Assembly (NCBI GenBank): GCA_023539495.1
Contig: JAKCEV010000001.1
Location: 1-59,083 of the forward strand
Direction: 5' to 3'
DNA: 59,083 nt
Origin: Candidatus Wolframiiraptor allenii
GTDB taxonomy: Archaea > Thermoproteota > Nitrososphaeria_A > Caldarchaeales > Wolframiiraptoraceae
Every line of letters starts with the position of its first letter. Positions within the stretch are counted from its first letter, which is position 1. A model generated the notes under the pieces. The model was not told where the DNA came from and did no database searches. It was given only the letters and a program-made list of their open reading frames with translations. Below, one piece after another: positions 1 through 59,083 of the stretch. The translations under genes were made by a program, and so were the position numbers.

Positions 1-147
1 GTCGAGCATCCTGAGGCCATTATCGACGAGCGTCCTAGCGATGACTGATGGCGGCCTGTGTCTCTCAACAGCGGCAAGCGTCGAGTCCACGTAATCCAAG
101 ACTCCAATAATGCCCGCTTCCTCGAAGGTATTCACGTAACCAGCCAT
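1..147 (-). CDS. ORF-A copy 1: small protein of a 3-copy window-internal family (N-terminal part only; the rest lies left of the window)
   Basis: Reverse-strand translation from the ATG at 147-145 gives MAGYVNTFEEAGIIGVLDYVDSTLAAVERHRPPSVIARTLVDNGLRMLD..., collinear with the ORFs at 14395-14649 and 54025-54291. An in-frame TGA (160-162) just upstream fixes the start. Confidence 0.55.
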   Translation of the reverse strand, partial: MAGYVNTFEEAGIIGVLDYVDSTLAAVERHRPPSVIARTLVDNGLRMLD

Positions 148-231
148 GCCCCCACAATATCATCTCAATACATGCCTGCCCTTATTTCTTAGGGACCTGC
201 CTGAAAATGGAAAGATTATTATGATGTCGGG

Positions 232-495
232 ATGCCGGGAAGCCGGCTAAAAATAGGATTCCATGGCAATGAGAAGACCCCGGAGCAGATACTCATAATA
301 CCGTTCAGGGAGGGGGAAGATGTTAAGTATTTCGTGGTGAGGGGTGTGAGAGAAGGCGATAGGCGCGTGACGAGATGCGACATGGTCAGGATAACGGGGC
401 TGGGATCGGCTGTCGAATATCTCGGGGATGTATGGGAGGAGATGTGGGACGCCATGCTATTCAAGCTGAAGGCCGCCGAGACAAGCATGCCATAA
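232..495 (+). CDS. ORF-B copy 1: 87-aa protein of the same repeat cassette (the only intact copy)
   Basis: ORF track 232..495. The C-terminal two thirds are conserved at protein level with copy 2 (KYFVVRGVREGD.RVTRCDM.RI...EYLG.VWEE.WDAMLFKL.AAE..MP), with mostly conservative or synonymous differences. Confidence 0.55.
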   Translation: MPGSRLKIGFHGNEKTPEQILIIPFREGEDVKYFVVRGVREGDRRVTRCDMVRITGLGSAVEYLGDVWEEMWDAMLFKLKAAETSMP

Positions 496-506
496 ACATC
501 ACAACA

Positions 507-545
507 CCCCATATTTTTATCCCCATTTTTATCTCCCATTTTTCG
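507..545 (+). terminator. Oligo-T archaeal terminator tract after ORF-B copy 1
   Basis: ccccatatttttatccccatttttatctcccatttttcgg has three T5 runs. The same motif follows ORF-B copy 2 at 15013-15040. Confidence 0.5.
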
Positions 546-735
546 GAGACCTCTCAAAGAAATAAAAGCGATGTCAAGGAGTTTGAGCCGAGGATCTCCC
601 ATATAATCGCTGTAGAGTGGGTTGGAATCGGCTGGGATGAGGAAAACTATGAGCTACGAACTACTATATGATGTTAACATTTGTCGCTAACATTTATTTT
701 AAAGCTATTTTGAAGCTCATTAACGAGCAATCTAG

Positions 736-3501
736 GTGGGAGGCTTGAGGTTCGGGGCGGAGGAGTATTCCTTAAACTTCCTGATGGAGCGTGGTTATAT
801 TAGGAGGCGCTGCGTCAGCTGTGGTGAATATTTCTGGACACTTAACCCGGATAGGGAGGTCTGTGGTGAGTCCCCCTGCGAGCCATACCGCTTCGTTGGC
901 AAGAGTCTGACTAGGCGCAGGATGAGCCTTCGCGAGGTTCGAGAATCATTTCTCAGGTTCTTCGAAAGAAGGAGCCATACGATAATCGCGCCATACCCTG
1001 TTGTTGCCCGCTGGAGATCCGACATATTCTTGACGGATGCAAGCATAGTTGACTTCCAGCCGTATGTAACGTCCGGGATCGCTCCTCCGCCAGCGAATCC
1101 TCTCGTCATAAGCCAGCCATGTATAAGACTCGTCGACATAGATAAGGTTGGGCTAACCTTTGGAAGACATCTCACAATATTCGAGATGGGGGGCGCCCAT
1201 GCCTTCAACTACCCTGACAGGGAGGTTTACTGGAAGGATGAGACCGTCCAATATTATCACGAGTTTGCTCAGGAGGTCTTTGGGATACCCGAGGAGGAGA
1301 TCATCTACAAGGAGGGGGTTTGGTCTGGTGGTGGTAATGCTGGCCCATGTTTTGAGGCCATCTCATATGGGCTTGAGGTGGCGACATTAGTCTTCATGCA
1401 GTATAAGACTGTTGATGACGAGCTGATCAAGCTCCCGATAAGGACTGTAGACACAGGGTATGGCATGGAGCGCTTCACATGGCTTACCCAAGGGACGCCA
1501 AGCTGCTTCGACGCGGTCTATGGCGAGCTATACCCGAGGCTTAAGGAGATAGTCGATTTCCCGGAGGTCGATAGGGAGCTCTTGGTCAAATATTCTCCAT
1601 ATACCGCCTTGGTTGTGCCAAAGGCTGGGATGACGATTGCTGAGGCTAGGAGGAGGATCTCAGAGGCGTCTGGAATCCCGCTGGAGACGATAGTGAATGT
1701 AATCGCGCCGCTCGAGAAGATCTACGCATCCTTGGACTTCACCAAGTCGATAACGTTCATAATAAGCGAGGGAGTTGTCCCGTCAAATGTAAGGGTTGGG
1801 TATCTCGCGAGGCTCCTCATAAGGAAGGCTTATAGGCTCCTCAAGGAGCTCGGATACGAAGATAGGCTCATAGATCTGATAAACCTCCAGATAGACTACT
1901 GGGGCGGGGATTTCCCCCATCTGAGGGAGATGAGGGACGAGACCATCGATATAGTCGAGCATGAGATTAGGAAGTTCGAGGACACTATAGCGAAGGGTGT
2001 GGAATACATTGAAAGAGAGCTCTCGGAGATGAGGAAAAGGGGTGCATCCGAGGTGCCGCTTGAATTCATTATCAGGGCTTATGATGAAAGGGGGGTAACG
2101 CCCGATATCGTGAGACCGGTTGCGGAGAGGCTTGGAATGGAGATAAACATCCCTGAGAACTTCTACGAGCTTGTTGCATCAAGGCACTTGAGAGAGGAGC
2201 CTGTAAGAGAGGCTGATGAGAGGATAAGGCTCCTCGAGGAAGAATTCAAGGATCTCCCTGCGACGGAGAAGTTCTATTACAGGGATCCAAGCATGCTCGA
2301 GTTTGAGGCTAGGGTGCTGCGCGTACGCGAGAATCATGTCGCGCTAGATAGGACATGCTTCTATCCTGAGGGCGGTGGTGCTGTATCTGATCAGGGCATA
2401 CTGAGGCACTCAAGGGGTGAGTGCAGGGTTATTGATGTTCAGATTCTGGAGGGCGGGGTAATCGTCCACCGGGTTGAAGGCCCCCCACCAGCTGAGGGTG
2501 AGATCGTCAGGGGCATTGTTGATCGTGAGCGCAGGTTCTCCCTCATGCGGCATCACACAGCCACCCATATAATCTTGGGCGCTGCTAGGAGGATTTTGGG
2601 GAAGCATGCATGGCAGGCTGGAGCTAGGAAGGAACCGGGCTTCGCGAGGCTCGACATAAGTCATCATAAAAGGCTCAGCCTAGAGGAGGTTGTACGCATA
2701 GAGGAAGAGGCGAACAGGATCATAGCTGCTAGGATACCGGTCAAGATCATGGAGATGGATAGGAATGAGGCTGAGAGGCGGTATGGATTCCAGCTTTATC
2801 AGGGTGGGGAAGTTCCATCAGCCACAATAAGGGTTGTGGAGATACCTGGGTGGGATGCAGAGGCTTGTGGAGGACTTCACGTTGAGAACACGGAGGATGT
2901 TGGGCTGATAAAGATAATCAGGACCGAGCGAATACAGGATGGTGTTGAGAGGCTTGTATTTGTGGCCGGGCCAGCGGCCCTACGATACATCCAGCAGAGC
3001 TGGCTCATGACCTTGAGGCTTGCAGAGAAGCTTGAAGCACCAGTGGAAGCTATTGAGAAGGCGCTGGATGAGACGTTATCTGAGCTCAAGAGGCTTAGAT
3101 CATTAGCGAGGAGACTCCTCTCAGCTGTAGCCGAGCTGAGATATCGCGAGCTAAAAGAGAAGCCCATAATTATGAGCGGGATAAAGGTCTACGTGACGCG
3201 GGAGCTCGAGGACGACAGGGATTATATTCTCAAAATCTCGGATAAGCTTTTGGCCGTCGATGAGCCCGCATGCCTTATCGCAGCGTATGGTGGTGAGAGG
3301 CCGTACCTGCTAGTCACGGCTAATGAGGCAGCCATAAAATCCGGGATACATGCTGGAAAACTTGCCTCAATTATAGCTGGGGAGCTTGGTGGAAGAGGTG
3401 GAGGTAGGGATCGGCTCGGACAGGGGGGCCTGGGAGAAGATGTATCGAAAGAGAGGTTGGAGGGGGTCTCGATAAGAGCTCTACATCAACTCTTGAAGTG
3501 A
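736..3501 (+). CDS. alaS: Alanyl-tRNA synthetase
   Basis: 921 aa. Archaeal AlaRS N-terminus (FL.ERGYIRRRCVSCGEYFWT), editing-domain HxxxH (MRHHTATHIIL) and CGGLH motif, C-terminal DHHA1-like GGRGGG. The start may be GTG 736 or TTG 745. Confidence 0.95.
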   Translation: MGGLRFGAEEYSLNFLMERGYIRRRCVSCGEYFWTLNPDREVCGESPCEPYRFVGKSLTRRRMSLREVRESFLRFFERRSHTIIAPYPVVARWRSDIFLTDASIVDFQPYVTSGIAPPPANPLVISQPCIRLVDIDKVGLTFGRHLTIFEMGGAHAFNYPDREVYWKDETVQYYHEFAQEVFGIPEEEIIYKEGVWSGGGNAGPCFEAISYGLEVATLVFMQYKTVDDELIKLPIRTVDTGYGMERFTWLTQGTPSCFDAVYGELYPRLKEIVDFPEVDRELLVKYSPYTALVVPKAGMTIAEARRRISEASGIPLETIVNVIAPLEKIYASLDFTKSITFIISEGVVPSNVRVGYLARLLIRKAYRLLKELGYEDRLIDLINLQIDYWGGDFPHLREMRDETIDIVEHEIRKFEDTIAKGVEYIERELSEMRKRGASEVPLEFIIRAYDERGVTPDIVRPVAERLGMEINIPENFYELVASRHLREEPVREADERIRLLEEEFKDLPATEKFYYRDPSMLEFEARVLRVRENHVALDRTCFYPEGGGAVSDQGILRHSRGECRVIDVQILEGGVIVHRVEGPPPAEGEIVRGIVDRERRFSLMRHHTATHIILGAARRILGKHAWQAGARKEPGFARLDISHHKRLSLEEVVRIEEEANRIIAARIPVKIMEMDRNEAERRYGFQLYQGGEVPSATIRVVEIPGWDAEACGGLHVENTEDVGLIKIIRTERIQDGVERLVFVAGPAALRYIQQSWLMTLRLAEKLEAPVEAIEKALDETLSELKRLRSLARRLLSAVAELRYRELKEKPIIMSGIKVYVTRELEDDRDYILKISDKLLAVDEPACLIAAYGGERPYLLVTANEAAIKSGIHAGKLASIIAGELGGRGGGRDRLGQGGLGEDVSKERLEGVSIRALHQLLK

Positions 3502-3518
3502 CTCATATCCACTGTTAT

Positions 3519-4403
3519 TTACTCGAGCTTTGCAGCTGCCTTGAGCGCCTGAGCTCTCCTCTCCGCGAGTAATATTATATCCTGTATGGTCTCCTTAGAC
3601 GGTACCTCGGCCTCTATTGCCAAGGTCCTTGCCTCGAGAGCGCCCTTGATTAGGAGCGGTATCACGGTCTCCTTTGTTATGTAGCTTATCTCCATCGCTA
3701 GGCTTAGCGCCTGGATGTGGGCCGATTTAATCTCCTCACTAGTCTTCTCAAGATCAAGCTCGAGCTGCTCCTTCGTGAGCAGGATGCCGTCCTCGAAGGC
3801 CTTCTCTATGCTTATCCCCTTGAGGACCGCCTTTATATCCAGCCTCGCTAAGAGGGAGGCTAGCTCCGGCGAGATCACATCACCCTTCCGGGCGACAATC
3901 GTGTCCTTAGCTATCCAGATCTGGCCGCCTTCAATCCTCGTGGGAATCTTAAGTTTGCCGAACTCGCTCAGGATCGGGCCTGGCGGGAGCCCCGTATTCA
4001 TCTCGGGCACAATGACGTCAAAGTCCGCCTTCTCACCAGCCCTAGCGTGCATTGGTATCCTATTCCTGTCTAGGATTATCTTGAGCTTGAAAGCGCTGGT
4101 ATTGGAGAAGATGAATCCCACGGGCTCCTTAAAGTCGTCAACTAGGGCTCCTAGATCGGGCTTGCCAGCCCTCTCACAAGCCTTGATGAATAGGTTTTTC
4201 TTGGCTATTTTTATCGTGGCTATTCCTCGGAGCTTCTTCCTCACCTCGTGGAGCAAGTTTGCCCTCAAGCCCACGAGCCTGAAGACCGTGACAACCCTGC
4301 TCGATGATATTAGCTGGGATAGCTCCTCAACTATCCTAACCTTCCGCTCAGGGATTCTACGAGTGCGCTTAACGACGGCTTCTGCTGACAAGGCCCCTCT
4401 CAC
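3519..4403 (-). CDS. rpl10: Ribosomal stalk protein uL10 (P0)
   Basis: 294 aa. N-terminal L10 fold (KVRIVEELSQLISSSRVVTVFRLVGLRANLLHEVRKKLRG). Position downstream of L11 and L1. Confidence 0.9.
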   Translation of the reverse strand: MRGALSAEAVVKRTRRIPERKVRIVEELSQLISSSRVVTVFRLVGLRANLLHEVRKKLRGIATIKIAKKNLFIKACERAGKPDLGALVDDFKEPVGFIFSNTSAFKLKIILDRNRIPMHARAGEKADFDVIVPEMNTGLPPGPILSEFGKLKIPTRIEGGQIWIAKDTIVARKGDVISPELASLLARLDIKAVLKGISIEKAFEDGILLTKEQLELDLEKTSEEIKSAHIQALSLAMEISYITKETVIPLLIKGALEARTLAIEAEVPSKETIQDIILLAERRAQALKAAAKLE

Positions 4404-4432
4404 TGGATTTAAGCCTAGATTTAACCCCTATC

Positions 4433-5098
4433 CTAGGACTCTAACCCGACTTTGACGGGCTCGCCCATAGTCCTCTTGACATAGATCGACTGGATATTCC
4501 GGAACCTTCTCTCCAGCCTCTCCGCGATCCTAGAAATCACCGCTGCCGCGTTCTCGGCAAGCATCTTAGAATCCATGTCCTCTGTCCCGATCAAGCACAT
4601 GGCCTGTGGATTCTTCCTAACATTGATTACCACGCTCCTCTTTAGGCTCCTGACGAGCTCCGCAAGATCCACTCCCTGCGGGATCGGCTGAGGCCTCTTC
4701 CCACGCCCTCCGAGAGCCGCTCCAAGCGCCTTCGCCGCGAGCCCCATCATCGCTGGCTCAACCAAGAAGAAGTCATATTGGGCAGCTATCTTCTTGGCCA
4801 ACCTCTTATTCCCGACCAGCGCCTCGAGCTCCTCCCTTTCAATAACCCTATCAATCTCCGGTATCTTCTTCGCTTCCGTTGCTAGGGCGGGGCCCGCGAT
4901 GACACAGACCTTAGCCGGCTTATCGCCCCTACCATGAGGAAGCTCAACAACCTCGTAGATCCTGTTCTCAGGCTTCTTCAAATCTATATCCTGCAGGTTC
5001 ACTATCAGCTCCACCGACTGCTTAAATTTCCTAGGCTTGCCGGACTGCCTCGCCCGCTCTATAGCCTCCACCAGCGCCTCCTCAAGCGTTCTAAGCAT
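4433..5098 (-). CDS. rpl1: Ribosomal protein uL1
   Basis: 221 aa. L1 signature context (KFKQSVELIVNLQDIDLKKPENR) in the L11-L1-L10 operon order. Confidence 0.93.
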   Translation of the reverse strand: MLRTLEEALVEAIERARQSGKPRKFKQSVELIVNLQDIDLKKPENRIYEVVELPHGRGDKPAKVCVIAGPALATEAKKIPEIDRVIEREELEALVGNKRLAKKIAAQYDFFLVEPAMMGLAAKALGAALGGRGKRPQPIPQGVDLAELVRSLKRSVVINVRKNPQAMCLIGTEDMDSKMLAENAAAVISRIAERLERRFRNIQSIYVKRTMGEPVKVGLES

Positions 5099-5207
5099 GC
5101 TCTCCTCATCCTCCCTAATCCAACTAGTTCACACCATCCCAATATGGGCTTGCTTTTATCTATTGAGGAGTGAAGAGCATAAAGAGATGGGATTAAGTAA
5201 GCTCGGC

Positions 5208-5702
5208 TCAGGACTCCTCATACTTTCTGATGAGATCGTCATGTAGGCCGGCGTCGACTTCTCTGATAACCTCCTTCGCGCTCTTTCCATCAACTGTTAC
5301 TCCCATGCTTAGACACGTGCCTAGAACCTGCTTGACTGCTGCTTTAAGGGTCTTGGCACGCATATCTGGCATCTTGATCCTCGCTATCTTGATTATCTGC
5401 TCCATGCTGAGATTCGCGACGAATTCCTTATTCGGCTGAGATGAGCCCTTCTCGATTCCAGCCTCCTTAACCAACAGCGCCGCCGTAGTGGGGGTACCAA
5501 CTCTAACTTCAAATGTCTTGGTATCAGTGTTCACAATAACCTCTACTGGAACCCTCATTCCCTTGAACTCCGATGTCCTCCTATTAATCTCCTCAACTAC
5601 TTGGAGGACATTCACTCCAAGTGGGCCTAGAGCAGGTCCTATCGGCGGCCCAGCCGTGGCCTCACCGCCCGGAACAAGGAATTTCAGGGTTTTCTCGGGC
5701 AT
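5208..5702 (-). CDS. rpl11: Ribosomal protein uL11
   Basis: 164 aa. VPGGEATAGPPIGPALGPLGVN is the canonical L11 N-terminal motif. Confidence 0.95.
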   Translation of the reverse strand: MPEKTLKFLVPGGEATAGPPIGPALGPLGVNVLQVVEEINRRTSEFKGMRVPVEVIVNTDTKTFEVRVGTPTTAALLVKEAGIEKGSSQPNKEFVANLSMEQIIKIARIKMPDMRAKTLKAAVKQVLGTCLSMGVTVDGKSAKEVIREVDAGLHDDLIRKYEES

Positions 5703-5707
5703 CCACC

Positions 5708-6199
5708 TTAAACCCCCTTCTCCTTTATCACCCTAACCTGATCCGCTGGCACCGAGATCGGGAGCACGAACGCAGCGTCGGTCGGCTCTATAGTTACCTC
5801 ATTTTTAGGTTTATCTATCCTGATTATCTTGCCGCTTATCCCCTGGAGGGGCCCGGAGATTATCTCCACTATATCCCCGATGGAGAGCATTTCAATAGTC
5901 GGCTTCTCAACTAAGTGCATCATGATCTCCTCCTTCTTGACCGGGAGGATTGACCCCATCTTCACGTGCTTGATCCCCTGAACGAGTAGCGAGACCTTGT
6001 CTCTGCTCTCGGCCTCCACGAAGACATAGCCCTTAATCTCGGGGAGTATGATAATCGAGTATACCCCCTGCTGCTCGGGAGAGGTAACTCTACTCTCCAG
6101 TATCCTAGCGACATTCCTCTCCTGCCCGGCTGTAACCTTAATCACGAAGAATCTTGACGCCCTGCGCGGAGCCTCGGCCTGGCCCTCCATACATCTCAC
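5708..6199 (-). CDS. spt5: Transcription elongation factor Spt5 (NusG)
   Basis: NGN domain (FVIKVTAGQERNVA) plus KOW motif (GDIVEIISGPLQGISGKIIRID). The ATG at 6190 is an alternative start. Confidence 0.9.
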   Translation of the reverse strand: MRCMEGQAEAPRRASRFFVIKVTAGQERNVARILESRVTSPEQQGVYSIIILPEIKGYVFVEAESRDKVSLLVQGIKHVKMGSILPVKKEEIMMHLVEKPTIEMLSIGDIVEIISGPLQGISGKIIRIDKPKNEVTIEPTDAAFVLPISVPADQVRVIKEKGV

Positions 6200-6366
6200 G
6201 CACCTTGGATCGCTAGGGCGAGGAACTTTATCACGAATGTTATGAGCCCTATCGCCGAGACGCCTATCGCAACTATCTTCATTGCCTGCTTAAACTCCTC
6301 CCTAGTCGGCTTTCTAGCAAGCTTAATCGTGGCGGACGCCGACTTAAGAAACTCCCTAAGCCCCAT
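6196..6366 (-). CDS. secE: Preprotein translocase subunit SecE (Sec61 gamma), 56 aa, absent from the ORF track
   Basis: Hand translation: MGLREFLKSASATIKLARKPTREEFKQAMKIVAIGVSAIGLITFVIKFLALAIQGA. Basic N-terminus plus a single TM helix. Conserved secE-nusG-L11 order. The stop overlaps the spt5 GTG start. Confidence 0.75.
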   Translation of the reverse strand: MGLREFLKSASATIKLARKPTREEFKQAMKIVAIGVSAIGLITFVIKFLALAIQGA

Positions 6367-6449
6367 CCTGCCGAAATTTCGGCCAGTCCACCATATATGT
6401 TTAGCTTTATCTCAATGCTTTTAATCTAGAAGTCATAAGGCTTCATGGA

Positions 6450-8195
6450 ATGGACTCTCACAAGGGATCCCCAGATTTAGCTTTAGTCCTAGAGAGCATG
6501 GCCTCGCCCATGAGGCTCAGGATCCTAAAGTCTCTGGCTGGCAGGAAGCTGAGTTACACGGAGCTCGTGAAGGCGGTCGGCCTTGACAGGGATAAGGATG
6601 CAGGCAAGTTCTCCTATCACCTCAAGAAACTTCTCACATGCGGGCTTGTGGAGGTGGAATCGTCCACAGGGAAATACACTCTATCGAGCAGGGGCGTCAA
6701 GATCCTAAGCGCCTTAGAGTCTATCGAGGAGGAACTGAGGGATAGAAGCCGGATGATGGTTAGGAGGAGTGACCAGATCGTCGAGCCATTCGATAAGAGT
6801 AAAATAGCGAAGGCCTTGGTGAGGGAGGGGAAGCTTCCACCGAAGCTAGCGAATGAAATCGCCTCGATAGCTGAGAGAAAGCTCTTCGACCTTAAGATAG
6901 AATATCTCTCAGCCCCACTGATCCGTGAGCTAGTCAACGCCATTCTGCTGGACATGGGCCTTGAGAAATACAGGCATAGGCTCACGAGGATAGGCATGCC
7001 TCTCCACGATGCTGAAACTCTCTTCAAGAAATCTATCGAGAGCAGGGATTGGATGCTCCTCGCACAGGAGACATCCGGGGCGATCATGAGAGAATACTTG
7101 CTCTTGGGATTCCTCCCGAGAAATGTCTCTGACATGCATCTCAACGGGAGGATCGACATCTATCCGGTCTCTGGGTGGCTCACATGTCTCTTCTCCAAGG
7201 CTGTCAAGCTTGACCCTGATAAGCCAATAAGATCGACGATGGAACTATGCGCATCATTCTTCCACGTGAGACATGAGATAAGGCTGCTAGGCCCGGAGTC
7301 CAGCATAAGATCCATCATCAGTTCTCTCCCGGACAATATGCCCAAGAGGCGGATAATGTCCGTCGAGGCTACTGATGATATCGTGAAGTTTCTACATGAG
7401 ACCCCAAGCGATGTGAGGCTAAGTATCAGGGTAATGCTCGATTGTGGAGGACATGATATCCGAGATATAGCTCTGGCGAGCAAGATGCTGCAGAAGCTCG
7501 GGATACCCTACACATACTCCCTATCTGATGAGGCTTACTTCACGGGTCTCCGCTTAGATGAAAATTGCCGGGCAATACACTCCATAATCTCTCTAAATGC
7601 GCTGAGGGCCGCCATGGAGGGTGATGGTGGTTTAGATGGCTTGGTCGCTAATCTCAGGAGCTGGCTGAAGAGTATATTACCGGTAATCAGGAAGGGGTTA
7701 ACACTGGCTGAAAAATTTCATGGCGGGAGCAGGCCATGCTCGATGATCGCCTTAAGCGGCTTGGTCGAGGCTGGAAAGCTCCTAGCTAGGGGAAGATCCA
7801 CGACAATAGAGGAGGCAGTGGAGCTTGAACTCGCCGTGTTGAGGGAGTTGTCAAAGCTCATGTCGCAGACGAGTGATGTGATGCTCGCCGGCAGGTGTCC
7901 CATCTTGGCCTCAAGACGATTCTTCCACCTAGACTCCCAGAGATATGATGAGGAGCTGCTGAAAAATCTAACTCATGGGGCTAGGGCTTATAGCGTGAGC
8001 CCGATCCCGAGGCTGAGCGAATATAGGAGCATAGAATTATGGATTGAGTCGGCGCGCCAGATAATACAACACCTTAATGGCGGATTCTGCTTGTGGATGG
8101 ATCTTGGCAGGAGCCCGAAGGCTCTAAGCGAGGCAATATATGCCGCTGAGGAACTGAGGAAGTATAACAGGCATGGGGTGATAGCGATCTCGTAA
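6450..8195 (+). CDS. Fusion protein: ArsR-type winged HTH + ATP-cone + degenerate NrdD-like region
   Basis: N-terminal wHTH (SPMRLRILKSLAGRKLSYTELVKAVGL). ATP-cone (MVRRSDQIVEPFDKSKIAKALVREG...LIRELVNAILLDMG). HLNGRIDIY resembles the NrdD H..GdIHIHD motif. No glycyl-radical or Zn-ribbon C-terminus was seen. Confidence 0.6.
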   Translation: MDSHKGSPDLALVLESMASPMRLRILKSLAGRKLSYTELVKAVGLDRDKDAGKFSYHLKKLLTCGLVEVESSTGKYTLSSRGVKILSALESIEEELRDRSRMMVRRSDQIVEPFDKSKIAKALVREGKLPPKLANEIASIAERKLFDLKIEYLSAPLIRELVNAILLDMGLEKYRHRLTRIGMPLHDAETLFKKSIESRDWMLLAQETSGAIMREYLLLGFLPRNVSDMHLNGRIDIYPVSGWLTCLFSKAVKLDPDKPIRSTMELCASFFHVRHEIRLLGPESSIRSIISSLPDNMPKRRIMSVEATDDIVKFLHETPSDVRLSIRVMLDCGGHDIRDIALASKMLQKLGIPYTYSLSDEAYFTGLRLDENCRAIHSIISLNALRAAMEGDGGLDGLVANLRSWLKSILPVIRKGLTLAEKFHGGSRPCSMIALSGLVEAGKLLARGRSTTIEEAVELELAVLRELSKLMSQTSDVMLAGRCPILASRRFFHLDSQRYDEELLKNLTHGARAYSVSPIPRLSEYRSIELWIESARQIIQHLNGGFCLWMDLGRSPKALSEAIYAAEELRKYNRHGVIAIS

Positions 8196-8198
8196 TTC

Positions 8199-8570
8199 TC
8201 AGGTCTTTTTGGACTTGAGGAGGAGAATAGCCTTGGCGAGGTCCCCATTAGCCTCTCTCAGGGCGCTTCTCGCCTCCTCCTCGCTCACCCCGGCCTGAGC
8301 TGCCACCAGCATTACATCCTCATTCGAGGGTTCATACTTCTCCTCAACTTTCCCTTCCTCAGACACCTCGCCACCAACAATCTGGAATATGCTCTCATTC
8401 TCAACCCTCATCTCAAAGACATTCGCATTCTCGACTATTATCGTCTTATCATCAAGCTCTATCACGATCCTGCTAGCCCTGCCAAGCTCCTTAACATCTA
8501 GGCCTAAGTTACCCAACATCTTCGCTTGCAATCGCCTCAGCTGCCTTGGAGAAACGCGCCTCATAGTCAT
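8199..8570 (-). CDS. nac: Nascent polypeptide-associated complex protein (NAC domain + UBA)
   Basis: 123 aa. NAC beta-barrel (RIVIELDDKTIIVENANVFEMRV) and C-terminal UBA (GVSEEEARSALREANGDLAKAILLL). Confidence 0.85.
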   Translation of the reverse strand: MTMRRVSPRQLRRLQAKMLGNLGLDVKELGRASRIVIELDDKTIIVENANVFEMRVENESIFQIVGGEVSEEGKVEEKYEPSNEDVMLVAAQAGVSEEEARSALREANGDLAKAILLLKSKKT

Positions 8571-8652
8571 GAATAAGCCGAACTCCAGGGAATTTAAGAT
8601 TACCCTCTATAAGCCGGCCCAACAAGAAAAATATTATGGATGGAAACATGTT

Positions 8653-8883
8653 TTACTGTGTATAGCCCGTGAGCTGGCCCTTCCTAAGTCCTTCAATCTT
8701 CTCCTTCAGCACGGGATCGGTCACTATCGTTGCGGCGCAATCGAGGCAGTAGGCCTTCTTTCCCGTCCGCAAGACGTATTCTCCCTTAACTATCGTTTTA
8801 CCGCATTTGCTGCATTTCCTCTTTCTTGCTGCCTGGACCAGCTCCTGAGCGCTCATGGCGCTCTCATCACATTTTTCTAGCAA
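8653..8883 (-). CDS. Small zinc-ribbon protein, function unknown
   Basis: CSKCG...CLDC four-Cys arrangement in 76 aa. The start may be the internal MSAQ. Confidence 0.45.
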   Translation of the reverse strand: MLEKCDESAMSAQELVQAARKRKCSKCGKTIVKGEYVLRTGKKAYCLDCAATIVTDPVLKEKIEGLRKGQLTGYTQ

Positions 8884-8925
8884 TCAAAATATAAGTGTTC
8901 CTTATAAGTGGCGGCGGATAGGCCG

Positions 8926-9417
8926 CTAGCGTTTCTTCACTTTCCTTATCTTGATCACCGCGCCCGTTTTTAACTCTCTTATGATTCGCGATGAAGTAAT
9001 TGCTTTCCCGATTGCTATGAGCCTTCCATCGCTCGACTCCACCAAGACTTCTTCGCCAGGCCTTATGCCATCGGAGCAATATTGAATGTCGGCTGCGAGG
9101 GGGTTCATCCCCCTGAGCACGCGCTCCACACCGGATTCCCGAAGGACTATCCTCGGCGCCTTATCGCCAAGAGCTTCTCTTAACCTCTCGGCCCCATGAA
9201 GGCTTAGGGCTATCATGTTATCCGGATACCTAATAGTTGCCAGTATCTCCTCGCCGAGCTTGATGTAGCGCGGCCTCCCAGTCCTCTTAGAAACCTCGAC
9301 AATGCATTCGTCAGGAAAGAGCTTTTCACCCGTTCCTTTCCCGAACTGGTAGTCGGCTATATCGCGGACAATCCTGAGAAGCAGTCTACCTAATAACTTT
9401 GAACCCTCCATTGTCAA
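8926..9417 (-). CDS. PUA-domain RNA-binding protein
   Basis: C-terminal PUA-like segment (IRPGEEVLVESSDGRLIAIGKAITSSRIIRELKTGAVIKIRKV). Overlaps the hflX 3' end. Confidence 0.65.
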   Translation of the reverse strand: MTMEGSKLLGRLLLRIVRDIADYQFGKGTGEKLFPDECIVEVSKRTGRPRYIKLGEEILATIRYPDNMIALSLHGAERLREALGDKAPRIVLRESGVERVLRGMNPLAADIQYCSDGIRPGEEVLVESSDGRLIAIGKAITSSRIIRELKTGAVIKIRKVKKR

Positions 9418-10657
9418 ATTTCCTCCTTATTTTCTCTGCTAGCTGGATGGGCATCTCGGCTCTAACCCTTATGAACTCATCCTCATAGTTGAGGAAGTCG
9501 ACCCTAGAGTTCCTGAATATCTCGTCTAGAATCTTGGCTGTCTCCTCCGTGTAGGGTAATGTGGTCTCGACCTTGATGAAGCCCTTTAGGAGCTCAGAAA
9601 CCTTTTCTTGGAGCTCATCAAGTCCCCAGCCGTACTTCGCGGATATTATAACATGTGGCAGATCTAGGTCGAGTTCCTCGATCCTTAACTCAAGCTCATC
9701 TCGGTCGACGAGATCAACCTTATTCAGTACGAGGAGTATCGGGACATCATGCGCCCCAATATTATAGAGTGTTTGGAGCGATGTCTCTATTTTCTCCTTC
9801 AGCTTATTCGCAGGATCGGATGCGTCAGCAACTAGAAGTATCAGATCTGAGAGTGCTATCTCCCTGAGTGTTGCATAGAAGGCTTCCACAAGAAGTGTTG
9901 GGAGATTCTTAATGAACCCGACCGTATCTGAAAGGAAGACAGGCTTCCCAGCAAGGCGGACTACTCTAGTTGTAGGGGTTAGCGTCGTGAAGAGCCTCGA
10001 GTCCACGGGCACATTCTCCCTAGCTAGGGCGTTGAAGAGCGTGGACTTTCCTGCATTGGTGTAGCCCGCTAGAGATATCATCGGCAGGCCGCGCTTCCTC
10101 CTCTCCAGCCTAATCAGATCCATATGCTTCTTGATGTTCTCAAGCTTTCTCGATATCGAGACTATCCTCCTATGTATCTCATCGTAATATACGTCCGCCT
10201 CATATGCTCCGAGGCCGTGGAATCCGGGTTGCTCACCTTTTTTCGCAAGCCTCACTTTCTCCTTCGCCCTAGAGAGCTCATACTTCAGCTCCGCGAGCTT
10301 TATCTGGAGCTTTGCCTCGAGGCTGCTCGCGTGGAGGCTGAATATCTCGAGTATCAGCTTTGTCCTTGTGAGTATTGGGACCTTTAGCTCCTTTGCGAGA
10401 TTATACTCTTGAACGGGCTTCAGCTCATTCTCGAAGACCACCTTCTCTATACCCAGCACCTTGACAGCCTTCTTCAGCTCCTCAACCTTTCCAGGGCCTA
10501 TATGATACTCGGGGTGAGGTGGCCTAACCTGCTTAAGTTCATAGACAACCTCGTATCCCGCCGTTCTACAAAGCTCCCTAAGTTCGCTAAGATTATCTTC
10601 CTCACCTCTATCAACTCGATGAACTATTGCTACTTTCAAAGCTCCGCCTTCAAGCAT
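9386..10657 (-). CDS. hflX: GTPase HflX
   Basis: 423 aa. HflX N-domain with coiled region, G1 GYTNAGKSTLFN, G3 DTVGF, G4 NKVD. Confidence 0.9.
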   Translation of the reverse strand: MLEGGALKVAIVHRVDRGEEDNLSELRELCRTAGYEVVYELKQVRPPHPEYHIGPGKVEELKKAVKVLGIEKVVFENELKPVQEYNLAKELKVPILTRTKLILEIFSLHASSLEAKLQIKLAELKYELSRAKEKVRLAKKGEQPGFHGLGAYEADVYYDEIHRRIVSISRKLENIKKHMDLIRLERRKRGLPMISLAGYTNAGKSTLFNALARENVPVDSRLFTTLTPTTRVVRLAGKPVFLSDTVGFIKNLPTLLVEAFYATLREIALSDLILLVADASDPANKLKEKIETSLQTLYNIGAHDVPILLVLNKVDLVDRDELELRIEELDLDLPHVIISAKYGWGLDELQEKVSELLKGFIKVETTLPYTEETAKILDEIFRNSRVDFLNYEDEFIRVRAEMPIQLAEKIRRKFDNGGFKVIR

Positions 10658-10693
10658 TAGTCCCGCCAGCCATCCCTTAAACCTTGATTCAAC

Positions 10694-11056
10694 CTAAAGC
10701 TCTTCCTTCTGCCTCTTCTTGAGTAGATCCCCCAGGCTCACTCCACCAGACGCTCCAGGCTTCGTGAGATATTTCTTTATTTCCGAGGACGGCTCCTCCT
10801 CAGCCGGCATGAGAAGCCTTATCCTTAGAATCTTCTCAAGCCTTCTCGCGAGTTCTATTGAGGGCCTAAGCTCGCCATGCTCGATCTTCTTTATCACCGT
10901 GGCCTTCTCGCCCACCTGGCTGGCCAGCTCCTCCTGAGTCAACCCAATCTTAATCCTAGCCTCCCTAACAAGCTCACCATAATTCTCAACAAGCTCGAGA
11001 TCCTCGCCCGGCAATGATCCAGCAGGTCTCTTAGCTCTCTTCATCACAGCCATCAA
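10694..11056 (-). CDS. XRE-family HTH protein, MBF1-like (no N-terminal zinc ribbon)
   Basis: GLTQEELASQVGEKATVIKKIEHGELRPSIELARRLEKIL matches the MBF1/XRE HTH pattern. Confidence 0.7.
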   Translation of the reverse strand: MMAVMKRAKRPAGSLPGEDLELVENYGELVREARIKIGLTQEELASQVGEKATVIKKIEHGELRPSIELARRLEKILRIRLLMPAEEEPSSEIKKYLTKPGASGGVSLGDLLKKRQKEEL

Positions 11057-11131
11057 GTCACCATCCTCTAATAAGTCTAGCCTAGCGATGGGTTATATTA
11101 ATAAGGGAGACCTTAAGGGGTCTCAGGCAGA

Positions 11132-11644
11132 ATGGGGGATCCGAAGAGACCCAGAAAGCAATATGAGACTCCGAGTCATCCTTGGAAGGCCGATAGGTTG
11201 GCTGCTGAGCTTCAGCTCGTCGGGGAATATGGTTTAAGGAATAAGAGGGAGTTGTGGAGGGCGCAGACAATCCTGAGAAAGATTAGGGCTCATGCAAGGA
11301 AGCTCTTCGGCCTCACCGGCGAGGTGCGGGCCAGGGAAGAGCGCATCCTCATAGGGCGACTCTATAGGATGGGGCTTGTTGACGAGAACGCAACGGCTGA
11401 TGATGTCCTCAAACTGACGGTCAGAGATATACTCGAGAGAAGGCTTCAGACAATGGTCTATAAGCTTGGGCTCGCGAGGACAATATACCAAGCGAGGCAG
11501 CTCATAGTCCACGGTCACGTCTATGTTGGTGATAGGAAGGTCAGGTCGCCGAGCTATCACGTGATGAGGGGCGAGGAGAGGCTAATCAGGGTCGCACTGC
11601 CGATACTCACCCAAGCCGGCCAAAGGGAATCTAATGAAAAATGA
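11132..11644 (+). CDS. rps4: Ribosomal protein uS4
   Basis: [19 protein letters not shown]-terminus and an S4 RNA-binding domain ([30 protein letters not shown]). Confidence 0.93.
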
Positions 11645-11660
11645 GAAGAACTGCTGAGAA

Positions 11661-12200
11661 TTACGATGATCGCGCGATATAGATTAGATGTGGTAGGGCT
11701 TGGAGGAAGTTCTCCAGAGCAAGTTTTACGGCATTTGGCGATCCGGGTATGCAGATAACGGCCTTTCCATGAGCAATCCCCATCGTGGCCCTGCTCAGGA
11801 TCGCGGCTGCCCCAATCTCCCCGAAGCTAAGCCACCGAAATAGCTCTCCAAACCCTTCAACCTCCTTCTCGAAAAACGGCTTAACAGCCTCTATCGTTAC
11901 ATCTCTCCTCGAGAAGCCCGTCCCACCAATGAAGATCACCACGTCTAAATCCTCCCTCTTTAGGAGCTTTTCCAGAACAACCCTTATCCCCTCCATGTCA
12001 TCATCCACAAGTTCCCTAACCTCGACCACATGACCATGCTCAATTATCATCGCGGCCGCGAGATCTTGGGACTCATCCGTGTAGGGCCTGCCATCGCGCC
12101 TCGCCGCATACCTAGAGCTGCTCACGGTTACAAGGGCGAATCTAAGAGTCTTGGGCGCATGCTTCTCATGCTCATACTTTGGCGAGGACAGCCCCCTCAC
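11661..12200 (-). CDS. moaB: Molybdenum cofactor biosynthesis protein MoaB/MogA family
   Basis: MoCF_biosynth fold motifs (VIFIGGTGFSRRDVT, PGSPNAV). 4-nt overlap with moaC. Confidence 0.85.
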   Translation of the reverse strand: MRGLSSPKYEHEKHAPKTLRFALVTVSSSRYAARRDGRPYTDESQDLAAAMIIEHGHVVEVRELVDDDMEGIRVVLEKLLKREDLDVVIFIGGTGFSRRDVTIEAVKPFFEKEVEGFGELFRWLSFGEIGAAAILSRATMGIAHGKAVICIPGSPNAVKLALENFLQALPHLIYIARSS

Positions 12201-12658
12201 CCCTCCTTAACCTTCCTCAAGACCCTTATCGAGGTGATCTCCGTTAATGGATATTGGCCGGACTCATCCTTCTCATATTGCTTGACGACATCCCATATAT
12301 TGAGGAGGGCTATCGCGGCGGCTGTTAGAGCCTCCATCTCGACCCCAGTCTTCTCATGTGCGACAACCCTGACCATAACCTCGACCCCATCATCCATAAC
12401 GTTGAGGCTTGCCTCAACATGCTCAAGCTTAAGCGGGTGGCAGAGGGGGAGCAGGAATGGCGTCAGCTTTGCGGCATTTATCCCCGCAAGCCTCGCCACC
12501 TGAAGCGGGTCACCCTTCTCCAAGGCGCCAGACCTTATCCTCTGAATAGTCTCAGGCCTTAGCTTGATGAATCCCCTCGCAACCGCCTCTCTCCTAACAA
12601 CCTCCTTCCCAGAAACATCAACCTGCCTTATCTCCGCCATATCCAGCCCAAATGACAT
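12197..12658 (-). CDS. moaC: Cyclic pyranopterin monophosphate synthase accessory protein MoaC
   Basis: KGDPLQVARLAGINAAKLTPFLLPLCHPL and EMEALTAAAIALLNIWD are typical MoaC blocks. Confidence 0.9.
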   Translation of the reverse strand: MSFGLDMAEIRQVDVSGKEVVRREAVARGFIKLRPETIQRIRSGALEKGDPLQVARLAGINAAKLTPFLLPLCHPLKLEHVEASLNVMDDGVEVMVRVVAHEKTGVEMEALTAAAIALLNIWDVVKQYEKDESGQYPLTEITSIRVLRKVKEG

Positions 12659-12697
12659 GACAACCCAGGCTAATTACCCTTCTCGCGATAAGGCGCC

Positions 12698-13228
12698 ATG
12701 GAAATACTCTTAAAGAATCCGGAGAATGATCACTTGATGAAGATACTCTACGCCCCATGGAGGATCACCTACATAAAATGGTTCTCAAAGAAGGAGAGGG
12801 AGTGCTTTCTCTGTGAGGCCTCGAGGGATGAGGATGATGCGAGGAATCTCGTGGTCCATAGGGGTCAATCATGCTTCGTGATCCTAAACAGGTACCCCTA
12901 TAATAATGGCCACCTCATGATAGCGCCATACAGGCATGTTAGAAGAATAACCGATCTAGGTGATGATGAGCTCCTTGAGATGATCAAGCTCCTAAAGCTC
13001 TCGATCGCGGCGCTTGAATCCGAGTATAAGCCCGATGGATTCAATGTGGGGCTGAATATTGGGAGGGCCGCTGGAGCAGGCCTCGAAGAGCACATTCACC
13101 TTCACATCGTTCCACGATGGGTTGGAGACACTAATTTCATGCCGGTCCTAGCGGATACGAAGGTGATCCCAGAGTCTCTTGAGGAGAGCTGGAGAAGGCT
13201 TAGAGACCGGCTCCAAGCCCTATTTTAG
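12698..13228 (+). CDS. HIT-family nucleotide hydrolase/transferase
   Basis: Histidine-triad motif HIHLHIVPRW. The CFLC and NRYPYNNGHLMI context is typical of the Ap4A-phosphorylase-like HIT branch. Confidence 0.85.
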   Translation: MEILLKNPENDHLMKILYAPWRITYIKWFSKKERECFLCEASRDEDDARNLVVHRGQSCFVILNRYPYNNGHLMIAPYRHVRRITDLGDDELLEMIKLLKLSIAALESEYKPDGFNVGLNIGRAAGAGLEEHIHLHIVPRWVGDTNFMPVLADTKVIPESLEESWRRLRDRLQALF

Positions 13229-13256
13229 AAGCGGCCGCCTGCTTTAGATCATAACA

Positions 13257-13376
13257 GGTCGAGGAGGGTGCGGATATGGGCCCGGTGAGACTTAAACCCA
13301 TGACGTCATGCCCAACAGTGGATAAGAATCCTCCCTTGTAAGATCCCCTAGCCCCTTCACGGAGGCCTCCTCGACC
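13257..13376. repeat. 11-bp perfect inverted repeat (ggtcgaggagg / cctcctcgacc) enclosing 98 nt with internal palindromes
   Basis: Arms at 13257-13267 and 13366-13376. Internal atgacgtcat (13300-13309) and ggaggcctcc (13361-13370). Lies between the convergent HIT and LAGLIDADG gene ends. Confidence 0.8.
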
Positions 13377-13386
13377 ATAATGATGG

Positions 13387-14394
13387 TCACATAAACGCGG
13401 TGAACTGGTAAGTATGCGTGTAAAAGGGGGAAAGGGGGTGGGTTAGTATTCTAGTCTTCCAGTTCTTCTCAAGTAGTTTACCAGGCGTTCTTGTTTCCTC
13501 CTTATGGTGAATCCTATATACTTGTAGAACCCCCATATTACAGCTCCGTTTCACGTAAACATGGTACACATCACGTCGGCGAACATATTGTTTTCCTTTT
13601 ATGTGCGTTATTGATCCTCGTTGATGTAGAAGGTTCGGGCCCGTCGTTGCTATCTTAAATCTTCCAAGAAGGGACTGCACATACTTCAAGAGGCGATAAT
13701 CGCTGTTCACTACATAAATTGACCCATCTTTCAATACGCCCCCTTCCGCGTCGAAGAACCCCCTAAGGAATGCGGCGCTGCACTTATCACAGTGTTCAAT
13801 GTATTTCCTCAACCTCTCGAGGTCAACCGGCTTTTTCAACAGTTCGTAGAGTGTCTTCGACTTAACCTGGGTGTAATAGTAGTAGCGACCTGTCGATCTC
13901 AGGATTTTCGGTTTGTGCGGTGGCCTGTTCAGTACTCTGCCTATCCTTATAGCAAATTCCTCGACAAACTCTTTATCCTTCGCCCTGAGGTGTATTCTGG
14001 CTTGCTTGTAGCCTTTGCGGTCGCGCCTTGTAGTACCAACATATCCATCGCCGCAAACCACGCCGATCACATATGCTAAATCCTCGGAAGGCTCCAACAG
14101 TTCCAGCGAAGGTATCCTCCCTTTGTTATACGGACTATGCAGTCCTCGTACCCATCCACTTATCTGGCACCTGGATAGCTCAATCCCGTATTCCTGTTTG
14201 ATTACATGTCTGATCTTATTGTTCGACAGTCCTAGTTGGCGAAGAGCCATAACCCTATCATACAGCTTTATCCTAAGCTCTCTGGGCCGATATTCTCCCC
14301 TCCTCCTACCATCACCTACAATTTGGGCCTCCTCTCTCCGGACCGAATCCGATCCACTTTGCCGCGGCCCACTCTTCGTCTGCGTCATCTTCAT
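13387..14394 (-). CDS. Free-standing double-motif LAGLIDADG endonuclease with N-terminal HTH; C-terminus apparently frameshifted
   Basis: Motif 1 LAYVIGVVCGDGYV, motif 2 AAFLRGFFDAEGGV. N-terminal HTH-like LRQLGLSNNKIRHVIKQEYGIELSRCQISGWV. After the C5 run at 13530-13534 another frame reads GFYKYIGFTIRRKQERLVNYLRRTGRLEY* (stop 13443-13445), which looks like the genuine LAGLIDADG tail. Confidence 0.75.
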   Translation of the reverse strand: MKMTQTKSGPRQSGSDSVRREEAQIVGDGRRRGEYRPRELRIKLYDRVMALRQLGLSNNKIRHVIKQEYGIELSRCQISGWVRGLHSPYNKGRIPSLELLEPSEDLAYVIGVVCGDGYVGTTRRDRKGYKQARIHLRAKDKEFVEEFAIRIGRVLNRPPHKPKILRSTGRYYYYTQVKSKTLYELLKKPVDLERLRKYIEHCDKCSAAFLRGFFDAEGGVLKDGSIYVVNSDYRLLKYVQSLLGRFKIATTGPNLLHQRGSITHIKGKQYVRRRDVYHVYVKRSCNMGVLQVYRIHHKEETRTPGKLLEKNWKTRILTHPLSPFYTHTYQFTAFM

Positions 14395-14649
14395 TCACCC
14401 CCCGAGGACTTCATAGAGTAAGCCATGAAGCTCCTCGCAGACGTGGTTCATTACCTTGCCAACGTATCCGCGGTATTCTCTGGCGAAGCCGTCGAGCATG
14501 CTAAGGTCATCATGGATAAGCGTCCTAGCGATGACTGATGGCAGCCTATACCTCTCAACAATGGCAAGCGTCGAGTTAATGTTATCCAAGACCCCGACGA
14601 ACTCCCTCATGAGGCCGGCCTCCTCGAAGACATCCACGTAATCAGCCAT
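14395..14649 (-). CDS. ORF-A copy 2 (84 aa), stop codon abutting the LAGLIDADG start (TGAATG)
   Basis: MADYVDVFEEAGLMREFVGVLDNINSTLAIVERYRLPSVIARTLIHDDLSMLDGFAREYRGYVGKVMNHVCEELHGLLYEVLGG. GGAGG Shine-Dalgarno-like element directly 5' of the ATG at 14649. Paralogous to copies 1 and 3. Confidence 0.6.
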   Translation of the reverse strand: MADYVDVFEEAGLMREFVGVLDNINSTLAIVERYRLPSVIARTLIHDDLSMLDGFAREYRGYVGKVMNHVCEELHGLLYEVLGG

Positions 14650-14696
14650 ACCTCCACAATACCATCCCAATACATGCCTGCCCTTATTTCTTGGGG
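14641..14696. repeat. Left arm of a long inverted repeat (ORF-A promoter, leader and ATGGCTGAT)
   Basis: The reverse complement gggtccccaagaaataagggcaggcatgtattgggatggtattgtggaggtatggctgat matches 15046-15109 with a few mismatches and small gaps. Confidence 0.8.
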
Positions 14697-14725
14697 ACCC
14701 GCCTGAAAATGGAAAGATTATGATG

Positions 14726-14990
14726 ATGCCGGGAAGCCGGCTAAAAATAGGATTCCATGGCGATAGAGGGACCTCGGAGCAGATACTTATAATACCTTAT
14801 CAAGGATGGAGAGGATGTCAAGTATTTCGTGGTCAGGGGCGTGAGGGAGGGTGATGGGCGCGTGACGAGATGCGACATGATCAGGATAATGGGCTGGGAT
14901 CAGTTGATAGAATATCTCGGGGAAGTCTGGGAGGAGCTATGGGACGCAATGCTATTCAAGCTGAGGGCCGCCGAGGCGGGCATGCCGTAA
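14726..14990 (+). pseudogene. ORF-B copy 2, carrying a 1-nt insertion relative to copy 1
   Basis: 265 nt from ATG to TAA against 264 nt in copy 1. The N-terminus MPGSRLKIGFHGDRGTSEQILIIP runs into a stop. After the shift the frame reads KYFVVRGVREGDGRVTRCDMIRIMGWDQLIEYLGEVWEELWDAMLFKLRAAEAGMP*. Confidence 0.5.
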
Positions 14991-15045
14991 GGCTGAAGCC
15001 AATATCACAATACCCCATATTTTTATTTCCCATTTTTCGGGCGCT

Positions 15046-15109
15046 CCCCAAGAAAATAAGGGGAGGTGTGTATTGGGATGGTATTATGGGGGCGAGGGGT
15101 ATGGCTGAT
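15046..15109. repeat. Right arm of the inverted repeat, downstream of ORF-B copy 2
   Basis: ccccaagaaaataaggggaggtgtgtattgggatggtattatgggggcgaggggtatggctgat. It is followed by a 37-codon ORF (15101-15214, MADAGNEAVKK...) unrelated to ORF-A beyond the third codon. Confidence 0.8.
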
Positions 15110-15182
15110 GCGGGGAATGAGGCTGTGAAGAAGGCAAGTGGCGGGAGTGCCCGAAGTGCGGGGCCACGACATAGTATCTATG

Positions 15183-16226
15183 TTATTGGGAGAAGCCTAA
15201 AGCCTTCATTTTAACCACGTCATAGTGCGGCGATGACGGGTTGGCGATCAATGAGACCCTGCTCGGCCTATCCTCGGCGAGATACTCGTATCCTAGAGCC
15301 TCTGCAAGCTTTATCGCAAATGGCCTGATCTCGTCGAGGGAGGGCATCGCCTCTCTCTTCATCCTCTTCTGGGACTCGCCTACATGCATGTATCCCTTAC
15401 ACTCGATGAAGTCTGGCTCGGCGATCCTAATGAGCTCCGCATATTTCTCGGGATCCCGGATCGTATAACCATTAATCATGATCAGCCTAACAACCTTCAC
15501 GGATTTCTGAAACTCCCTCATAACCTTCAGACTCTCCACGAGCCTTTCCCAGCTATCCGGGATTAATGGCCTGCAGATCCTCTTATGAGCCTCGGGATCT
15601 GGGCCATAAAGGCTGATGTAGAGATTTGTTGGCTCAGCATCCTCCTCCGTAAGCTCCATGAGTCTCTCTGGGTTAGTGCCGTTCGTAACTAGAAAGGCCG
15701 TCATACCCCTACTCTTAATCAGCTTCACCATATCAGCGAGATACGGGTATATCGTCGGTTCACCGTCGAGGGAGATCGCGACGTGCTTTGGCTCCATCGC
15801 CTCATCGAAGAGCCTCTTATCGACTATCGGGTTGCCCTTAAATCCTGATAGAAGTTGCCTCTGCTCCCGAATCAGCCCGTCGAGTATGTCCTCCGGCCTA
15901 TCCCACTCGCCCCCAACACCTGTTATGCGGTTTATAGTATGATGTCTCCAGCAGAAGATGCACATCATATTGCAATACTGGAGCGCTGGGGTCATTTGTA
16001 GACACCTGTGACTCTTGATACCATACCATCCCTTGTAACAGTTCTTACCACCCCTAAGAACGCTCCTAGTCCAGTGGCATATCTTGACTGCTGAGTGTCC
16101 CCCTACGACCCTATAACCCGCCCTCCTAAGCTTCGTGAGCTCAGCCTTCGCGATCTCTACAGACTCCGCTGGCATAGATCCCAAGAACCTTGCCACCAAA
16201 TCACCAGAGTAAAACCTGCATCTCAT
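15183..16226 (-). CDS. taw1: tRNA 4-demethylwyosine synthase (radical SAM, Taw1/TYW1)
   Basis: SAVKICHWTRSVLRGGKNCYKGWYGIKSHRC plus radical-SAM cluster CNMMCIFCWRHH. The real start is possibly the internal MPAES. Confidence 0.88.
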   Translation of the reverse strand: MRCRFYSGDLVARFLGSMPAESVEIAKAELTKLRRAGYRVVGGHSAVKICHWTRSVLRGGKNCYKGWYGIKSHRCLQMTPALQYCNMMCIFCWRHHTINRITGVGGEWDRPEDILDGLIREQRQLLSGFKGNPIVDKRLFDEAMEPKHVAISLDGEPTIYPYLADMVKLIKSRGMTAFLVTNGTNPERLMELTEEDAEPTNLYISLYGPDPEAHKRICRPLIPDSWERLVESLKVMREFQKSVKVVRLIMINGYTIRDPEKYAELIRIAEPDFIECKGYMHVGESQKRMKREAMPSLDEIRPFAIKLAEALGYEYLAEDRPSRVSLIANPSSPHYDVVKMKALGFSQ

Positions 16227-16312
16227 AAACTTGACTCCCCCGCCTTAAAGAGCGAGGCTTTCAATTGTAACCTTGGAGAACCAATGCGCTGAAGAGCAAG
16301 AGCAAAAAGTAT

Positions 16313-17125
16313 ATGAGCTATAAAGATGTTGTAAGCCTCATGTCCAGCTTAAAGAGGAAGCTCAAGAACGAGGAAGTGGTTCTTGGAACATGGATAACGA
16401 TAAACCATCCGGATGTTGTTGACGCTTTGTCGGAGCTCCCGCTCGATTGGCTTGTCTTTGACATGGAGCATGCGCCGCTCGAGATATCCGACGTCGAGGT
16501 CCTGCTCATGCCCCTAAGAGGCGTGGATATCTCACCGATAATCAGGGTCCCATGGAACGACATGGTAATCATAAAGAGGGCACTTGACATAGGAGCTGAG
16601 GGGATACTCGTTCCATGGGTTAATAGCCGGGAGGAGGCTGAGAAGGCTGTCAGCTATGCATCATATCCACCAAGAGGGTTAAGGGGTGTCGGGCCGAGGA
16701 GGGCGGTGAGATATGGCCGGAGAAGCTTCCTAGATTACTATGAGAACTTCGAGAAAAATGAGCGAATACTCTTGGTCCAGATAGAGACGGGCAGGGCGCT
16801 GGAAAACCTCGAGGAGATACTCTCAACACCCGGAATAGACGTTGCATATATCGGGCCGATGGACCTATCAGTCAGCCTCGGAATACCTCTGAAATTCGGG
16901 GACCCAAGATTCCAAGAGGCCTTAAAGAAGGTTAGGGGCGTCTGCGAGAAATACGGCGTTACGCCAGGGATACATGCATTCAGCCCGGAGCAGGCTCGAG
17001 AATTCATCTCTCAGGGCTTCAGGTTTGTCGCGCTAATGTCTGATCTAGGTATCATGAGGAGAGGGCTCATGAGCACGCTTGCGATACTGGGCAGAATAAA
17101 GGAGGAGGCTGGAGCCGGATATTGA
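16313..17125 (+). CDS. HpcH/HpaI-family aldolase
   Basis: 270 aa. GTWITINHPDVVDAL...FDMEHAP...IRVPWND...PPRGLRGVG...VQIET pattern of class II 2-keto-3-deoxy acid aldolases. Confidence 0.8.
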   Translation: MSYKDVVSLMSSLKRKLKNEEVVLGTWITINHPDVVDALSELPLDWLVFDMEHAPLEISDVEVLLMPLRGVDISPIIRVPWNDMVIIKRALDIGAEGILVPWVNSREEAEKAVSYASYPPRGLRGVGPRRAVRYGRRSFLDYYENFEKNERILLVQIETGRALENLEEILSTPGIDVAYIGPMDLSVSLGIPLKFGDPRFQEALKKVRGVCEKYGVTPGIHAFSPEQAREFISQGFRFVALMSDLGIMRRGLMSTLAILGRIKEEAGAGY

Positions 17126-17140
17126 CAAACAACCCCTTTC

Positions 17141-18154
17141 CTAATCTAATTTCCCCCTCTTGAGAGTTTCGAGCAATCTCTTTTCGACCTTGACTAGGTC
17201 ACTTGATCCTAGTACCTCCTTGAGCCTATTCATCATGATCATCCCGGATAACTTTTCCTCGGCGAACTCCCTCGCGAACTCGCCGCTCCAGATCTCCTCA
17301 GCCTCGCTCTCAACAATATCCCTAATCATCTCATAGTATCTCCGTATCCTAGTTAGCTGGCCATACTGGCTTGTCCTAGAATGATGCTTCAACTGCTCTA
17401 TCAGTCCCTCTTCGGCCATGGCCTTAGCTTGCTCAGCCAGCTCGCCCGACGCATAGAGCTCCAGTATCGCGGCCTCCGGCGATGCTCCGTAAACCTTGGT
17501 AGCAACCTCAAAATACGCCATAATTGAGGCTATCAAAAGCGGAATGTAAGTATGCTCACTCAACAGATCGAGAAAAGCTTCCTCCTCAAATGATGATTTG
17601 AGGGCGATTCCGCCGGGGAGCCCTATGGCCCCGATTCCTCTCGAGATCGCTAGGGCATAATCCCACGCCTTACCAGATACATTCTGCGCGACGCCAATCA
17701 GGACAGGATATCCAAGCCCCTGCTTGTGCCTCTCGAGAATCCCCCAGGCAAACATCCGGGGAGCAACCATTATCACATCGGTATTTGCCGCTGGCTTGAT
17801 TAAGCCATACGTTATATTATAGCCACTCGCGAAGTCTAGTATGAAGAACTTCTTCTTCCTAATCTCCTCATCCATCTTGCCGTAATATACGTCCGGCGCA
17901 ACTTCATCAGGGACCAGTAGGAGGGCGGCATCAGCCCTTCTAACAGCCTCACTTATCTCATATACCTTGAACCCATCCTTCTCAGCCCTCTTCCAATACT
18001 CATCCATCCTATTACCGACTATAACCTCTAAGCCATTCTCCCTAAGGATCCTAGCCTGAACACTTCCTTGATTGCCATAACCGATGACGGCTATCGTTAA
18101 GTCCCTGAGAATACTCAAATCCCCGTCGAAAAAGAGCTCCGCCAACCCACTCAC
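17141..18154 (-). CDS. ilvC: Ketol-acid reductoisomerase-like oxidoreductase (divergent paralogue)
   Basis: Rossmann IAVIGYGNQGSVQARILRENGLEVIVG and KARI-type C-terminal knotted domain. The DLFGEQ block is replaced by DLLSEH. Confidence 0.75.
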   Translation of the reverse strand: MSGLAELFFDGDLSILRDLTIAVIGYGNQGSVQARILRENGLEVIVGNRMDEYWKRAEKDGFKVYEISEAVRRADAALLLVPDEVAPDVYYGKMDEEIRKKKFFILDFASGYNITYGLIKPAANTDVIMVAPRMFAWGILERHKQGLGYPVLIGVAQNVSGKAWDYALAISRGIGAIGLPGGIALKSSFEEEAFLDLLSEHTYIPLLIASIMAYFEVATKVYGASPEAAILELYASGELAEQAKAMAEEGLIEQLKHHSRTSQYGQLTRIRRYYEMIRDIVESEAEEIWSGEFAREFAEEKLSGMIMMNRLKEVLGSSDLVKVEKRLLETLKRGKLD

Positions 18155-18155
18155 C

Positions 18156-19163
18156 TCAGATCATCTTAACCATGCTTAACGGCCTAACATTAATGACCTC
18201 CGGATTCAAAAGGTTTTCGGGCACCTCACCCTTTAGAACCTTGACTATGCCCATAGCCGTGAGCTCAGCCATCTTATTTCTAGTATCGTGCGAAGCACTC
18301 CCGATATGAGGTGTGACGACGACATTCTCAAGCCTTAGCAGTGGGTCGTTAGGGTCTATCGGCTCCTTCTCAAAGACATCAAGCCCAGCGCCGGCGATCC
18401 ATCCCTCCTTCAAAGCCCTGAAAAGCGCCTTTTGATCAACAACCGGGCCGCGGGACGTATTCACTAAAATAGCAGTTCTCTTCATGAGCCTCAACTCCTT
18501 CTCGCCAATGAGCCCCCTAGTCTCCGGAGTCAATGGAACATGTATCGACACGTAATCTGATTCCATTAAAAGCCTCTCGAGCGGCGCATACTCCACGCCA
18601 AGCTCTTTCTCGAGAGCTTCCCTCCGAACGACGTCATAGTATAGGATCCTCATGTTGAAGCCCTTGGCCCTTCTCGCTACCGCCTGCCCAATCCTGCCAA
18701 GGCCAATTATCCCGAGAACCTTGCCATAAACATCGTGTCCTAGCATCATGGTGGGCGCGAATGGTATCTTCCACTCACCCTTCCTCACATAAGAATCCGC
18801 CTCGACAATCCTTCTAGCAACCGCTAACAGAAGCGCCCAAGTATGATCCGCCACGGTCTCAGTCAAGACCCCAGGAGTATAGACAATGTATATCCCCTTC
18901 TTCGTGGCATATTCAACATCGATATGATCTACGCCAACACTCATTGTTCCAACAACCTTGAGACTCTTAGCCCTATCTATCAGCTCCTTATCAATGGTCT
19001 CGTTCAACGTGCAATAGACCGCATTAACATCCTCGACAGCCTTGAGGAGCTCATCCCTAGCCGGTGGTGGGAGCTCATCCCTATACACGACCTCGCAGTG
19101 CTCCCTTAGTATCTTCAGCCCTATCTCCGGAATCCTTCGAGTAACATACACCTTCGGCTTCAT
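18156..19163 (-). CDS. gyaR: D-2-hydroxyacid dehydrogenase / glyoxylate reductase
   Basis: MKPKVYVTRRIPE start. NAD-binding GIIGLGRIGQAVARR. Catalytic R/E/H context (TPHIGSAS). The track's N-terminal extension overlaps the upstream gene and was trimmed to the ATG at 19163. Confidence 0.85.
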   Translation of the reverse strand: MKPKVYVTRRIPEIGLKILREHCEVVYRDELPPPARDELLKAVEDVNAVYCTLNETIDKELIDRAKSLKVVGTMSVGVDHIDVEYATKKGIYIVYTPGVLTETVADHTWALLLAVARRIVEADSYVRKGEWKIPFAPTMMLGHDVYGKVLGIIGLGRIGQAVARRAKGFNMRILYYDVVRREALEKELGVEYAPLERLLMESDYVSIHVPLTPETRGLIGEKELRLMKRTAILVNTSRGPVVDQKALFRALKEGWIAGAGLDVFEKEPIDPNDPLLRLENVVVTPHIGSASHDTRNKMAELTAMGIVKVLKGEVPENLLNPEVINVRPLSMVKMI

Positions 19164-19197
19164 TGGAAGCACTTCCAATAATGCGCAAATATAAGCG

Positions 19198-20016
19198 TTA
19201 ATACCATAGAGCCAGTATCTCGCCAAGCAGCTCCTTACTCGAGGCAGCGACCACGCCATATCTCCTAGTATCCAGCAGCGATGGGTCCTCATCCCCGAGA
19301 ATCTTGTAGGCCCCTCCAGCCCACCTCAATAAACATACTGACGCAGCAAAATCCATGATCTTGAGATCCTTAGCGAAGCAGGCATACGCGTCAGCCTTCC
19401 CCTCCAAGATATGCGCTATCTCTAGGCTTGCCGCGGCGAAGAACCTCGTATTCTTCGCCTTCCTGACCAATTTAAGGCTCAACTCCGTCGGATTATAAGA
19501 GTCCTCAATATCCTTCATCAAACTTGCCAAATCCAAGAATACAAATGCGTTTGAGAGATTATTCCTTCTAAGCTTTAGATGACCGCCAATAATGCTGACC
19601 CCATTCTCATCACCTAGGTAAATCTTTCCCGAAGAATGATCTATTATCCCGGCTGCGAGAGCACCTGATAAATATGGGCTTTTAGATATCAGGATTACGG
19701 ACGCACAAAACATGACCCCATTAGCAACATTATTAGACCCATCAACTGGATCTATTAACACGTAAAGCTCCGGATTATTGCATCTAATCTCCCCAGTTTC
19801 CTCAGAAATTATATAGGCCTTCTCATCAAAAGCCCTCCTCACATAGTCTATGATAGCTTTCTCAGTTACTAGATCAAATTGATGAGAATAGTCCCCGAAG
19901 CTCCCCTTGCCCTCCACTCCAGTCAACCCCTTTCTCATGCATTCTACCAAGGCTTCATGTCCTTTCAGGAGGGCGTCACGAATAATGTTCCTAAGACTAT
20001 TTCTAGGGTTAATCAT
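19198..20016 (-). CDS. suhB: Inositol monophosphatase / fructose-1,6-bisphosphatase family protein
   Basis: Metal-binding motifs ISEETG and IDPVDGSNN. Confidence 0.85.
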   Translation of the reverse strand: MINPRNSLRNIIRDALLKGHEALVECMRKGLTGVEGKGSFGDYSHQFDLVTEKAIIDYVRRAFDEKAYIISEETGEIRCNNPELYVLIDPVDGSNNVANGVMFCASVILISKSPYLSGALAAGIIDHSSGKIYLGDENGVSIIGGHLKLRRNNLSNAFVFLDLASLMKDIEDSYNPTELSLKLVRKAKNTRFFAAASLEIAHILEGKADAYACFAKDLKIMDFAASVCLLRWAGGAYKILGDEDPSLLDTRRYGVVAASSKELLGEILALWY

Positions 20017-21188
20017 GCATAAGCCCCCTTGAAAGCACTTCTAACCATGCGCTCAACATCCTCTCTGTTTGGAGGGACTATGCAGCTCTCGATATTCCTC
20101 CTATATGATAGTCCCTCATCAACCAGCTTCTCAAGCTCAGTTTCTGGGACTCCTATCTCACATAGGCTCGAGGGTAATCCGGCATAACGGTGCAACTCAT
20201 CCAGTTTCTGCAAAATCATTCTTGCGCATGCATATGGATCATCTGATGCCATTCCAAGCTTGCTACAGAGCATAGTCAATTTCCCAGGCATTTTCTCCAG
20301 CGAGTATTCTATGAGTTGGGGTAAGAAGAGGGCATTAGCCAGGCCGTGCGGGACATTATATTTTTCAGTCAAGTAGTATCCAAGCCCATGAACCACTACT
20401 GCTCCCGAGAAGTTTATTGCTAAACCCGCGACCATGCTGGCGTAAAGCAGCTTCTCTCTTCTATCGAGATCCCCATCATAGGCTTGCATGAAGTTTTCAA
20501 GAATAGTCCTCATTGCCTCAGCCGAGAACATTTGAGTCAATTCATTTGATCTAACATGGAAATATGATTCAATAGCATGCGATAGGGCGTCGAACGCGGT
20601 GTGAGCGAGAACCTCCTTTGGAAGGTATCTAAGAACCTCCGCATCCAGCATCGCAGCGATTGGTACTAGGCCGTTGCCCAAGACCACGTCCTTCCTACAT
20701 CCATGGCTTATAACCGCGTATTTTGTCACCTCGCTTCCGGTTCCGCAGGTGGTTGGAATAGCTATTATCGGCAGGGTGGAGTGTTTTACCTCAACAGGAT
20801 AAAAGTAGTTGGTGATGCTTCCACCCCCGGTTGCCACTACAGCTATCCCCTTAGCGGTATCTAGGGCACTTCCTCCTCCAAATCCTACTAGGAAATCTAT
20901 TCCATGCTCGGCCGCAATCCTTCCGCCATCATCGATGATGCCTGCCGATGGGTTCGGCTCAACCCTATCAAAAATTATGACCTTACTTACGCCAGCGGAT
21001 TCAAGAAGTCCTCTGAGCTTATCCAAGTAACCCGAGCTTCTCGCAAACTTCCTACCGGTAACAAGCATGCAGCTACCGCCCAATCCCAGCTCCGAGATTA
21101 TGTCAGGGAGCTTTTCGACCCCGCCACGCTCAAAAAGAAGCAGTCTCGGAAGCGCTCCAAGAAAACCCATATTCGAATCTAACTGCAA
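20013..21188 (-). CDS. Iron-containing (type III) alcohol dehydrogenase
   Basis: GFGGGSALDTAKG glycine-rich NAD motif and His-rich metal site (HAIESYF, VVHGLGY). Confidence 0.85.
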   Translation of the reverse strand: MQLDSNMGFLGALPRLLLFERGGVEKLPDIISELGLGGSCMLVTGRKFARSSGYLDKLRGLLESAGVSKVIIFDRVEPNPSAGIIDDGGRIAAEHGIDFLVGFGGGSALDTAKGIAVVATGGGSITNYFYPVEVKHSTLPIIAIPTTCGTGSEVTKYAVISHGCRKDVVLGNGLVPIAAMLDAEVLRYLPKEVLAHTAFDALSHAIESYFHVRSNELTQMFSAEAMRTILENFMQAYDGDLDRREKLLYASMVAGLAINFSGAVVVHGLGYYLTEKYNVPHGLANALFLPQLIEYSLEKMPGKLTMLCSKLGMASDDPYACARMILQKLDELHRYAGLPSSLCEIGVPETELEKLVDEGLSYRRNIESCIVPPNREDVERMVRSAFKGAYA

Positions 21189-22102
21189 GGGCTAGTACAT
21201 CCGCTATTTCTACATTTTTCACGAGCTGAATACTTCAGGACCATATCGCCCACTTTGACTCCTAGGGCCTCGGCGATGACGGGACACTTGACGATTAGCA
21301 TGAAGAAACCGCGCTTATCCTCGAAGATCTCGAAATTAGCTTGGCCCTTAAAAATCACGAGATCATAATGGTTTATCCAGCTCTCAACCTCACGGCTCTT
21401 AAAGCTAGGGGCGCTTCCATGCCCATTACCGACAAGCATTATAGACGCATTCTGGATCTCGGTTAGCCCGATCTCCTCAGCATCCTCCAGTGTGGCATCA
21501 TTTACTAGCGGGGCCTCCTTAACAACCAGCCCAACCTTATCGAAAAACCTTCCCCTAACATCAATCATAGTCTCGATGAGAAGCTTATCGAACACGATCT
21601 CACCAGCATTGTCGAGGAAGTAGAGTAAGGATCTCGATTCCATTACGCTCCTCCTGAAAGCTGGAAAATCATTTACCGCGAGATCATCGGAGATCTTCTT
21701 GAAGGGTTGATCGAGATCAACCTCAGCATATGGCCCGAAATCTATGATGTTACCGGCTATAGCAAGCTTCACAGCGGCCTCTAATGGATCGGCTGCATTC
21801 CTAATCCTCGCCCTAAGCTCCCCATAACGCCTTATGATAGCCAGGTTACTCTTCCTCTTAATCTCCCGATATGGGTCCTTGACGCCAGTTATATCCGCGA
21901 TAACACGCTGGATTACGTAGGATAGGTCAAGAGGTGCCTCCTCCCAAGTAACCTCACTTAACCGGCTAGCGATCTCTTGGGCTGTCAGGCGCTGAAGCCC
22001 CAAGTCGCCTGTGGCGATCTTAACCATCCTAATGCCCGTCGAGAATGTACAGGGGAGGCACTCTGGCCTGATCCTGAGCATCCCGCCTCTACCTCTTTCC
22101 AC
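21179..22102 (-). CDS. DUF89 (ARMT1-like) metal-dependent phosphatase family protein
   Basis: N-terminal CLPC, DNAGEIVFD and KGQANFE blocks typical of DUF89. Confidence 0.7.
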   Translation of the reverse strand: MERGRGGMLRIRPECLPCTFSTGIRMVKIATGDLGLQRLTAQEIASRLSEVTWEEAPLDLSYVIQRVIADITGVKDPYREIKRKSNLAIIRRYGELRARIRNAADPLEAAVKLAIAGNIIDFGPYAEVDLDQPFKKISDDLAVNDFPAFRRSVMESRSLLYFLDNAGEIVFDKLLIETMIDVRGRFFDKVGLVVKEAPLVNDATLEDAEEIGLTEIQNASIMLVGNGHGSAPSFKSREVESWINHYDLVIFKGQANFEIFEDKRGFFMLIVKCPVIAEALGVKVGDMVLKYSAREKCRNSGCTSPCS

Positions 22103-22403
22103 CCGACTTTTTCCTCAGCTCCCTCTCAGCCCTCTCATAAAGCCTTGGCCAAGCCTTAGCAATCTCCCTCTCAACAACCTTGGCTAAGAACTCGCTTATA
22201 CTAAACCTAGGCACAGCGCTCTTCCAATAATTCAAGACACAGCTAGCAACAGGCGAGTAAAACGCCAGCCTAGGCTGGCTTAAAGCCCTCCTAACAGCCT
22301 CCTTGAAAAGCTTCTCATCAACCTTCTCAGCTCTCCCCGAACGCCTCTTCCCCCCACCTCCCTCGCTTACACCCTCATCGCCACCTTTACTACTCCGGGT
22401 CAT
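22089..22403 (-). CDS. Small basic protein of unknown function, first gene of the minus-strand operon
   Basis: 104-aa ORF overlapping the DUF89 start. No recognisable motif. Confidence 0.4.
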   Translation of the reverse strand: MTRSSKGGDEGVSEGGGGKRRSGRAEKVDEKLFKEAVRRALSQPRLAFYSPVASCVLNYWKSAVPRFSISEFLAKVVEREIAKAWPRLYERAERELRKKSGGKR

Positions 22404-22413
22404 GTGATTAACC

Positions 22414-22427
22414 GTTAAACGTTTAAC
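22414..22427. promoter_or_regulatory. Perfect 14-bp palindrome GTTAAACGTTTAAC between a TATA-like tract and the ATG at 22403 (candidate operator)
   Basis: Read directly. On the minus strand aaatttttat lies just upstream, so the palindrome sits over the expected transcription start. Confidence 0.5.
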
Positions 22428-22506
22428 ATAAAAATTTTACCTTAAAACGATACTAATCCCGACTTATAGTGCAATCCCATAAATACGGGATTATTAATGG
22501 ACGAAC

Positions 22507-22534
22507 TAATTCCATTCAAACGGGATTAACGTTG
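22507..22534 (+). repeat. Dyad-containing ~28-nt repeat, copy 1 (taattccattcaaacgggattaacgttg)
   Basis: Aligns as a direct repeat with 22653-22680 (shared AAACGG core, ATTxACGTTG tail). Confidence 0.7.
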
Positions 22535-22652
22535 TAAAAGAGCCCAGAAACCCCCCTTAATCCCTTCCACCCTTATAAAATCAAGGGAGGCTCGAACTAG
22601 CTAAGCCTAGAGAATTGTTTCAAATCGGGTGGGGTGTCGTACGCTTGGAACA

Positions 22653-22680
22653 TTAATCCCGTTTAAACGGAATTACGTTG
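22653..22680 (+). repeat. Dyad-containing ~28-nt repeat, copy 2 (ttaatcccgtttaaacggaattacgttg)
   Basis: Contains the perfect 12-bp palindrome ccgtttaaacgg (22659-22670). Confidence 0.7.
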
Positions 22681-22734
22681 CTTTGCCATACTATTTTGTA
22701 AATTATTCTAGTTTAATGATGTTTACCGTTTATG

Positions 22735-22768
22735 GTTAAAGGTTTTTCTTAAACAGTAAACCTTTAAC
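22735..22768. repeat. 11-bp inverted repeat gttaaaggttt / aaacctttaac with a 12-nt spacer
   Basis: Arms at 22735-22745 and 22758-22768, read directly. Confidence 0.8.
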
Positions 22769-22835
22769 ATCTAATAATCCTCTTCGTGGAAGCGGGCCGC
22801 GCATGTGGGAGGCTGTGGTTTGAGAGGGTTTTGAA

Positions 22836-22896
22836 GGGGCCTGTTGGGGTTTTTGGCTTGGGGGCGTTTGGGGTAGTTTGTGAGGGGTTTGTTGGG
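22836..22896 (+). repeat. G-tract array (six G3-5 runs separated by T-rich spacers), potential G-quadruplex
   Basis: ggggcctgttggggtttttggcttgggggcgtttggggtagtttgtgaggggtttgttggg. Confidence 0.7.
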
Positions 22897-22897
22897 C

Positions 22898-22908
22898 ATA
22901 ATATATTA
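22898..22908 (+). promoter_or_regulatory. TATA box of the EF-2 gene
   Basis: ataatatatta lies about 40-50 nt upstream of the ATG at 22947. Confidence 0.5.
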
Positions 22909-22946
22909 AGGAGTCTTTTGGGGGTGTGCGTTGGGAGAGGACGCTC

Positions 22947-25130
22947 ATGCCGAGGGTTAAGAGGATAAGTGAGGTGCTGGAGATCCTTAGGCAGAAGGAT
23001 TGCATCCGTAACATAGGTACTATTGCTCATGTTGACCATGGTAAGACTACGACTACGGATAGCCTGCTCGCTGCTGCTGGTCTTCTCTCGCCGACACTTG
23101 CGGGTAAGGCTCTTGCATTAGACTATTTGGAGGAGGAGCAGCAGAGGCAGATGACGATCAAGGCTGCTAACATATCCCTCTACTATGAGATGGATGGCAA
23201 GCCATATATCATCAACATGATCGATACCCCGGGTCACGTGGATTTCAGTGGTAGGGTTACACGGGCTCTCAGGGCGATTGATGGGGCGATAGTGGTAGTG
23301 GACGCTGTTGAGGGCGTTATGACCCAGACGGAGACCGTTGTCAGGCAGGCTCTCGAGGAGAGGGTTAGGCCGGTCCTCTACATAAACAAGGTTGATAGGC
23401 TGATCAAGGAGCTCAGGCTCACGCCGGAGAAGATCCAGGAGACTTTGGCTAGGATAGTGACAGAGGTGAATAGGCTCATCGAGATGTATGCGGAGCCGGA
23501 GTACCGGGATAAGTGGAAGGTTAGTTTCCAGAATGGGACTGTTGCAATCGGGAGCGCTAAGGATAGATGGGGCTTCACGGTGCCCCAGGCCCAGAAGAAG
23601 GGAATAAAATTCAGCGATGTCATGAAGGCCTTCCAGAATAATGATATTGCCTGGCTTCAGGAGAATGCGCCGCTCCATGAGGCAATACTCGAGATGGTCA
23701 TAAATCATCACCCGCCGCCGCATGTGGCGCAGAAGTATAGGATACCGAAGATCTGGAAGGGTGATATTGATAGCGAGGTTGGGCAGGCTATGCTGAACTG
23801 CGATGAGAACGGGCCGCCGGTTATGATAGTCACCGATGTCAAGGTCGATCCCCAGGCGGGTGTTGTTGCCACCGGGAGGCTCTTCAGCGGCACGGTCAAG
23901 GAGGGGGATATCATTAAGATAGTCGGCAGAAACATCTCAAAGAGGATTCAGCAGGTAACGGTCTACATGGGCCCGAACCGGGAAATTGTCGGAAGCCTGC
24001 CAGCCGGGAACATACCCGCCCTGCTCGGAATCGATGAGGCAAGGGCGGGAGATACGCTCTCCATAGTCGACATGGTTCCATTCGAGTCCCTGAAGTATGT
24101 TTCAGAACCTGTTGTCACGATCTCCGTCGAGCCAAAGAATAGCAGGGATCTGCCGAAGCTCGTGGACTTCTTGAACAAGCTCTCGATCGAGGATCCGACT
24201 CTGGTCACGACCGTGAGGCCGGAAACCGGTGAATACCTGATAAGCGGCATGGGGACGCTCCACCTTGAGATAGCCCTCACGTGGATAGCGAAGGCCGGGA
24301 TAGAGGTGGTCGCAAGCAAGCCAATAATACTATACAGGGAGACGGTCTCGAAGAAGGGCAAGATATTCGAGGGCAAGTCGCCCAACAAGCATAACAGGAT
24401 CTATCTCCAAGTCGAGCCCCTCGAGCCCGAGATAATCGAGCTCATCAGAAAAGGCGAGATCTTCGAGGAAATGGATCGGAAGCAGGTCGCGAAGATACTA
24501 AGGGACCATGGATGGGATGCTGACATGGCCCGGAATGTCTGGTGCATAGACCCGAGAGGCAATATCCTCGTTGACATGACAAAGGGAGTACAGTATCTTC
24601 ATGAATCGAAAGCCCTCATAATCGCCGGCTTCCAAGATGTTATGGAGCGGGGGCCGCTGGCCGAGGAGCCCATGAGGGGAATCAAGGCAATCCTAGTGAA
24701 TGCGGAGCTCCATGAGGACCCCGTTCACAGGGGGTATGCCCAGATAGTCCCAGCCACTAGGAGATCGCTCTACGCCAGCATTCTAAGCGCCGACCCAATC
24801 CTCCTAGAGCCCGTCTTGAAAATCGAGGTGAAGGTTACCTCAGACCTGCTTGGAGCCGTGACATCCGTCATAACAAGCAAGAGAGGCAGGATACTAAATG
24901 TCGCGCAGCAGGAGTACATAACCGTGGTAACGGGCGAGATACCCGCCGCCGAGACATTCGACCTGAGCGAGGTGATAAGAAGCGCGACCATGGGCAAGGC
25001 ATTCTGGGCGACCGAGTTCTATGCATGGAAGCCCGTCCCAGCATCCTTAAAGGACAAGGTAATCCAAGAGATCAGGAAGCGGAAGGGCTTGCCGCCGAAG
25101 ATACCGGAGATCTCGGACTTCGTCGAGTAG
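22947..25130 (+). CDS. fusA: Translation elongation factor 2 (aEF-2)
   Basis: MPRVKRISEVLEILRQKDCIRNIGTIAHVDHGKTT G1 motif, DTPGHVDF, NKVDR, diphthamide-region HEDPVHRG. The track's GTG start at 22926 was trimmed to the ATG at 22947. Confidence 0.95.
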   Translation: MPRVKRISEVLEILRQKDCIRNIGTIAHVDHGKTTTTDSLLAAAGLLSPTLAGKALALDYLEEEQQRQMTIKAANISLYYEMDGKPYIINMIDTPGHVDFSGRVTRALRAIDGAIVVVDAVEGVMTQTETVVRQALEERVRPVLYINKVDRLIKELRLTPEKIQETLARIVTEVNRLIEMYAEPEYRDKWKVSFQNGTVAIGSAKDRWGFTVPQAQKKGIKFSDVMKAFQNNDIAWLQENAPLHEAILEMVINHHPPPHVAQKYRIPKIWKGDIDSEVGQAMLNCDENGPPVMIVTDVKVDPQAGVVATGRLFSGTVKEGDIIKIVGRNISKRIQQVTVYMGPNREIVGSLPAGNIPALLGIDEARAGDTLSIVDMVPFESLKYVSEPVVTISVEPKNSRDLPKLVDFLNKLSIEDPTLVTTVRPETGEYLISGMGTLHLEIALTWIAKAGIEVVASKPIILYRETVSKKGKIFEGKSPNKHNRIYLQVEPLEPEIIELIRKGEIFEEMDRKQVAKILRDHGWDADMARNVWCIDPRGNILVDMTKGVQYLHESKALIIAGFQDVMERGPLAEEPMRGIKAILVNAELHEDPVHRGYAQIVPATRRSLYASILSADPILLEPVLKIEVKVTSDLLGAVTSVITSKRGRILNVAQQEYITVVTGEIPAAETFDLSEVIRSATMGKAFWATEFYAWKPVPASLKDKVIQEIRKRKGLPPKIPEISDFVE

Positions 25131-25198
25131 AGTTGCACTTTCACCCAACCCCCCAAAATATATCCTATGGCTGAGGTATATTCTCTTCTGGAGAAGGG

Positions 25199-25738
25199 GT
25201 GTCGGGGGGATCGCTCGGCAGTCGCGAGATCAGGCTTGTCTGCAGGCTTCAGCCCGGCAGCCGGGGGATAGACGGCATTCTAGAGGCATTAAAGGCCGCC
25301 AGCTACACCCTTGATGGGAACAATATTCTGAGGGGCTCACTTAGGGCCGAGCTTAGGGCTACCAGCCTCTCAGGGGATGAGGTGGTGATCCTTGTAAAGT
25401 CTGCGGAGCCCGATGAGTTTAGAAGCTTCTTAAATCTTCTCGTTAGGGAGTGCTGGTACGTGGATGTTTATTATCATTTGAGGGGTGGGGATATTAAGGC
25501 GGCTGCCGGGGACCTTGGCATACAGCTTCCGGAAGATGGCGTCTACAGGTCTAGGGTGAGGTTCTCCGGCGTGGAGCTTAAGGTTGATGCTTATCCGAAA
25601 CATGGCGCCCTCACAGTATCATATAGGGCTGGCTGGAGGGAGGTTAACTCCGGGGCCGCCCTGAGGATTCATGAGAAGATTCTCGGCATGGGGGGCGGGA
25701 GGGGGATTATTGGTAAGCTGTTGGGGTGGATTAGATGA
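25199..25738 (+). CDS. Crenactin-operon protein, arcadin-1-like by position
   Basis: 179-aa ORF overlapping the crenactin start by 4 nt. No motif recognised; assignment is by synteny only. Confidence 0.45.
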   Translation: MSGGSLGSREIRLVCRLQPGSRGIDGILEALKAASYTLDGNNILRGSLRAELRATSLSGDEVVILVKSAEPDEFRSFLNLLVRECWYVDVYYHLRGGDIKAAAGDLGIQLPEDGVYRSRVRFSGVELKVDAYPKHGALTVSYRAGWREVNSGAALRIHEKILGMGGGRGIIGKLLGWIR

Positions 25739-27003
25739 GTGAGGAGTATAAGCGGGAATATGTCTTCGGGCTGGATTACGGGACGAGCGACTTCAAGTTT
25801 GGGCCGATAGCGTTAGGAGAGGTGCCGGAGGTAATCGAGAACAGGGGGTACTTCATTGATAGAAGCTCCCTCATGTCGAGGATAATGGGGGTTGACAGGG
25901 AGATCGTTGTTGGCAAGGATATTTCGAGGTTTCTCGAGTCGCGGGAGGACTTGGCGGAGCGAATGGTCTACCCGATGCGAAACGGCGTCATAGCAAGGGA
26001 TGATGAGCGGGCTTGGAGGGTCATAAGGGAGCTCACGAGATATGCTCTTGAGAGCTTTGCCCCGCCTGATGAGGAGTTTCAGGGGTTCTATGTGGTCGCT
26101 AGCATCTCGATCGTCTCGCCCAGATACATGTATGAAAGGCTTTTCGAGATCTTCCGGGAGCTTAATCGTGATAGGGTTCTTGTTAAGGCTGCAACGATAA
26201 TTCCGCAGCCCCTCGCGGTCGCGATCTCCCAGAAGACGCCGACATGCACTGTAGTTGAGTCAGGTCATGGGAACACGCAGATATGCCCGATCTCCATGTA
26301 TCCCGTGAGGAATGCGGTTATAGCGCTTAATCGGGGTGGAGGGGCTGCTAACACGCTCACTATGGAGATATTGAAGGACGCGGGCTATGGTGACCTCGCG
26401 AAGGAGGAGAGCTTCGTTAGGTTGGTCAAGGAAAAGATTGGGCTCATCCCGAGGAACCTAGACGAGGCCATCAGGTATGCGAAGGGCAACCCGGAGAAGG
26501 TCAAGGTCTCGCTCAAGATCCCGGGAACGAGGATCAAGATAGTATTGGATGACATGGCGTGGACCAGGTTCCTGATAGGCGAGTTCATTTTCAACCCGGG
26601 CCATGAGATCTTCCAGAGCTACTTCGCGAGGGGCATGCCTAAGCCGAGTGACATCAAGATCGGGGACACATACTTCTATGGCATGATGGACATGGCTGAG
26701 GCCGTGATAACATCGGTCGAGAGATGCTCGATAGAGCTTCAGCCCCACCTATACTCTAGGATACTCCTCTCTGGCGGGAACTTTAGCTGGGATGTGCCGG
26801 AGGGCCTTGAGGGGATAGCGGTCAGGCCTGATGAGAAGCTGAGGCAACAACTGCTCGAGAAGGAGATAGAGGGGGCCAACGTCTCGATCGTCGAGGATCC
26901 AAAATACTCGGTCTGGAGGGGCTGCATAGTGTATGGATACGCGGTCCCGCATGATTATGAGTGGAGATGGGAGAGGATGGAGGGGTGGATGTATGTCGCG
27001 TAA
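25735..27003 (+). CDS. Crenactin (archaeal actin homologue)
   Basis: Actin-fold phosphate-1 FGLDYGTSDFKFGP, ESGHGNTQICPI, LNRGGGAAN, LLSGGNFSW, YSVWRGCIVYGYA. By memory it aligns collinearly with Pyrobaculum crenactin. Confidence 0.88.
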   Translation: MSEEYKREYVFGLDYGTSDFKFGPIALGEVPEVIENRGYFIDRSSLMSRIMGVDREIVVGKDISRFLESREDLAERMVYPMRNGVIARDDERAWRVIRELTRYALESFAPPDEEFQGFYVVASISIVSPRYMYERLFEIFRELNRDRVLVKAATIIPQPLAVAISQKTPTCTVVESGHGNTQICPISMYPVRNAVIALNRGGGAANTLTMEILKDAGYGDLAKEESFVRLVKEKIGLIPRNLDEAIRYAKGNPEKVKVSLKIPGTRIKIVLDDMAWTRFLIGEFIFNPGHEIFQSYFARGMPKPSDIKIGDTYFYGMMDMAEAVITSVERCSIELQPHLYSRILLSGGNFSWDVPEGLEGIAVRPDEKLRQQLLEKEIEGANVSIVEDPKYSVWRGCIVYGYAVPHDYEWRWERMEGWMYVA

Positions 27004-27685
27004 CCGCCTTACCCCCGAGGACGTAATCTCGGCATTCTATGAGGAGGAGGGGTTCTATGAGGTGGAGAGGGGAAGGGACCCCGAGTCACTATATTCCAGC
27101 AGGCTCGTATTATCCGATGGAGCCAGGGAGATACTCGTGAGCATACTTGATGAGGATGCCTTGACGAGTAAGGGCGCCCTCCAAGACGCCCTTCTCCACG
27201 CAGAGAGGATGAAATCGAGATACGATGGCGTCTGCATAGCTATCCCGCGGAAATATGCCAAGGCGATAGATGATAATGTGATGATACTACATGGCTTCGG
27301 GCTGATAATCTATGATAGGATGGGGGCGGAGGAAATTATTCCGCCGAGGTTTAAGGAGAGAAGGGAGGCTCCCCAGAAGCTGGAGGAGCATGTACAGGAT
27401 ACACATGTCAGCTCACAAGAGATCATCGAGCTGAAGAAACAGATCTCGAAGCTCCTAAGGATAATTGAGGAGCTTGAGGCGAGACTTGACAGGCTCGAGA
27501 AGGATCATCGAGGCATAATTGAGAGGGTAGCAAGGCTTGAGAGAGGCGGCCCCGTATCACCCGCGGCTGGGGAGAAATCTGAACGCGCTGAACCCATGCC
27601 TCGTGCCGAGGTGAAGCGCGCTGGCAGTCTCCCCTCATACCTCGTGGACAATCCATGGGTTGAGATCCTGTCTCGGAGGGAGTAG
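26993..27685 (+). CDS. Coiled-coil protein, arcadin-2-like by position
   Basis: Starts at an ATG overlapping the crenactin stop. Heptad region QEIIELKKQISKLLRIIEELEARLDRLEKDH. Hydrophobic C-terminal tail SLPSYLVDNPWVEIL. Confidence 0.5.
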   Translation: MSRNRLTPEDVISAFYEEEGFYEVERGRDPESLYSSRLVLSDGAREILVSILDEDALTSKGALQDALLHAERMKSRYDGVCIAIPRKYAKAIDDNVMILHGFGLIIYDRMGAEEIIPPRFKERREAPQKLEEHVQDTHVSSQEIIELKKQISKLLRIIEELEARLDRLEKDHRGIIERVARLERGGPVSPAAGEKSERAEPMPRAEVKRAGSLPSYLVDNPWVEILSRRE

Positions 27686-28453
27686 CTGCTGCTAAGGCTC
27701 ATCTTCCTAGGGACCGGCTCCATAATACCCACGAGCCAGAGGTTTTCCTCCGGGATACTGCTTGAGGCCAATAATGGGCTTAGAATTCTCCTCGATATGG
27801 GGCCCGGGGTCCTAGAGAAGCTTAGGAGGATTGGTGTGGATCCCGGGAGCATCAGCATAATTTTAATCACCCATCTCCACTTGGATCATGTTTCTGACCT
27901 CTTGCCATTCATAAAGCTGAAAGCCCTCTCGGATAGGAGATTATTCAGGGTCTTCGGCCCCCGTGGCATAGGCGAGATGCTTGATCTATTAGTTTCCGAT
28001 CGGAGGCTTTTCGGATATCTCTCGGATCTTGGCTGCCGTGACATAGTAGAGATCCACGAAGTTTGGGATGACGTACTGGAGCTTGAACCCGGCATAATCC
28101 TGAGATCCAAGCCCGTTGAACACTTTAATGGCGTCGCGTATAGGATAGACCTCCCCTCAACCTCGATAACGTATTCCGGTGACACAGCGCCCGACCCAAG
28201 GCTTATAGAGCTTGCACGCGGGACGAGTATCCTAATCCATGAGTGCTCATTCCCCGCTGATAGGCTCAAGGGCAAGCATACGTCCGCGGAGGACCTCATG
28301 AGGATAGCCAGTGAAGTGGGACCGAGGATCCTCGTTCTCACACACATCTATCCTGAGATGGAGGAGAGGCTCCAAGAATACTTGGAGAGGTTTGGGAAGA
28401 AGCTCGGCATGGTTGTTTATGCGCCGAGGGATTTTGACACAATCGAGGTGTAA
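27686..28453 (+). CDS. Metallo-beta-lactamase-fold hydrolase (start codon uncertain)
   Basis: The N-terminal strand RLIFLGTGS is encoded upstream of the first ATG (27797). HLHLDH motif. GGAGGGAG lies 5' of CTG 27686. In frame with the preceding gene across a single TAG. Confidence 0.7.
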   Translation: MLLRLIFLGTGSIIPTSQRFSSGILLEANNGLRILLDMGPGVLEKLRRIGVDPGSISIILITHLHLDHVSDLLPFIKLKALSDRRLFRVFGPRGIGEMLDLLVSDRRLFGYLSDLGCRDIVEIHEVWDDVLELEPGIILRSKPVEHFNGVAYRIDLPSTSITYSGDTAPDPRLIELARGTSILIHECSFPADRLKGKHTSAEDLMRIASEVGPRILVLTHIYPEMEERLQEYLERFGKKLGMVVYAPRDFDTIEV

Positions 28454-28536
28454 CCTAGGCAATATCCGAGGATATTTCCACATGTTCCCGGGGGCGCTGA
28501 GCTTGGGGGAAATTTCTTTAAGCCCTCGAGCTGAGC

Positions 28537-29082
28537 GTGAGGTGGCTGGTGAGAAGGCGCTTGATCCTGAGTGACTTCGACCTCTGGAACTATATCAGGA
28601 GTGGGAGGCTCGTGATAGAGCCGTTCAGGGATGATGTTGTCAGAGAGAATGGCCTCGACCTCAGGATCGGAAGGCAGATGGCGAGGCTCAAGCCCGTTGA
28701 CAAGGTTCTCGACGTGCACGGTGACAACATTGCAGAGTTCTACGAGATAGAGGAGGGTGATAGCTTCCTGATAAGGCCGAGGGAACACGTCCTTTTACAT
28801 ACAATGGAGTACATCAAACTCCCCCTAGACCTTATGGGCTTCGTGAACTTGAGGAGCAGCTATGCAAGGATAGGCTTAACGATCCCGCCGACTATAATTG
28901 ACGCGAACTTCGAGGGGCAGCTCACAATAGAGCTCGTTGGAGGGGAGTTTCCCGTAAGGCTCTATTCCGGTGACAGGTTCCTCCACGTCGTATTTGCCAA
29001 GCTCTCATCGCCGGTGGAGAAGCCGTATAAGGGCAAGTATCAGGGCCAGAGGGGTGTGAGGCTGCCATCCTTCAAGGACTAA
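28537..29082 (+). CDS. dcd: dCTP deaminase
   Basis: ILSD..L...I..G.L.IEPF N-terminus, GLDLRIG, SSYARIGL, dUTPase-like fold. The likely true start is TTG 28561. Confidence 0.88.
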   Translation: MRWLVRRRLILSDFDLWNYIRSGRLVIEPFRDDVVRENGLDLRIGRQMARLKPVDKVLDVHGDNIAEFYEIEEGDSFLIRPREHVLLHTMEYIKLPLDLMGFVNLRSSYARIGLTIPPTIIDANFEGQLTIELVGGEFPVRLYSGDRFLHVVFAKLSSPVEKPYKGKYQGQRGVRLPSFKD

Positions 29083-29125
29083 ATCCTTTTTAGCGCGATC
29101 CACGGGTCTTAACCATGGGAGCCCT

Positions 29126-30277
29126 TTGTGGGTTAGGGTCATCAGGCCTGACGCGGTCCTAGTCTGGAATGACCCTGAAGTGCGAAGAAGACTTAGCTGG
29201 TATCGTTCCGTCATGTTGAATGAGACACCAGCCAAGTTCATGATCGTGAGAGCGGTTAGGGCTCCGAGCAATATTCGGGATCTCGGTGAGGAGGAGCTAT
29301 GGAGAATCCATGATGAGCTTCATCAGGAGGCCGAGGAGCTCTTCAAGCAGATGTATGGATCCGGCGTTGACGAGGAGAGGCTTAAGCCAGCCAGCCCATC
29401 ATATCTAGATGTTAAGATAGAGCTTGCTAGGAAGATCATGAGAAGGTGTAGGTTCTGCGAGTGGAGGTGTGAGGTTGATAGGGTCTCGGGTCAGAGGGGG
29501 GTTTGCGGGCTTGGAGACGAGGCATATGTGGCATCATTCTTCCATCATCATGGCGAGGAGGCGCCCTTAATCGGGACTGAGGGGCAGGGCGGCTCGGGCA
29601 CGATATTTTTTGTGTCATGCAACTTCCACTGCGTCTTCTGTCAAAACTGGGATATATCGCATCCGAGGGGAGGACTTGAGGGCGCTGGTGTGAGAGTTGA
29701 TGCGAAGAGACTGGCGCTGATAGCGAAGAACCTGAGGCTCGGGGGAGCGGCGAACATAAACTATGTAGGAGGGGATCCGACGCCCAACACCTGGATCATC
29801 ATAGAATCCCTGAAATACTTGGACGTGAACGCGCCCATACTCTGGAATAGCAACATGTATCTCAGCATGGAGTCCATGAAGCTCCTCCTCGACCTCGTTG
29901 ATATATGGCTCCCCGACTTCAAGTACTGGAATAATGAGTGCGCTGTGAGGCTCTCGAATGTCCGCGGGAAACTTGGCTACAGGGAGGCTGTTACGAGAAA
30001 CCACCTCTTAGCAGCGAAGCATGGTGACATGATTATAAGGCATTTAGTCCTTCCAAATCACCTTGAATGTGATACTAAGCCGATCCTGAAGTGGATTGCG
30101 GAGAACATTGGGGACAGGGTTCTAGTGAATATCATGGAGCAGTATAGGCCGGAGTACCTCGTCCTGAGGAGCCCGGATAAGTATCCGGATGTTGCTAGGA
30201 GGCCGAGCTGGGGCGAGATGCAGGAGGCCTACCACTATGCTGAGGAGCTCGGGATAGTGTTCCGCCCTGTCTCCTAG
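29126..30277 (+). CDS. Radical SAM protein, PflX-like
   Basis: CNFHCVFC (CxxxCxxC) cluster preceded by the Cys-rich CRFCEWRCEV...GVCGL segment. Confidence 0.8.
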   Translation: MWVRVIRPDAVLVWNDPEVRRRLSWYRSVMLNETPAKFMIVRAVRAPSNIRDLGEEELWRIHDELHQEAEELFKQMYGSGVDEERLKPASPSYLDVKIELARKIMRRCRFCEWRCEVDRVSGQRGVCGLGDEAYVASFFHHHGEEAPLIGTEGQGGSGTIFFVSCNFHCVFCQNWDISHPRGGLEGAGVRVDAKRLALIAKNLRLGGAANINYVGGDPTPNTWIIIESLKYLDVNAPILWNSNMYLSMESMKLLLDLVDIWLPDFKYWNNECAVRLSNVRGKLGYREAVTRNHLLAAKHGDMIIRHLVLPNHLECDTKPILKWIAENIGDRVLVNIMEQYRPEYLVLRSPDKYPDVARRPSWGEMQEAYHYAEELGIVFRPVS

Positions 30278-30283
30278 AAGCCT

Positions 30284-30940
30284 CTACTCCTTTTCCAGGA
30301 TCACGACATCAACTTTCGCAAGCCCTTTAAATCGCTCGGCATCGGCCCTCGAGCCAACTATAGCGCCATAGTGCATCGGTATCGCTATCTTTGGCTTGAA
30401 AGTATTGACAGCTTCGGCAGCCTCCTCAGCCGTCATAACGAATGTACCGCTCACAGGGACGAGCGCTATATCCACGTTCAAATTCCTCATCTCCGGGATG
30501 AAGTCCGTGTCCCCGGCGTGATAAATCCTTACACCATCCAGCTCGATGACGTATCCCACGGAGCCCTCCTCCCTCGGGTGATAGACTATTCCAGGAGCCC
30601 TGAACTTATTCACGTTATAGGCTGGGACGGCCTCGACTTTCACGCCCTTAATCTCCACACTATCGCCTGGCTTCACAAGCTTAACAACCCCCGTCTTCAG
30701 AAGCCTAAGCTTATCCCTACAATTCTCTGGTGCGATGATATACGTCTCCGGCTTAACAATCTTCTTAATGTCCTCGAGGCTCAGGTGATCGAAATGCTCA
30801 TGCGTTACGAGGATTATGTCCGCCCTCCCCTTAGGCTGGATATTGAATGGATCCACGTATATGATGTTCCCGCGGTGGGATATCATGAAAGCCGCGTGGC
30901 CGAGCCAGGTAACCTCCACCTCACCATACTTGAATGGCAT
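30284..30940 (-). CDS. Metallo-beta-lactamase-fold hydrolase (UPF0173-like)
   Basis: MPFKYGEVEVTWLGHAAFMI start, VTHEHFDH motif. The track's N-terminal extension was trimmed to the ATG at 30940. Confidence 0.8.
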   Translation of the reverse strand: MPFKYGEVEVTWLGHAAFMISHRGNIIYVDPFNIQPKGRADIILVTHEHFDHLSLEDIKKIVKPETYIIAPENCRDKLRLLKTGVVKLVKPGDSVEIKGVKVEAVPAYNVNKFRAPGIVYHPREEGSVGYVIELDGVRIYHAGDTDFIPEMRNLNVDIALVPVSGTFVMTAEEAAEAVNTFKPKIAIPMHYGAIVGSRADAERFKGLAKVDVVILEKE

Positions 30941-31053
30941 GACAATACATCCAGCCAAGCCTCTTAAAAGATTTCCTCCAAAAGCCGGATAAAATCCTAC
31001 GGATGCGAGTAGCCTATAACGGCCATAGAAAATATAGAGAAACACCATAAATT

Positions 31054-31659
31054 ATGAGGTTAAGATTTAAGAATGAATCTTGCCAGATCATATATTGTGG
31101 GCCTATGAGCTGGTGGTATAGCCTGCTGGATATCGGGATAGGAATATTGCAGTTGATTCTAGGTGTAGCCTTGGCGCTATTCAGTATAACCATAGCCCTT
31201 AATATCTTGGATAGGACCACGAAGACGATAAATGAGTTTGAGGAGATACGCAAGAGGAATCTTGCCGTGGCGATATACATCGCGGGAATACTGATAGCCG
31301 TTGGAAACGTTGTTGGGCAGGCGGTGACCGGCATTAGCAGAGCAGTTATACCGGGGCAGTTCAACCTAGCAGCATTAATAGCTGGCCTCATCCAGCTATT
31401 CATAGGCCTACCACTAGCAATAGTCCTAATAGTCTGGGCTCAATCAAGGGTTTACAGGTGGCTTGTAAGAGCGGCTGAGAAGCTGCCAGGAGTAACGGAC
31501 ATAAAGGAATTCGACATAGAGACGGAGCTAAAGAATGGAAACATAGCGACGGCGGTGATACTGTTTGGCACATTCGTCGCTATCTCGCTAGTCGCAAGCC
31601 AAGGCGTAGCCTGGCTATCAGAGCCACTAGCTTCAGCAATACTCCGTCTAATAAGCTGA
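31054..31659 (+). CDS. Integral membrane protein with two DUF350-like repeats
   Basis: Two halves each contain E(E/T)..K..N.A.A followed by TM helices (EEIRKRNLAVAIYIAG and ETELKNGNIATAVILFG). Confidence 0.55.
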   Translation: MRLRFKNESCQIIYCGPMSWWYSLLDIGIGILQLILGVALALFSITIALNILDRTTKTINEFEEIRKRNLAVAIYIAGILIAVGNVVGQAVTGISRAVIPGQFNLAALIAGLIQLFIGLPLAIVLIVWAQSRVYRWLVRAAEKLPGVTDIKEFDIETELKNGNIATAVILFGTFVAISLVASQGVAWLSEPLASAILRLIS

Positions 31660-31726
31660 CACGTTTCCACCTTTTTCTTTTCTAAAAATCTTTTATTCTT
31701 ATTAGAAGTAGCAATGAAGGTGTTTT

Positions 31727-32356
31727 ATGATGGTGCAGGTTCAGAAAGAGCTAACCCCTGCTGAGATCGCTAGGAATGTCTCAAAGTCTATAGCTAGGTT
31801 AATCGTCTATATCGTTCTCTATGTCGCGGTATCAGCGTTTGTGAAATATCTCATCGCTGATTTCCTCCCTAGGTTTGGGATGAGCTTGGGGGAGTATGAG
31901 GTTTATGTCCAGATCCTCTTGGCGCTGGCCTTCGGCTTCCTGATCGCCGGCGCTGTAGCCAGCTTCTTTTACTGGTCCACCGTCGGCAAGTATGGCCACC
32001 CGACAGCCGCCGCCATAAGAAATGTCGTCAGGTTTGTGGGCATCGGCGGGATGCTAGCGGCTATAGCTGGTGGGGTTGCTGGGGGAGCAGCTGGCGTGGC
32101 GCTCGGAGGCTTCATAGGCATGGTCATAGGCTTCGCATCCCAGCAAGTCCTAGGGCAGACCATAGCTGGCCTCTTCCTATTGATAGCGAGGCCCTTCAAG
32201 ATAGGAGACCCTGTGATCTTAGCCGGCGAAGAAGGTGTGGTGGAGGATGTTACAACCCTTTTCACAGTAATTGCCAAAGCTGATGGGACTAAGGTGCTGA
32301 TACCAAGCAACACTATAATCGGTGGAAAGATAATTCTGAAGCCGAGGCAGCAATAA
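31727..32356 (+). CDS. mscS: Small-conductance mechanosensitive channel (MscS family)
   Basis: TM3-beta domain signature LLIARPFKIGDPVILAGEEGVVEDVTTLFTVIAKADGTKVLIPSN. Confidence 0.8.
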   Translation: MMVQVQKELTPAEIARNVSKSIARLIVYIVLYVAVSAFVKYLIADFLPRFGMSLGEYEVYVQILLALAFGFLIAGAVASFFYWSTVGKYGHPTAAAIRNVVRFVGIGGMLAAIAGGVAGGAAGVALGGFIGMVIGFASQQVLGQTIAGLFLLIARPFKIGDPVILAGEEGVVEDVTTLFTVIAKADGTKVLIPSNTIIGGKIILKPRQQ

Positions 32357-32412
32357 CACCCCCATCTTTTTATCCCTAGGATGCATTGGGGCCTAGAAAT
32401 CATAATTAGATA

Positions 32413-33180
32413 GTGGCTGCTGCTTATGAGGCGGCTTTGCTAGTGGATGTCCACTGTCATCTTACTGCACGGGAGTTTGAGGGACACGTGCCCCGGGTGA
32501 TTAGGGAGGCTGTTGAAGCTGGGATAGCCGTGATCATAACTTCGGGCCTAGGATACATGGATGCTCTGAGGGCACTTGAAATCTCCGACTACATGAGGGT
32601 CTACCCATCAATAGGCATAGCCCCATATGAGCTTGAGGGCTATGAGGAAGTTCTAGAGCTGATTGAGGGGGAGAGGTCGAGGATCGTCGCTGTCGGTGAG
32701 GTTGGGCTCGACTACTGGCGCGGCGACAGGGATCAGAGGAGTCTCCAGCAAGTGGTTTTTGAGGAGTTTATAGATCTCGCCAAGTCCCTTGACCTGCCGA
32801 TCATAGTCCACTCGAGGAGCGCCGGGAAGTATGCCCTCGAGATCCTCATGCGCAAGAGGGCTGAGCGTGTCGTGATGCATGCTTTCGACGGCAATGCTTC
32901 CTACGCGGCTAGGGCTGCTAGCAGGGGATACATGTTCAGCATACCCCCGTCGATAGCTAGGAGCAGGCAAAAGCAAAAGCTCGTGGAGAAGCTCCCACTC
33001 GAGAACCTCCTCCTAGAGAGTGATGCCCCAGTCCTCGCGCCCTCAAGGGACGAGATAAATCATCCGAGAAATGTGAAAGTCTCGGCCGAGTGGATAAGCA
33101 GGATTAAGGGCGTGTCCCTTGAGGAGGTTGAGGATAAGACCACCCGGAACGCGGTTGAGCTGTTCAGGCTGAGGGTATGA
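32413..33180 (+). CDS. tatD: TatD-family metal-dependent hydrolase
   Basis: VDVHCHL, GEVGLDY, IVHSR, HAFDG and ESDAP motifs in canonical order. Confidence 0.85.
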   Translation: MAAAYEAALLVDVHCHLTAREFEGHVPRVIREAVEAGIAVIITSGLGYMDALRALEISDYMRVYPSIGIAPYELEGYEEVLELIEGERSRIVAVGEVGLDYWRGDRDQRSLQQVVFEEFIDLAKSLDLPIIVHSRSAGKYALEILMRKRAERVVMHAFDGNASYAARAASRGYMFSIPPSIARSRQKQKLVEKLPLENLLLESDAPVLAPSRDEINHPRNVKVSAEWISRIKGVSLEEVEDKTTRNAVELFRLRV

Positions 33181-33262
33181 CCACCGGATTCCGAGAAAGA
33201 TCTAATTACCAGTCGTGGCATCTATTTCTCAGGTGAGCTCTTTGAGCCTGAGAGAGGTCTCG

Positions 33263-34222
33263 ATGCTTCCCTGGGTTGAAAAGTACCGGCCGAGATCGCT
33301 CGACGAGATAGTGAATCAGGAGGAGGTTGTCAGCAGCCTGAAGAATATCCTCCAGACGAAGGCTGTTCCACATATGCTCTTCGCCGGCCCGCCTGGTGTT
33401 GGGAAGACCGCGACAGCCCATGCCTTCGCGAGGGACCTATTCGGCCCCAACTACATCGAGAATGGATATTTCTTGGAGATAAACGCGTCGGATGAGAGAG
33501 GGATCCAGACGATTAGGGAGAAGGTGAAGATGTTTGCGAGGCAGATACCGATGGGCGAGTATAGCTTCAAGATCCTCTTTTTGGATGAGAGCGATCAGCT
33601 CACGGATGATGCGCAGCACGCATTTAGGAGGGTTATGGAGCAGTTCTCCGTGACATGTAGGTTCATCTTAGCCGCGAACTACAGCAACAGGATAATCGAG
33701 CCCATACAGTCTAGGTGTGCGGTCTTCAGGTTCAAGCCGCTTAGCAAGATTCACATTATCCAGTATCTCAAGCGGATAGCGGATAATGAGGGGCTCGAGG
33801 TTGACGACCAAGCATACGAGGTCATCTATGATTTCTCTGAAGGTGATATGAGGAAGGCGATAAACATCCTACAGGCATGTGCCTCCATCTCTAAGAGAAT
33901 TGAGGAGAAGACAGTCTACGAGGTCATGGGGTATGTCAGCAGGGGCGAGGTTAGGAGGATACTGGAGCTCGCCCTCTCCGGGAAGTTCACCGACGCTAGG
34001 GATGAAGTTAGAAGGCTCCTCTACGTCCAAGGGATAATGCCGAGCGACCTCGTCTCCGCAATCTATCGAGAGCTCTTTTACATCGACTTAGACGAGGATG
34101 ATAAACTCGAGCTTCTGGACCTGCTCGGCGAGGTGGATTACAGAGTATCTGAAGGAGCAACGCCGGAGGTCCAGCTGATGGCATTCCTCGCGAGACTCGC
34201 GGCTAAAAGGAAGAGGGCCTGA
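33263..34222 (+). CDS. rfcS: Replication factor C small subunit
   Basis: MLPWVEKYRPRSLDEIV, Walker A GPPGVGKT, DESD(Q), SRC motif (IQSRCAVFRF). Track start trimmed to the ATG at 33263. Confidence 0.93.
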   Translation: MLPWVEKYRPRSLDEIVNQEEVVSSLKNILQTKAVPHMLFAGPPGVGKTATAHAFARDLFGPNYIENGYFLEINASDERGIQTIREKVKMFARQIPMGEYSFKILFLDESDQLTDDAQHAFRRVMEQFSVTCRFILAANYSNRIIEPIQSRCAVFRFKPLSKIHIIQYLKRIADNEGLEVDDQAYEVIYDFSEGDMRKAINILQACASISKRIEEKTVYEVMGYVSRGEVRRILELALSGKFTDARDEVRRLLYVQGIMPSDLVSAIYRELFYIDLDEDDKLELLDLLGEVDYRVSEGATPEVQLMAFLARLAAKRKRA

Positions 34223-34224
34223 GG

Positions 34225-35520
34225 GTGTGGCCCTTGACGGAACTTTGGGTCGAAAAGTACAGGCCCAAGCGGGTTGCGGAGGTCGTCGGGAATAGGGAGT
34301 CTGTCGAGACGTTTGTGAAGTGGATGAAGCAGTGGGAGCTTGGTAGACCTCCTGAGAAGAGGGCGGTTCTGCTTTATGGCCCGGCCGGAGTAGGGAAGAC
34401 GAGTCTCGTCCTAGCATATGGCAGGGAGCATGGTTATGATGTGGTCGAGGTGAACGCGAGCGACTGGAGGGATGAGGCTAGGGTGAAGGCTGTCGTCGGC
34501 GAATCGTCGCTCCAAGCCACGCTCGAGGGCTCAACAAAGAAGATAATACTCGTGGATGAGGTTGATGGAATCGCGGGAAAGGAGGATGCGGGAGGAATAG
34601 CGGCCCTAAGTAGGATAATAAACGAGACAAGGGTTCCGCTCGTGCTTGTTGCGAATAACCCATGGGATCCGAAGCTCGCCCCGATCAGGGAGAAGTGCCT
34701 CATGCTCGAGTTCAGGAGGCTGAAGAAAACCGAGGTGGTGAAGAGGCTTAGGGAGATCGCGGAGATGGAGGGCATCAAGGTATCCGACGCAGTCCTTGAG
34801 AAGCTGGCTGAGAGGAGTGAGGGCGATCTCAGGTCCGCGATAAACGACTTCCAGGCCATAGCAGGCGGGAGAAAGGTGGTTGATGAACGGGCTCTCGAGG
34901 CCCTAGGTTCGAGGAACAGGGTTAGGGAGATCTTCGACGCTCTCAGGATGGTTTTCAATGCGAAGTCCGTGAGGGCCGCTAGGGCGGCGCTCGAGGGGTT
35001 GGAAGTCGACTTAGACATGGTCTACACGTGGATCTTGGATAACGCGCCGGAGCAGATCCCGGATCCCGCGGACTTGGCCGAGGCTTTTGAGGCCTTAGCA
35101 CGGGCGGACCTGATACTCGCTAGAGTGAATAGGAAGCAGGAGTGGAGGCTGATGCGCTACGCGATCCCGGTGATGACCGGCGGCGTCGCGCTGGCGAGGA
35201 AGCATAAGCCATCAGGATTCGTAAAGTTCACGTTCCCGCCAAGGATCAGGTTTCTCCAAGCAACGAGCGCGGAGAGGGAGCTCAGGAGATCAATAGCCCA
35301 GAAGATAGCCACAAGACTTCACCTCTCAACGGCGAAGGCGCTGAGCCAAATGCTGCCATACATATCATTCATCATGGTAAATGATGGTGGGATGGGTGAG
35401 GCGCTCGCGAGATATTTCGAGTTCACACCATCGGAGATAAGTTATCTTAAGGGAGGGAAGGCTGAGGAGGCTAAGGAGGCGGGAGCACGTAGGAGAGCGG
35501 TCAGAAGAAAGAAGAGCTAG
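34225..35520 (+). CDS. rfcL: Replication factor C large subunit
   Basis: WVEKYRPKRVAEVVGN, GPAGVGKTS, VDEVDG, basic C-terminal tail (RRRAVRRKKS). Confidence 0.9.
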   Translation: MWPLTELWVEKYRPKRVAEVVGNRESVETFVKWMKQWELGRPPEKRAVLLYGPAGVGKTSLVLAYGREHGYDVVEVNASDWRDEARVKAVVGESSLQATLEGSTKKIILVDEVDGIAGKEDAGGIAALSRIINETRVPLVLVANNPWDPKLAPIREKCLMLEFRRLKKTEVVKRLREIAEMEGIKVSDAVLEKLAERSEGDLRSAINDFQAIAGGRKVVDERALEALGSRNRVREIFDALRMVFNAKSVRAARAALEGLEVDLDMVYTWILDNAPEQIPDPADLAEAFEALARADLILARVNRKQEWRLMRYAIPVMTGGVALARKHKPSGFVKFTFPPRIRFLQATSAERELRRSIAQKIATRLHLSTAKALSQMLPYISFIMVNDGGMGEALARYFEFTPSEISYLKGGKAEEAKEAGARRRAVRRKKS

Positions 35521-36674
35521 GCTTGCCTTCTCAATATGGACTCAAGCTCGGCTTGGAGTATCGTGGCTGGTATCCCTGGGAGCGAGATATATGACCTCCT
35601 CCCCCTAATCCCGTCGCTCCTCACGTTTATCCTGATTATTCCTAGGTCGTCGAGCCTCTGGAGGTGCTCCCAGAAGCTTGTGTAGGTCCTTGGCTCGGCC
35701 GAATATTCCTCGCAAACGAGCTGATAGCTCTGATATAGGTCGGCTGCCGTAACATATGCTCGCTCGCCCAAAAGGCCTCTAGCGAGAGCTAGGAGAATTA
35801 GCCGCTCATGCTGGTCGAGAAACTCGAGATGCTCCCTCCTCACAGCCGGGTATATGCTCGCCGCGGCCTTCCTCACGTGTTCCGGCGTGATAACTCTCGA
35901 GTTCTCGGCCTCAGCATATTTCCCAGCCCTCCATAATATATCGAGGGCGTATCTGGCATCTCCCCTCTCGCCCGCCAGGTCTGCGATCAGCCGCAGGGAC
36001 TCCTCTAGGAGGACACCGGGCATTAGTGCCTCCTCAGCCCTGAATTTCAGGATATCATATAGCTGCCCGCTATCATACTCGCTCAAGTGTATCACGTTTC
36101 CCAGGAGGGAGCTTCTAGTGCTCTCGTCGAGGAGGTCAAAGATCTCAGGGTTTCTAGTGACTAAGATTATCGAGACCCTCGGAGGCCCCTCCCTCTCCTC
36201 ACCAATCCTGCTCAGCAGGTATAATATGTCCTCGCCCCTGCTTATCAGGAGATCAACCTCATCTAAGGCGATGATGGCGTACATGTTCTTCAGCTCCAAG
36301 TAGTTTAGGATCCTGTGAAGTAGTTCCTCGTTCGCGAATCCGCGAGTCCCAATCCTTGCCTTAAGCTGCTCAACGAGCCTCGATAGCACCATGAACGTAC
36401 TCTTGCTTATCCTGCAGTTAACATAGAGGAATCTCAGGTTTACGCCGTTTTTCTTTGCCTCCTCCTCGGCCGTTGCGCCGAATAATTTAACGAGGGCGCT
36501 CTTACCAGTCCCCACGGAGCCTGTCACAATGATCCTAGTCGAGATCATGGATGAGCCTGAGATCACGCTACTGAAGAATGTCCTCAGAAGATTGAGTTCG
36601 TTATCCCTATGCGGCAGCTTACTTGGGATATAGTCCGGGGAGAGCTTCTCCTCCGCCTTGAAGATTCTGGCCAT
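35517..36674 (-). CDS. cdc6: Orc1/Cdc6 replication initiator
   Basis: DYIPSKLPHRDNELNLL, Walker A GSVGTGKS, LDEVD, C-terminal winged helix. Confidence 0.93.
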   Translation of the reverse strand: MARIFKAEEKLSPDYIPSKLPHRDNELNLLRTFFSSVISGSSMISTRIIVTGSVGTGKSALVKLFGATAEEEAKKNGVNLRFLYVNCRISKSTFMVLSRLVEQLKARIGTRGFANEELLHRILNYLELKNMYAIIALDEVDLLISRGEDILYLLSRIGEEREGPPRVSIILVTRNPEIFDLLDESTRSSLLGNVIHLSEYDSGQLYDILKFRAEEALMPGVLLEESLRLIADLAGERGDARYALDILWRAGKYAEAENSRVITPEHVRKAAASIYPAVRREHLEFLDQHERLILLALARGLLGERAYVTAADLYQSYQLVCEEYSAEPRTYTSFWEHLQRLDDLGIIRINVRSDGIRGRRSYISLPGIPATILQAELESILRRQA

Positions 36675-36715
36675 GCTCCACTAGATCCCGCCCCGAAGCC
36701 CAATTAAAATTTAGT

Positions 36716-37330
36716 CTATGGCATCCTTAGCTGGGACTTAGCCTGCTGCAGCCTCACGCCTATAAGCCTCAAGTCACTTATCAGGTCATTTAGGAGGAAT
36801 GTTAGGAGCACCGCCCTCTTATCATGGTGGTGCTCCGAGAGCATCTCTCGTATTCTTGAGAATGCGTTGATCGCCATCATGATCGCATCCTCGAATTCCC
36901 GGATCTCCTCCCCCACATCTATTACCTCGGCGGCCTTGAGCCTACCGCTGAAGGCTGAGAGGAACCCGGCCATCCTCTCAAGGATCTCCATCATATAGGT
37001 CCCATACTCCCTCCTGAGGCTCTCAAAGCTCAAGATCTTCAGGAAATCGGCTCCGAGGTGAGATAACCCGTCCTCAAGATTCTTCGCGAGAAGCGAGATC
37101 CTATTCGACGCAAGCGCGGCGTGGAATCTCAGATCGCCTTCCACACTCATCGAAAACCTCCTTAAGAGGCTGGCCATCTCGGAGAATAGAAACCATACGC
37201 CAACTAGGAAGTCTATGACCGCGTCTACAAAACCCTCATCACCGGAACTATGAGCCATTAAGAACACCTTGTCCACGATAATGTTTAAGCCTTTCCCCTT
37301 AGGAGTATTGGGCTGTTTACGGCTTGCCAA
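36716..37330 (-). CDS. Helical protein of unknown function
   Basis: 204-aa ORF; the start is probably the internal MAHSS. No confident motif. Confidence 0.4.
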   Translation of the reverse strand: MASRKQPNTPKGKGLNIIVDKVFLMAHSSGDEGFVDAVIDFLVGVWFLFSEMASLLRRFSMSVEGDLRFHAALASNRISLLAKNLEDGLSHLGADFLKILSFESLRREYGTYMMEILERMAGFLSAFSGRLKAAEVIDVGEEIREFEDAIMMAINAFSRIREMLSEHHHDKRAVLLTFLLNDLISDLRLIGVRLQQAKSQLRMP

Positions 37331-37381
37331 GTCTTAAGACTTTTAAGAGGGGCTGAGATATAGGGGAAATAGGTTTCTAGG

Positions 37382-38812
37382 ATGAGCTTAGGGGCTCAGG
37401 GCCGGTTTATCAAGACCTTTGTTCAAGGTCTTGACGATGTTATACCCGGCTTTCCGCGTGGAGGACTTATACTGGTCTCGGGGCTGCCGGGCGCTGGTAA
37501 GACGAGCCTTGCTATGAGCTTCATATATAATGGCGCTTTGAAAGCCGGTGAGCCGGGCATCTATGTCTCGGTATACGAGAGTAGGGAGAGGTTTATCGAG
37601 AATGCTAGGTCTTTTGGGATTGATTTTGAGAAGCTTGAGGAGAGGGGTCTCTTCGAGTTCATCTCCCTCCCAATCTTGAAGGAAGTTGGGGTGGCTGAGT
37701 CGTTTAACATGGTTGTTGAGCGTGTTGAGGAGATGGGTGCTAGGAGGCTTGTGATAGACTCGTTCACCGCGTTAAAGGAGAGCTTCAAGACCCCGCACGA
37801 GGCTAGGATATTGCTGCAGAGTGTGCTCTACAGGGTTCTCGAGAAGCTTGAGTGCACGACCATGCTGATAAAGGAGCGTGCATCCGCTGGCGAGGATGTG
37901 GGCTTCGAGGACTATGTCGCCGACGTAGCAATTCACTTGGAATCCACACTCTTGGAGAGTAGGACCATCAGGATACTAAGCTTGATCAAGCTTAGAGGGG
38001 GAGGGATCCGGCATCCGAAGCTATGTTTCACGCTCCTGGGGGGCTTTAGAGCCCTGCCGCCCACAAAACCCCTAAGGCCGAGAGAGACTATGAGCTTCTC
38101 CCCGCCGCCGGACCCACCCGAGGCCTACACCACCGGCATCCCAGACCTAGACCGCGAGATAGGAGGATACCCGAAAGGAGCCACGGTGCTGATGGAGATA
38201 GACCCGAGGCTAACCCCACGTGATTATCATTTATTATTCCTGCCAGCGGCCGCGAGCTTCATCCATAAGGGTAGACTTGTCATTGGAGTTCCATCAGGAG
38301 GAGTAACCGTCGAATACCTGATGAAGGCGGGAAAACTCTACGGGGTAGATGAGGAGAAGTTCCTCAAGTACAGCGTCCACTTCATCGAGGCCACAGCTCC
38401 CACGGGAGAGCTGCCAAACGTGATAAAGGTTGATGCAGAAGATTGTTATTCTGCATTTCGCGACGTAATGAGTAAGGGTATTGAGTTGACGAAGAAGTTT
38501 CAAGGCCCCTTTTTCGCAGGCATCGGTGTTGATAGAGTTGTCCGGTTATGTGGGATGAATATGGCGGCCAATTTCCTAGCAGCGGCGCAGGATTACGTGA
38601 GGCAGTCCGAGGGGCTCATGATCTGGCTCGCAAAGCCCATAGAGCCCGGGATAATCAAGAGACTTGCGCCAATAGCCGACATGCACATCAAGATAACCCG
38701 AAGACATGGATGCGTCATATTCTATGGCGTGAAGCCCGGGACACCGGTATACGCGCTCCAGACCGATCCAGAGTCTAGGACACCGCTCCCCGAGATAATA
38801 CCAATAGTCTAA
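37382..38812 (+). CDS. KaiC/RadA-like double-domain ATPase (second domain lacks a clear P-loop)
   Basis: Domain 1 GFPRGGLILVSGLPGAGKTS with DSFTAL. Domain 2 begins GIPDLDREIGGYPKGATVLMEIDP without GxxGxGKT. Confidence 0.75.
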   Translation: MSLGAQGRFIKTFVQGLDDVIPGFPRGGLILVSGLPGAGKTSLAMSFIYNGALKAGEPGIYVSVYESRERFIENARSFGIDFEKLEERGLFEFISLPILKEVGVAESFNMVVERVEEMGARRLVIDSFTALKESFKTPHEARILLQSVLYRVLEKLECTTMLIKERASAGEDVGFEDYVADVAIHLESTLLESRTIRILSLIKLRGGGIRHPKLCFTLLGGFRALPPTKPLRPRETMSFSPPPDPPEAYTTGIPDLDREIGGYPKGATVLMEIDPRLTPRDYHLLFLPAAASFIHKGRLVIGVPSGGVTVEYLMKAGKLYGVDEEKFLKYSVHFIEATAPTGELPNVIKVDAEDCYSAFRDVMSKGIELTKKFQGPFFAGIGVDRVVRLCGMNMAANFLAAAQDYVRQSEGLMIWLAKPIEPGIIKRLAPIADMHIKITRRHGCVIFYGVKPGTPVYALQTDPESRTPLPEIIPIV

Positions 38813-38829
38813 AGCTCGTGAAAGAGGGA

Positions 38830-38908
38830 TGGTGCGGCCGCCGGGATTTGAACCCGGGACCGCTGGCTCGGGGGGCCAGCGTCCTAGACCAGGCTAGACG
38901 ACGGCCGC
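38830..38908 (-). tRNA. tRNA-Gly (anticodon CCC), CCA encoded
   Basis: Minus strand: GCGGCCG-TC-GTCT-AGCCTGGTCTA-GGAC-G-CTGGC-CCCCCGA-GCCAG-CGGTC-CCGGG-TTCAAAT-CCCGG-CGGCCGC-ACCA. Canonical T-loop and D-loop GG. Confidence 0.8.
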
Positions 38909-39268
38909 GCAACCGGAAAGAAATCATGTATGACGCTTATTTAGGATTTTATTTGGGGGAATAGTACTTCTTAGTCTATCAACTTCCAGTGTCGTCAAGT
39001 CCTATATATCGCTCCACAGGCCATCAAAGTAGTCTGTAGCCCCATTCTTTCCACGACCCACGGTTTCATTGTATCGGCGTCTCATTCCTCCTCCCCTTAC
39101 CCCCTTGCTATGAAGTAGCCAGCTAACTTTAGCCAATTTTGCGGCCATATTTTTGCTTTCGTGATCCCCTGAGAGGGCCCTGGCTAATACCCCGATAATT
39201 GTCCACTTTCACCCATCCCCCGAGAGTAAATTAAGGAGTAGAGTATACTCTGGCCTGGGCTGGACCTG

Positions 39269-39790
39269 ATGGCTGCGGAGGAGCTCAGGCGCGCCCTCAA
39301 GGGCATAGAAATCGAGTTCGAGAACTCGCTCGAGGAAGTAGTACTGCTCAAGGATATCCAGAAGCTTATCCTGCCATCAGGGGCGCTCACGGGCCTCAAG
39401 GCAGGCTCAAGTCTTAGGGTCTACCACTGGGTCGCCGAGAAGCTCTTCGAGAAGGAGCTGGCGAAGCCTGCCGAGGACCTGCTAGACATGAAGACGATCC
39501 TGCAACTGAGGTGGAAGGAGAAGAGTAACCCGGCAGAGCTTCAGCCCCTCCCAAGATACTTCTACCTTAGGGCCAAGAGGCTCGCCTCAAGCGGCGAGCC
39601 CGAGCTAATGATGCACTTGAGGGATATCTACTCACTTAGGCTCGCGAAGATAATGAGCTTCGCCGCGAAGAGGATCCCGGCTTCAATGGTCCGAAATCTC
39701 ACAGCTGAGGAGGAGGTGTTCTATAACCAGCTACTAGGGCTCGTAAACGCCTGGCACGAGTTCGTGGGGGTGGGTGGCAATGGCCGCTGA
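39269..39790 (+). CDS. gins23: GINS subunit (Gins23-type)
   Basis: 173 aa directly upstream of and overlapping mcm. B-like N-domain (LP.G..TGLKAGSSLRVYHWVAEKL) followed by the helical A-domain (LRDIYSLRLAKI). Confidence 0.6.
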   Translation: MAAEELRRALKGIEIEFENSLEEVVLLKDIQKLILPSGALTGLKAGSSLRVYHWVAEKLFEKELAKPAEDLLDMKTILQLRWKEKSNPAELQPLPRYFYLRAKRLASSGEPELMMHLRDIYSLRLAKIMSFAAKRIPASMVRNLTAEEEVFYNQLLGLVNAWHEFVGVGGNGR

Positions 39791-42700
39791 ACCCCAGATA
39801 GAGGAGAGGATGCTAAGCTTCTTCAAGCAGGAGAAGTATAGATCCCTCTTAGCCACGGCAGCGGCCCAGCGGAAGCAGTCGATACCCGTTGATCACAGCG
39901 ACCTGATATCATTCGACGAGGAGCTCAGCCACCTTATAGTGAACGATCCACTGAAATATCTCCCGATACTTGATAGGGCGGCGTATAAGCAGCTTCAGGT
40001 TGAGGATCCGGACTACGCGGCGACGCTAAAGGAGTTCAAGGCGAGGATCTTCAACCTCCCGGACAGGATACCGATCAGGGAGATTAGATCACATCATCTC
40101 GGCAAGCTAATAGCTATAGATGGAATAATGGTTAGAGCAAGCACTGTCCGCCCGATGCTGAAGACTGCCGTCTTCGCTTGCTCAAACTGCGGCGCGAAAT
40201 ATCTGTCCTCCGAGGACTCCTCGGGGACGAGGCTCAGACCCCCTGAGAGATGCGAGAGATGCAGAGGCAGGAAGTTCGAGATGATACCAGAGGAGTCGGA
40301 ATACATAGATTTTCAGCTCGTGGGAATACAGGAGAAGCCCGAGGATCTTCCACCAGGCCAGATACCGAGGGTGATCGATGTGGAGCTTAAGGGCGATATC
40401 GTTGACGTGGCAAGGCCCGGTGACAGGGTAATAGTTACTGGGATACTCAGGACGATACCAGAACGCGACGCCAACACTCCAAGGAGGACCTCCAAGATGT
40501 ACCTCGAGGCGGTCAGCGTAGAGACAGCAAGCAAGGAGCCTGAGACCCTGATCATAACACCAGAGGAGGAAAAGCTCTTCAGGGAGATGGCGAGGGACCC
40601 GGAGATCCACAAGAAGCTCATGGACTCAATCGCACCAAGTCTCTACGGGCTAGAGCATGTGAAGAAGGCCGTAATGCTCCTCCTCTTCGGCGGAAGGCCG
40701 AAACAATATCCAGATGGCACGAGGATACGCGGCGACATCCACCTCCTACTCGTCGGAGATCCTGGAACAGGAAAAAGCCAACTACTCAAATATGTCGCCA
40801 TGATGGCGCCAAGAGGAATCTACACTTCAGGAAGAGGATCGACTGCGGCAGGCTTATGCGTCTCAGGAGATACCCTGATCTATACAAGTGATGGAATTCT
40901 CCCAATAAGAGAAATAGTGGAGAAGAACCTTGAGAGCGGGTCACGAAAATTGGATGATGGAATTTGGATTTCAGAAAACCCGAGGATCGTTAAATTAATT
41001 GCACCCTCAAAAGATCTGAAGAAAATCGAGATTCATAAGGCAATACAATACTATAGGCTGAAGGCGGGTAAGGTGGTTCGGATAGATACTGTTTTAGGTA
41101 AATCTATCACCCTAACCGCGGAGACGCCAATACTCTGCTCAGAGGATGGTGAAACCCTAAAATGGAAAAAAGCTTGTGAGGTGAAAATTGGAGATTATGT
41201 TGCTCTTGCCGCCAAAATCCCGGAGCTAGAGGGTGATTGGAAGAAATGTCTCTACGAGTTTATCGGGGATGACGTGTTCATCGAAATGGATCTATGTAAG
41301 TTAAACGAATTACTTGACAGTCTCTCAAAGAAGCTTGGATCCCTGAAGGATGTGGCAAGGCTCCTAGGGATAAACGAGGATTACATTTATTATCGATGGA
41401 GGAGGGGACTAACAAGCCCCAGGCTTGGGATCTTGAAGAATATCCTCGAGAAACTCGAGATGAATTTTGAGGCTATTCTTCCATACATCAGATCTATAGC
41501 ATATAGGGGTTATAGGGGGATTGAGAAGATCAAGCTACCCCCATATCCAAATGGAGACTTCATGGAGTTCCTAGGAGACATATATTCGAATGGATGCTTG
41601 ATTAAGGATCCGCGCAAAAAGGAGTACTATATAATCCATTATTCAACAGGCTCAATTGAAGATGCAAGAAACTATGTCAAAAGGATAAGGAGACTATTTG
41701 GGCTGGGTCCGAAAATTAAGAAAGATAAACATGAAAATTGTTACATCGTCCGATTCTCAAACAAGATTATAGCAAGAATCCTAAGAGCATTCGGAGTTCC
41801 CGTTGGAGATAAGAGGGAAGACTTGGAGATTCACCCCATGATACACATCATGCCTAAAAAGCTGATTGGGGGATTCCTCAGACAGTTATTTACAAATGAT
41901 GGCGGGGTTGTAAACGGAAGATGCGTCTTCCTCTTAACATCAAGCAAGAAGCTCGCAGAACAGGTGGATATGCTCTTGCGAAGATTCGGCATAATATCAT
42001 TAATCATAAGACGCGGCCCACGTGAAGACATCACTAACGGCAAGATCATGAAGGAAGGACAGATATATGAGGTTTCAATTTACGATCCGGAATCATTAAA
42101 GATCTTCCTTAAAGAGATAGGTTTTAGTAATTCGGAGAAGCTCCAGAAGCTACTAGCACTCATTAGGCAGCGGAAAGGAACTTATAACAACTTTAAGCGG
42201 TTAAATGATGAAATCATCTTGGTTGAAGTCAAGAACGTGGACGAGGAGAAGTTAAATGAGGTTTATGACCTGACTGTAAATGATTCACACGCGTTCATAG
42301 CAAACGGGTTCATAGTTCACAATACGGCGGCGGTTGTCAGGGATAGTACGGGTGGTATGATGCTCGAGGCGGGGGCCCTCGTCTTAGCTGACATGGGTGT
42401 CGCATGTATAGATGAGATTGATAAGATGAGACCTGAGGACAGGGTAGCGCTTCATGAGGCGATGGCCCAGCAGACGATAAGCATAGCTAAAGGTGGCATT
42501 GTTGCAACACTTAACGCTAGAACCTCGATACTCGCAGCCGCGAACCCTACACTCGGTAGATATGATCCATACAGGAGCTTCACCGACAACGTTGACCTCC
42601 CCATCACGATCCTCTCCAGGTTCGACTTGATCTTCGTCCTCAGGGATGAGCCTAATAGGGAGCTTGATGAGAGGCTCACGGACCATGTTCTGGGGCTTCA

Positions 42701-43262
42701 GTCAAGGAGCGTTGCCGTAACAGCGCCTCCAATCAAGCCCGAAATCCTGAGAAAATATATCGCATATGCCAAGAGGGTTCAGCCGGAGCTCACACCAGCC
42801 GCCGCCAGGCTGATCAAGGAGTTCTATCTCCAGATGAGGTCCATGTATCAGCAGACATCCACCGTGACCATCACTGCGAGGCAACTCGAGTCGCTGATAA
42901 GGCTGGCTGAGGCCAGGGCGCGTGCGGCCCTAAGAGATTATGTGACCGAGGAAGATGTGCTTGACGTGATAAGCCTGATGAAGAGGAGCCTCTCTGAAGT
43001 CGGCATAGACGTTGAGACTGGCAGGCCCGACATAGACGTCATCCTCACAGGGAAACCGAAGAGCCTCCGAGACAAAATCGCCATCTTCCTTGACACCCTG
43101 AGAGAGCTTCAGGAGGAGAAGGGACATGCCGAGGATGAGGAGCTAAGGGATGCTCTTAGGGAAAAAGGGTTCACGGACGCGGAGATAAACAAGATCCTCA
43201 GCAGACTGTTATCGGAGGGTAAGATCTTCAGCCCAAGAACCGGAGTATATAGGATAACATAG
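39780..43262 (+). CDS. mcm: MCM replicative helicase, interrupted by one intein
   Basis: Zn motif CSNCG...CERCRG, Walker A GDPGTGKSQLL, Walker B CIDEIDKM, arginine finger SRFDL, C-terminal wHTH. Confidence 0.95.
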   Translation: MAAEPQIEERMLSFFKQEKYRSLLATAAAQRKQSIPVDHSDLISFDEELSHLIVNDPLKYLPILDRAAYKQLQVEDPDYAATLKEFKARIFNLPDRIPIREIRSHHLGKLIAIDGIMVRASTVRPMLKTAVFACSNCGAKYLSSEDSSGTRLRPPERCERCRGRKFEMIPEESEYIDFQLVGIQEKPEDLPPGQIPRVIDVELKGDIVDVARPGDRVIVTGILRTIPERDANTPRRTSKMYLEAVSVETASKEPETLIITPEEEKLFREMARDPEIHKKLMDSIAPSLYGLEHVKKAVMLLLFGGRPKQYPDGTRIRGDIHLLLVGDPGTGKSQLLKYVAMMAPRGIYTSGRGSTAAGLCVSGDTLIYTSDGILPIREIVEKNLESGSRKLDDGIWISENPRIVKLIAPSKDLKKIEIHKAIQYYRLKAGKVVRIDTVLGKSITLTAETPILCSEDGETLKWKKACEVKIGDYVALAAKIPELEGDWKKCLYEFIGDDVFIEMDLCKLNELLDSLSKKLGSLKDVARLLGINEDYIYYRWRRGLTSPRLGILKNILEKLEMNFEAILPYIRSIAYRGYRGIEKIKLPPYPNGDFMEFLGDIYSNGCLIKDPRKKEYYIIHYSTGSIEDARNYVKRIRRLFGLGPKIKKDKHENCYIVRFSNKIIARILRAFGVPVGDKREDLEIHPMIHIMPKKLIGGFLRQLFTNDGGVVNGRCVFLLTSSKKLAEQVDMLLRRFGIISLIIRRGPREDITNGKIMKEGQIYEVSIYDPESLKIFLKEIGFSNSEKLQKLLALIRQRKGTYNNFKRLNDEIILVEVKNVDEEKLNEVYDLTVNDSHAFIANGFIVHNTAAVVRDSTGGMMLEAGALVLADMGVACIDEIDKMRPEDRVALHEAMAQQTISIAKGGIVATLNARTSILAAANPTLGRYDPYRSFTDNVDLPITILSRFDLIFVLRDEPNRELDERLTDHVLGLQSRSVAVTAPPIKPEILRKYIAYAKRVQPELTPAAARLIKEFYLQMRSMYQQTSTVTITARQLESLIRLAEARARAALRDYVTEEDVLDVISLMKRSLSEVGIDVETGRPDIDVILTGKPKSLRDKIAIFLDTLRELQEEKGHAEDEELRDALREKGFTDAEINKILSRLLSEGKIFSPRTGVYRIT
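40857..42323 (+). mobile_element. MCM intein (489 aa) with a LAGLIDADG homing endonuclease domain
   Basis: Extein junctions GSTAAGL|CVSGDTLIY ... FIVHN|TAAVVRD (Cys1, terminal HN, Thr+1). Endonuclease motifs FLGDIYSNGCL and IGGFLRQLFTNDGGV. Sequence is visibly A/T-richer than the flanks. Confidence 0.9.
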
Positions 43263-43278
43263 AGCGCCTCCCCAGCGG

Positions 43279-45420
43279 GTGGATGAGGTGCTGGTCGAGG
43301 ACCTGCCCGTGCCCGAGTTCCTTAAGAGAAATCTCAGGGACTCCGGAGTTGTGGAGCTTTACCCGCCGCAGGTTAAGGCCCTTCAAGCAGGAGTTCTGAG
43401 TGGCGAGAACATAGTGCTCGCGACACCGACAGCATCCGGCAAGACCCTCGTCGCCCTAATGGCCGCCTCGATACACCTCGTGAAGGGCGGCAAGGTACTT
43501 TATCTCGTGCCGCTCAGGGCGCTCGCATCCGAGAAGTTCGAGGACTGTAGGAGGCTATTATGCAAGGGGACGAGCTTCAAGGCGGCGATCTCGACGGGGG
43601 ACTACGACTCATCGGATCCATGGCTCGCGGATTATGACGTGATAGTCGCGACGAATGAGAAGGCGGATAGTCTCCTCAGACATAAGGCACCTTGGATAAA
43701 TGATGTGAGCCTCATCGTCTTTGATGAGCTCCACCTGCTCGGCGACCCGGATAGGGGGCCAACGCTCGAGATGGTGATAACGAAGCTTAGGAGGAGGCTT
43801 CCGGAGGCCCAGCTCATAGGATTGAGCGCCACGATAAGCAACGCGGAGGAGGTGGCGGGCTGGCTCAACGCAAAGCCTGTGATCTCAGAGTGGAGGCCCG
43901 TGCCGCTGAAAGAGGGTGTGCTCCTCGGGAGAAGAATAGAGTTCTCGGATGGGAGCATATGGGAGCTGAATCAGATGTCGGATAACGTGATAGTAAATGC
44001 TGTCCTTAATATTGTGGCTGAGGGTGGGCAAGCCCTAGTCTTTGCGCTGACGAGGAGCAAGGCGGAGAGCTATGCGGCGAGGATAGCGAAGGAGCTTAGC
44101 GAAAGGATAGACCTACTTTCGCCCGATGATCGCAAGGTGCTCGAGGAATACGCTGAGAAGATCTTGGCGGCTGATAAGAGCTCATTCTCGGAGAATCTGG
44201 CACAACTTGTTGTAAGAGGCGCGGCATTCCATCATGCAGGCCTATCACATGCTCAGAGATCCCTTATCGAGGAGGCTTTCAGGGCTAGGAGACTTAAGGC
44301 TGTCGTCGCGACCCCAACGCTCGCCGCAGGCGTCAACCTGCCAGCGAGGCTCGTCCTCATAACCGAGGCTAGGAGATACCAGCCAGGGTATGGATACCAG
44401 CTAATCCCCGTGCTTGAGTACAAGCAATTTTGTGGCAGGGCTGGGAGGCCAGGCTACGACGAGGTTGGCTACTCCGCGCTAATCGCGAGAAGGAATGATG
44501 AGAAGGAGTATTTCATGAAGAGGTATGTGCAGGGCGAGCCTGAGAGGATTAGGAGCGAGCTCGCATCGGAGAAGCATCTCAGGTTCCACGTCCTCGCCCT
44601 CATCGCCTCTGAGGAGGTCACGACGATCGAGGGGCTTCTCAAATTCTTTGATGAGACATTTCTCGCTCACATCTATGGCGCTCACTTGATCGAGGAGGAG
44701 CTTACCGGGGTGCTGGGTTTCCTCGAGTCAGCCGGCTTCCTAGAGATCTATGGCCTAGAGGTTAGGGCGACACCCCTAGGCAGGAGGGTATCAGAGCTCT
44801 ACATAGACCCGATGACCGCCATAAAGCTTCTCGAGGCCTTCAGGGAGGCTGGTAGAATATCGGCATTCGGCCTACTCCATTCCATCGCGTTAACACCAGA
44901 TGTCCCGAGAATACCGATGAAGAGACTCTCACCAAGGCTCTTGGAGGAGGAAATTGAGCGGAGGGCTGAGGGCTTGATGATCCAGCCACCGGACCCGGGG
45001 GACGAGGCATATGACGAATATATTGATGCATTCAGGATAGCGCTGGTCCTCGAGGCTTGGGTTGAGGAGGTTCCGGAGGCCGAGATATATGAGAGGTTTG
45101 GGGTGCAGCCGGGAGACCTCGCAATCCTGAGGGAGGCCGCGAGCTGGATAGCCTATGCAGCATCCCAGATAGCGAAGGTCGCAGGATACAGAGAGCTCGT
45201 CAAGCCATATGACGTTATGAGTGAGCGGATAAAGCATGGAGTCAAGGAAGAGCTCATACCGCTGGCAAGGCTCCGGGGCATAGGAAGGGTGAGGGCTAGG
45301 CTCCTATACCAGCATGGATACACGTCACTCGAGAAGCTTAAGGCGGCATCACCCCAAGACCTCATGCGGATACCCGGGATAGGCCCTGCAATAGCAAAGC
45401 AAATCATGGAGCAGCTCTAG
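43279..45420 (+). CDS. hel308: Ski2-like DNA helicase Hel308
   Basis: Motif I TPTASGKT, DELH, SAT, winged-helix/ratchet domains and C-terminal HhH (IPGIGPAIAKQI). Confidence 0.9.
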   Translation: MDEVLVEDLPVPEFLKRNLRDSGVVELYPPQVKALQAGVLSGENIVLATPTASGKTLVALMAASIHLVKGGKVLYLVPLRALASEKFEDCRRLLCKGTSFKAAISTGDYDSSDPWLADYDVIVATNEKADSLLRHKAPWINDVSLIVFDELHLLGDPDRGPTLEMVITKLRRRLPEAQLIGLSATISNAEEVAGWLNAKPVISEWRPVPLKEGVLLGRRIEFSDGSIWELNQMSDNVIVNAVLNIVAEGGQALVFALTRSKAESYAARIAKELSERIDLLSPDDRKVLEEYAEKILAADKSSFSENLAQLVVRGAAFHHAGLSHAQRSLIEEAFRARRLKAVVATPTLAAGVNLPARLVLITEARRYQPGYGYQLIPVLEYKQFCGRAGRPGYDEVGYSALIARRNDEKEYFMKRYVQGEPERIRSELASEKHLRFHVLALIASEEVTTIEGLLKFFDETFLAHIYGAHLIEEELTGVLGFLESAGFLEIYGLEVRATPLGRRVSELYIDPMTAIKLLEAFREAGRISAFGLLHSIALTPDVPRIPMKRLSPRLLEEEIERRAEGLMIQPPDPGDEAYDEYIDAFRIALVLEAWVEEVPEAEIYERFGVQPGDLAILREAASWIAYAASQIAKVAGYRELVKPYDVMSERIKHGVKEELIPLARLRGIGRVRARLLYQHGYTSLEKLKAASPQDLMRIPGIGPAIAKQIMEQL

Positions 45421-45910
45421 GAGAATATCTCCGCTGAAACTCGATGATCGAGATCTCTTGGATCGGCTCAATGGATCCGGGCCTAAGCCTTCTAACAGCA
45501 CTTATTGCCTCCTCTGCTGATAAGCCTTTTGAGGCCACGAGATATGCCGCTAGAACGGTGCCAGTTCTCCCGAGGCCGGCGGCACAGTGTATGAGCACCT
45601 TCCTCCCCTTAGATAACATGGCGAGAATCCTGTCAACGATTTCCTTCAAGGTCTCTGGATCCGGCGCCGAGTGATCCTCGATCGGGAAATGCATGTACTC
45701 AATACTAAGTTGGTCAATCCACTCGCGTGGGAGAGGGTGTTCTGTTAGCGAGATCACGGCATCAATCCCGTTAGACTTGATCCATTTAAGCTGCTGGATC
45801 GTCATGGGCCTTCCAGAGGCTGCAACCCGCTCATCGATCCAGCTGAAGTTGGAGGGCTTCTCCATGAACAAGGCTAAAAACCTCCTGTAAGCATCTCCAA
45901 GCTTAGGCAT
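45404..45910 (-). CDS. Dual-specificity / protein-tyrosine phosphatase
   Basis: CX5R active site HCAAGLGRTG. The start was trimmed to MPKLGD (45910) to avoid overlap with prs. Confidence 0.8.
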   Translation of the reverse strand: MPKLGDAYRRFLALFMEKPSNFSWIDERVAASGRPMTIQQLKWIKSNGIDAVISLTEHPLPREWIDQLSIEYMHFPIEDHSAPDPETLKEIVDRILAMLSKGRKVLIHCAAGLGRTGTVLAAYLVASKGLSAEEAISAVRRLRPGSIEPIQEISIIEFQRRYSPRAAP

Positions 45911-45986
45911 TCCTAATGCGATCTGCCTCCCGATATTTAACCCGCATGAAGGCAAACCAAAAATATACGGGGTAAAGAGGAGTTGC

Positions 45987-46862
45987 ATGATAATCGTCGG
46001 GGGGCCGGCCTCAGCATATCTCGCCGAGAAAATCTCCGAGGCATCAGGCCTCAAGCTAATCAGGGTTGAGCATAAACTCTTCCCGGATGGTGAGAACTAT
46101 ATACGATTCCCGGAGAAGGTCTCAGGGGAGGATCTATTAGTGGTTCAGGGCTTTCATCCACCGCAGGATAGACATATCTTCCAAGCATTCCTGATGGCTG
46201 ACGCGGCATTAGATCTTGGCGCTAGATCCGTCCACCTATTATCACCATACCTCGCCTACGCGAGGCAGGATAAGCGCTTTTTGGAGGGGGAAGCTATGAG
46301 CTTGAGCACACTGCTCAAGCTACTTAAGGCCTCTGGATACGAGCGGGTATATACCGTGAATGTTCACTCTCCTTGGGCTGTCGAGTCATCACCAGTGCCT
46401 GTCAAGGATATCCTAGCAGAGGAGGCCCTCGCCGACTATATCATGGCTATGAGGCTCAATGACGCTGTGGTGGTCTCTGTGGGGAAGAAGGGGAAGTGTA
46501 TGGCGGAAAGGGTTGCAGGTTTCTTAAGAACAGACTATTTAGTCGCTCAATCGACGAGGGACAAGTTCACGGGTGAGGTCTCAGTCGTGCTTGAGGATAG
46601 CGTTAGGGGTAGAAGCGTACTCGTCGTCGATGATATAATTAGCACCGGGGGTACTATGGCCAAGCTCGTGGAAGTGTTAAGGAATATGGGCGCGCGCAGG
46701 ATAATCGCGGCATGCATCCACGGCCTAATGATCGGGGATGCTGCTGAGAGGATCCTCAGGGCTGGGGCTGAGACGATAATCGCCTCCGACACCGTGCCAA
46801 GCAGCTACTCCAGATATTCGGTTGCGAGAATATTGGCTAGGGAAGTCTTGAGCAGAGCTTGA
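45987..46862 (+). CDS. prs: Ribose-phosphate pyrophosphokinase
   Basis: PYLAYARQD and the PRPP-binding loop VVDDIISTGGT. Confidence 0.9.
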   Translation: MIIVGGPASAYLAEKISEASGLKLIRVEHKLFPDGENYIRFPEKVSGEDLLVVQGFHPPQDRHIFQAFLMADAALDLGARSVHLLSPYLAYARQDKRFLEGEAMSLSTLLKLLKASGYERVYTVNVHSPWAVESSPVPVKDILAEEALADYIMAMRLNDAVVVSVGKKGKCMAERVAGFLRTDYLVAQSTRDKFTGEVSVVLEDSVRGRSVLVVDDIISTGGTMAKLVEVLRNMGARRIIAACIHGLMIGDAAERILRAGAETIIASDTVPSSYSRYSVARILAREVLSRA

Positions 46863-47902
46863 GGGAGAAATTCTTCTTCCTCTTATCAGGAGAGCATGAG
46901 TCCATCCCCGCGTCGGAGTTAAAATCCGTTCTAAAGCTCCTCGACCCCGGGGCCGGGATCCAGGAGACAGGCTCAGGCAGGATAATCTTAGCGGAGACGT
47001 CAGAAGAGGCGGCGCGGGAGGCTGTGAGGAGGACTGCCTATACGAAGCTCTGTGGAAGGTTTGCGGGAATCTCGGAGACGAGCCCTGAAGCGATCCTCAG
47101 CCTGATAAGCGAAGAGGCCGTCAAGAGGCTCATCCCGCCAACCGCCTCAACCATGGCTGTCAGGGGAAAGAGGATCATGGGAGCCTCTATCGACAGGCTC
47201 AAGCTCGAGAGGATGATTGGCGAGAGGATTCTAGAGATGAGACCGGGCCTCAAGGTTGATCTGAGGAAGCCCGATATCCTGATCCTCTTCATATCAAGCC
47301 CAGTTGAGACTGTTGTGGGATCACTGGTTAAGATAAAGCCTAAGCACTTCTTCCATGAGAGGCTTGCCGGCAGGAGGCCCTTTTCGCTGCCATCAGCGAT
47401 GCAGCCCGACTTATCGAGGGCGATGATAAACCTCGCGGGCATAGGGTCGGGCGGCCTCATCCTTGACCCATTCGCCGGCACTGGAGGGATAATGATCGAG
47501 GGAATCCTACTCGGATACAGGGTTTATGGCATAGAGCTTAAGAGATGGATAGCCGAGGGCGCGCTTAGAAACCTCAAACACTACGCACTGGGAGAGGAGA
47601 ATATTATCGTAGGCGACGCAAGGAAGCCTATGTTTAGAGACAAGGCCTTCAACGCCATTGTCACGGACCCGCCATATGGGAGGTCTACAACGATTCCAGA
47701 TAAATCCATCATAGCGCTTCTCGACAACTTCCTCGAGGGATGCTTAGGCCTACTGAAGGATGGTGGCAGGATAGTGATGGCGGTCCCCGCGGAGCTCAGC
47801 CTCGAAGAATTAATCGAGAAGCATGGGCTTAGATTAAAGGAGTCTCATATTGTGCACGTTCACGGGAGCCTTGTCAGGAAGGTGGTGGTGCTGGAGAGAT
47901 GA
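46859..47902 (+). CDS. THUMP-domain tRNA (guanine-N2)-methyltransferase (Trm11/Trm-G10 type)
   Basis: N-terminal THUMP region, SAM motif LDPFAGTGGI and catalytic VTDPPYG. TTG start overlapping the prs stop. Confidence 0.8.
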   Translation: MREKFFFLLSGEHESIPASELKSVLKLLDPGAGIQETGSGRIILAETSEEAAREAVRRTAYTKLCGRFAGISETSPEAILSLISEEAVKRLIPPTASTMAVRGKRIMGASIDRLKLERMIGERILEMRPGLKVDLRKPDILILFISSPVETVVGSLVKIKPKHFFHERLAGRRPFSLPSAMQPDLSRAMINLAGIGSGGLILDPFAGTGGIMIEGILLGYRVYGIELKRWIAEGALRNLKHYALGEENIIVGDARKPMFRDKAFNAIVTDPPYGRSTTIPDKSIIALLDNFLEGCLGLLKDGGRIVMAVPAELSLEELIEKHGLRLKESHIVHVHGSLVRKVVVLER

Positions 47903-48819
47903 CGGTGATGAGAGTAACGTTCTTGGGCACGGGCGGTGGGATTCCCAGCATAAGCCGCTCCCTTCCATCCGTGGCCGTGACATTCTCGGGGGAGCTAATC
48001 CTCTTTGACTGCGGCGAGGGCACGCAGAGGCAAATGATGAAGGCTGGGACCGGCTTTAGGCAGAAGCTGACAATCCTGCTAACACATCTACATGGCGACC
48101 ACGTATTCGGCCTGCCGGGCCTCATTTATACGCTCTCAATGCTTGATAGAAGGCACCCCCTCAGGGTTATAGGCCCAAGAGGCACAAAGGACTTCGTGAA
48201 TGCGCTGCTCTCCATAAGATTCGGCAGGTTGAGCTATGATATTGATGTAAAGGAGATCGATGGTGGGATAGCATACGAGTCGAGGGATTTCGTGGTAGAG
48301 GCCACGGATGCGTCTCACACAGTAAAGTCGCTCGCATACAGGCTTAGGGAAAGGAATAGGCCTGGTAAGATGAAGGTCGAGTTGCTGGAGAGGTTAGGAG
48401 TGCCAAGAGGCCCTTTATGGGGAAGGCTTCAGCGCGGCGAGCCCATAGAGTTCTCGGGCAGGATAATAAGGCCCGAGGAGGTTCTCGGGCCTCCGAGGCG
48501 CGGTAGAATTATAGTCTACACGGGCGATACAAGGCCGTCTGACGAGATTGCTGAGTTCTCGAGGGGCGCGGACATACTGATACATGATGCAACCTTTGAC
48601 TCCAAGTTTGAGGAAGATGCTGTGAGAGAGGGCCACTCGACGGCGAGACAGGCCGCGGAGATCGCGCTTAAGGCGGGTGTTAAGAGGCTCTACCTATTCC
48701 ATATAAGCCCGAGATATGAAGGCGATGAAGAAAAGCTCTTGATGGAAGCGAAGCAGGTGTTCCCAAACACGTATATCGCTGAAGACCTGTTGAGCATTGA
48801 GGTCCCGCTTCCCGACTAA
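47899..48819 (+). CDS. rnz: Ribonuclease Z
   Basis: FLGTGGGIPS, LTHLHGDHVFGLPGL, exosite insertion, HST..QA C-terminal motif. Confidence 0.9.
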   Translation: MTVMRVTFLGTGGGIPSISRSLPSVAVTFSGELILFDCGEGTQRQMMKAGTGFRQKLTILLTHLHGDHVFGLPGLIYTLSMLDRRHPLRVIGPRGTKDFVNALLSIRFGRLSYDIDVKEIDGGIAYESRDFVVEATDASHTVKSLAYRLRERNRPGKMKVELLERLGVPRGPLWGRLQRGEPIEFSGRIIRPEEVLGPPRRGRIIVYTGDTRPSDEIAEFSRGADILIHDATFDSKFEEDAVREGHSTARQAAEIALKAGVKRLYLFHISPRYEGDEEKLLMEAKQVFPNTYIAEDLLSIEVPLPD

Positions 48820-48822
48820 AAC

Positions 48823-49218
48823 TTACTCGGTCAGCCAGTTTATCACCTCCTCGAGGTCCGGTGCCCTAATAATAACCCTTATCGGCGGGAGCGGGGACTC
48901 GACGAAAGGCTCCGTGAACGATGCCTTCCCGGCATAAGCCGCCTGCTTATTCAGGTAAAAGACAAGAACGTCATCGCGTATCGAGGATTTTAGAATGCTC
49001 CTAGCCGCCGCCCTGATCCTTCTCTCCCTAAGAAGCCTCTTTAAGTTCTCTAGGGCTTCATATCCTTCGGCAGAGCCTTCAACCCTAGCGGAGGAATCAA
49101 TCCACCTTACCTCGAAGCTTATCGAGGGGAAGATGTTCTTAACAGCCCTCAAGACCTTCTCAGGATCCTCGGTTGGATAAACATCGGCGTCAACCTTCAC
49201 CAATACCCTGCCCTCCAC
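48823..49218 (-). CDS. UPF0201-like small archaeal protein
   Basis: VKVDADVYPTEDPEKVLRAVKNIFP N-terminal pattern recalled from the UPF0201/COG1931 family; from memory only. Confidence 0.5.
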   Translation of the reverse strand: MEGRVLVKVDADVYPTEDPEKVLRAVKNIFPSISFEVRWIDSSARVEGSAEGYEALENLKRLLRERRIRAAARSILKSSIRDDVLVFYLNKQAAYAGKASFTEPFVESPLPPIRVIIRAPDLEEVINWLTE

Positions 49219-49236
49219 GACGATATCCCTCCAAAG

Positions 49237-49707
49237 CTACTCGATGAATAAGCCAGTCCTCCTCCTAATGAGACTCACATCTCTCGGTATCAGAATCGCG
49301 ATCTCCGCAGTATTATGCACCATTGCCCTCCTTAAATGACCACCATAAACATTGAGATTCTCATCCGCTAGTGCGACATGGATATGTGGCTGGAGGCTTC
49401 CATCGTCCCCTCGAGCAATGTTCCCCTCTACTGAGATTATCTCCATGGGACTTGGAAGAGCTCTCTCAATATACTCTCCTTTGTAGTAAGCAAGGATGGT
49501 ATTCCTCATCATGCCGGCGCAGCTCAGGACGACCCCGGAGCTGGAGCCCGTGCTCTCGAGAGCCCTACAGATCTCTCCCAAGAAATCCTCACCATCATCC
49601 AGCTTAATAAAGAGGATGTTGCCATCAAGCTTGCATCGCATGAATCTCGGAATAAGGCCTAAAGTCTTAAACATTTCCCGAGGGCTGGTTTCACTAAGGG
49701 ATAACAT
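49237..49707 (-). CDS. PPC (DUF296) domain protein
   Basis: G.I.......PHIHVALADENLNVYGGHL matches the PPC/DUF296 core. Confidence 0.6.
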   Translation of the reverse strand: MLSLSETSPREMFKTLGLIPRFMRCKLDGNILFIKLDDGEDFLGEICRALESTGSSSGVVLSCAGMMRNTILAYYKGEYIERALPSPMEIISVEGNIARGDDGSLQPHIHVALADENLNVYGGHLRRAMVHNTAEIAILIPRDVSLIRRRTGLFIE

Positions 49708-50167
49708 GAGGGTCTTGGTAATCTTCTACTCGCGGACCGGGAACACTAGGCGCGTGGCCGAAGCGATCGCTGAGAGGTTGAAAGCGGATATCGAGGAGAT
49801 CAGGGACGTGAAGAGTAGATCCGGTGTTCTTGGCTTCCTCAGATCAGGCTATGAGGCGCTGGCTGGGAGGCTCCCAAAGATCCAACAGGTATCTAGAAGC
49901 CCGGATGAATATGACCTAGTATTGATTGGTTCACCGGTATGGGTTGGCAGGCTGTCATCACCCATGAGAGCCTATTTAGCCATATATGGCCGCTCGATAA
50001 AGCAGACAGCATTCTTCTGCATATGCAAGAGCGACGAGGGAAGAGTATTCAAGGAGATGGAAGCACTCTCTAAAAAACCGATAGCAACGCTATGCATCCG
50101 AGAAAAGGAAGTCAAGTCGGGAGAATACATTAAAAAGATCGAAGAATTCGTAAAAGCGCTGACGTGA
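49706..50167 (+). CDS. Flavodoxin-family protein
   Basis: MRVLVIFYSRTGNTRRVAEAIA FMN-phosphate loop. Track start trimmed to the ATG at 49706. Confidence 0.8.
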   Translation: MRVLVIFYSRTGNTRRVAEAIAERLKADIEEIRDVKSRSGVLGFLRSGYEALAGRLPKIQQVSRSPDEYDLVLIGSPVWVGRLSSPMRAYLAIYGRSIKQTAFFCICKSDEGRVFKEMEALSKKPIATLCIREKEVKSGEYIKKIEEFVKALT

Positions 50168-50437
50168 GAAGGCTCGACGGAAAAACGCGAGAGAAGATCG
50201 CGGGGGGTGTTTAGGCGAAATGAACCGAATTATAGATTTGGGTCAGCGCTCAAGATCCCAATCATCGCGCTCAGCCTGGTCAGACTCATCATTCCCATGA
50301 TGAGCTTGCCTGCCGGGGCTTTTATTCCTTTTCCTCTCTGGAAATTCTCATGAACAGTGTTTCTTCGGCTATAGAAGCATTTATGAATATAATTGTGGGG
50401 AGAGAGTTAAGAAGTCATCATGCTATTATCATTTGAT

Positions 50438-50499
50438 GGGCAGTGATGAGGCCGCGAACCTTTTGACGCGGGATGATCTAGCTTGGCTAGCCTGAGCCC
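50438..50499 (+). ncRNA. Candidate C/D box sRNA
   Basis: gggc-a-GTGATGA(C)-13 nt-TTGA(D')-cgc-GGGATGA(C')-15 nt-CTGA(D)-gccc. Terminal GGGC/GCCC stem. Spacers are longer than the usual ~12 nt and the second guide is self-complementary. Confidence 0.35.
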
Positions 50500-50561
50500 C
50501 CTCCAGACCCAGACTACAATATTTAAGCTCTCGGGTCTAATAATATGCTTGGCTTCCCGGG

Positions 50562-51020
50562 GTGGGGATGATGCTTCGCGAGATCTCTGCCGGTGCCACG
50601 GTCTTTTACCTTGGGTCCCAGATCGAGTATCTGCTCCTGCACTATGCTGCTGGCCACTGGGATTTTCCCAAGGGCGCAATCGAACCGGGCGAGTCCGAGC
50701 TTGATACTGTTAGGAGGGAGGTTTGGGAGGAGACCGGGATAAGGGAGATCGAGATCATACCGGGTTTTAGGAAGGTTATACAATACTGGTATAGGAAGTC
50801 GGGCCAGCTCGTGCAGAAGACCGTAATATTCTATCTGGCAAGATCCTTCACGAAGAACGTGACATTATCCTATGAGCATATAGGGTATGTCTGGCTGCCT
50901 TATGAGGAGAGCTTGAAGAGATTAACTTTTAAGACGGCTAAGGAAACTCTTCGGGAAGCCCATGAGTACCTGCTCAGGAATATTCACCTGCTCCGTCAGC
51001 CAAGGCTTCACGACTACTAG
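50562..51020 (+). CDS. Nudix hydrolase
   Basis: Nudix box GHWDFPKGAIEPGESELDTVRREVWEETGI. Confidence 0.88.
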   Translation: MGMMLREISAGATVFYLGSQIEYLLLHYAAGHWDFPKGAIEPGESELDTVRREVWEETGIREIEIIPGFRKVIQYWYRKSGQLVQKTVIFYLARSFTKNVTLSYEHIGYVWLPYEESLKRLTFKTAKETLREAHEYLLRNIHLLRQPRLHDY

Positions 51021-51036
51021 GCGGGGGATAATACGC

Positions 51037-52767
51037 ATGAGCAGGAGCCATCTCGCCGCGTTGATAGCGATACTAATGCTCTTTTCGAGCTTGATGGCGG
51101 CCTACTGCCAAGAGATATCGCTGACGGTTCACGTCCATGATCTTCTTAGAAAGAGCCTAGATGGCATCGAAGTTAGGCTGATTAGAGGCGTCGAGGTTAG
51201 GCGATTCGTAACAAACTCAACGGGCTATGCCGAGTTCAAGTATCTCGAGCCGGGCGAGTATAAACTTGAGGTGGTTGTCGGGAACGTGACTGTTGGCGAG
51301 AGGGCTGTAAGGATCCCGGATGATCGGCTCGTTGATGTTGAGGCCAGAGTTGGCGAGATTGAGCTCAGGTTCCTAAACTTGGATGGCGAGCCTGTCAAGG
51401 GACTTAGGGTTGAGCTGCGCGCCGGCGGCTACGCCCACTCAACCGAGTCCGATGATAAGGGCATGGTTAGGATTGCGCGGATCCCATATAGCGATCTGAA
51501 AGGTGTCGGAGCCTACTCCCTAGTCATAAATATGGGTAAGCTAGTGATCTATGAGGGCTCTCTCGAGGTCTCTGAGCCAAGGGTTTCCAAGAACATGACA
51601 CTGCCTCTCGCAAGCATGAGGCTCACGGTCGTGAATCTCGAGGGTGAGCCCGTTCCCAAAATCACTGTCAAGCTATCTTCTGGAGGATATTCCACAGAGG
51701 GAAGATCTGATAGCGGCACCCTAGCCTTCAAGAACCTGCCATTATCCGAGGTTAGCGGCGTCGGCATCTACAAGATTAATGTCTCGATGAGGGTTGGGCG
51801 CGGCGACATGCCGATATACTATGAGGAGAGGAGTATAGACAGGAGCGCGAACATCTCTCTGATAGCTGATCTCGCGAGGCTCAGGGTGAGGGTCATTGAT
51901 GAGGATGGTGAGCCTGTTAAGGGTGTGGTTGTGAGCCTGAGTAATCGGCTTATGGCCAACTTCACCTCGAGCCAGACTGACAAGAATGGTGAGGTCGTCT
52001 TTGAGAATGTGCCGCTTAGCAGGGGCATGGTCAGCGCCGGGGCATACGTGATCCAAGCGATAAGAGCTGGCAGGATTATAGGGGAGCTGAGGACGGAATT
52101 CGAGAAGCCAGGAACAATTCTAGACGTGGTTGTCATGAGGGGTGAGCAGAGGCTCAAGCTCCTAGATTATCATGGCAGGCCCCTCGCCGGGTACTTAGTA
52201 AGACTCGTGGACGAGATTGGCGGGGAAAGCCTCAATGCCTCGACGAATGATCTTGGTGAGGCTGTCTTCAAGATCTTCCACGGCCCATACATAATGGAGG
52301 TATATAGTAATGGGAGACGCATACGATCATCATCCATTCAGCTGGCCGGCGGATTCTTGGAGATCAAGCTCAATGAAGTGAACTTTCCTCTAAGCATAAA
52401 AGTTGTTGATGTCATGGGGAGACCTATCAGCTCGGGCCATATAGAGGTGAGCGCCGAGGGCAGAACCCTGATCAGTAAGGAGCTAAGCGGTGAGCCTGTT
52501 AATCTTGACCTGCCATATCCTCTTGAGCTACGATGCGACATCTACTCAGATGACGGGAGGCTCCTGCATAGGGAGCTTCTCCACGTATATGGGCCTCGGG
52601 AGCTGGTCGTGGAGCTGAGGGGATACATCTTCCTAGGCGGCATCATGGAGCTCGAGGCTGTCGCCGCGGCGGTAGTGCTCGCCATAGTAGCGGCATGCGC
52701 CCTCTTCTCAGCCGCCCTAATCATCAGGGCTAAGAAAAGGAGAGGAGGGAAGCCAAGAAAAGGCTAG
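51037..52767 (+). CDS. Secreted, C-terminally anchored surface protein with ~6 tandem beta-sandwich (CarboxypepD_reg-like) repeats
   Basis: Signal peptide MSRSHLAALIAILMLFSSLMAAYCQ. Recurring unit L.V.(V/F).(N/D).(D/E)GEPV.G..V.L...........D..G...F..(V/I)P. C-terminal TM helix plus basic tail RAKKRRGGKPRKG. Confidence 0.7.
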   Translation: MSRSHLAALIAILMLFSSLMAAYCQEISLTVHVHDLLRKSLDGIEVRLIRGVEVRRFVTNSTGYAEFKYLEPGEYKLEVVVGNVTVGERAVRIPDDRLVDVEARVGEIELRFLNLDGEPVKGLRVELRAGGYAHSTESDDKGMVRIARIPYSDLKGVGAYSLVINMGKLVIYEGSLEVSEPRVSKNMTLPLASMRLTVVNLEGEPVPKITVKLSSGGYSTEGRSDSGTLAFKNLPLSEVSGVGIYKINVSMRVGRGDMPIYYEERSIDRSANISLIADLARLRVRVIDEDGEPVKGVVVSLSNRLMANFTSSQTDKNGEVVFENVPLSRGMVSAGAYVIQAIRAGRIIGELRTEFEKPGTILDVVVMRGEQRLKLLDYHGRPLAGYLVRLVDEIGGESLNASTNDLGEAVFKIFHGPYIMEVYSNGRRIRSSSIQLAGGFLEIKLNEVNFPLSIKVVDVMGRPISSGHIEVSAEGRTLISKELSGEPVNLDLPYPLELRCDIYSDDGRLLHRELLHVYGPRELVVELRGYIFLGGIMELEAVAAAVVLAIVAACALFSAALIIRAKKRRGGKPRKG

Positions 52768-52801
52768 CGTTCTGGGCTTTTTAGCCCTTCCTCCCTCTTT
52801 C

Positions 52802-54028
52802 TCATTGGGAGGCTTTCGGGGGGGAACGCGAGCTCCCCACATCTATCTGGCGCTGACAATCAAAAGGTTTTAAGGTTTTGGCGTTCATGCACTCCTCGTA
52901 ATAGCGCTTCACCAGATTCTTCACAGCTATCACATCTCTGTCCTCTTCTAGGCCGCATCTCTGACATTTCATCAGCCTGTGCCCATTCGGGCTTATAGCA
53001 AGCTCACCCCCGCATACCGGGCATATTTTTGAAGTGTTCCTAGGATCAACGTATTTTACGGCTTAATCTATGAAGCTTCGCCTGATACTCCAATATCCGC
53101 TGGAATCTAATGTAACTCCATCTATGTATCCTCCCATTAAGTTCCCTAGAGCCCTTATCCTCTTTATGGACGCTGAGATCCTCCATCACAATTATGGTGG
53201 CCCCAACCTCCTTAGCCTTATTGATTATCTCCTTGGCCGCCCTATTGTAGATCTTCCTGATCCTCCGCCACTCCCGTCCCCTATACTTCCCCAGCAACCT
53301 CGCCCGCAGCCCTCTGCCGCGAATCTTCGATTGTATCCGCCGGCGCTTGAGGAAATATTGCGTCCTAATGATACCCTCCTTCGTCTCAAATCTCCCGACG
53401 AAATCATTGTTTCCATATACGATGGCGTTCTCATTAACGTCGACGGCGATAACCTTGGCGTCCGCGCTCACTTCCGGCAACACAACGGCCTGACGGAAAG
53501 CAACATGCAGATAGGCAGATAGAGATTATTATCATCCTTCAACACCAGCCGCGCCTCACCCAGCTTCATGTTCTTAAACTGCTCATGATACCTCCCGTGA
53601 AGCAGTCTTAATGTAACCCATCCCCCTCCATGGACTGCTATTGAAGCCCTCCAGTTTTCAGCATCGAGTTTGAATAACTTATTGCCCAACCATATTGTCC
53701 GCCTCCCGAACACCGGCCTTTCCCTTTCACACCTTCCCAGCTTTTTCACCTCTATGAAGGACTCGTAAATGCTGGCGGCATGCCGACAAGCACATTGAAT
53801 ATACTGTGATGGCAGTGTTGGATATTTCTGTCGTAGCTCGCGATACTTCGCATGATGCAGGCTAATAAAACTGGTGACCCTATATGAATGGGCATATTCG
53901 ATGAGTTCATTCACGATCCTCTGATATTCCTCGAATATGCGGTATATCTTGGAGATCGCCGCCTCATCAACATCCGTGAGATCCACCTTAAACCTCGCGG
54001 TAAACTTTATTTCCTCAACCGGCATCAT
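52802..54028 (-). pseudogene. tnpB: IS200/IS605-family TnpB (RuvC-like RNA-guided nuclease), split into three frames
   Basis: Fragment 53468-54028 is the N-terminal OrfB region. Fragment 53046-53483 has RuvC-I IAVDVNEN and RuvC-II IVMEDL. Hand-translated fragment 52802-53059 reads VKYVDPRNTSKICPVCGG...CQRCGLEEDRDVIAVKNL (Zn ribbon plus RuvC-III). Disrupted by the 8-bp duplication at 53507-53522 and a 1-nt indel near 53060-53075. Confidence 0.85.
53507..53522. repeat. 8-bp tandem duplication GCAGATAG-GCAGATAG inside tnpB
   Basis: Removing one unit restores ...NNLYLHVAFRQAVVLPEVSADAKVIAVDVNEN..., joining fragments 1 and 2 in one frame. Confidence 0.85.
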
Positions 54029-54291
54029 CGCTCACCTCTGAAGCCCTCGCATTCCTCGAAGGTCTCATAGAGTAGGCTTCTCAGCTCCATGCATACATGG
54101 AGCATCACCCTGCCAACGTATCCGCGATACTCCCCGGCGAAGTCATCGAGCATGCTGAGGCCCTCATGGACGAGCGTCCTAACGATGACTGGCGGCGGCC
54201 TGTATCTCTCGGCGACGGCCAGCGTTGAGTCCACGTAATCCAAGACTCCAATAATGCCCGCCTCCTCGAGGGCATCCACGTAACCATCCAT
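54025..54291 (-). CDS. ORF-A copy 3 (88 aa), overlapping the tnpB start by ATGA
   Basis: MDGYVDALEEAGIIGVLDYVDSTLAVAERYRPPPVIVRTLVHEGLSMLDDFAGEYRGYVGRVMLHVCMELRSLLYETFEECEGFRGER. Start chosen by homology with copies 1 and 2. Confidence 0.55.
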   Translation of the reverse strand: MDGYVDALEEAGIIGVLDYVDSTLAVAERYRPPPVIVRTLVHEGLSMLDDFAGEYRGYVGRVMLHVCMELRSLLYETFEECEGFRGER

Positions 54292-54508
54292 GCCTCCACA
54301 ACACCATCCCAATACATGCCTGCCCTTATTTCTTGGGGACCTGCCTGAAAGTGGAAGACTATTATGATCATGCCGAGATGCCGGGAGGCTGGCTAAACAT
54401 AGGATTCCATGGTAATAGAGGAACCTCAGAGCAGACACTCATAATACCGTCAGGGAGGGGGATGATGTCAGGCATTTCGTGGTCAGGGGTATATGTGAGG
54501 GCGACAGG
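54057..54508. repeat. Repeat cassette copy 3 (ORF-A, promoter region, 5' third of ORF-B); similarity ends abruptly near 54508
   Basis: Collinear with 14403-14860 and 1-370. After ...gagggcgacagg the sequence diverges into the hairpin at 54518-54551. Confidence 0.8.
54378..54508 (+). pseudogene. ORF-B copy 3 remnant (frameshifted and truncated)
   Basis: MPGGWLNIGFHGNRGTSEQTLIIPSGRG, then out of frame relative to copy 1. Homologous DNA continues (DDVRHFVVRGICEGDR in another frame) and stops at about 54508. Confidence 0.4.
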
Positions 54509-54517
54509 CAAAAGTCT

Positions 54518-54551
54518 TAGACTATCTAGGGTCTATGACCTAGATAGTCTA
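54518..54551. repeat. Perfect 13-bp stem / 8-nt loop hairpin (tagactatctagg-gtctatga-cctagatagtcta)
   Basis: Read directly. Located 10 nt beyond the cassette homology breakpoint. Confidence 0.85.
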
Positions 54552-54603
54552 CCTAGAAAGATGGTGAGAGATATATACGTGAAAAAAGAAAAAGGCTAAT
54601 AAC

Positions 54604-54975
54604 ATGGAGATTCCGCGAAATTATGAGATTAATTTGACTCAGAGCGGGCGGATGGCGGGGGATAAGCCCGACTGGACCCTGAGCAGGAATCCAACGGAGG
54701 TCTGCAATCCGCTTTGCAGGTACTTTAGGTGTGGGAGGAAGGACTTGGACTTTAAGAGGAATCCGCCATGGTGTGGCTGGGTTAACTCTCCCTGTGTCGG
54801 CTATAGGTGCAATTACGCCCTCTGTATCCAGAAGAAGCTTCTTCCGGATGGTAGATGCGCCCTCTTCGTCAAGAGGAAGACGGAGGAGGAAGAGAAACCG
54901 GAGATGCTGGAGTCTGGGCTTAGGATCGGCGCCGCTGATAGAGTTAGGAAAAAGTTGGATAAGTTCGGGATCTAG
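54604..54975 (+). CDS. Cys-rich small protein (8 Cys), function unknown
   Basis: CNPLCRYFRCG...WCGWVNSPCVGYRCNYALC...GRC spacing suggests two metal sites. Basic/acidic C-terminal tail. Confidence 0.45.
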   Translation: MEIPRNYEINLTQSGRMAGDKPDWTLSRNPTEVCNPLCRYFRCGRKDLDFKRNPPWCGWVNSPCVGYRCNYALCIQKKLLPDGRCALFVKRKTEEEEKPEMLESGLRIGAADRVRKKLDKFGI

Positions 54976-55829
54976 GCTTTGGCCACAATGTAGCCGGAGA
55001 TCACGATAAGCGCTCCGCCTAGGATGTCAATCGGCCCTAGGAGCTGCTCTAGGAAGACCGCACCCATTATCGTCGCGCTTAGGGGCTCTAGGTAAGTTAG
55101 GACAACTGCCTTATGCGCCTCCACCATCGCGAGGCCATAGAAGTATAGTGTCACAGCTGAGCAAGTGTTCATGCCGGAGAGTATTAACAAGAGGATCCAT
55201 TCCGATGTTGAGAGGCTCGGTGCCATGGGCCGGGATATGACCGCTAAGAAGATCGCCGCGAACACATATGAGTAGAACGCCGTGGTGAGGCTTGACTGCC
55301 CCTCCCTAAGCTTCTTCGATACGATTATGAAGCCGGCGTAGCTCAGACCTGCAAGAAGCCCGTAGATTATCCCCAAAATGTCTCCGGAGACACCTCGAAT
55401 CAGCTCCTCATGGGAGATCAAACATATGCCGAGGATCGACATTAACAGGGCCACGACTGATGTTTCCCTAATCCTTTCCTTCAGTATTACAGGAGATAAT
55501 ATTGCTGTGAAGACCGGGCCGAGGTAATTTAGGAGGACTGCCTCAGCTATCGGAATGAGTTTCATTGAGGCGAAGAGGAACGCCCAGCCAAGGGATAGGA
55601 GGAGGCCGTTTAGGATTAGGGGCTTCCAGCAGGACGTGATGCGCGCGAGATCATTCACTCTGAAGATCACCATGAAGGGGAGGAGGATTAGCGAGGCGAG
55701 GAAGACCCTGAAGAAGGCGATCGTGAATGCATCGAGGCTGATCATATTCACGATCACGCCATTTAATCCCCAGAGGACCGCTGCCGACGATATTGAGAGT
55801 ATCCCGAGAGGCCGTGTGCTCTTCCTCAT
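54972..55829 (-). CDS. EamA/DMT-family transporter
   Basis: Ten predicted TM segments in two EamA repeats. Start trimmed to MRKSTRPLGIL (55829). Confidence 0.8.
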   Translation of the reverse strand: MRKSTRPLGILSISSAAVLWGLNGVIVNMISLDAFTIAFFRVFLASLILLPFMVIFRVNDLARITSCWKPLILNGLLLSLGWAFLFASMKLIPIAEAVLLNYLGPVFTAILSPVILKERIRETSVVALLMSILGICLISHEELIRGVSGDILGIIYGLLAGLSYAGFIIVSKKLREGQSSLTTAFYSYVFAAIFLAVISRPMAPSLSTSEWILLLILSGMNTCSAVTLYFYGLAMVEAHKAVVLTYLEPLSATIMGAVFLEQLLGPIDILGGALIVISGYIVAKA

Positions 55830-55905
55830 CCCCAGCGTCAAGAAGATCCTCTGGGAGAAGTTAAAATATAGTTGCTCGGGGGCTGGATAGGTGAAGCTGA
55901 TACTC

Positions 55906-58230
55906 ATGTCGAGTGAACTTGAGAAGCACTGGGATCCAAAGCTTGAGGAGGAGCTCCTAGAGCTTTGGAGAAGGGAGGGGATTTACAGGTTTAATCCTAG
56001 GAGTAGGAGGCCCCTCTTCCTCATTGATACTCCTCCACCATATCCGTCTGGAAGACCTTGGCATATTGGGGCCGCCGCTCACTACTCTCAGATAGATATG
56101 ATTGCTAGAACTGCCAGGATGATGGGCTATGAGGTCTACTTCCCAATAGGAATTGATAGGAATGGGCTGCCGGTCGAGATCTACACTGAAAGGGTGAGAG
56201 GTGTCTCGATAAGGGATGTGCCAAGAGAGAGGTTCCTCGAGCTCTGCAGGGAGACCCTAGATCAGCTCGAGGCTGAGATGATAGCGCTGATGAGGCGTAT
56301 GGGGCTTAGCGGGGACTTTGACAACTATTACAGGACTGATTCCGAGGAGTATAGGGCCCTTACTCAGGCCACCTTCATCGAGCTCTGGAATCGCGGGCTG
56401 ATCTACTCCGCCACTAGGCCAAATAACTACTGCTGGGAATGTGGGACAACGATAGCCGACGCCGAGATAGAGTATGAGGAGAGACCTGCAAAACTTGTCT
56501 ACATCAAGTTCAAGGTCGAGGAGGATGAAAGCGACCTGATAATCGCGACCACGAGGCCGGAGCTCTTAGCAGCATGTCAGGCCGTGATAGTGAACCCAGG
56601 CGATGAGAGATATACTCATCTCCACTGGAAGCACGCAATCGTGCCAATATATAGTAGGAGGGTTGAGATTATTCCTCATCCAGCTGCTAGGCCGGAGTTC
56701 GGGACCGGCGCTGTGATGATCTGCAGCTACGGAGACTATACGGATGTGCTCCTATTCAGGGAGCTCGGACTCAAGGAGATAGTTGCGATAAATCAGGAAG
56801 GGAAGATGACGGAGGCGGCTGGCAAGTATGCCGGGATGAGGATCGAGGAAGCTAGGGAGGCGATAATCAGGGACCTCGAGGAAATGGGGCTTGTAGTGAA
56901 AGTTGAGGAAATAATGCATAGGACCCCGGTCTGCGAGAGGAGTAAGACGCCGATAGAGATCATACCGATGGAAGATTATTATCTGAAGCAACTTGAGTTC
57001 GCCGAGATCTTAAAGGAGAAGTCGGCATTTATGAAGTTCCACCCGGAGCGGCATAGAAAACTCCTCATAGACTGGATAGACTCACTCAAGATAGATTGGC
57101 CGATTAGCAGGCGGAGATACTATGGGACGGAGATACCGATCTGGTATTGTGAAAGGTGCGGCGAGCCTCATCTACCGCCGGCGGGCAGGTATTATCGCCC
57201 ATGGATCGAGGACCCGCCATTTGAGAGGTGCAAGAAATGTGGTCACGATAGATTCATCGGCGAGACAAGGACATTCGACACTTGGATGGACTCAAGTATC
57301 TCGCCGCTCTTCATAACCAAATATAGCCGTGATGAGCGCTTCTTCAGAAGAGCTTACCCAGTTGCGATCAGGCCCCAAGGCAAGGACATCGTCAGGACCT
57401 GGCTATACTACACGATCCTTCGATGTTATCAGCTCACGGGCAAGATGCCTTTCAAGCATGTCTGGATAAGCGGGACGGGGCTCGACGAGAAGGGGGAGAA
57501 GATGAGTAAGAGTAAGGGGAATGTTATAGACCCGGCACCAATAATCGAGAAATATGGCGCAGATAGATTCAGGTTCTGGTGCGCTCAAGAGTCAAGCCTG
57601 GGGGAGGATTTTAGGATCTCGGAGGAGAGGATAGCGAATGCGGGGAAATTTATAACAAAATTCCTCAACATCGCGAGGTATGTCTCGTTATTCCCGAGAC
57701 CTAGGAGGGCTGTGCTTATGCCGACAGATAGATGGATTCTCGCCGAGCTCGCGGAGACAGCCCGTAAATGCTATGAGGGCTACCGTGACTTCAACTTCTT
57801 CATACCAGCAACAGCGATAAGGAACTTCGCTTGGAACATATTTGCCGACCATTATATCGAGATGTCCAAGCAGAGGGCTTATGGCAGGGGCTTCTCGAAG
57901 AGCGAGCAGAGGGCTGCATGGTACACACTCCACGAGTCTCTCAGGACCATTCTCCTCCTGCTAGCGCCGATCACACCATTCATCACAGACTATATCTGGA
58001 GGAAACTGTACTCCAAGAAGAGCATTCATCTCGAAAGGTTCCCAAAGGTGAGGTGGAGCCGGGCATACACAAAGTACACGAACACGATAATAGAATTCAA
58101 CTCGATGGTCTGGAGGATGAAGAAGGAGAGAGGATTGTCATTAAGGGATCCGATAGAGGTCGAGATACCAAGGGAGCTTAAACCTTTCAAAAGGGACTTA
58201 GTCGCAATGCATAATATCGTGGTGCGCTAG
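55906..58230 (+). CDS. valS: Valyl-tRNA synthetase
   Basis: Class I HIGH-type motif PPPYPSGRPWHIGAA, editing-domain CWECGT, KMSKS. Start taken as the ATG at 55906 (MSSELEKHW). Confidence 0.88.
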   Translation: MSSELEKHWDPKLEEELLELWRREGIYRFNPRSRRPLFLIDTPPPYPSGRPWHIGAAAHYSQIDMIARTARMMGYEVYFPIGIDRNGLPVEIYTERVRGVSIRDVPRERFLELCRETLDQLEAEMIALMRRMGLSGDFDNYYRTDSEEYRALTQATFIELWNRGLIYSATRPNNYCWECGTTIADAEIEYEERPAKLVYIKFKVEEDESDLIIATTRPELLAACQAVIVNPGDERYTHLHWKHAIVPIYSRRVEIIPHPAARPEFGTGAVMICSYGDYTDVLLFRELGLKEIVAINQEGKMTEAAGKYAGMRIEEAREAIIRDLEEMGLVVKVEEIMHRTPVCERSKTPIEIIPMEDYYLKQLEFAEILKEKSAFMKFHPERHRKLLIDWIDSLKIDWPISRRRYYGTEIPIWYCERCGEPHLPPAGRYYRPWIEDPPFERCKKCGHDRFIGETRTFDTWMDSSISPLFITKYSRDERFFRRAYPVAIRPQGKDIVRTWLYYTILRCYQLTGKMPFKHVWISGTGLDEKGEKMSKSKGNVIDPAPIIEKYGADRFRFWCAQESSLGEDFRISEERIANAGKFITKFLNIARYVSLFPRPRRAVLMPTDRWILAELAETARKCYEGYRDFNFFIPATAIRNFAWNIFADHYIEMSKQRAYGRGFSKSEQRAAWYTLHESLRTILLLLAPITPFITDYIWRKLYSKKSIHLERFPKVRWSRAYTKYTNTIIEFNSMVWRMKKERGLSLRDPIEVEIPRELKPFKRDLVAMHNIVVR

Positions 58231-58231
58231 C

Positions 58232-58996
58232 CTACTTCACCTCGATCTTTCGCAAGGCTTCGAGAACTATCTTTGCAGCCCTTTTGACACTATCCTCAAG
58301 CTTATCTGCGGTCAGTATGGGCGTTTCCCGCACCACGTTATTACTCAGGATTAGGAGAGCACCTGACTTTATCCCCCTCATTCTCGAGACCCCGAATAGG
58401 GCAGCGCACTCCATCTCTATCGCTATGACCCCCCTCTTAGCCCACCCCATCGCGAACTCATGGCTCTCGGCGTAGAATGCATCATTAGAGACCACAGCCC
58501 CGATCCTGAAGCTTGCGCCACTTCTTCTCGCCTCTTGGACAAGGGCCTCCAAGACCTCGTAATTTGGCGCTAGCGGCAAGTGAACCCCGGGAGCATATGT
58601 TGCTAGAACACCGTATGTGGAGAGGCTGGCAACAGCATCTGGTATAACGAGCTCCCCAGGCTCCATGTCTGGTAGAAGGCCGCCCGCGGTCCCCAGCCTC
58701 ACGATCACCTTCGCCCCGAGCATTATCAGCTCCTCGAAGGCTATTGCTGATGATGGGCCACCAATACCATGACAGGCCACCGAGACCCTGACGTCACCAT
58801 ACTCACCCGTATACACTGGGAATCCACGGTGAAGATTCACAGGCCTCGCATTATCGAGGAGCCTCGAGACCTGCTCCACCCTCGCGGGATCACCAACAGC
58901 TATAACCCTCTCAGCAACCTCACCAGGCTTAGCAAGAATATGATAAGGACCGCCCACGACCTCCTCCCTACCCCTGAGTAGGGAGGGAGCCAACAT
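58232..58996 (-). CDS. PNP/UDP-family nucleoside phosphorylase (DeoD/uridine phosphorylase type)
   Basis: VIAVGDPARV, CHGIGGPSSAIAFEELI, RLGTAGG, EMECAALF blocks. Confidence 0.85.
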   Translation of the reverse strand: MLAPSLLRGREEVVGGPYHILAKPGEVAERVIAVGDPARVEQVSRLLDNARPVNLHRGFPVYTGEYGDVRVSVACHGIGGPSSAIAFEELIMLGAKVIVRLGTAGGLLPDMEPGELVIPDAVASLSTYGVLATYAPGVHLPLAPNYEVLEALVQEARRSGASFRIGAVVSNDAFYAESHEFAMGWAKRGVIAIEMECAALFGVSRMRGIKSGALLILSNNVVRETPILTADKLEDSVKRAAKIVLEALRKIEVK

Positions 58997-59083
58997 TAAT
59001 ATCTGACGACCTCCTCTCTACGCAGGATGGGGACGTTTGGGCTACATCCCTCCTCCCTAGGAGGTTTAGCCCTTGGCCGGGTC

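What the first reader, a model, noticed from the sequence alone, without database searches (positions are those of the whole stretch)
14395..15109. Three-copy divergent two-gene cassette (ORF-A/ORF-B) whose ORF-A is translationally coupled to interchangeable DNA nucleases
What is repeated: a cassette of two divergently transcribed small ORFs sharing a ~75-bp promoter region occurs three times (1-570, 14403-15045, 54057-54508). Nucleotide similarity is obvious by eye, including the intergenic DNA (catgcctgcccttatttcttgggg...ctgaaaatggaaagatta).

Evidence that both are genes: ORF-A (~85 aa, no HUH/Tyr or other motif I recognise) and ORF-B (87 aa) differ between copies mainly by conservative or synonymous changes. 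That argues both are real genes under selection.

Nuclease linkage: homology between copies stops exactly at the end of ORF-A, and a different nuclease gene starts within 0-4 nt. In copy 2 the TGA abuts the ATG of an HTH-LAGLIDADG endonuclease (13387-14394). In copy 3 an ATGA overlap leads into an IS605-type tnpB (52802-54028).

Interpretation: a conserved small-protein pair recurrently fused in operon with unrelated DNA-cleaving enzymes is not an arrangement I know from described IS, toxin-antitoxin or defence families. It could be a new mobile-element backbone, a nuclease accessory or regulator pair, or a shared homing target.
Basis: partly seen in the sequence, partly recalled or inferred. 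Interest (0 to 1): 0.82.

Follow-up and report, generated by a model that had tools for sequence, protein, structure and literature searches.

The report
Shared small-gene head on swappable nuclease elements
A small conserved gene (ORF-A), usually with a divergent partner (ORF-B), forms the front end of a family of mobile elements in hot-spring archaea; the DNA-cutting enzyme behind it has been swapped among TnpB, a LAGLIDADG homing endonuclease and a probable (weakly matching) IS110-like recombinase.

Summary
The window has three copies of the ORF-A/ORF-B cassette, 78-85% identical. ORF-A's stop abuts a LAGLIDADG gene in copy 2 and overlaps tnpB by ATGA in copy 3.

Public metagenomes hold at least 250 related loci, and I examined 80. 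In 72 of 79 cases the gene after ORF-A starts between -4 and +3 nt of its stop. That gene is:
- type-1 TnpB with an omega-RNA tail in 59 cases;
- type-2 TnpB in 8;
- LAGLIDADG in 9;
- a divergent, probably IS110-like protein (weak matches only) in 3. This protein is also the partner in the two most distant ORF-A branches checked.

ORF-A is under purifying selection (dN/dS 0.27). ORF-B is often broken (24 of 69 intact) and is absent from one whole clade.

Presence/absence comparisons show the cassette and its enzyme together at sites that are empty elsewhere, including two sites in this window. The cassette is therefore the head module of a modular selfish element, not a plain duplication.

All window copies show decay: tnpB is in three frames, the LAGLIDADG gene has a 3' frameshift, and two ORF-B copies are frameshifted.

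ORF-A and ORF-B match no known family or fold, so their function is only inferred.

The parts
14395..14649 (-). ORF-A, copy 2 (84 aa, acidic, predicted three-helix bundle). It is the first cistron of the operon.
   Evidence: ORF and start codon. Family of 214 proteins, mostly about 85 aa with a conserved LLYEVLGGE* end. dN/dS 0.27 against 0.80 in a shifted-frame control, and 85 of 92 copies intact. AlphaFold2 pLDDT 75. pI 4.7.
14650..14719 (.). Shared divergent promoter region. The most conserved 10-mer is GCCCTTATTT at 14680-14689, read here as a single TATA-like box. It lies 34 nt from the ORF-A ATG and 32-38 nt from the ORF-B ATG.
   Evidence: Column conservation over 51 copies is 0.98 at 14680-14689. 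The intergenic DNA has fewer substitutions than the ORFs. The promoter role is inferred from spacing, not measured.
14720..14990 (+). ORF-B, copy 2. A 1-nt insertion near 14799 shifts the frame, splitting it into ORFs 14720-14854 and 14829-14990.
   Evidence: Family of 274 proteins. dN/dS 0.34 among intact copies, but only 24 of 69 are intact. AlphaFold2 predicts four strands plus two helices, pLDDT 68.
15027..15109 (.). Inverted second copy of the promoter region, including the first codons of ORF-A (ATGGCTGAT). It faces outward from ORF-B.
   Evidence: Self-BLASTN: 14641-14715 against 15109-15027, 77% identity, E 5e-10. The same conserved ~70 nt follows the ORF-B stop in most loci. What follows it is variable small ORFs or host genes.
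15103..15214 (+). Remnant of a third small gene (ORF-C of the zinc-ribbon kind), decayed in this copy.
   Evidence: The intact 83-aa form in L023 carries CxxC...CxxC. The window copy reads through in the wrong frame.
13387..14394 (-). LAGLIDADG endonuclease gene, second cistron of copy 2. A 1-nt insertion about 140 nt before the stop alters its last ~47 residues.
   Evidence: Pfam LAGLIDADG_3 E 1.9e-14, with the second domain matched only partly. Weak match to I-DmoI, E 0.0045. The frameshift is seen against L008 and L072.
13290..13386 (-). 3' tail of the LAGLIDADG-bearing element. It contains the palindrome CATGACGTCATG and ends in ...GGTTTAAG.
   Evidence: The same tail and the same end occur at a second insertion site in L004, L005 and L034. 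It is absent from L094 and L072, where homology stops at the LAGLIDADG stop codon.
1..147 (-). ORF-A, copy 1 (the N-terminal 49 codons; the rest lies beyond the contig start).
   Evidence: In the near-identical contig L081 it is followed by a type-1 tnpB, and both genes are frameshifted there.
232..495 (+). ORF-B, copy 1. This is the only intact copy in the window (87 aa).
   Evidence: P0121 is 98% identical.
54025..54291 (-). ORF-A, copy 3 (88 aa, with the C-terminal extension ...EECEGFRGER typical of type-2 TnpB partners).
54378..54509 (+). ORF-B, copy 3. It is frameshifted and homology ends at about 54509.
52802..54028 (-). Type-2 tnpB pseudogene, second cistron of copy 3. It overlaps ORF-A by ATGA and reads in three frames.
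   Evidence: NCBIfam guided_TnpB hits on the fragments. tblastn with the intact 385-aa homologue from L022 gives three pieces. The gene is absent from strain L007.
59005..59083 (-). 3' end of a fourth element: the type-1 tnpB / omega-RNA scaffold, cut by the contig end.
   Evidence: It matches the tnpB 3' region of about 45 loci. The scaffold structure has 7 pairs with compensatory changes.

Best explanation
The region 14395-15109 is the head module of one decaying copy of a family of modular selfish elements. The family is abundant in hot-spring Aigarchaeota (Caldarchaeales), going by the names of the few annotated MAG proteins.

**Anatomy.**
- One conserved TATA-like box sits midway between two divergent genes.
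- ORF-A is the first cistron of a two-gene operon.
- The second cistron starts at or over the ORF-A stop (TGA|ATG, ATGA or GTGA), so it is probably translated by termination-reinitiation.
- That second cistron is the element's DNA-targeting enzyme.

**History (inferred).**
- The enzyme slot has been refilled repeatedly by recombination at the stop/start junction.
- The occupants are a divergent, probably IS110-like recombinase (weak matches only), two clades of RNA-guided TnpB, and a LAGLIDADG homing endonuclease.
- The IS110-like protein is the partner of the two most distant ORF-A branches checked, so it is probably ancestral.
- Type-1 TnpB elements carry their own 3' omega-RNA.

**Shown here.**
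- The architecture and its recurrence.
- Purifying selection on ORF-A.
- Co-mobility of the head and its enzyme.
- Mixing of enzyme types across the ORF-A tree.

**Inferred only.**
- ORF-A is not catalytic. It is small, acidic and helical, and in some variants is fused to a predicted two-helix membrane domain.
- It is proposed to act as an enzyme-agnostic accessory: it delivers and doses translation of whichever DNA-breaking enzyme follows, and modulates that enzyme's consequences for the cell.
- ORF-B and the variable ORF-C are dispensable cargo.
For: **Repeat and junctions in the window.**

**Gene families.**
- ORF-A: 214 homologues of about 85 aa with a conserved C-terminus; dN/dS 0.27 against a control of 0.80; 85 of 92 intact.
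- ORF-B: 274 homologues.

**Linkage to enzymes.**
- 250 metagenome loci were detected and 80 fetched.
- Start of the downstream gene relative to the ORF-A stop: -4 nt in 53, +3 in 17, 0 or +1 in 2, farther in 7.
- Downstream families: TnpB 67, LAGLIDADG 9, third family 3. TnpB splits into type 1 (59) and type 2 (8).
- Third family: 13 of 31 members hit Pfam DEDD_Tnp_IS110, and 12 of 31 hit NCBIfam 'IS110 family RNA-guided transposase' (best E 3.5e-5).
- Distant ORF-A relatives P0381 and P0395 are followed by this same family (hmmsearch E 1e-97 and 1e-133).
- Further long contigs show ORF-A followed by LAGLIDADG or TnpB.

**Co-mobility.**
- L010 and L007 carry ORF-B', ORF-A, tnpB and the omega-RNA end inside the EamA-like gene, where the window has an empty site at 55511.
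- L004, L005 and L034 carry an extra ORF-C', ORF-B, ORF-A, LAGLIDADG unit at window position 16230/16238, which is empty in the window.
- L082 and L084 share 1301 bp at 100% identity (ORF-C, ORF-B, ORF-A and the tnpB start) in two different contexts.
- L063 and L058 share a 1.33-kb ORF-A plus IS110-like unit in different contexts.

**Swapping of enzymes.**
- Enzyme types are intermixed on the ORF-A tree.
- One ORF-B-less clade carries all four enzyme types.
- Type-1 TnpB and LAGLIDADG share the junction GGTGA(A/G)TGAAGATGA, which encodes their first codons M-K-M.
- L021 has the window's LAGLIDADG gene and right flank but a different ORF-A type.

**Omega-RNA.** A conserved scaffold ends in GGAGGTC and is followed by locus-specific DNA. 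Seven base pairs show compensatory changes.
Against: - No function can be assigned to ORF-A or ORF-B. They have no family or fold match, so the accessory role is inference only.
- No transposase that could move the TnpB or LAGLIDADG versions was found. The only search was a crude tblastn with a recalled IS608 TnpA, restricted to the fetched DNA.
- The left ends of inserted units are not fixed. They fall inside ORF-B in L010 and inside ORF-C in L004. The L010 junction shows a 9-bp duplication plus 28 extra nt, which does not fit IS200/IS605 rules.
- ORF-A is lost at about the same rate per nucleotide as tnpB: 92% against 64% intact, which matches their lengths. Nothing therefore shows ORF-A to be more indispensable than the enzyme.
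- The ORF-A tree is a neighbour-joining tree on 240 nt with no support values.
- The taxon is inferred from a few MAG protein names only. GTDB species representatives gave no hit.
Confidence: 0.6

Rival explanations
1. Shared homing target (landing pad). ORF-A belongs to a multi-copy cellular or element gene family. Several independent site-specific selfish genes (TnpB insertion sequences, a free-standing LAGLIDADG homing endonuclease gene, an IS110-like element) each home to the conserved 3' end of ORF-A, where they gain its promoter and translational coupling.
For: - All the enzyme classes are of the sequence-specific homing or insertion kind (established knowledge of TnpB, LAGLIDADG and IS110).
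- The junction falls at the same nucleotide in 72 of 79 loci.
- Enzyme types are intermixed on the ORF-A tree.
- At one genomic locus the ORF-A type differs while the LAGLIDADG gene and flank stay the same (L021 against the window).
- In L094, homology to the window ends exactly at the LAGLIDADG stop codon.
Against: - No ORF-A without a downstream enzyme gene was seen among the loci that could be assessed.
- The polymorphic or relocated units always include ORF-A.
- LAGLIDADG and type-1 TnpB share their first three codons. That points to replacement within an existing operon rather than independent insertion.
- The type-1 tnpB start leaves no room for an IS200/IS605 left end between ORF-A and tnpB.
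Confidence: 0.2
2. ORF-A and ORF-B form an addiction (toxin-antitoxin-like) or defence pair. The pair stabilises whatever DNA it sits on, and nucleases are linked to it only because both ride on the same mobile DNA.
For: - Both are small proteins of about 85 aa, tightly linked and present in many copies.
- Both are under purifying selection when intact.
- Some ORF-A variants carry a two-helix membrane-like N-terminus, which gives a very weak PADLOC '2TM effector' hit at E 0.04.
Against: - The genes are divergent, not co-transcribed.
- ORF-B is broken in about two thirds of copies and absent from a whole clade, while ORF-A persists.
- There is no match to any toxin-antitoxin or defence family.
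- The model does not explain the strict stop/start coupling of ORF-A to an enzyme.
Confidence: 0.1
3. ORF-A, with or without ORF-B, is itself a new kind of transposase or recombination protein that moves the unit. The nucleases are only homing or maintenance cargo.
For: - No canonical transposase was found in the TnpB- and LAGLIDADG-bearing units, yet they occupy new sites.
- ORF-B's model gave very weak fold resemblances to ssDNA-binding Whirly/PC4/Pur-alpha folds (E 1.7-4).
Against: - ORF-A is an 84-aa acidic three-helix bundle with no catalytic motif.
- The fold hits are not significant.
- The probably ancestral partner is itself IS110-like on weak profile matches, and IS110 proteins are recombinases.
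- ORF-B is dispensable.
Confidence: 0.05
4. Plain segmental duplications or decayed pseudogene debris with no recurrent organisation.
For: All copies in the window show decay: tnpB in three frames, a 3' frameshift in the LAGLIDADG gene, and two frameshifted ORF-B copies.
Against: - There are 250 related loci in metagenomes with the same architecture.
- ORF-A and ORF-B are under purifying selection.
- Units occur in many different genomic contexts.
Confidence: 0.02

Closest known systems
IS200/IS605-family tnpB-only elements (IS1341-like) with omega-RNA
   Same: - The commonest version carries a TnpB with OrfB_IS605 and Cas12f1-like TNB domains.
- Its conserved, structured 3' RNA scaffold ends at the element boundary and is followed by locus-specific DNA, as expected for a guide.
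- The elements are multi-copy, and many copies are decayed.
   Different: - A conserved small gene (ORF-A) with its own promoter precedes tnpB and is translationally coupled to it.
- One or two further small genes lie upstream.
- No Y1 TnpA was seen in the DNA searched.
- Left ends are variable, and one insertion shows a 9-bp duplication.
- The tnpB slot can be occupied by unrelated enzymes.
Free-standing LAGLIDADG homing endonuclease genes (for example I-DmoI-like archaeal enzymes)
   Same: The enzyme is a two-domain LAGLIDADG protein (Pfam LAGLIDADG_3; weak I-DmoI match). It is a selfish, sequence-specific DNA cutter.
   Different: - It is not inside an intron or intein.
- It sits as the second cistron behind ORF-A, in exactly the place tnpB occupies in sister elements, and shares tnpB's first three codons.
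- It has an N-terminal extension of about 100 aa.
- It was seen at only two or three genomic sites.
IS110-family (bridge-RNA-guided) insertion sequences
   Same: - The third enzyme family gives repeated weak hits to DEDD_Tnp_IS110 and to NCBIfam IS110 transposase models.
- The compact 1.33-kb unit has a conserved 147-nt 3' tail with hairpin potential.
   Different: - All matches are below the curated cut-offs.
- No Transposase_20 (Ser) domain was detected.
- A translationally linked ORF-A lies upstream, which described IS110 elements lack as far as I know.
- A bridge RNA was not demonstrated.
IS3/IS1-type OrfA-OrfB organisation
   Same: A small upstream ORF overlaps the catalytic ORF, so synthesis of the enzyme depends on translation of the small ORF.
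   Different: - The overlap is a stop/start ATGA (reinitiation), not a programmed -1 frameshift that makes a fusion protein.
- ORF-A is acidic and has no detectable HTH.
- The downstream enzymes are not DDE transposases.
Intronless homing and module shuffling of homing endonuclease genes in phages
   Same: Unrelated nuclease genes occupy the same slot next to a conserved gene in different relatives, and the breakpoints fall at gene boundaries.
   Different: Here the slot lies inside a chromosomal multi-copy element of archaea. The swaps cross the divide between protein-guided (LAGLIDADG) and RNA-guided (TnpB, IS110-like) enzymes.

Membership tests
IS200/IS605 (TnpB-bearing) elements | TnpB protein with a RuvC-like domain and a zinc-finger/TNB domain | tested here: met
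   - L012 (type 1) hits OrfB_IS605 at E 3.9e-26 and TNB at E 7.9e-14.
- L022 (type 2) hits TNB at E 1.2e-18.
- The window copy at 52802-54028 hits guided_TnpB only in fragments, so it is a pseudogene.
IS200/IS605 (TnpB-bearing) elements | 3' omega-RNA scaffold overlapping the tnpB end, with the guide formed by the flanking DNA | tested here: met
   - The conserved scaffold ends in ...GGGGAGGAGGTC and is followed by unrelated DNA in 27 distinct flanks.
- RNAalifold predicts 35 pairs, 7 with compensatory changes.
- This applies to type-1 elements only. Expression of the RNA was not tested.
IS200/IS605 (TnpB-bearing) elements | Y1 (HUH) TnpA transposase in the element or in the genome | tested here: inconclusive
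   tblastn with a recalled IS608 TnpA found nothing in the window or 85 loci. The search was of low sensitivity and covered no whole genome.
IS200/IS605 (TnpB-bearing) elements | Insertion 3' of a short target motif, with no target duplication and defined left and right ends | tested here: not met
   - The right end is precise.
- The left junction lies inside ORF-B in L010 and L007, with TGCTGTGAA on both sides and 28 extra nt.
- L082 and L084 share a left end but have no common flanking motif.
- Only a few junctions were available.
LAGLIDADG homing endonucleases | One or two LAGLIDADG catalytic domains | tested here: met
   Pfam LAGLIDADG_3 at E 1.9e-14 with two stretches in the window protein, and a full second domain in L008. 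The window copy's second domain is disrupted by a frameshift.
LAGLIDADG homing endonucleases | Location in a self-splicing intron or intein, or free-standing next to its cognate target, with homing into empty alleles | not testable with these tools
   No intron or intein context is visible: the gene is the second cistron after ORF-A. Cleavage specificity is unknown. An extra copy occurs at a second site nearby.
IS110 family | N-terminal DEDD (RuvC-like) domain | tested here: inconclusive
   - 13 of 31 members hit PF01548 (best E 0.004).
- 12 of 31 hit NF033542 (best E 3.5e-5).
- All scores are below the curated cut-offs.
- The KSDExDA motif resembles the IS110 KTDxxDA motif, but that is from memory and only a lead.
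IS110 family | C-terminal Tnp domain with catalytic Ser, and a bridge RNA in a non-coding end | not tested
   - No Transposase_20 hit was listed.
- A conserved 147-nt 3' tail exists.
- A strongly folding 326-nt stretch lies upstream of a solo copy in L081 (z -8.4).
- Neither was analysed for bridge-RNA loops.
Type II toxin-antitoxin pairs | Two small co-transcribed genes, one matching a toxin fold and one a DNA-binding antitoxin | tested here: not met
   ORF-A and ORF-B are divergent, not co-transcribed. They have no toxin-antitoxin or defence family hits. ORF-B is usually broken.
IS3/IS1-type OrfA/OrfB | Programmed -1 frameshift fusing OrfA to a DDE OrfB; OrfA has an HTH | tested here: not met
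   The junction is a stop/start overlap (ATGA or GTGA) or a 3-nt gap. No HTH or DDE hits were found.

The most novel reading that the evidence does not exclude
ORF-A is an enzyme-agnostic helper for break-driven spread of selfish DNA. For example, it could be a DNA mimic, a factor that channels break repair, or a toxicity damper. It would work equally well with an RNA-guided nuclease (TnpB), an RNA-guided recombinase (IS110-like) or a protein-guided homing endonuclease (LAGLIDADG). These elements would then be a natural experiment showing that the three enzyme classes are functionally interchangeable modules on one backbone, with left-truncated copies made by break-induced copying rather than by a transposase.
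Probability: 0.2. Interest if true: 0.85.

Novelty: new variant of a known kind. Interest (0 to 1): 0.7.

Why it matters
- TnpB has recently been recast as a homing endonuclease that keeps its transposon in place. Finding TnpB, a classical LAGLIDADG homing endonuclease and a probable IS110-like recombinase in the same slot of one backbone would be direct natural evidence that these enzymes can substitute for one another.
- The elements also point to a small protein (ORF-A) that all versions keep. It is a testable candidate for a general regulator or helper of programmable nucleases from thermophiles.
- The family may help explain how tnpB-only elements multiply in archaea that show no TnpA.
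- It also supplies new thermophilic TnpB/omega-RNA pairs and a divergent, probably IS110-like protein family that no curated model covers.

Tried and rejected
**Searches that found nothing.**
- GTDB species genomes: two scans for ORF-A relatives gave no hit. The host lineage is either not represented or masked there.
- Rfam on the window found only tRNA-Gly. Rfam on L081 found nothing relevant.
- Foldseek of the ORF-A and ORF-B AlphaFold2 models against PDB gave no match better than E 1.5. The Whirly/PC4-like hits for ORF-B are too weak to use.
- PDB sequence and profile searches with the third enzyme family gave nothing.
- PADLOC and PHROGs gave nothing for ORF-A, ORF-B, ORF-C or the long ORF-A form.
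- The literature search found no paper describing this arrangement.
- The exact-protein look-up of the window's HIT gene found only strains that already carry the LAGLIDADG element, so no empty site for copy 2 was recovered.

**Ideas tested and dropped.**
- I looked for a conserved C-rich 'true right end' downstream of the omega-RNA guide, prompted by L010. It is not supported across 27 flanks.
- I suspected a tRNA gene after the LAGLIDADG gene in L094. ARAGORN finds none.
- I considered whether ORF-A outlives its enzyme, which would be a sign of domestication. The intact fractions (92% against 64%) are what equal decay per nucleotide predicts, so there is no evidence either way.
Full report
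**1. What is in the window**

Self-BLASTN confirms three copies of the repeat:
- 1-530 matches 14491-15037 at 81% identity.
- 2-364 matches 54146-54509 at 85%.
- 14411-14839 matches 54065-54489 at 78%.

The window is a whole 59,083-bp contig. It starts inside copy 1, and it ends (59005-59083) inside the 3' end of a further tnpB. The assembly therefore broke in repeats on both sides.

The anatomy of copy 2 is as follows.
- ORF-A runs from the ATG at 14649 to the TGA at 14395-14397 on the minus strand (84 aa).
- Its stop abuts the ATG (14392-14394) of a 335-aa LAGLIDADG_3 protein.
- ORF-B starts at 14720/14726 on the plus strand, but a 1-nt insertion near 14799 shifts the frame.

In copy 3, ORF-A (54025-54291) overlaps tnpB by ATGA. 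That tnpB is a pseudogene read in three frames. Its ORF-B is also frameshifted, and homology ends at about 54509.

Only copy 1 has an intact ORF-B (232-495).

The LAGLIDADG gene has a 1-nt insertion that puts its last ~47 codons out of frame relative to relatives. Every copy in this window therefore shows decay.

**2. Are ORF-A and ORF-B genes?**

ORF-A evidence:
- It has 214 homologues, nearly all about 85 aa, with a conserved end ...LLYEVLGGE*.
- A profile search of 1.84 billion representative proteins finds only 57 clusters, all small proteins. The family is therefore narrow.
- Across 74 distinct intact copies, dN/dS is 0.27, against 0.80 when the same alignment is read one base out of frame. 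85 of 92 copies are intact.

ORF-B evidence:
- It has 274 homologues.
- dN/dS is 0.34 among intact copies, but only 24 of 69 copies are intact.

Neither protein matches Pfam, NCBIfam, PADLOC or PHROGs.

Structure predictions give little:
- AlphaFold2 predicts a three-helix bundle for ORF-A (pLDDT 75) and four strands plus two helices for ORF-B (pLDDT 68).
- Foldseek against PDB gives nothing better than E 1.5.
- ORF-A is acidic, with pI 4.5-4.7.

**3. The shared control region**

Over 51 copies, the most conserved ten bases of the whole cassette are GCCCTTATTT at 14680-14689. They lie 34 nt from the ORF-A ATG and 32-38 nt from the ORF-B ATG.

I read this as one TATA-like box serving two divergent, nearly leaderless transcripts. 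That reading is inferred from spacing and is not measured.

An inverted second copy of this region follows ORF-B (15027-15109). In most loci the same ~70 nt follows the ORF-B stop. What lies beyond it varies:
- unrelated small ORFs, such as an 80-aa kind and an 83-aa zinc-ribbon kind;
- directly adjacent host genes.

**4. What follows ORF-A elsewhere**

GTDB species genomes gave no relatives. JGI metagenomes gave 250 loci, and 80 were fetched.

For the 79 ORF-A genes with DNA downstream, the next gene starts as follows:

| Offset from the ORF-A stop | Loci |
|---|---|
| -4 nt (ATGA or GTGA) | 53 |
| +3 nt | 17 |
| 0 or +1 nt | 2 |
| farther (mostly visibly decayed) | 7 |

The downstream proteins fall into three families, and TnpB splits into two types:

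| Enzyme | Loci | Notes |
|---|---|---|
| Type-1 TnpB | 59 | about 430 aa; OrfB_IS605 + TNB domains |
| Type-2 TnpB | 8 | 385 aa; the window's kind |
| LAGLIDADG | 9 | |
| Third family | 3 | about 292 aa; 130 homologues |

Members of the third family repeatedly give weak hits to IS110 models:
- 13 of 31 hit Pfam DEDD_Tnp_IS110.
- 12 of 31 hit NCBIfam 'IS110 family RNA-guided transposase', best E 3.5e-5.
- All these scores are below the curated cut-offs.

Two distant ORF-A relatives (P0381, P0395) are also followed by this third family, at a +3 gap or an 8-nt overlap, with hmmsearch E 1e-97 and 1e-133. ORF-A plus the IS110-like protein is therefore probably the oldest pairing. That version has no ORF-B.

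Three further long contigs show ORF-A followed by LAGLIDADG or TnpB. No ORF-A without an enzyme gene downstream was seen.

**5. Evidence that the units move as a whole**

(a) L010 and L007 match the window at 99-100% on both sides of position 55511. Between those flanks they carry a truncated ORF-B, ORF-A, a type-1 tnpB and the omega-RNA end, inside a gene that is intact in the window.

(b) L004, L005 and L034 carry, besides the window's copy 2, a second unit made of a truncated ORF-C, ORF-B, ORF-A and LAGLIDADG. It sits at window 16230/16238, which is empty in the window. It ends with the same 97-nt tail (...CATGACGTCATGGRTTTAAG) as copy 2.

(c) L082 and L084 share 1301 bp at 100% identity, covering ORF-C, ORF-B, ORF-A and the tnpB start, in two different genomic contexts.

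(d) L063 and L058 share a 1.33-kb unit of ORF-A plus the IS110-like gene between unrelated flanks.

Type-1 elements end in a conserved structured scaffold...GGATGTAGCCCAAACCTCCCCA-loop-GGGGAGGAGGTC. Unrelated DNA follows it in 27 distinct flanks, and seven base pairs show compensatory changes. This is what an omega-RNA whose guide is the flank looks like.

**6. Evidence for swapping of the enzyme module**

- On a neighbour-joining tree of ORF-A DNA, LAGLIDADG-linked copies sit in at least five places and type-2-linked copies in at least seven. The tree uses 240 nt and has no support values.
- One clade of longer ORF-A forms lacks ORF-B and carries all four enzyme types.
- In three loci of that clade, the ORF-A domain is the C-terminal part of a ~196-aa ORF with two hydrophobic helices.
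- Type-1 tnpB and the LAGLIDADG gene share the junction GGTGA(A/G)TGAAGATGA, which encodes their first codons M-K-M. This suggests the LAGLIDADG gene replaced a type-1 tnpB just inside its start.
- L021 has the window's LAGLIDADG gene and right flank but a different ORF-A type.
- In L094 (95% identical to window 13390-18652), homology stops at the LAGLIDADG stop codon.

**7. What remains unexplained**

- No transposase for the TnpB and LAGLIDADG versions was found. The search was crude and limited to fetched DNA.
- Right ends are precise, but left ends are not. They fall inside ORF-B in L010 and inside ORF-C in L004.
- L010 shows TGCTGTGAA on both sides, plus 28 extra nt where the window has CGA.
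- One possibility, untested, is break-induced copying:
  - it starts from the right flank at a site that resembles the donor's guide;
  - it ends by microhomology.
- ORF-A's intact fraction (92%) is what its length predicts from tnpB's (29 of 45 intact). ORF-B decays much faster.

**8. Conclusion**

The finding is real. It extends to a large family of modular elements, judged to be in Aigarchaeota from the few named MAG proteins.

The best reading is a conserved head consisting of a promoter and ORF-A, often with ORF-B and ORF-C. ORF-A is translationally coupled to an exchangeable DNA-targeting enzyme.

The architecture, recurrence, selection on ORF-A and co-mobility are shown. The role of ORF-A as an enzyme-agnostic accessory is inferred.

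I found no description of this arrangement in the searchable literature.

Noticed in passing
window 59005-59083 (minus strand): The contig ends inside the 3' end of another type-1 tnpB / omega-RNA scaffold, and it starts inside ORF-A of copy 1. The assembly therefore broke in this repeat family at both ends.
   Followed up: yes
window 13387-13530 (minus strand): The LAGLIDADG gene has a 1-nt insertion (aatatGggggttc) relative to L008 and L072. The last ~47 residues are out of frame and the second LAGLIDADG domain is cut short. The identical strain L091 has the same change.
   Followed up: yes
window 55504-55522; L010 1-130 and 2000-2060: This is the empty site of an element insertion inside an EamA-like transporter gene. 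The occupied allele has TGCTGTGAA on both sides, plus 28 unexplained nt (GCGGCCTACATCACTCCCCCTTTTCCCC) in place of CGA. The DNA after the omega-RNA end matches the target for 17 nt.
   Followed up: partly
window 52794-54052 against L007 400-420: A related strain lacks the tnpB pseudogene and the last codons of ORF-A. The deletion joins at a short GCCCT...CCTC microhomology.
   Followed up: partly
L081 5315-5640 (minus strand): A GC-rich 326-nt stretch lies directly upstream of a solo IS110-like gene that has no ORF-A. It folds far better than shuffles (z -8.4) and has no Rfam match. It is a candidate structured RNA, possibly bridge-RNA-like.
   Followed up: partly
L063 3584-3730; L058 6600-6745; L081 4250-4440: A conserved ~147-nt tail follows the IS110-like gene (...GCCGGNCCAGCTACGATAGCYCGTCGGCCAGCCCCACCCCC...) and has hairpin potential. 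It was not analysed for covariation.
   Followed up: no
L025/L035, L038/L040/L049, L017, L036, L037 (DNA after ORF-B): The outward-facing second promoter copy at the ORF-B side of the element lies directly upstream of host genes that, judged only by eye from their N-terminal sequences, resemble ELP3/radical-SAM, histone deacetylase, HypC, a kinase and PorA; no family search was run on them. The elements may therefore drive neighbouring genes.
   Followed up: partly
L018 5656-6249; L029 242-832; L051 58-555: In some elements the ORF-A domain is the C-terminal half of a ~196-aa ORF. Its N-terminal half has two hydrophobic, membrane-like helices that are conserved at the protein level between loci.
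   Followed up: partly
P0204, P0206, P0146 and similar proteins: Some ORF-B homologues carry a conserved ~55-aa N-terminal extension (MALFGLLEREEDREAM...), giving 134-149 aa. Their genomic context was not examined.
   Followed up: no
window 38830-38908 (minus strand): tRNA-Gly (CCC) is the only Rfam or ARAGORN hit in the window. It is unrelated to the finding.
   Followed up: yes
L004 700-5700: In one strain, two LAGLIDADG-bearing units in the same orientation (86% identical to each other) flank the TYW1 (wyosine) gene. The window has only the downstream one.
   Followed up: yes

Follow-up and report, generated by a model that had tools for sequence, protein, structure and literature searches.

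A conserved two-gene head precedes a decaying tnpB gene and other nuclease-type genes in Candidatus Wolframiiraptor

Introduction

Cas12 descends from TnpB, which is a compact genome-editing nuclease and also serves its own element as a homing nuclease. IS200/IS605 transposons have asymmetric ends with subterminal hairpins on both sides, and they insert 3′ of a TAM without target duplication. In the window studied here (a 59,083-nt stretch of Candidatus Wolframiiraptor allenii DNA, contig JAKCEV010000001.1), a tnpB gene is preceded by a small open reading frame, ORF-A, and a first-pass annotation of this DNA had suggested that ORF-A, if it belongs to the element, may be a novel partner of TnpB. 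This raises the question of whether ORF-A is part of the element and, if so, what it could do there. A missing TnpA is in itself ordinary, since its absence is the norm for OMEGA/TnpB elements (PMC10691335). The new part is a head made of ORF-A and a second small gene, ORF-C, that is shuffled among nucleases; we found no description of this ORF-C/ORF-A module in the literature on TnpB and Wolframiiraptor.

The window tnpB is a recent pseudogene with a structured right end

The tnpB gene is split into three reading-frame pieces on the minus strand (Table 1). Its C-terminal piece matches Pfam PF07282 (Cas12f1-like_TNB, E 9.5e-12), as does an intact family-1 TnpB relative (E 1.4e-19), and the N-terminal part of intact family-1 relatives is assigned to PF27234, the MJ0013 type, by precomputed annotation. 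The RuvC-I, RuvC-II and RuvC-III motifs and the CPVCG...CQRCG zinc ribbon that had been reported for the reconstructed protein were all located, with RuvC-III in its usual place after the zinc ribbon. The gene thus encodes the split RuvC-like nuclease (D, E, D) with a zinc-ribbon (TNB) insertion that is expected of a TnpB effector. In L012, an orthologous contig that is 94% identical and shares the flanks of this locus, TnpB is intact (L012:571-1713), as is the family-1 TnpB at L002:5252-6400. Compared with the L012 orthologue, the window gene has two frameshift lesions, an 8-nt tandem duplication (CTATCTGC twice, 53507-53522) and a 1-nt insertion near 53061, which shows that it is a recent pseudogene. 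The whole of 52768-54510 is a decaying copy in which tnpB and ORF-C are both broken and ORF-A is intact.

Table 1. Coordinates of the tnpB unit, its surroundings and the other two copies of the head in the window
Feature	Position	Strand	Basis
Flank 3′ of the right end, CTAGCCTTTTCTTGGCTTCC	52748-52767	-	position given by the sharp right-end boundary
Family-1 right end, mostly non-coding, likely omega-RNA scaffold	52768-52892	-	conservation boundary, hairpins, covariance model
tnpB family-1 pseudogene	52802-54028	-	ORFs, Pfam, motifs, orthologue comparison
tnpB reading-frame pieces	53468-54028; 53046-53483; 52802-~53047	-	
RuvC-I, AVDVNEN	53427-53447	-	
RuvC-II, MEDL	53175-53186	-	
Zinc ribbon, CPVCG and CQRCG	53009-53023; 52952-52966	-	
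RuvC-III, DRD	52931-52942	-	
ORF-A, 88 aa, intact	54025-54291	-	homologues, dN/dS, AlphaFold2, source record gene call
Divergent control region between ORF-A and ORF-C ('IR-R' arm)	54292-54377		three-copy alignment
Control-region core, CCCCAAGAAATAAGGGCAGGC	54318-54338		
ORF-C remnant, divergent ~87-aa gene	54378-54511	+	tblastn
Perfect 13-bp palindrome	54518-54551		shuffles; locus comparison
Copy 2, same head with HTH-LAGLIDADG cargo	13291-15092	-	
Copy 2 intact 335-aa HTH-LAGLIDADG gene	13387-14394	-	
Copy 2 ORF-A	14395-14649	-	
Copy 2 inverted-repeat arms	14651-14709; 15034-15092		
Copy 2 ORF-C, frameshifted	14726-14990	+	
Copy 1, head, cut by contig end	1-568	-	
Copy 1 ORF-A, 5′ part, cut by contig end	1-147	-	
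Copy 1 ORF-C, intact	232-495	+	

The unit ends in three hairpins (GGGGA/TCCCC, CCTCCC/GGGAGG and GGGC/GCCC) followed by AGAACG, with the final base at 52768; the family-1 end pattern is ...GGGC(N5-6)GCCCAGAACG, and the nearest hairpin lies 6 nt from the terminus. The block had earlier been described as ending about 35 nt short of the stop of the neighboring gene, and this is corrected here, as the end abuts the stop codon (52765-52767). The conservation boundary is sharp, and the flanks differ with the insertion site; the copies compared have 13 distinct flanks between them. When the three hairpins were tested explicitly, they were 99.2% paired over 18 copies and showed compensatory changes at three pairs, and the structure outscored all slid controls. 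Hence the short stems seen in the first reading are real and conserved, and the omega-like scaffold that was expected at the tnpB 3′ end has its counterpart there. A covariance model of this structure, R1, gave a single site in the window, at the right end (137 bits), and outside the window it matched only family-1 tnpB 3′ ends. The omega-RNA search that had been recommended therefore yielded hairpins and R1 matches, but an Rfam search of 52300-55000 gave no match to omega-RNA or any other RNA family. For 200 nt at the tnpB 3′ end, RNAalifold gave only a weak consensus whose long-range pairs lack credibility, and the single-sequence fold has z = -1.2. Judged from sequence, the locus appears to have the arrangement of an OMEGA element, in which a structured scaffold at the tnpB 3′ end runs up to the right end and is followed by a variable flank. 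Because the right-end boundary is sharp, the guide portion of the omega-RNA would by analogy be expected in the flank listed in Table 1, which is antisense to the final codons and stop of the neighboring 601-aa gene.

ORF-A and ORF-C are protein genes that share a control region

The stop of ORF-A and the start of tnpB share an ATGA overlap (...GGTGAGCGATGATGCCG), as had been noted before. The start of ORF-A had been placed at 54438; the lengths of its homologues and the gene call of the source record, which also has 88 aa, move it to the ATG at 54291 (MDGYVD...). About 330 homologues of 80-92 aa were found. ORF-C, a second conserved gene that diverges from ORF-A, was overlooked in the first-pass annotation; its family comprises 274 homologues with a dN/dS of 0.41. 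In the copy next to tnpB, tblastn recovers ORF-C residues 1-28 and 26-45; the gene carries a frameshift and breaks off after codon ~45, and the outer inverted-repeat arm is absent together with all that lies beyond it. Since this upstream part is truncated, the similarity of this copy to other copies ends at 54509/54510.

A three-copy alignment shows that the region between the two genes is conserved above both coding regions, and a TATA-like AAATAA lies ~40 nt from both start codons. This region probably serves as a shared divergent promoter region. In complete elements, an inverted copy of it lies beyond ORF-C, with arms of 22-59 nt.

A 5′ guide-RNA scaffold is the arrangement of IscB/IsrB elements, and the ~85 nt just upstream of ORF-A are conserved above ORF-A itself, as would be expected if the stretch upstream of tnpB were a structured RNA or regulatory region and ORF-A an artefact. 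This reading is effectively refuted by the coding signal: codon-position variability is 3rd > 1st > 2nd with a family dN/dS of 0.26 over 1586 pairs, hundreds of ORF-A reading frames are intact and of constant length, remote homologues keep the protein pattern at 25-35% identity, and Rfam gave no match. By their patterns of substitution, ORF-A and ORF-C are genuine protein genes under selection.

ORF-A is acidic (family median pI ~4.6), and TnpB is basic (pI 9.4). The AlphaFold2 model of ORF-A has four helices, lacks beta strands and is of low confidence (pLDDT 66). ORF-A matched nothing in Pfam, NCBIfam, PADLOC and PHROGs or in a profile search against the PDB, and Foldseek gave nothing for the two AlphaFold2 models, both of low confidence (pLDDT 66 and 61); on these results, its membership in a known family was rejected. 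A profile search over 1.84 billion representatives returned only 57 small relatives of ORF-A, a narrow distribution; scans of GTDB representative genomes and IMG/VR viral contigs found no relatives of ORF-A, and a scan of GTDB genomes found none of family-1 TnpB.

The head accompanies four types of cargo gene

Two further copies of the head lie in the window (Table 1). In copy 2, the head is followed by an HTH-LAGLIDADG gene whose product matches Pfam LAGLIDADG_3 (E 1.9e-14) and has two LAGLIDADG motifs in one chain, LAYVIGVVCGDGY and FLRGFFDAEGG, which marks it as a probable homing endonuclease. The conserved 3′ tail of this copy ends ...CATGACGTCATGGGTTTAAG at 13291. The outer inverted-repeat arm of copy 1 ends at ~568, 168 nt upstream of alaS, and in the orthologous contig L092 the gene downstream of this head is a degraded family-2 TnpB.

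A nuclease-type gene starts 3-57 nt after ORF-A in 62 of the 63 dereplicated ORF-A units. The cargo is TnpB family 2 in 31 units, TnpB family 1 in 24, an uncharacterized 250-aa protein in 4 and HTH-LAGLIDADG in 3, and the sole exception is an internal tnpB deletion. The 250-aa protein, which does not occur in the window, has a sub-threshold similarity to PF01548 (E 0.11-0.12 in two of three members) and no PDB sequence match; IS110 recombinases are defined by DEDD_Tnp_IS110 and Transposase_20 domains, and with a similarity that is sub-threshold only, the protein was not assigned to them and is a possible DEDD enzyme. The difference between L001 and L029 was also considered as an excision event, and it proved to be an internal 1247-bp deletion of tnpB, which the head survives in L001.

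The association extends to distant family-1 TnpBs (63-68% identity), which are also preceded by ORF-A or an ORF-A-like gene, and diverged family-1 TnpBs keep the ORF-A-like gene even without ORF-C and the repeats. Between L093 and L094, which occupy different sites, the similarity runs from within the ORF-A-like gene through the conserved right end. Because of the association in 62 of 63 units and of these distant copies whose similarity includes the ORF-A-like gene, ORF-A is part of the unit, as first considered; no TnpB ends that exclude ORF-A were found in the copies compared. The partnership of ORF-A with nuclease genes is real. ORF-A is, however, only in part the novel TnpB partner that had been envisaged: it is a near-constant companion, but with four cargo types it is not specific to TnpB.

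The head of L027 (family 1) is 96% identical to that of L063/L083 (family 2), and this identity ends 26 nt short of the ORF-A stop. As read from these sequences, the head is exchanged by recombination among the four cargo types, and the breakpoint falls within the final ~10 codons of ORF-A. In the core set, the identities of ORF-A and of TnpB show no correlation (rho 0.08), but they do once the distant copies are included (rho 0.60). Comparison of L028 with the window shows that a whole LAGLIDADG-type unit, head and nuclease, was gained or lost as one block without target duplication. Among the fetched loci, none has the flanking genes of the window without the element.

These data bear on a reading in which ORF-C and ORF-A form an independent cassette, MITE-like or a selfish pair, and the nucleases inserted at its 3′ edge as a preferred target. 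We consider this improbable. It would account for a head common to four unrelated cargo genes, for a junction that is always at the ORF-A 3′ end, for inverted repeats that enclose ORF-C alone and for the lack of correlation in the core set, and the survival of the head after the nuclease deletion in L001 also fits a head that acts selfishly by itself. However, none of the 63 units is an intact nuclease-free head, barring the internal tnpB deletion, and with an ATGA overlap or gaps of 3-57 nt, no left end would fit between ORF-A and tnpB. In addition, the ORF-A-like gene of the diverged family-1 TnpBs lies inside the shared similarity while ORF-C and the repeats are missing, and the indel between L028 and the window takes head and nuclease together.

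ORF-A is unlikely to replace TnpA

Autonomous IS200/IS605 and IS607 elements encode a Y1 (HUH) or serine TnpA, respectively. No such transposase family was found in the loci whose called genes carry Pfam annotation, nor in 10 small window ORFs that had no assignment. The earlier statement that no recognizable TnpA precedes tnpB holds, and ORF-A matches no family. It is very improbable that ORF-A, ORF-C or both are mobility machinery in place of TnpA, such as a small recombinase or a recombination-directing factor. ORF-A does occupy the tnpA position, the units are multi-copy with no TnpA seen in the window or the annotated loci, and the inverted repeats could act as recombination sites. Yet both proteins have only ~88 aa, match no library and lack HUH/Tyr, serine-recombinase, DDE and DEDD features; ORF-A in particular, an acidic 88-aa protein predicted to be all-helical and without HUH/Y1 features, gives no sign of being a TnpA substitute. 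A TnpA replacement is also needless, because most OMEGA elements are of the tnpB-only kind (PMC10691335).

A possible role of the head in restraining the nuclease

On balance, we read 52768-54510 as a decaying, non-autonomous tnpB-only OMEGA element of the IS200/IS605 superfamily that is built on the conserved head, in Candidatus Wolframiiraptor (Caldarchaeales), a hot-spring archaeon. In the mechanism proposed with it, a single divergent promoter region would drive ORF-C in one direction and, in the other, ORF-A followed by the nuclease gene, the structured 3′ end acting as omega-RNA scaffold and a guide taken from the flank. ORF-A would be translated first from the mRNA that it shares with the nuclease and would bind or otherwise restrain the enzyme, as a safety catch or an antitoxin-like partner, and ORF-C and the promoter/operator repeats on both its sides would set the transcription of the unit. 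Spread would take place by nuclease-driven homing and recombination between copies, or by a transposase in trans, with ORF-A not being the transposase. The full combination of restraint by ORF-A, control by ORF-C and transposase-free or in-trans spread is put forward tentatively.

A restraint or regulator of the nuclease is our best guess for the role of ORF-A. The acidic pI of ORF-A as against the basic pI of TnpB suggests such a role, and there is a precedent in a small protein gene upstream of archaeal tnpB that was proposed to encode an antitoxin (PMC10691335). Against it, one binder for structurally unrelated nucleases (TnpB and LAGLIDADG) is not obviously expected.

The same precedent, the archaeal RHH/MazE-TnpB pairs proposed as toxin-antitoxin systems (Altae-Tran et al. 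2023, PMC10691335), invites a reading with the nuclease as toxin and ORF-A as labile antitoxin, so that loss of the module would kill the cell and mobility would be secondary. Like those pairs, the unit is archaeal and carries a small gene directly upstream of the nuclease gene, here translationally coupled to it, and the idea of restraint is common to both; an acidic ORF-A beside a basic nuclease and the narrow distribution of the ORF-A family would also fit. We nevertheless regard this reading as unlikely. ORF-A is not an RHH or AbrB/MazE protein (no Pfam match, a predicted four-helix fold, acidic) and has no other antitoxin signature, and the motifs of family-1 TnpB keep the canonical catalytic layout, whereas the published clade has a non-mobile tnpB with a rearranged catalytic site (PMC10691335). 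The multi-copy units with their sharp, omega-RNA-like end and varied flanks resemble mobile OMEGA elements, not fixed loci. Moreover, ORF-A also stands beside LAGLIDADG and other genes, so that one antitoxin would need to neutralize unrelated enzymes, and the second, divergent gene ORF-C and the inverted repeats would be left over.

Relative to the preferred reading of a tnpB-only element, a broader and more speculative view, which we hold to be doubtful, is that in Caldarchaeales the head serves selfish DNA-cutting enzymes as a portable chassis and ORF-A is a broad nuclease modulator, the units being modular homing elements. Two TnpB families, LAGLIDADG and a possible DEDD enzyme would then be swapped by recombination within ORF-A, which could be, for example, a natural TnpB inhibitor or a DNA mimic. 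If true, these modular homing elements would form an unrecognized class whose spread needs no dedicated transposase.

Relation to known elements

To our knowledge, classical homing genes have no conserved two-gene head and no chassis in common with RNA-guided nucleases. The intact HTH-LAGLIDADG gene of copy 2 and three related units are otherwise like free-standing LAGLIDADG homing genes, one such unit being present or absent as a block with no target duplication. The tnpB unit resembles tnpB-only OMEGA (IS1341-type) elements in its RuvC-I/II/III motifs and zinc ribbon, its multiple copies without tnpA, its structured 3′ non-coding end with an abrupt stop and a site-specific flank, where the omega-RNA scaffold and guide are located, and its lack of terminal inverted repeats and, in the single available indel, of target duplication. 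It differs from them in the extra conserved ORF-A and ORF-C with an inverted duplication of their promoter region, and in that this upstream module is common to non-TnpB nucleases too. IS200/IS605 or IS607 elements rarely carry cargo such as an HTH protein, a WhiA/meganuclease-like protein or unknown proteins (PMC10691335), and in having a TnpB element with extra small or meganuclease-like genes the present units are similar. However, cargo there rides with a TnpA-encoding transposon, whereas no TnpA is present here and the LAGLIDADG gene substitutes for TnpB behind the same head.

These observations bear on how TnpB is controlled inside cells and on the persistence and spread of tnpB-only elements, which are very common. 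ORF-A, a conserved and lineage-specific protein, is a candidate natural regulator or inhibitor of TnpB and a homing endonuclease, to both of which its gene is translationally coupled, and the common promoter-and-gene head would be a natural example of exchange between RNA-guided and protein-guided nucleases on a selfish-element chassis. If ORF-A is merely a passive passenger, the unit would be an unusual cargo-bearing tnpB-only element of one archaeal genus.

The upstream side of the element

Upstream, the block had been described as starting at a perfect hairpin. The palindrome is real (0 matches in 100 shuffles), but it does not hold as a block boundary: it is confined to the window locus and the orthologous contigs L012 and L013, and since it is absent from all 90 other loci it is not the element end, so that this candidate for the left end was ruled out as locus-specific. 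A second candidate, a left-arm 'hairpin' (GGCCCCGCACTTCGGGC), proved to lie in a gene, where it encodes a CPKCG zinc-ribbon motif. Pairwise and multiple alignments place a common boundary at the outer inverted-repeat arm, and beyond this arm lies a mosaic of alternative, partly shared arms with variable small ORFs; because the upstream arms are mosaic, the alignments give no clean family-1 left end and yielded no TAM. As for the palindrome itself, a 123-aa Cys-rich gene (start 54604) has an ATATATA box in front of it, and the palindrome sits ~20 nt upstream of this box.

Copy 3 is a decayed tnpB-only element with a sharp, structured right end

The three pieces of tnpB at the copy 3 locus jointly encode one TnpB, in which all of the catalytic and zinc motifs are readable (AVDVNEN, MEDL, DRD and CPVCG...CQRCG), as the first-pass annotation had described for the RuvC motifs and the zinc ribbon, and the last piece matches Pfam Cas12f1-like_TNB (E 9.5e-12). 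TnpB is intact in L012, a metagenomic contig with the same flanks that is 94% identical over 54586-52627, and the window differs from it by an 8-nt tandem duplication (53507-53522) and a 1-nt insertion (~53061); since these are lesions relative to an intact orthologue, the copy 3 gene is, on this comparison, a recently inactivated pseudogene, and sequencing noise calling for reconstruction was rejected as the source of the breaks. Another orthologous contig, L013, lacks 454 bp internally. The copy 3 locus is thus a real, decayed tnpB-only element.

Head copies and cargo genes of the window
Feature	Coordinates	Strand	Content
Copy 1 head	1-568		at contig start; orthologue L092:4600-6264
Copy 2 head and cargo	13291-15092	minus	intact 335-aa HTH-LAGLIDADG gene (13387-14394)
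Copy 3 cargo	52802-54028	minus	TnpB family 1
TnpB, first piece	53468-54028	minus	
TnpB, middle piece	53046-53483	minus	
TnpB, last piece	52802-~53047	minus	Cas12f1-like_TNB

The other family-1 copies align with the window as far as 52765-52769, and the terminal sequence ...GGGC(T/A)AAAAGCCCAGAACG is common to distinct insertion sites with 13 different flanks, beyond which divergence is complete. The last conserved base of copy 3, 52768, directly adjoins the stop codon of a convergent 601-aa gene, which replaces the earlier estimate of an end within about 35 nt of that stop. The last ~110 nt of the element, mostly past the TnpB stop codon position of many copies, are more conserved than the TnpB coding region and contain three hairpins with 99.2% of cells paired in 18 copies (including four more divergent ones), which gives moderate support for the structure and not proof, as kinship among these copies limits it. 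Three hairpin pairs changed on both sides (e.g. CCTCCC/GGGAGG, CCCCTC/GAGGGG and CCCTCC/GGAGGG). As a negative control, the hairpins were slid, and every slid version was much worse. A covariance model of this end gave a single window match (52768-52892, 137 bits) and matched only family-1 tnpB 3' ends elsewhere; an Rfam search of the copy 3 right-end region gave no match. The stems noticed at first reading were confirmed, and 52768-52892 looks like an omega-RNA scaffold combined with a transposon right end; the guide would then begin in the flank at 52767 and run downwards. Two or more independent insertions (window 52765-52768; L095:4739-4752, at a diverged family-1 locus) place the right end against or across the stop codon of a convergent host gene, so that the predicted guide would be antisense to the last codons of that gene.

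No Y1 or serine transposase was found among the Pfam-annotated genes of the loci read or among ten small window ORFs that had no other assignment. Within these genes the reported lack of a recognisable TnpA stands, and it is ordinary because most OMEGA elements are tnpB-only (PMC10691335); copy 3 agrees with such elements in every respect testable on its right half. The novelty is instead the conserved, uncharacterised two-gene head (ORF-C, the shared control region and ORF-A), which within one archaeal genus is found with RNA-guided and with protein-guided nucleases alike.

The palindrome at 54518-54551 (13 bp, perfect) was matched in 0 of 100 shuffles and is real, but its proposed role as an element boundary was rejected, since it is a local feature present solely in the window and two orthologous contigs (0/90 other loci). 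The similarity of copy 3 to other copies stops at 54509/54510 because copy 3 is truncated. The palindrome is followed after ~20 nt by an ATATATA box and after ~50 nt by the start of a 123-aa Cys-rich gene without a family match (window 54518-54603), for which it could act as an operator.

ORF-A is a conserved acidic protein family

The TGA stop of ORF-A overlaps the ATG of tnpB (ATGA), as first annotated. The correct start codon is the ATG at 54291; the resulting length of 88 aa agrees with homologue lengths and with the gene call of the source record. About 330 homologues of 80-92 aa were found in hot-spring metagenomes and Wolframiiraptor MAGs. Among 57 distinct intact copies, variability followed codon position 3 > 1 > 2 with a median dN/dS of 0.26; ORF-A is a real gene under purifying selection, and this pattern speaks against the rival reading of a non-coding element. 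Among 1.84 billion cluster representatives, a profile search returned just 57 relatives, all small proteins, and searches of Pfam, NCBIfam, PADLOC, PHROGs and PDB gave no match. AlphaFold2 models ORF-A with low confidence (pLDDT 66) as four helices, and a Foldseek search with this model found nothing. All members of the family are acidic (median pI 4.6), in contrast to TnpB (pI 9.4).

ORF-A very probably belongs to the nuclease unit

ORF-A lies too close to tnpB for a left end to fit between them. Using TnpB rather than ORF-A as the query, we found family-1 TnpBs of only 63-68% identity that likewise follow a homologue of ORF-A (L095; E 8e-27 by hmmsearch), a truncated homologue (L095/L096) or a remote ORF-A-like protein (L093 and L094; hhalign full-length, E 1.6e-4, 25-34% identity over ~85 residues). 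The similarity between L093 and L094, which lie in different contexts, begins near codon 20 of the ORF-A-like gene and extends to the GCCCAGAACG end. Moreover, the related locus L028 (702-2726) has one extra complete unit of ~2025 nt relative to window ~16229/16230, just upstream of a radical-SAM gene, which comprises a small leftward ORF, ORF-C, ORF-A, a LAGLIDADG gene and a 3' tail with a sharp end at ...CATGACGTCATGGATTTAAG, and no target duplication was seen against the window. The radical-SAM gene is therefore bracketed by two units in that strain. Element ends that exclude ORF-A, as expected on the rival reading of the head as an independent cassette targeted by nucleases, were sought in the compared copies and not found. 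Taken together, these results make it very probable that ORF-A is, structurally, an integral partner of the nuclease units, as had been suggested. In L028, ...GAGTCAAG is the end of the left flank and ...GGATTTAAG that of the unit.

The head is shared by several cargo types

From 91 related loci we obtained 63 dereplicated units and scored the gene starting 3-57 nt after ORF-A. It was TnpB family 2 (OrfB_IS605 + TNB) in 31 units, TnpB family 1 in 24, a ~250-aa protein in four and an HTH-LAGLIDADG protein in three; the one remaining unit, without a gene behind ORF-A, has lost 1247 bp from within a family-2 tnpB. The ~250-aa protein (L019:5279-6040, also L033, L035, L042 and L087) has a KSDE(N/A)DA motif, and its only homology, below threshold at E ~0.1, is to the DEDD transposase domain of IS110. 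The window itself holds three head/cargo combinations. The copy 1 orthologue carries a degraded family-2 TnpB as cargo behind a frameshifted ORF-A. The outer inverted-repeat arm of copy 1 is an outward-facing copy of the promoter-like core and ends 168 nt upstream of an alanyl-tRNA synthetase gene (736-3501). In copy 2, ORF-C is frameshifted, and the LAGLIDADG gene is followed by ~95 nt of conserved non-coding sequence, a tail that contains a CATGACGTCATG palindrome and stops sharply at 13291.

The head of L027 (family 1) is 96% identical to that of L063/L083 (family 2) up to 26 nt before the ORF-A stop, whereas beyond this point the sequences are completely different. In line with this junction, the ORF-A tail is longer with family-1 partners (...FEEGEDFGGER) than with other cargo types (...LGGE). 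ORF-A and TnpB identities were not correlated in the core set (rho 0.08) and were correlated when distant copies were included (rho 0.60, for pairs that are not independent). We infer that ORF-A with family-1 TnpB is the older pairing and that the head later recombined onto other nuclease genes within Wolframiiraptor.

ORF-C, the control region and a proposed mechanism

The ~85 nt upstream of ORF-A are more conserved than ORF-A and lead into ORF-C on the opposite strand. ORF-C (about 87 aa, 274 homologues, dN/dS 0.41) is under purifying selection, and its predicted fold comprises four strands plus a single helix. Complete copies repeat 22-59 nt of the stretch between the two genes (core CCCCAAGAAATAAGGGCAGGC), inverted, just past the ORF-C stop, which places ORF-C between inverted repeats ~280-350 nt apart. 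Copy 3 retains ORF-C only to about codon 45, with a frameshift, and lacks the outer repeat. The frame changes at the same place, codon ~28, in at least six independent copies (e.g. window 54452-54461; L002:4815; L018:4837-4843), in a G/C-rich run GGGAGGGGGA of the IIPFREGED region, which may be a slippage hot spot or deliberate.

We observed the gene order, tight coupling of ORF-A to the nuclease gene, modular head exchange, block-wise presence or absence of a unit and decay of the window copies. In the mechanism that we propose, a single divergent promoter (TATA-like AAATAA ~40 nt from both start codons) would transcribe ORF-C one way and ORF-A, nuclease and scaffold the other, ORF-A, acidic and made first, would restrain or tune the basic nuclease, and ORF-C with the duplicated operator-like repeat would regulate transcription. 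This restraining or regulatory function of ORF-A is our best guess, held tentatively and at less than even odds. Spread would occur via nuclease-driven homing and recombination or via a transposase in trans; under a rival reading, ORF-A would itself be a novel mobility protein. Another rival is a toxin-antitoxin module, as proposed for an archaeal RHH/MazE-TnpB pairing (PMC10691335), the closest described precedent for ORF-A as an extra gene. In contrast to that pairing, ORF-A is neither RHH nor AbrB, the catalytic layout of this TnpB is canonical, the units are multi-copy and their flanks vary, and the partner is also common to a LAGLIDADG gene. The same paper describes rare meganuclease-like or unknown cargo in TnpA-bearing elements and not the head plus nuclease arrangement, and no description of the module was found in literature on TnpB with LAGLIDADG or IS1341 or on Wolframiiraptor.

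The left side of the units is variable

The commonest left boundary is the outer repeat arm, beyond which alternative arms, each common to a subset of copies, encode other small leftward ORFs; in some loci, further genes are nested between ORF-C and ORF-A. Because of this alternation and nesting, neither a left end nor a TAM was definable by comparing left boundaries. The left-arm ORFs (L027:430-700; L028:702-860; L060:3597-4016; left arms of L023, L050, L001 and L007) encode a ~120-aa basic protein, a ~70-aa acidic protein, a CPKCG...CPKCG zinc-ribbon protein and a conserved 139-aa family, none with a Pfam match. In L031 (880-1628), a diverged, longer ORF-C (136 aa) is divergent with a 123-aa DNA primase large subunit fragment (PF04104, E 9e-23) rather than with ORF-A, and ORF-A with a family-1 TnpB comes 1.4 kb later, past a gene for a 141-aa membrane protein.
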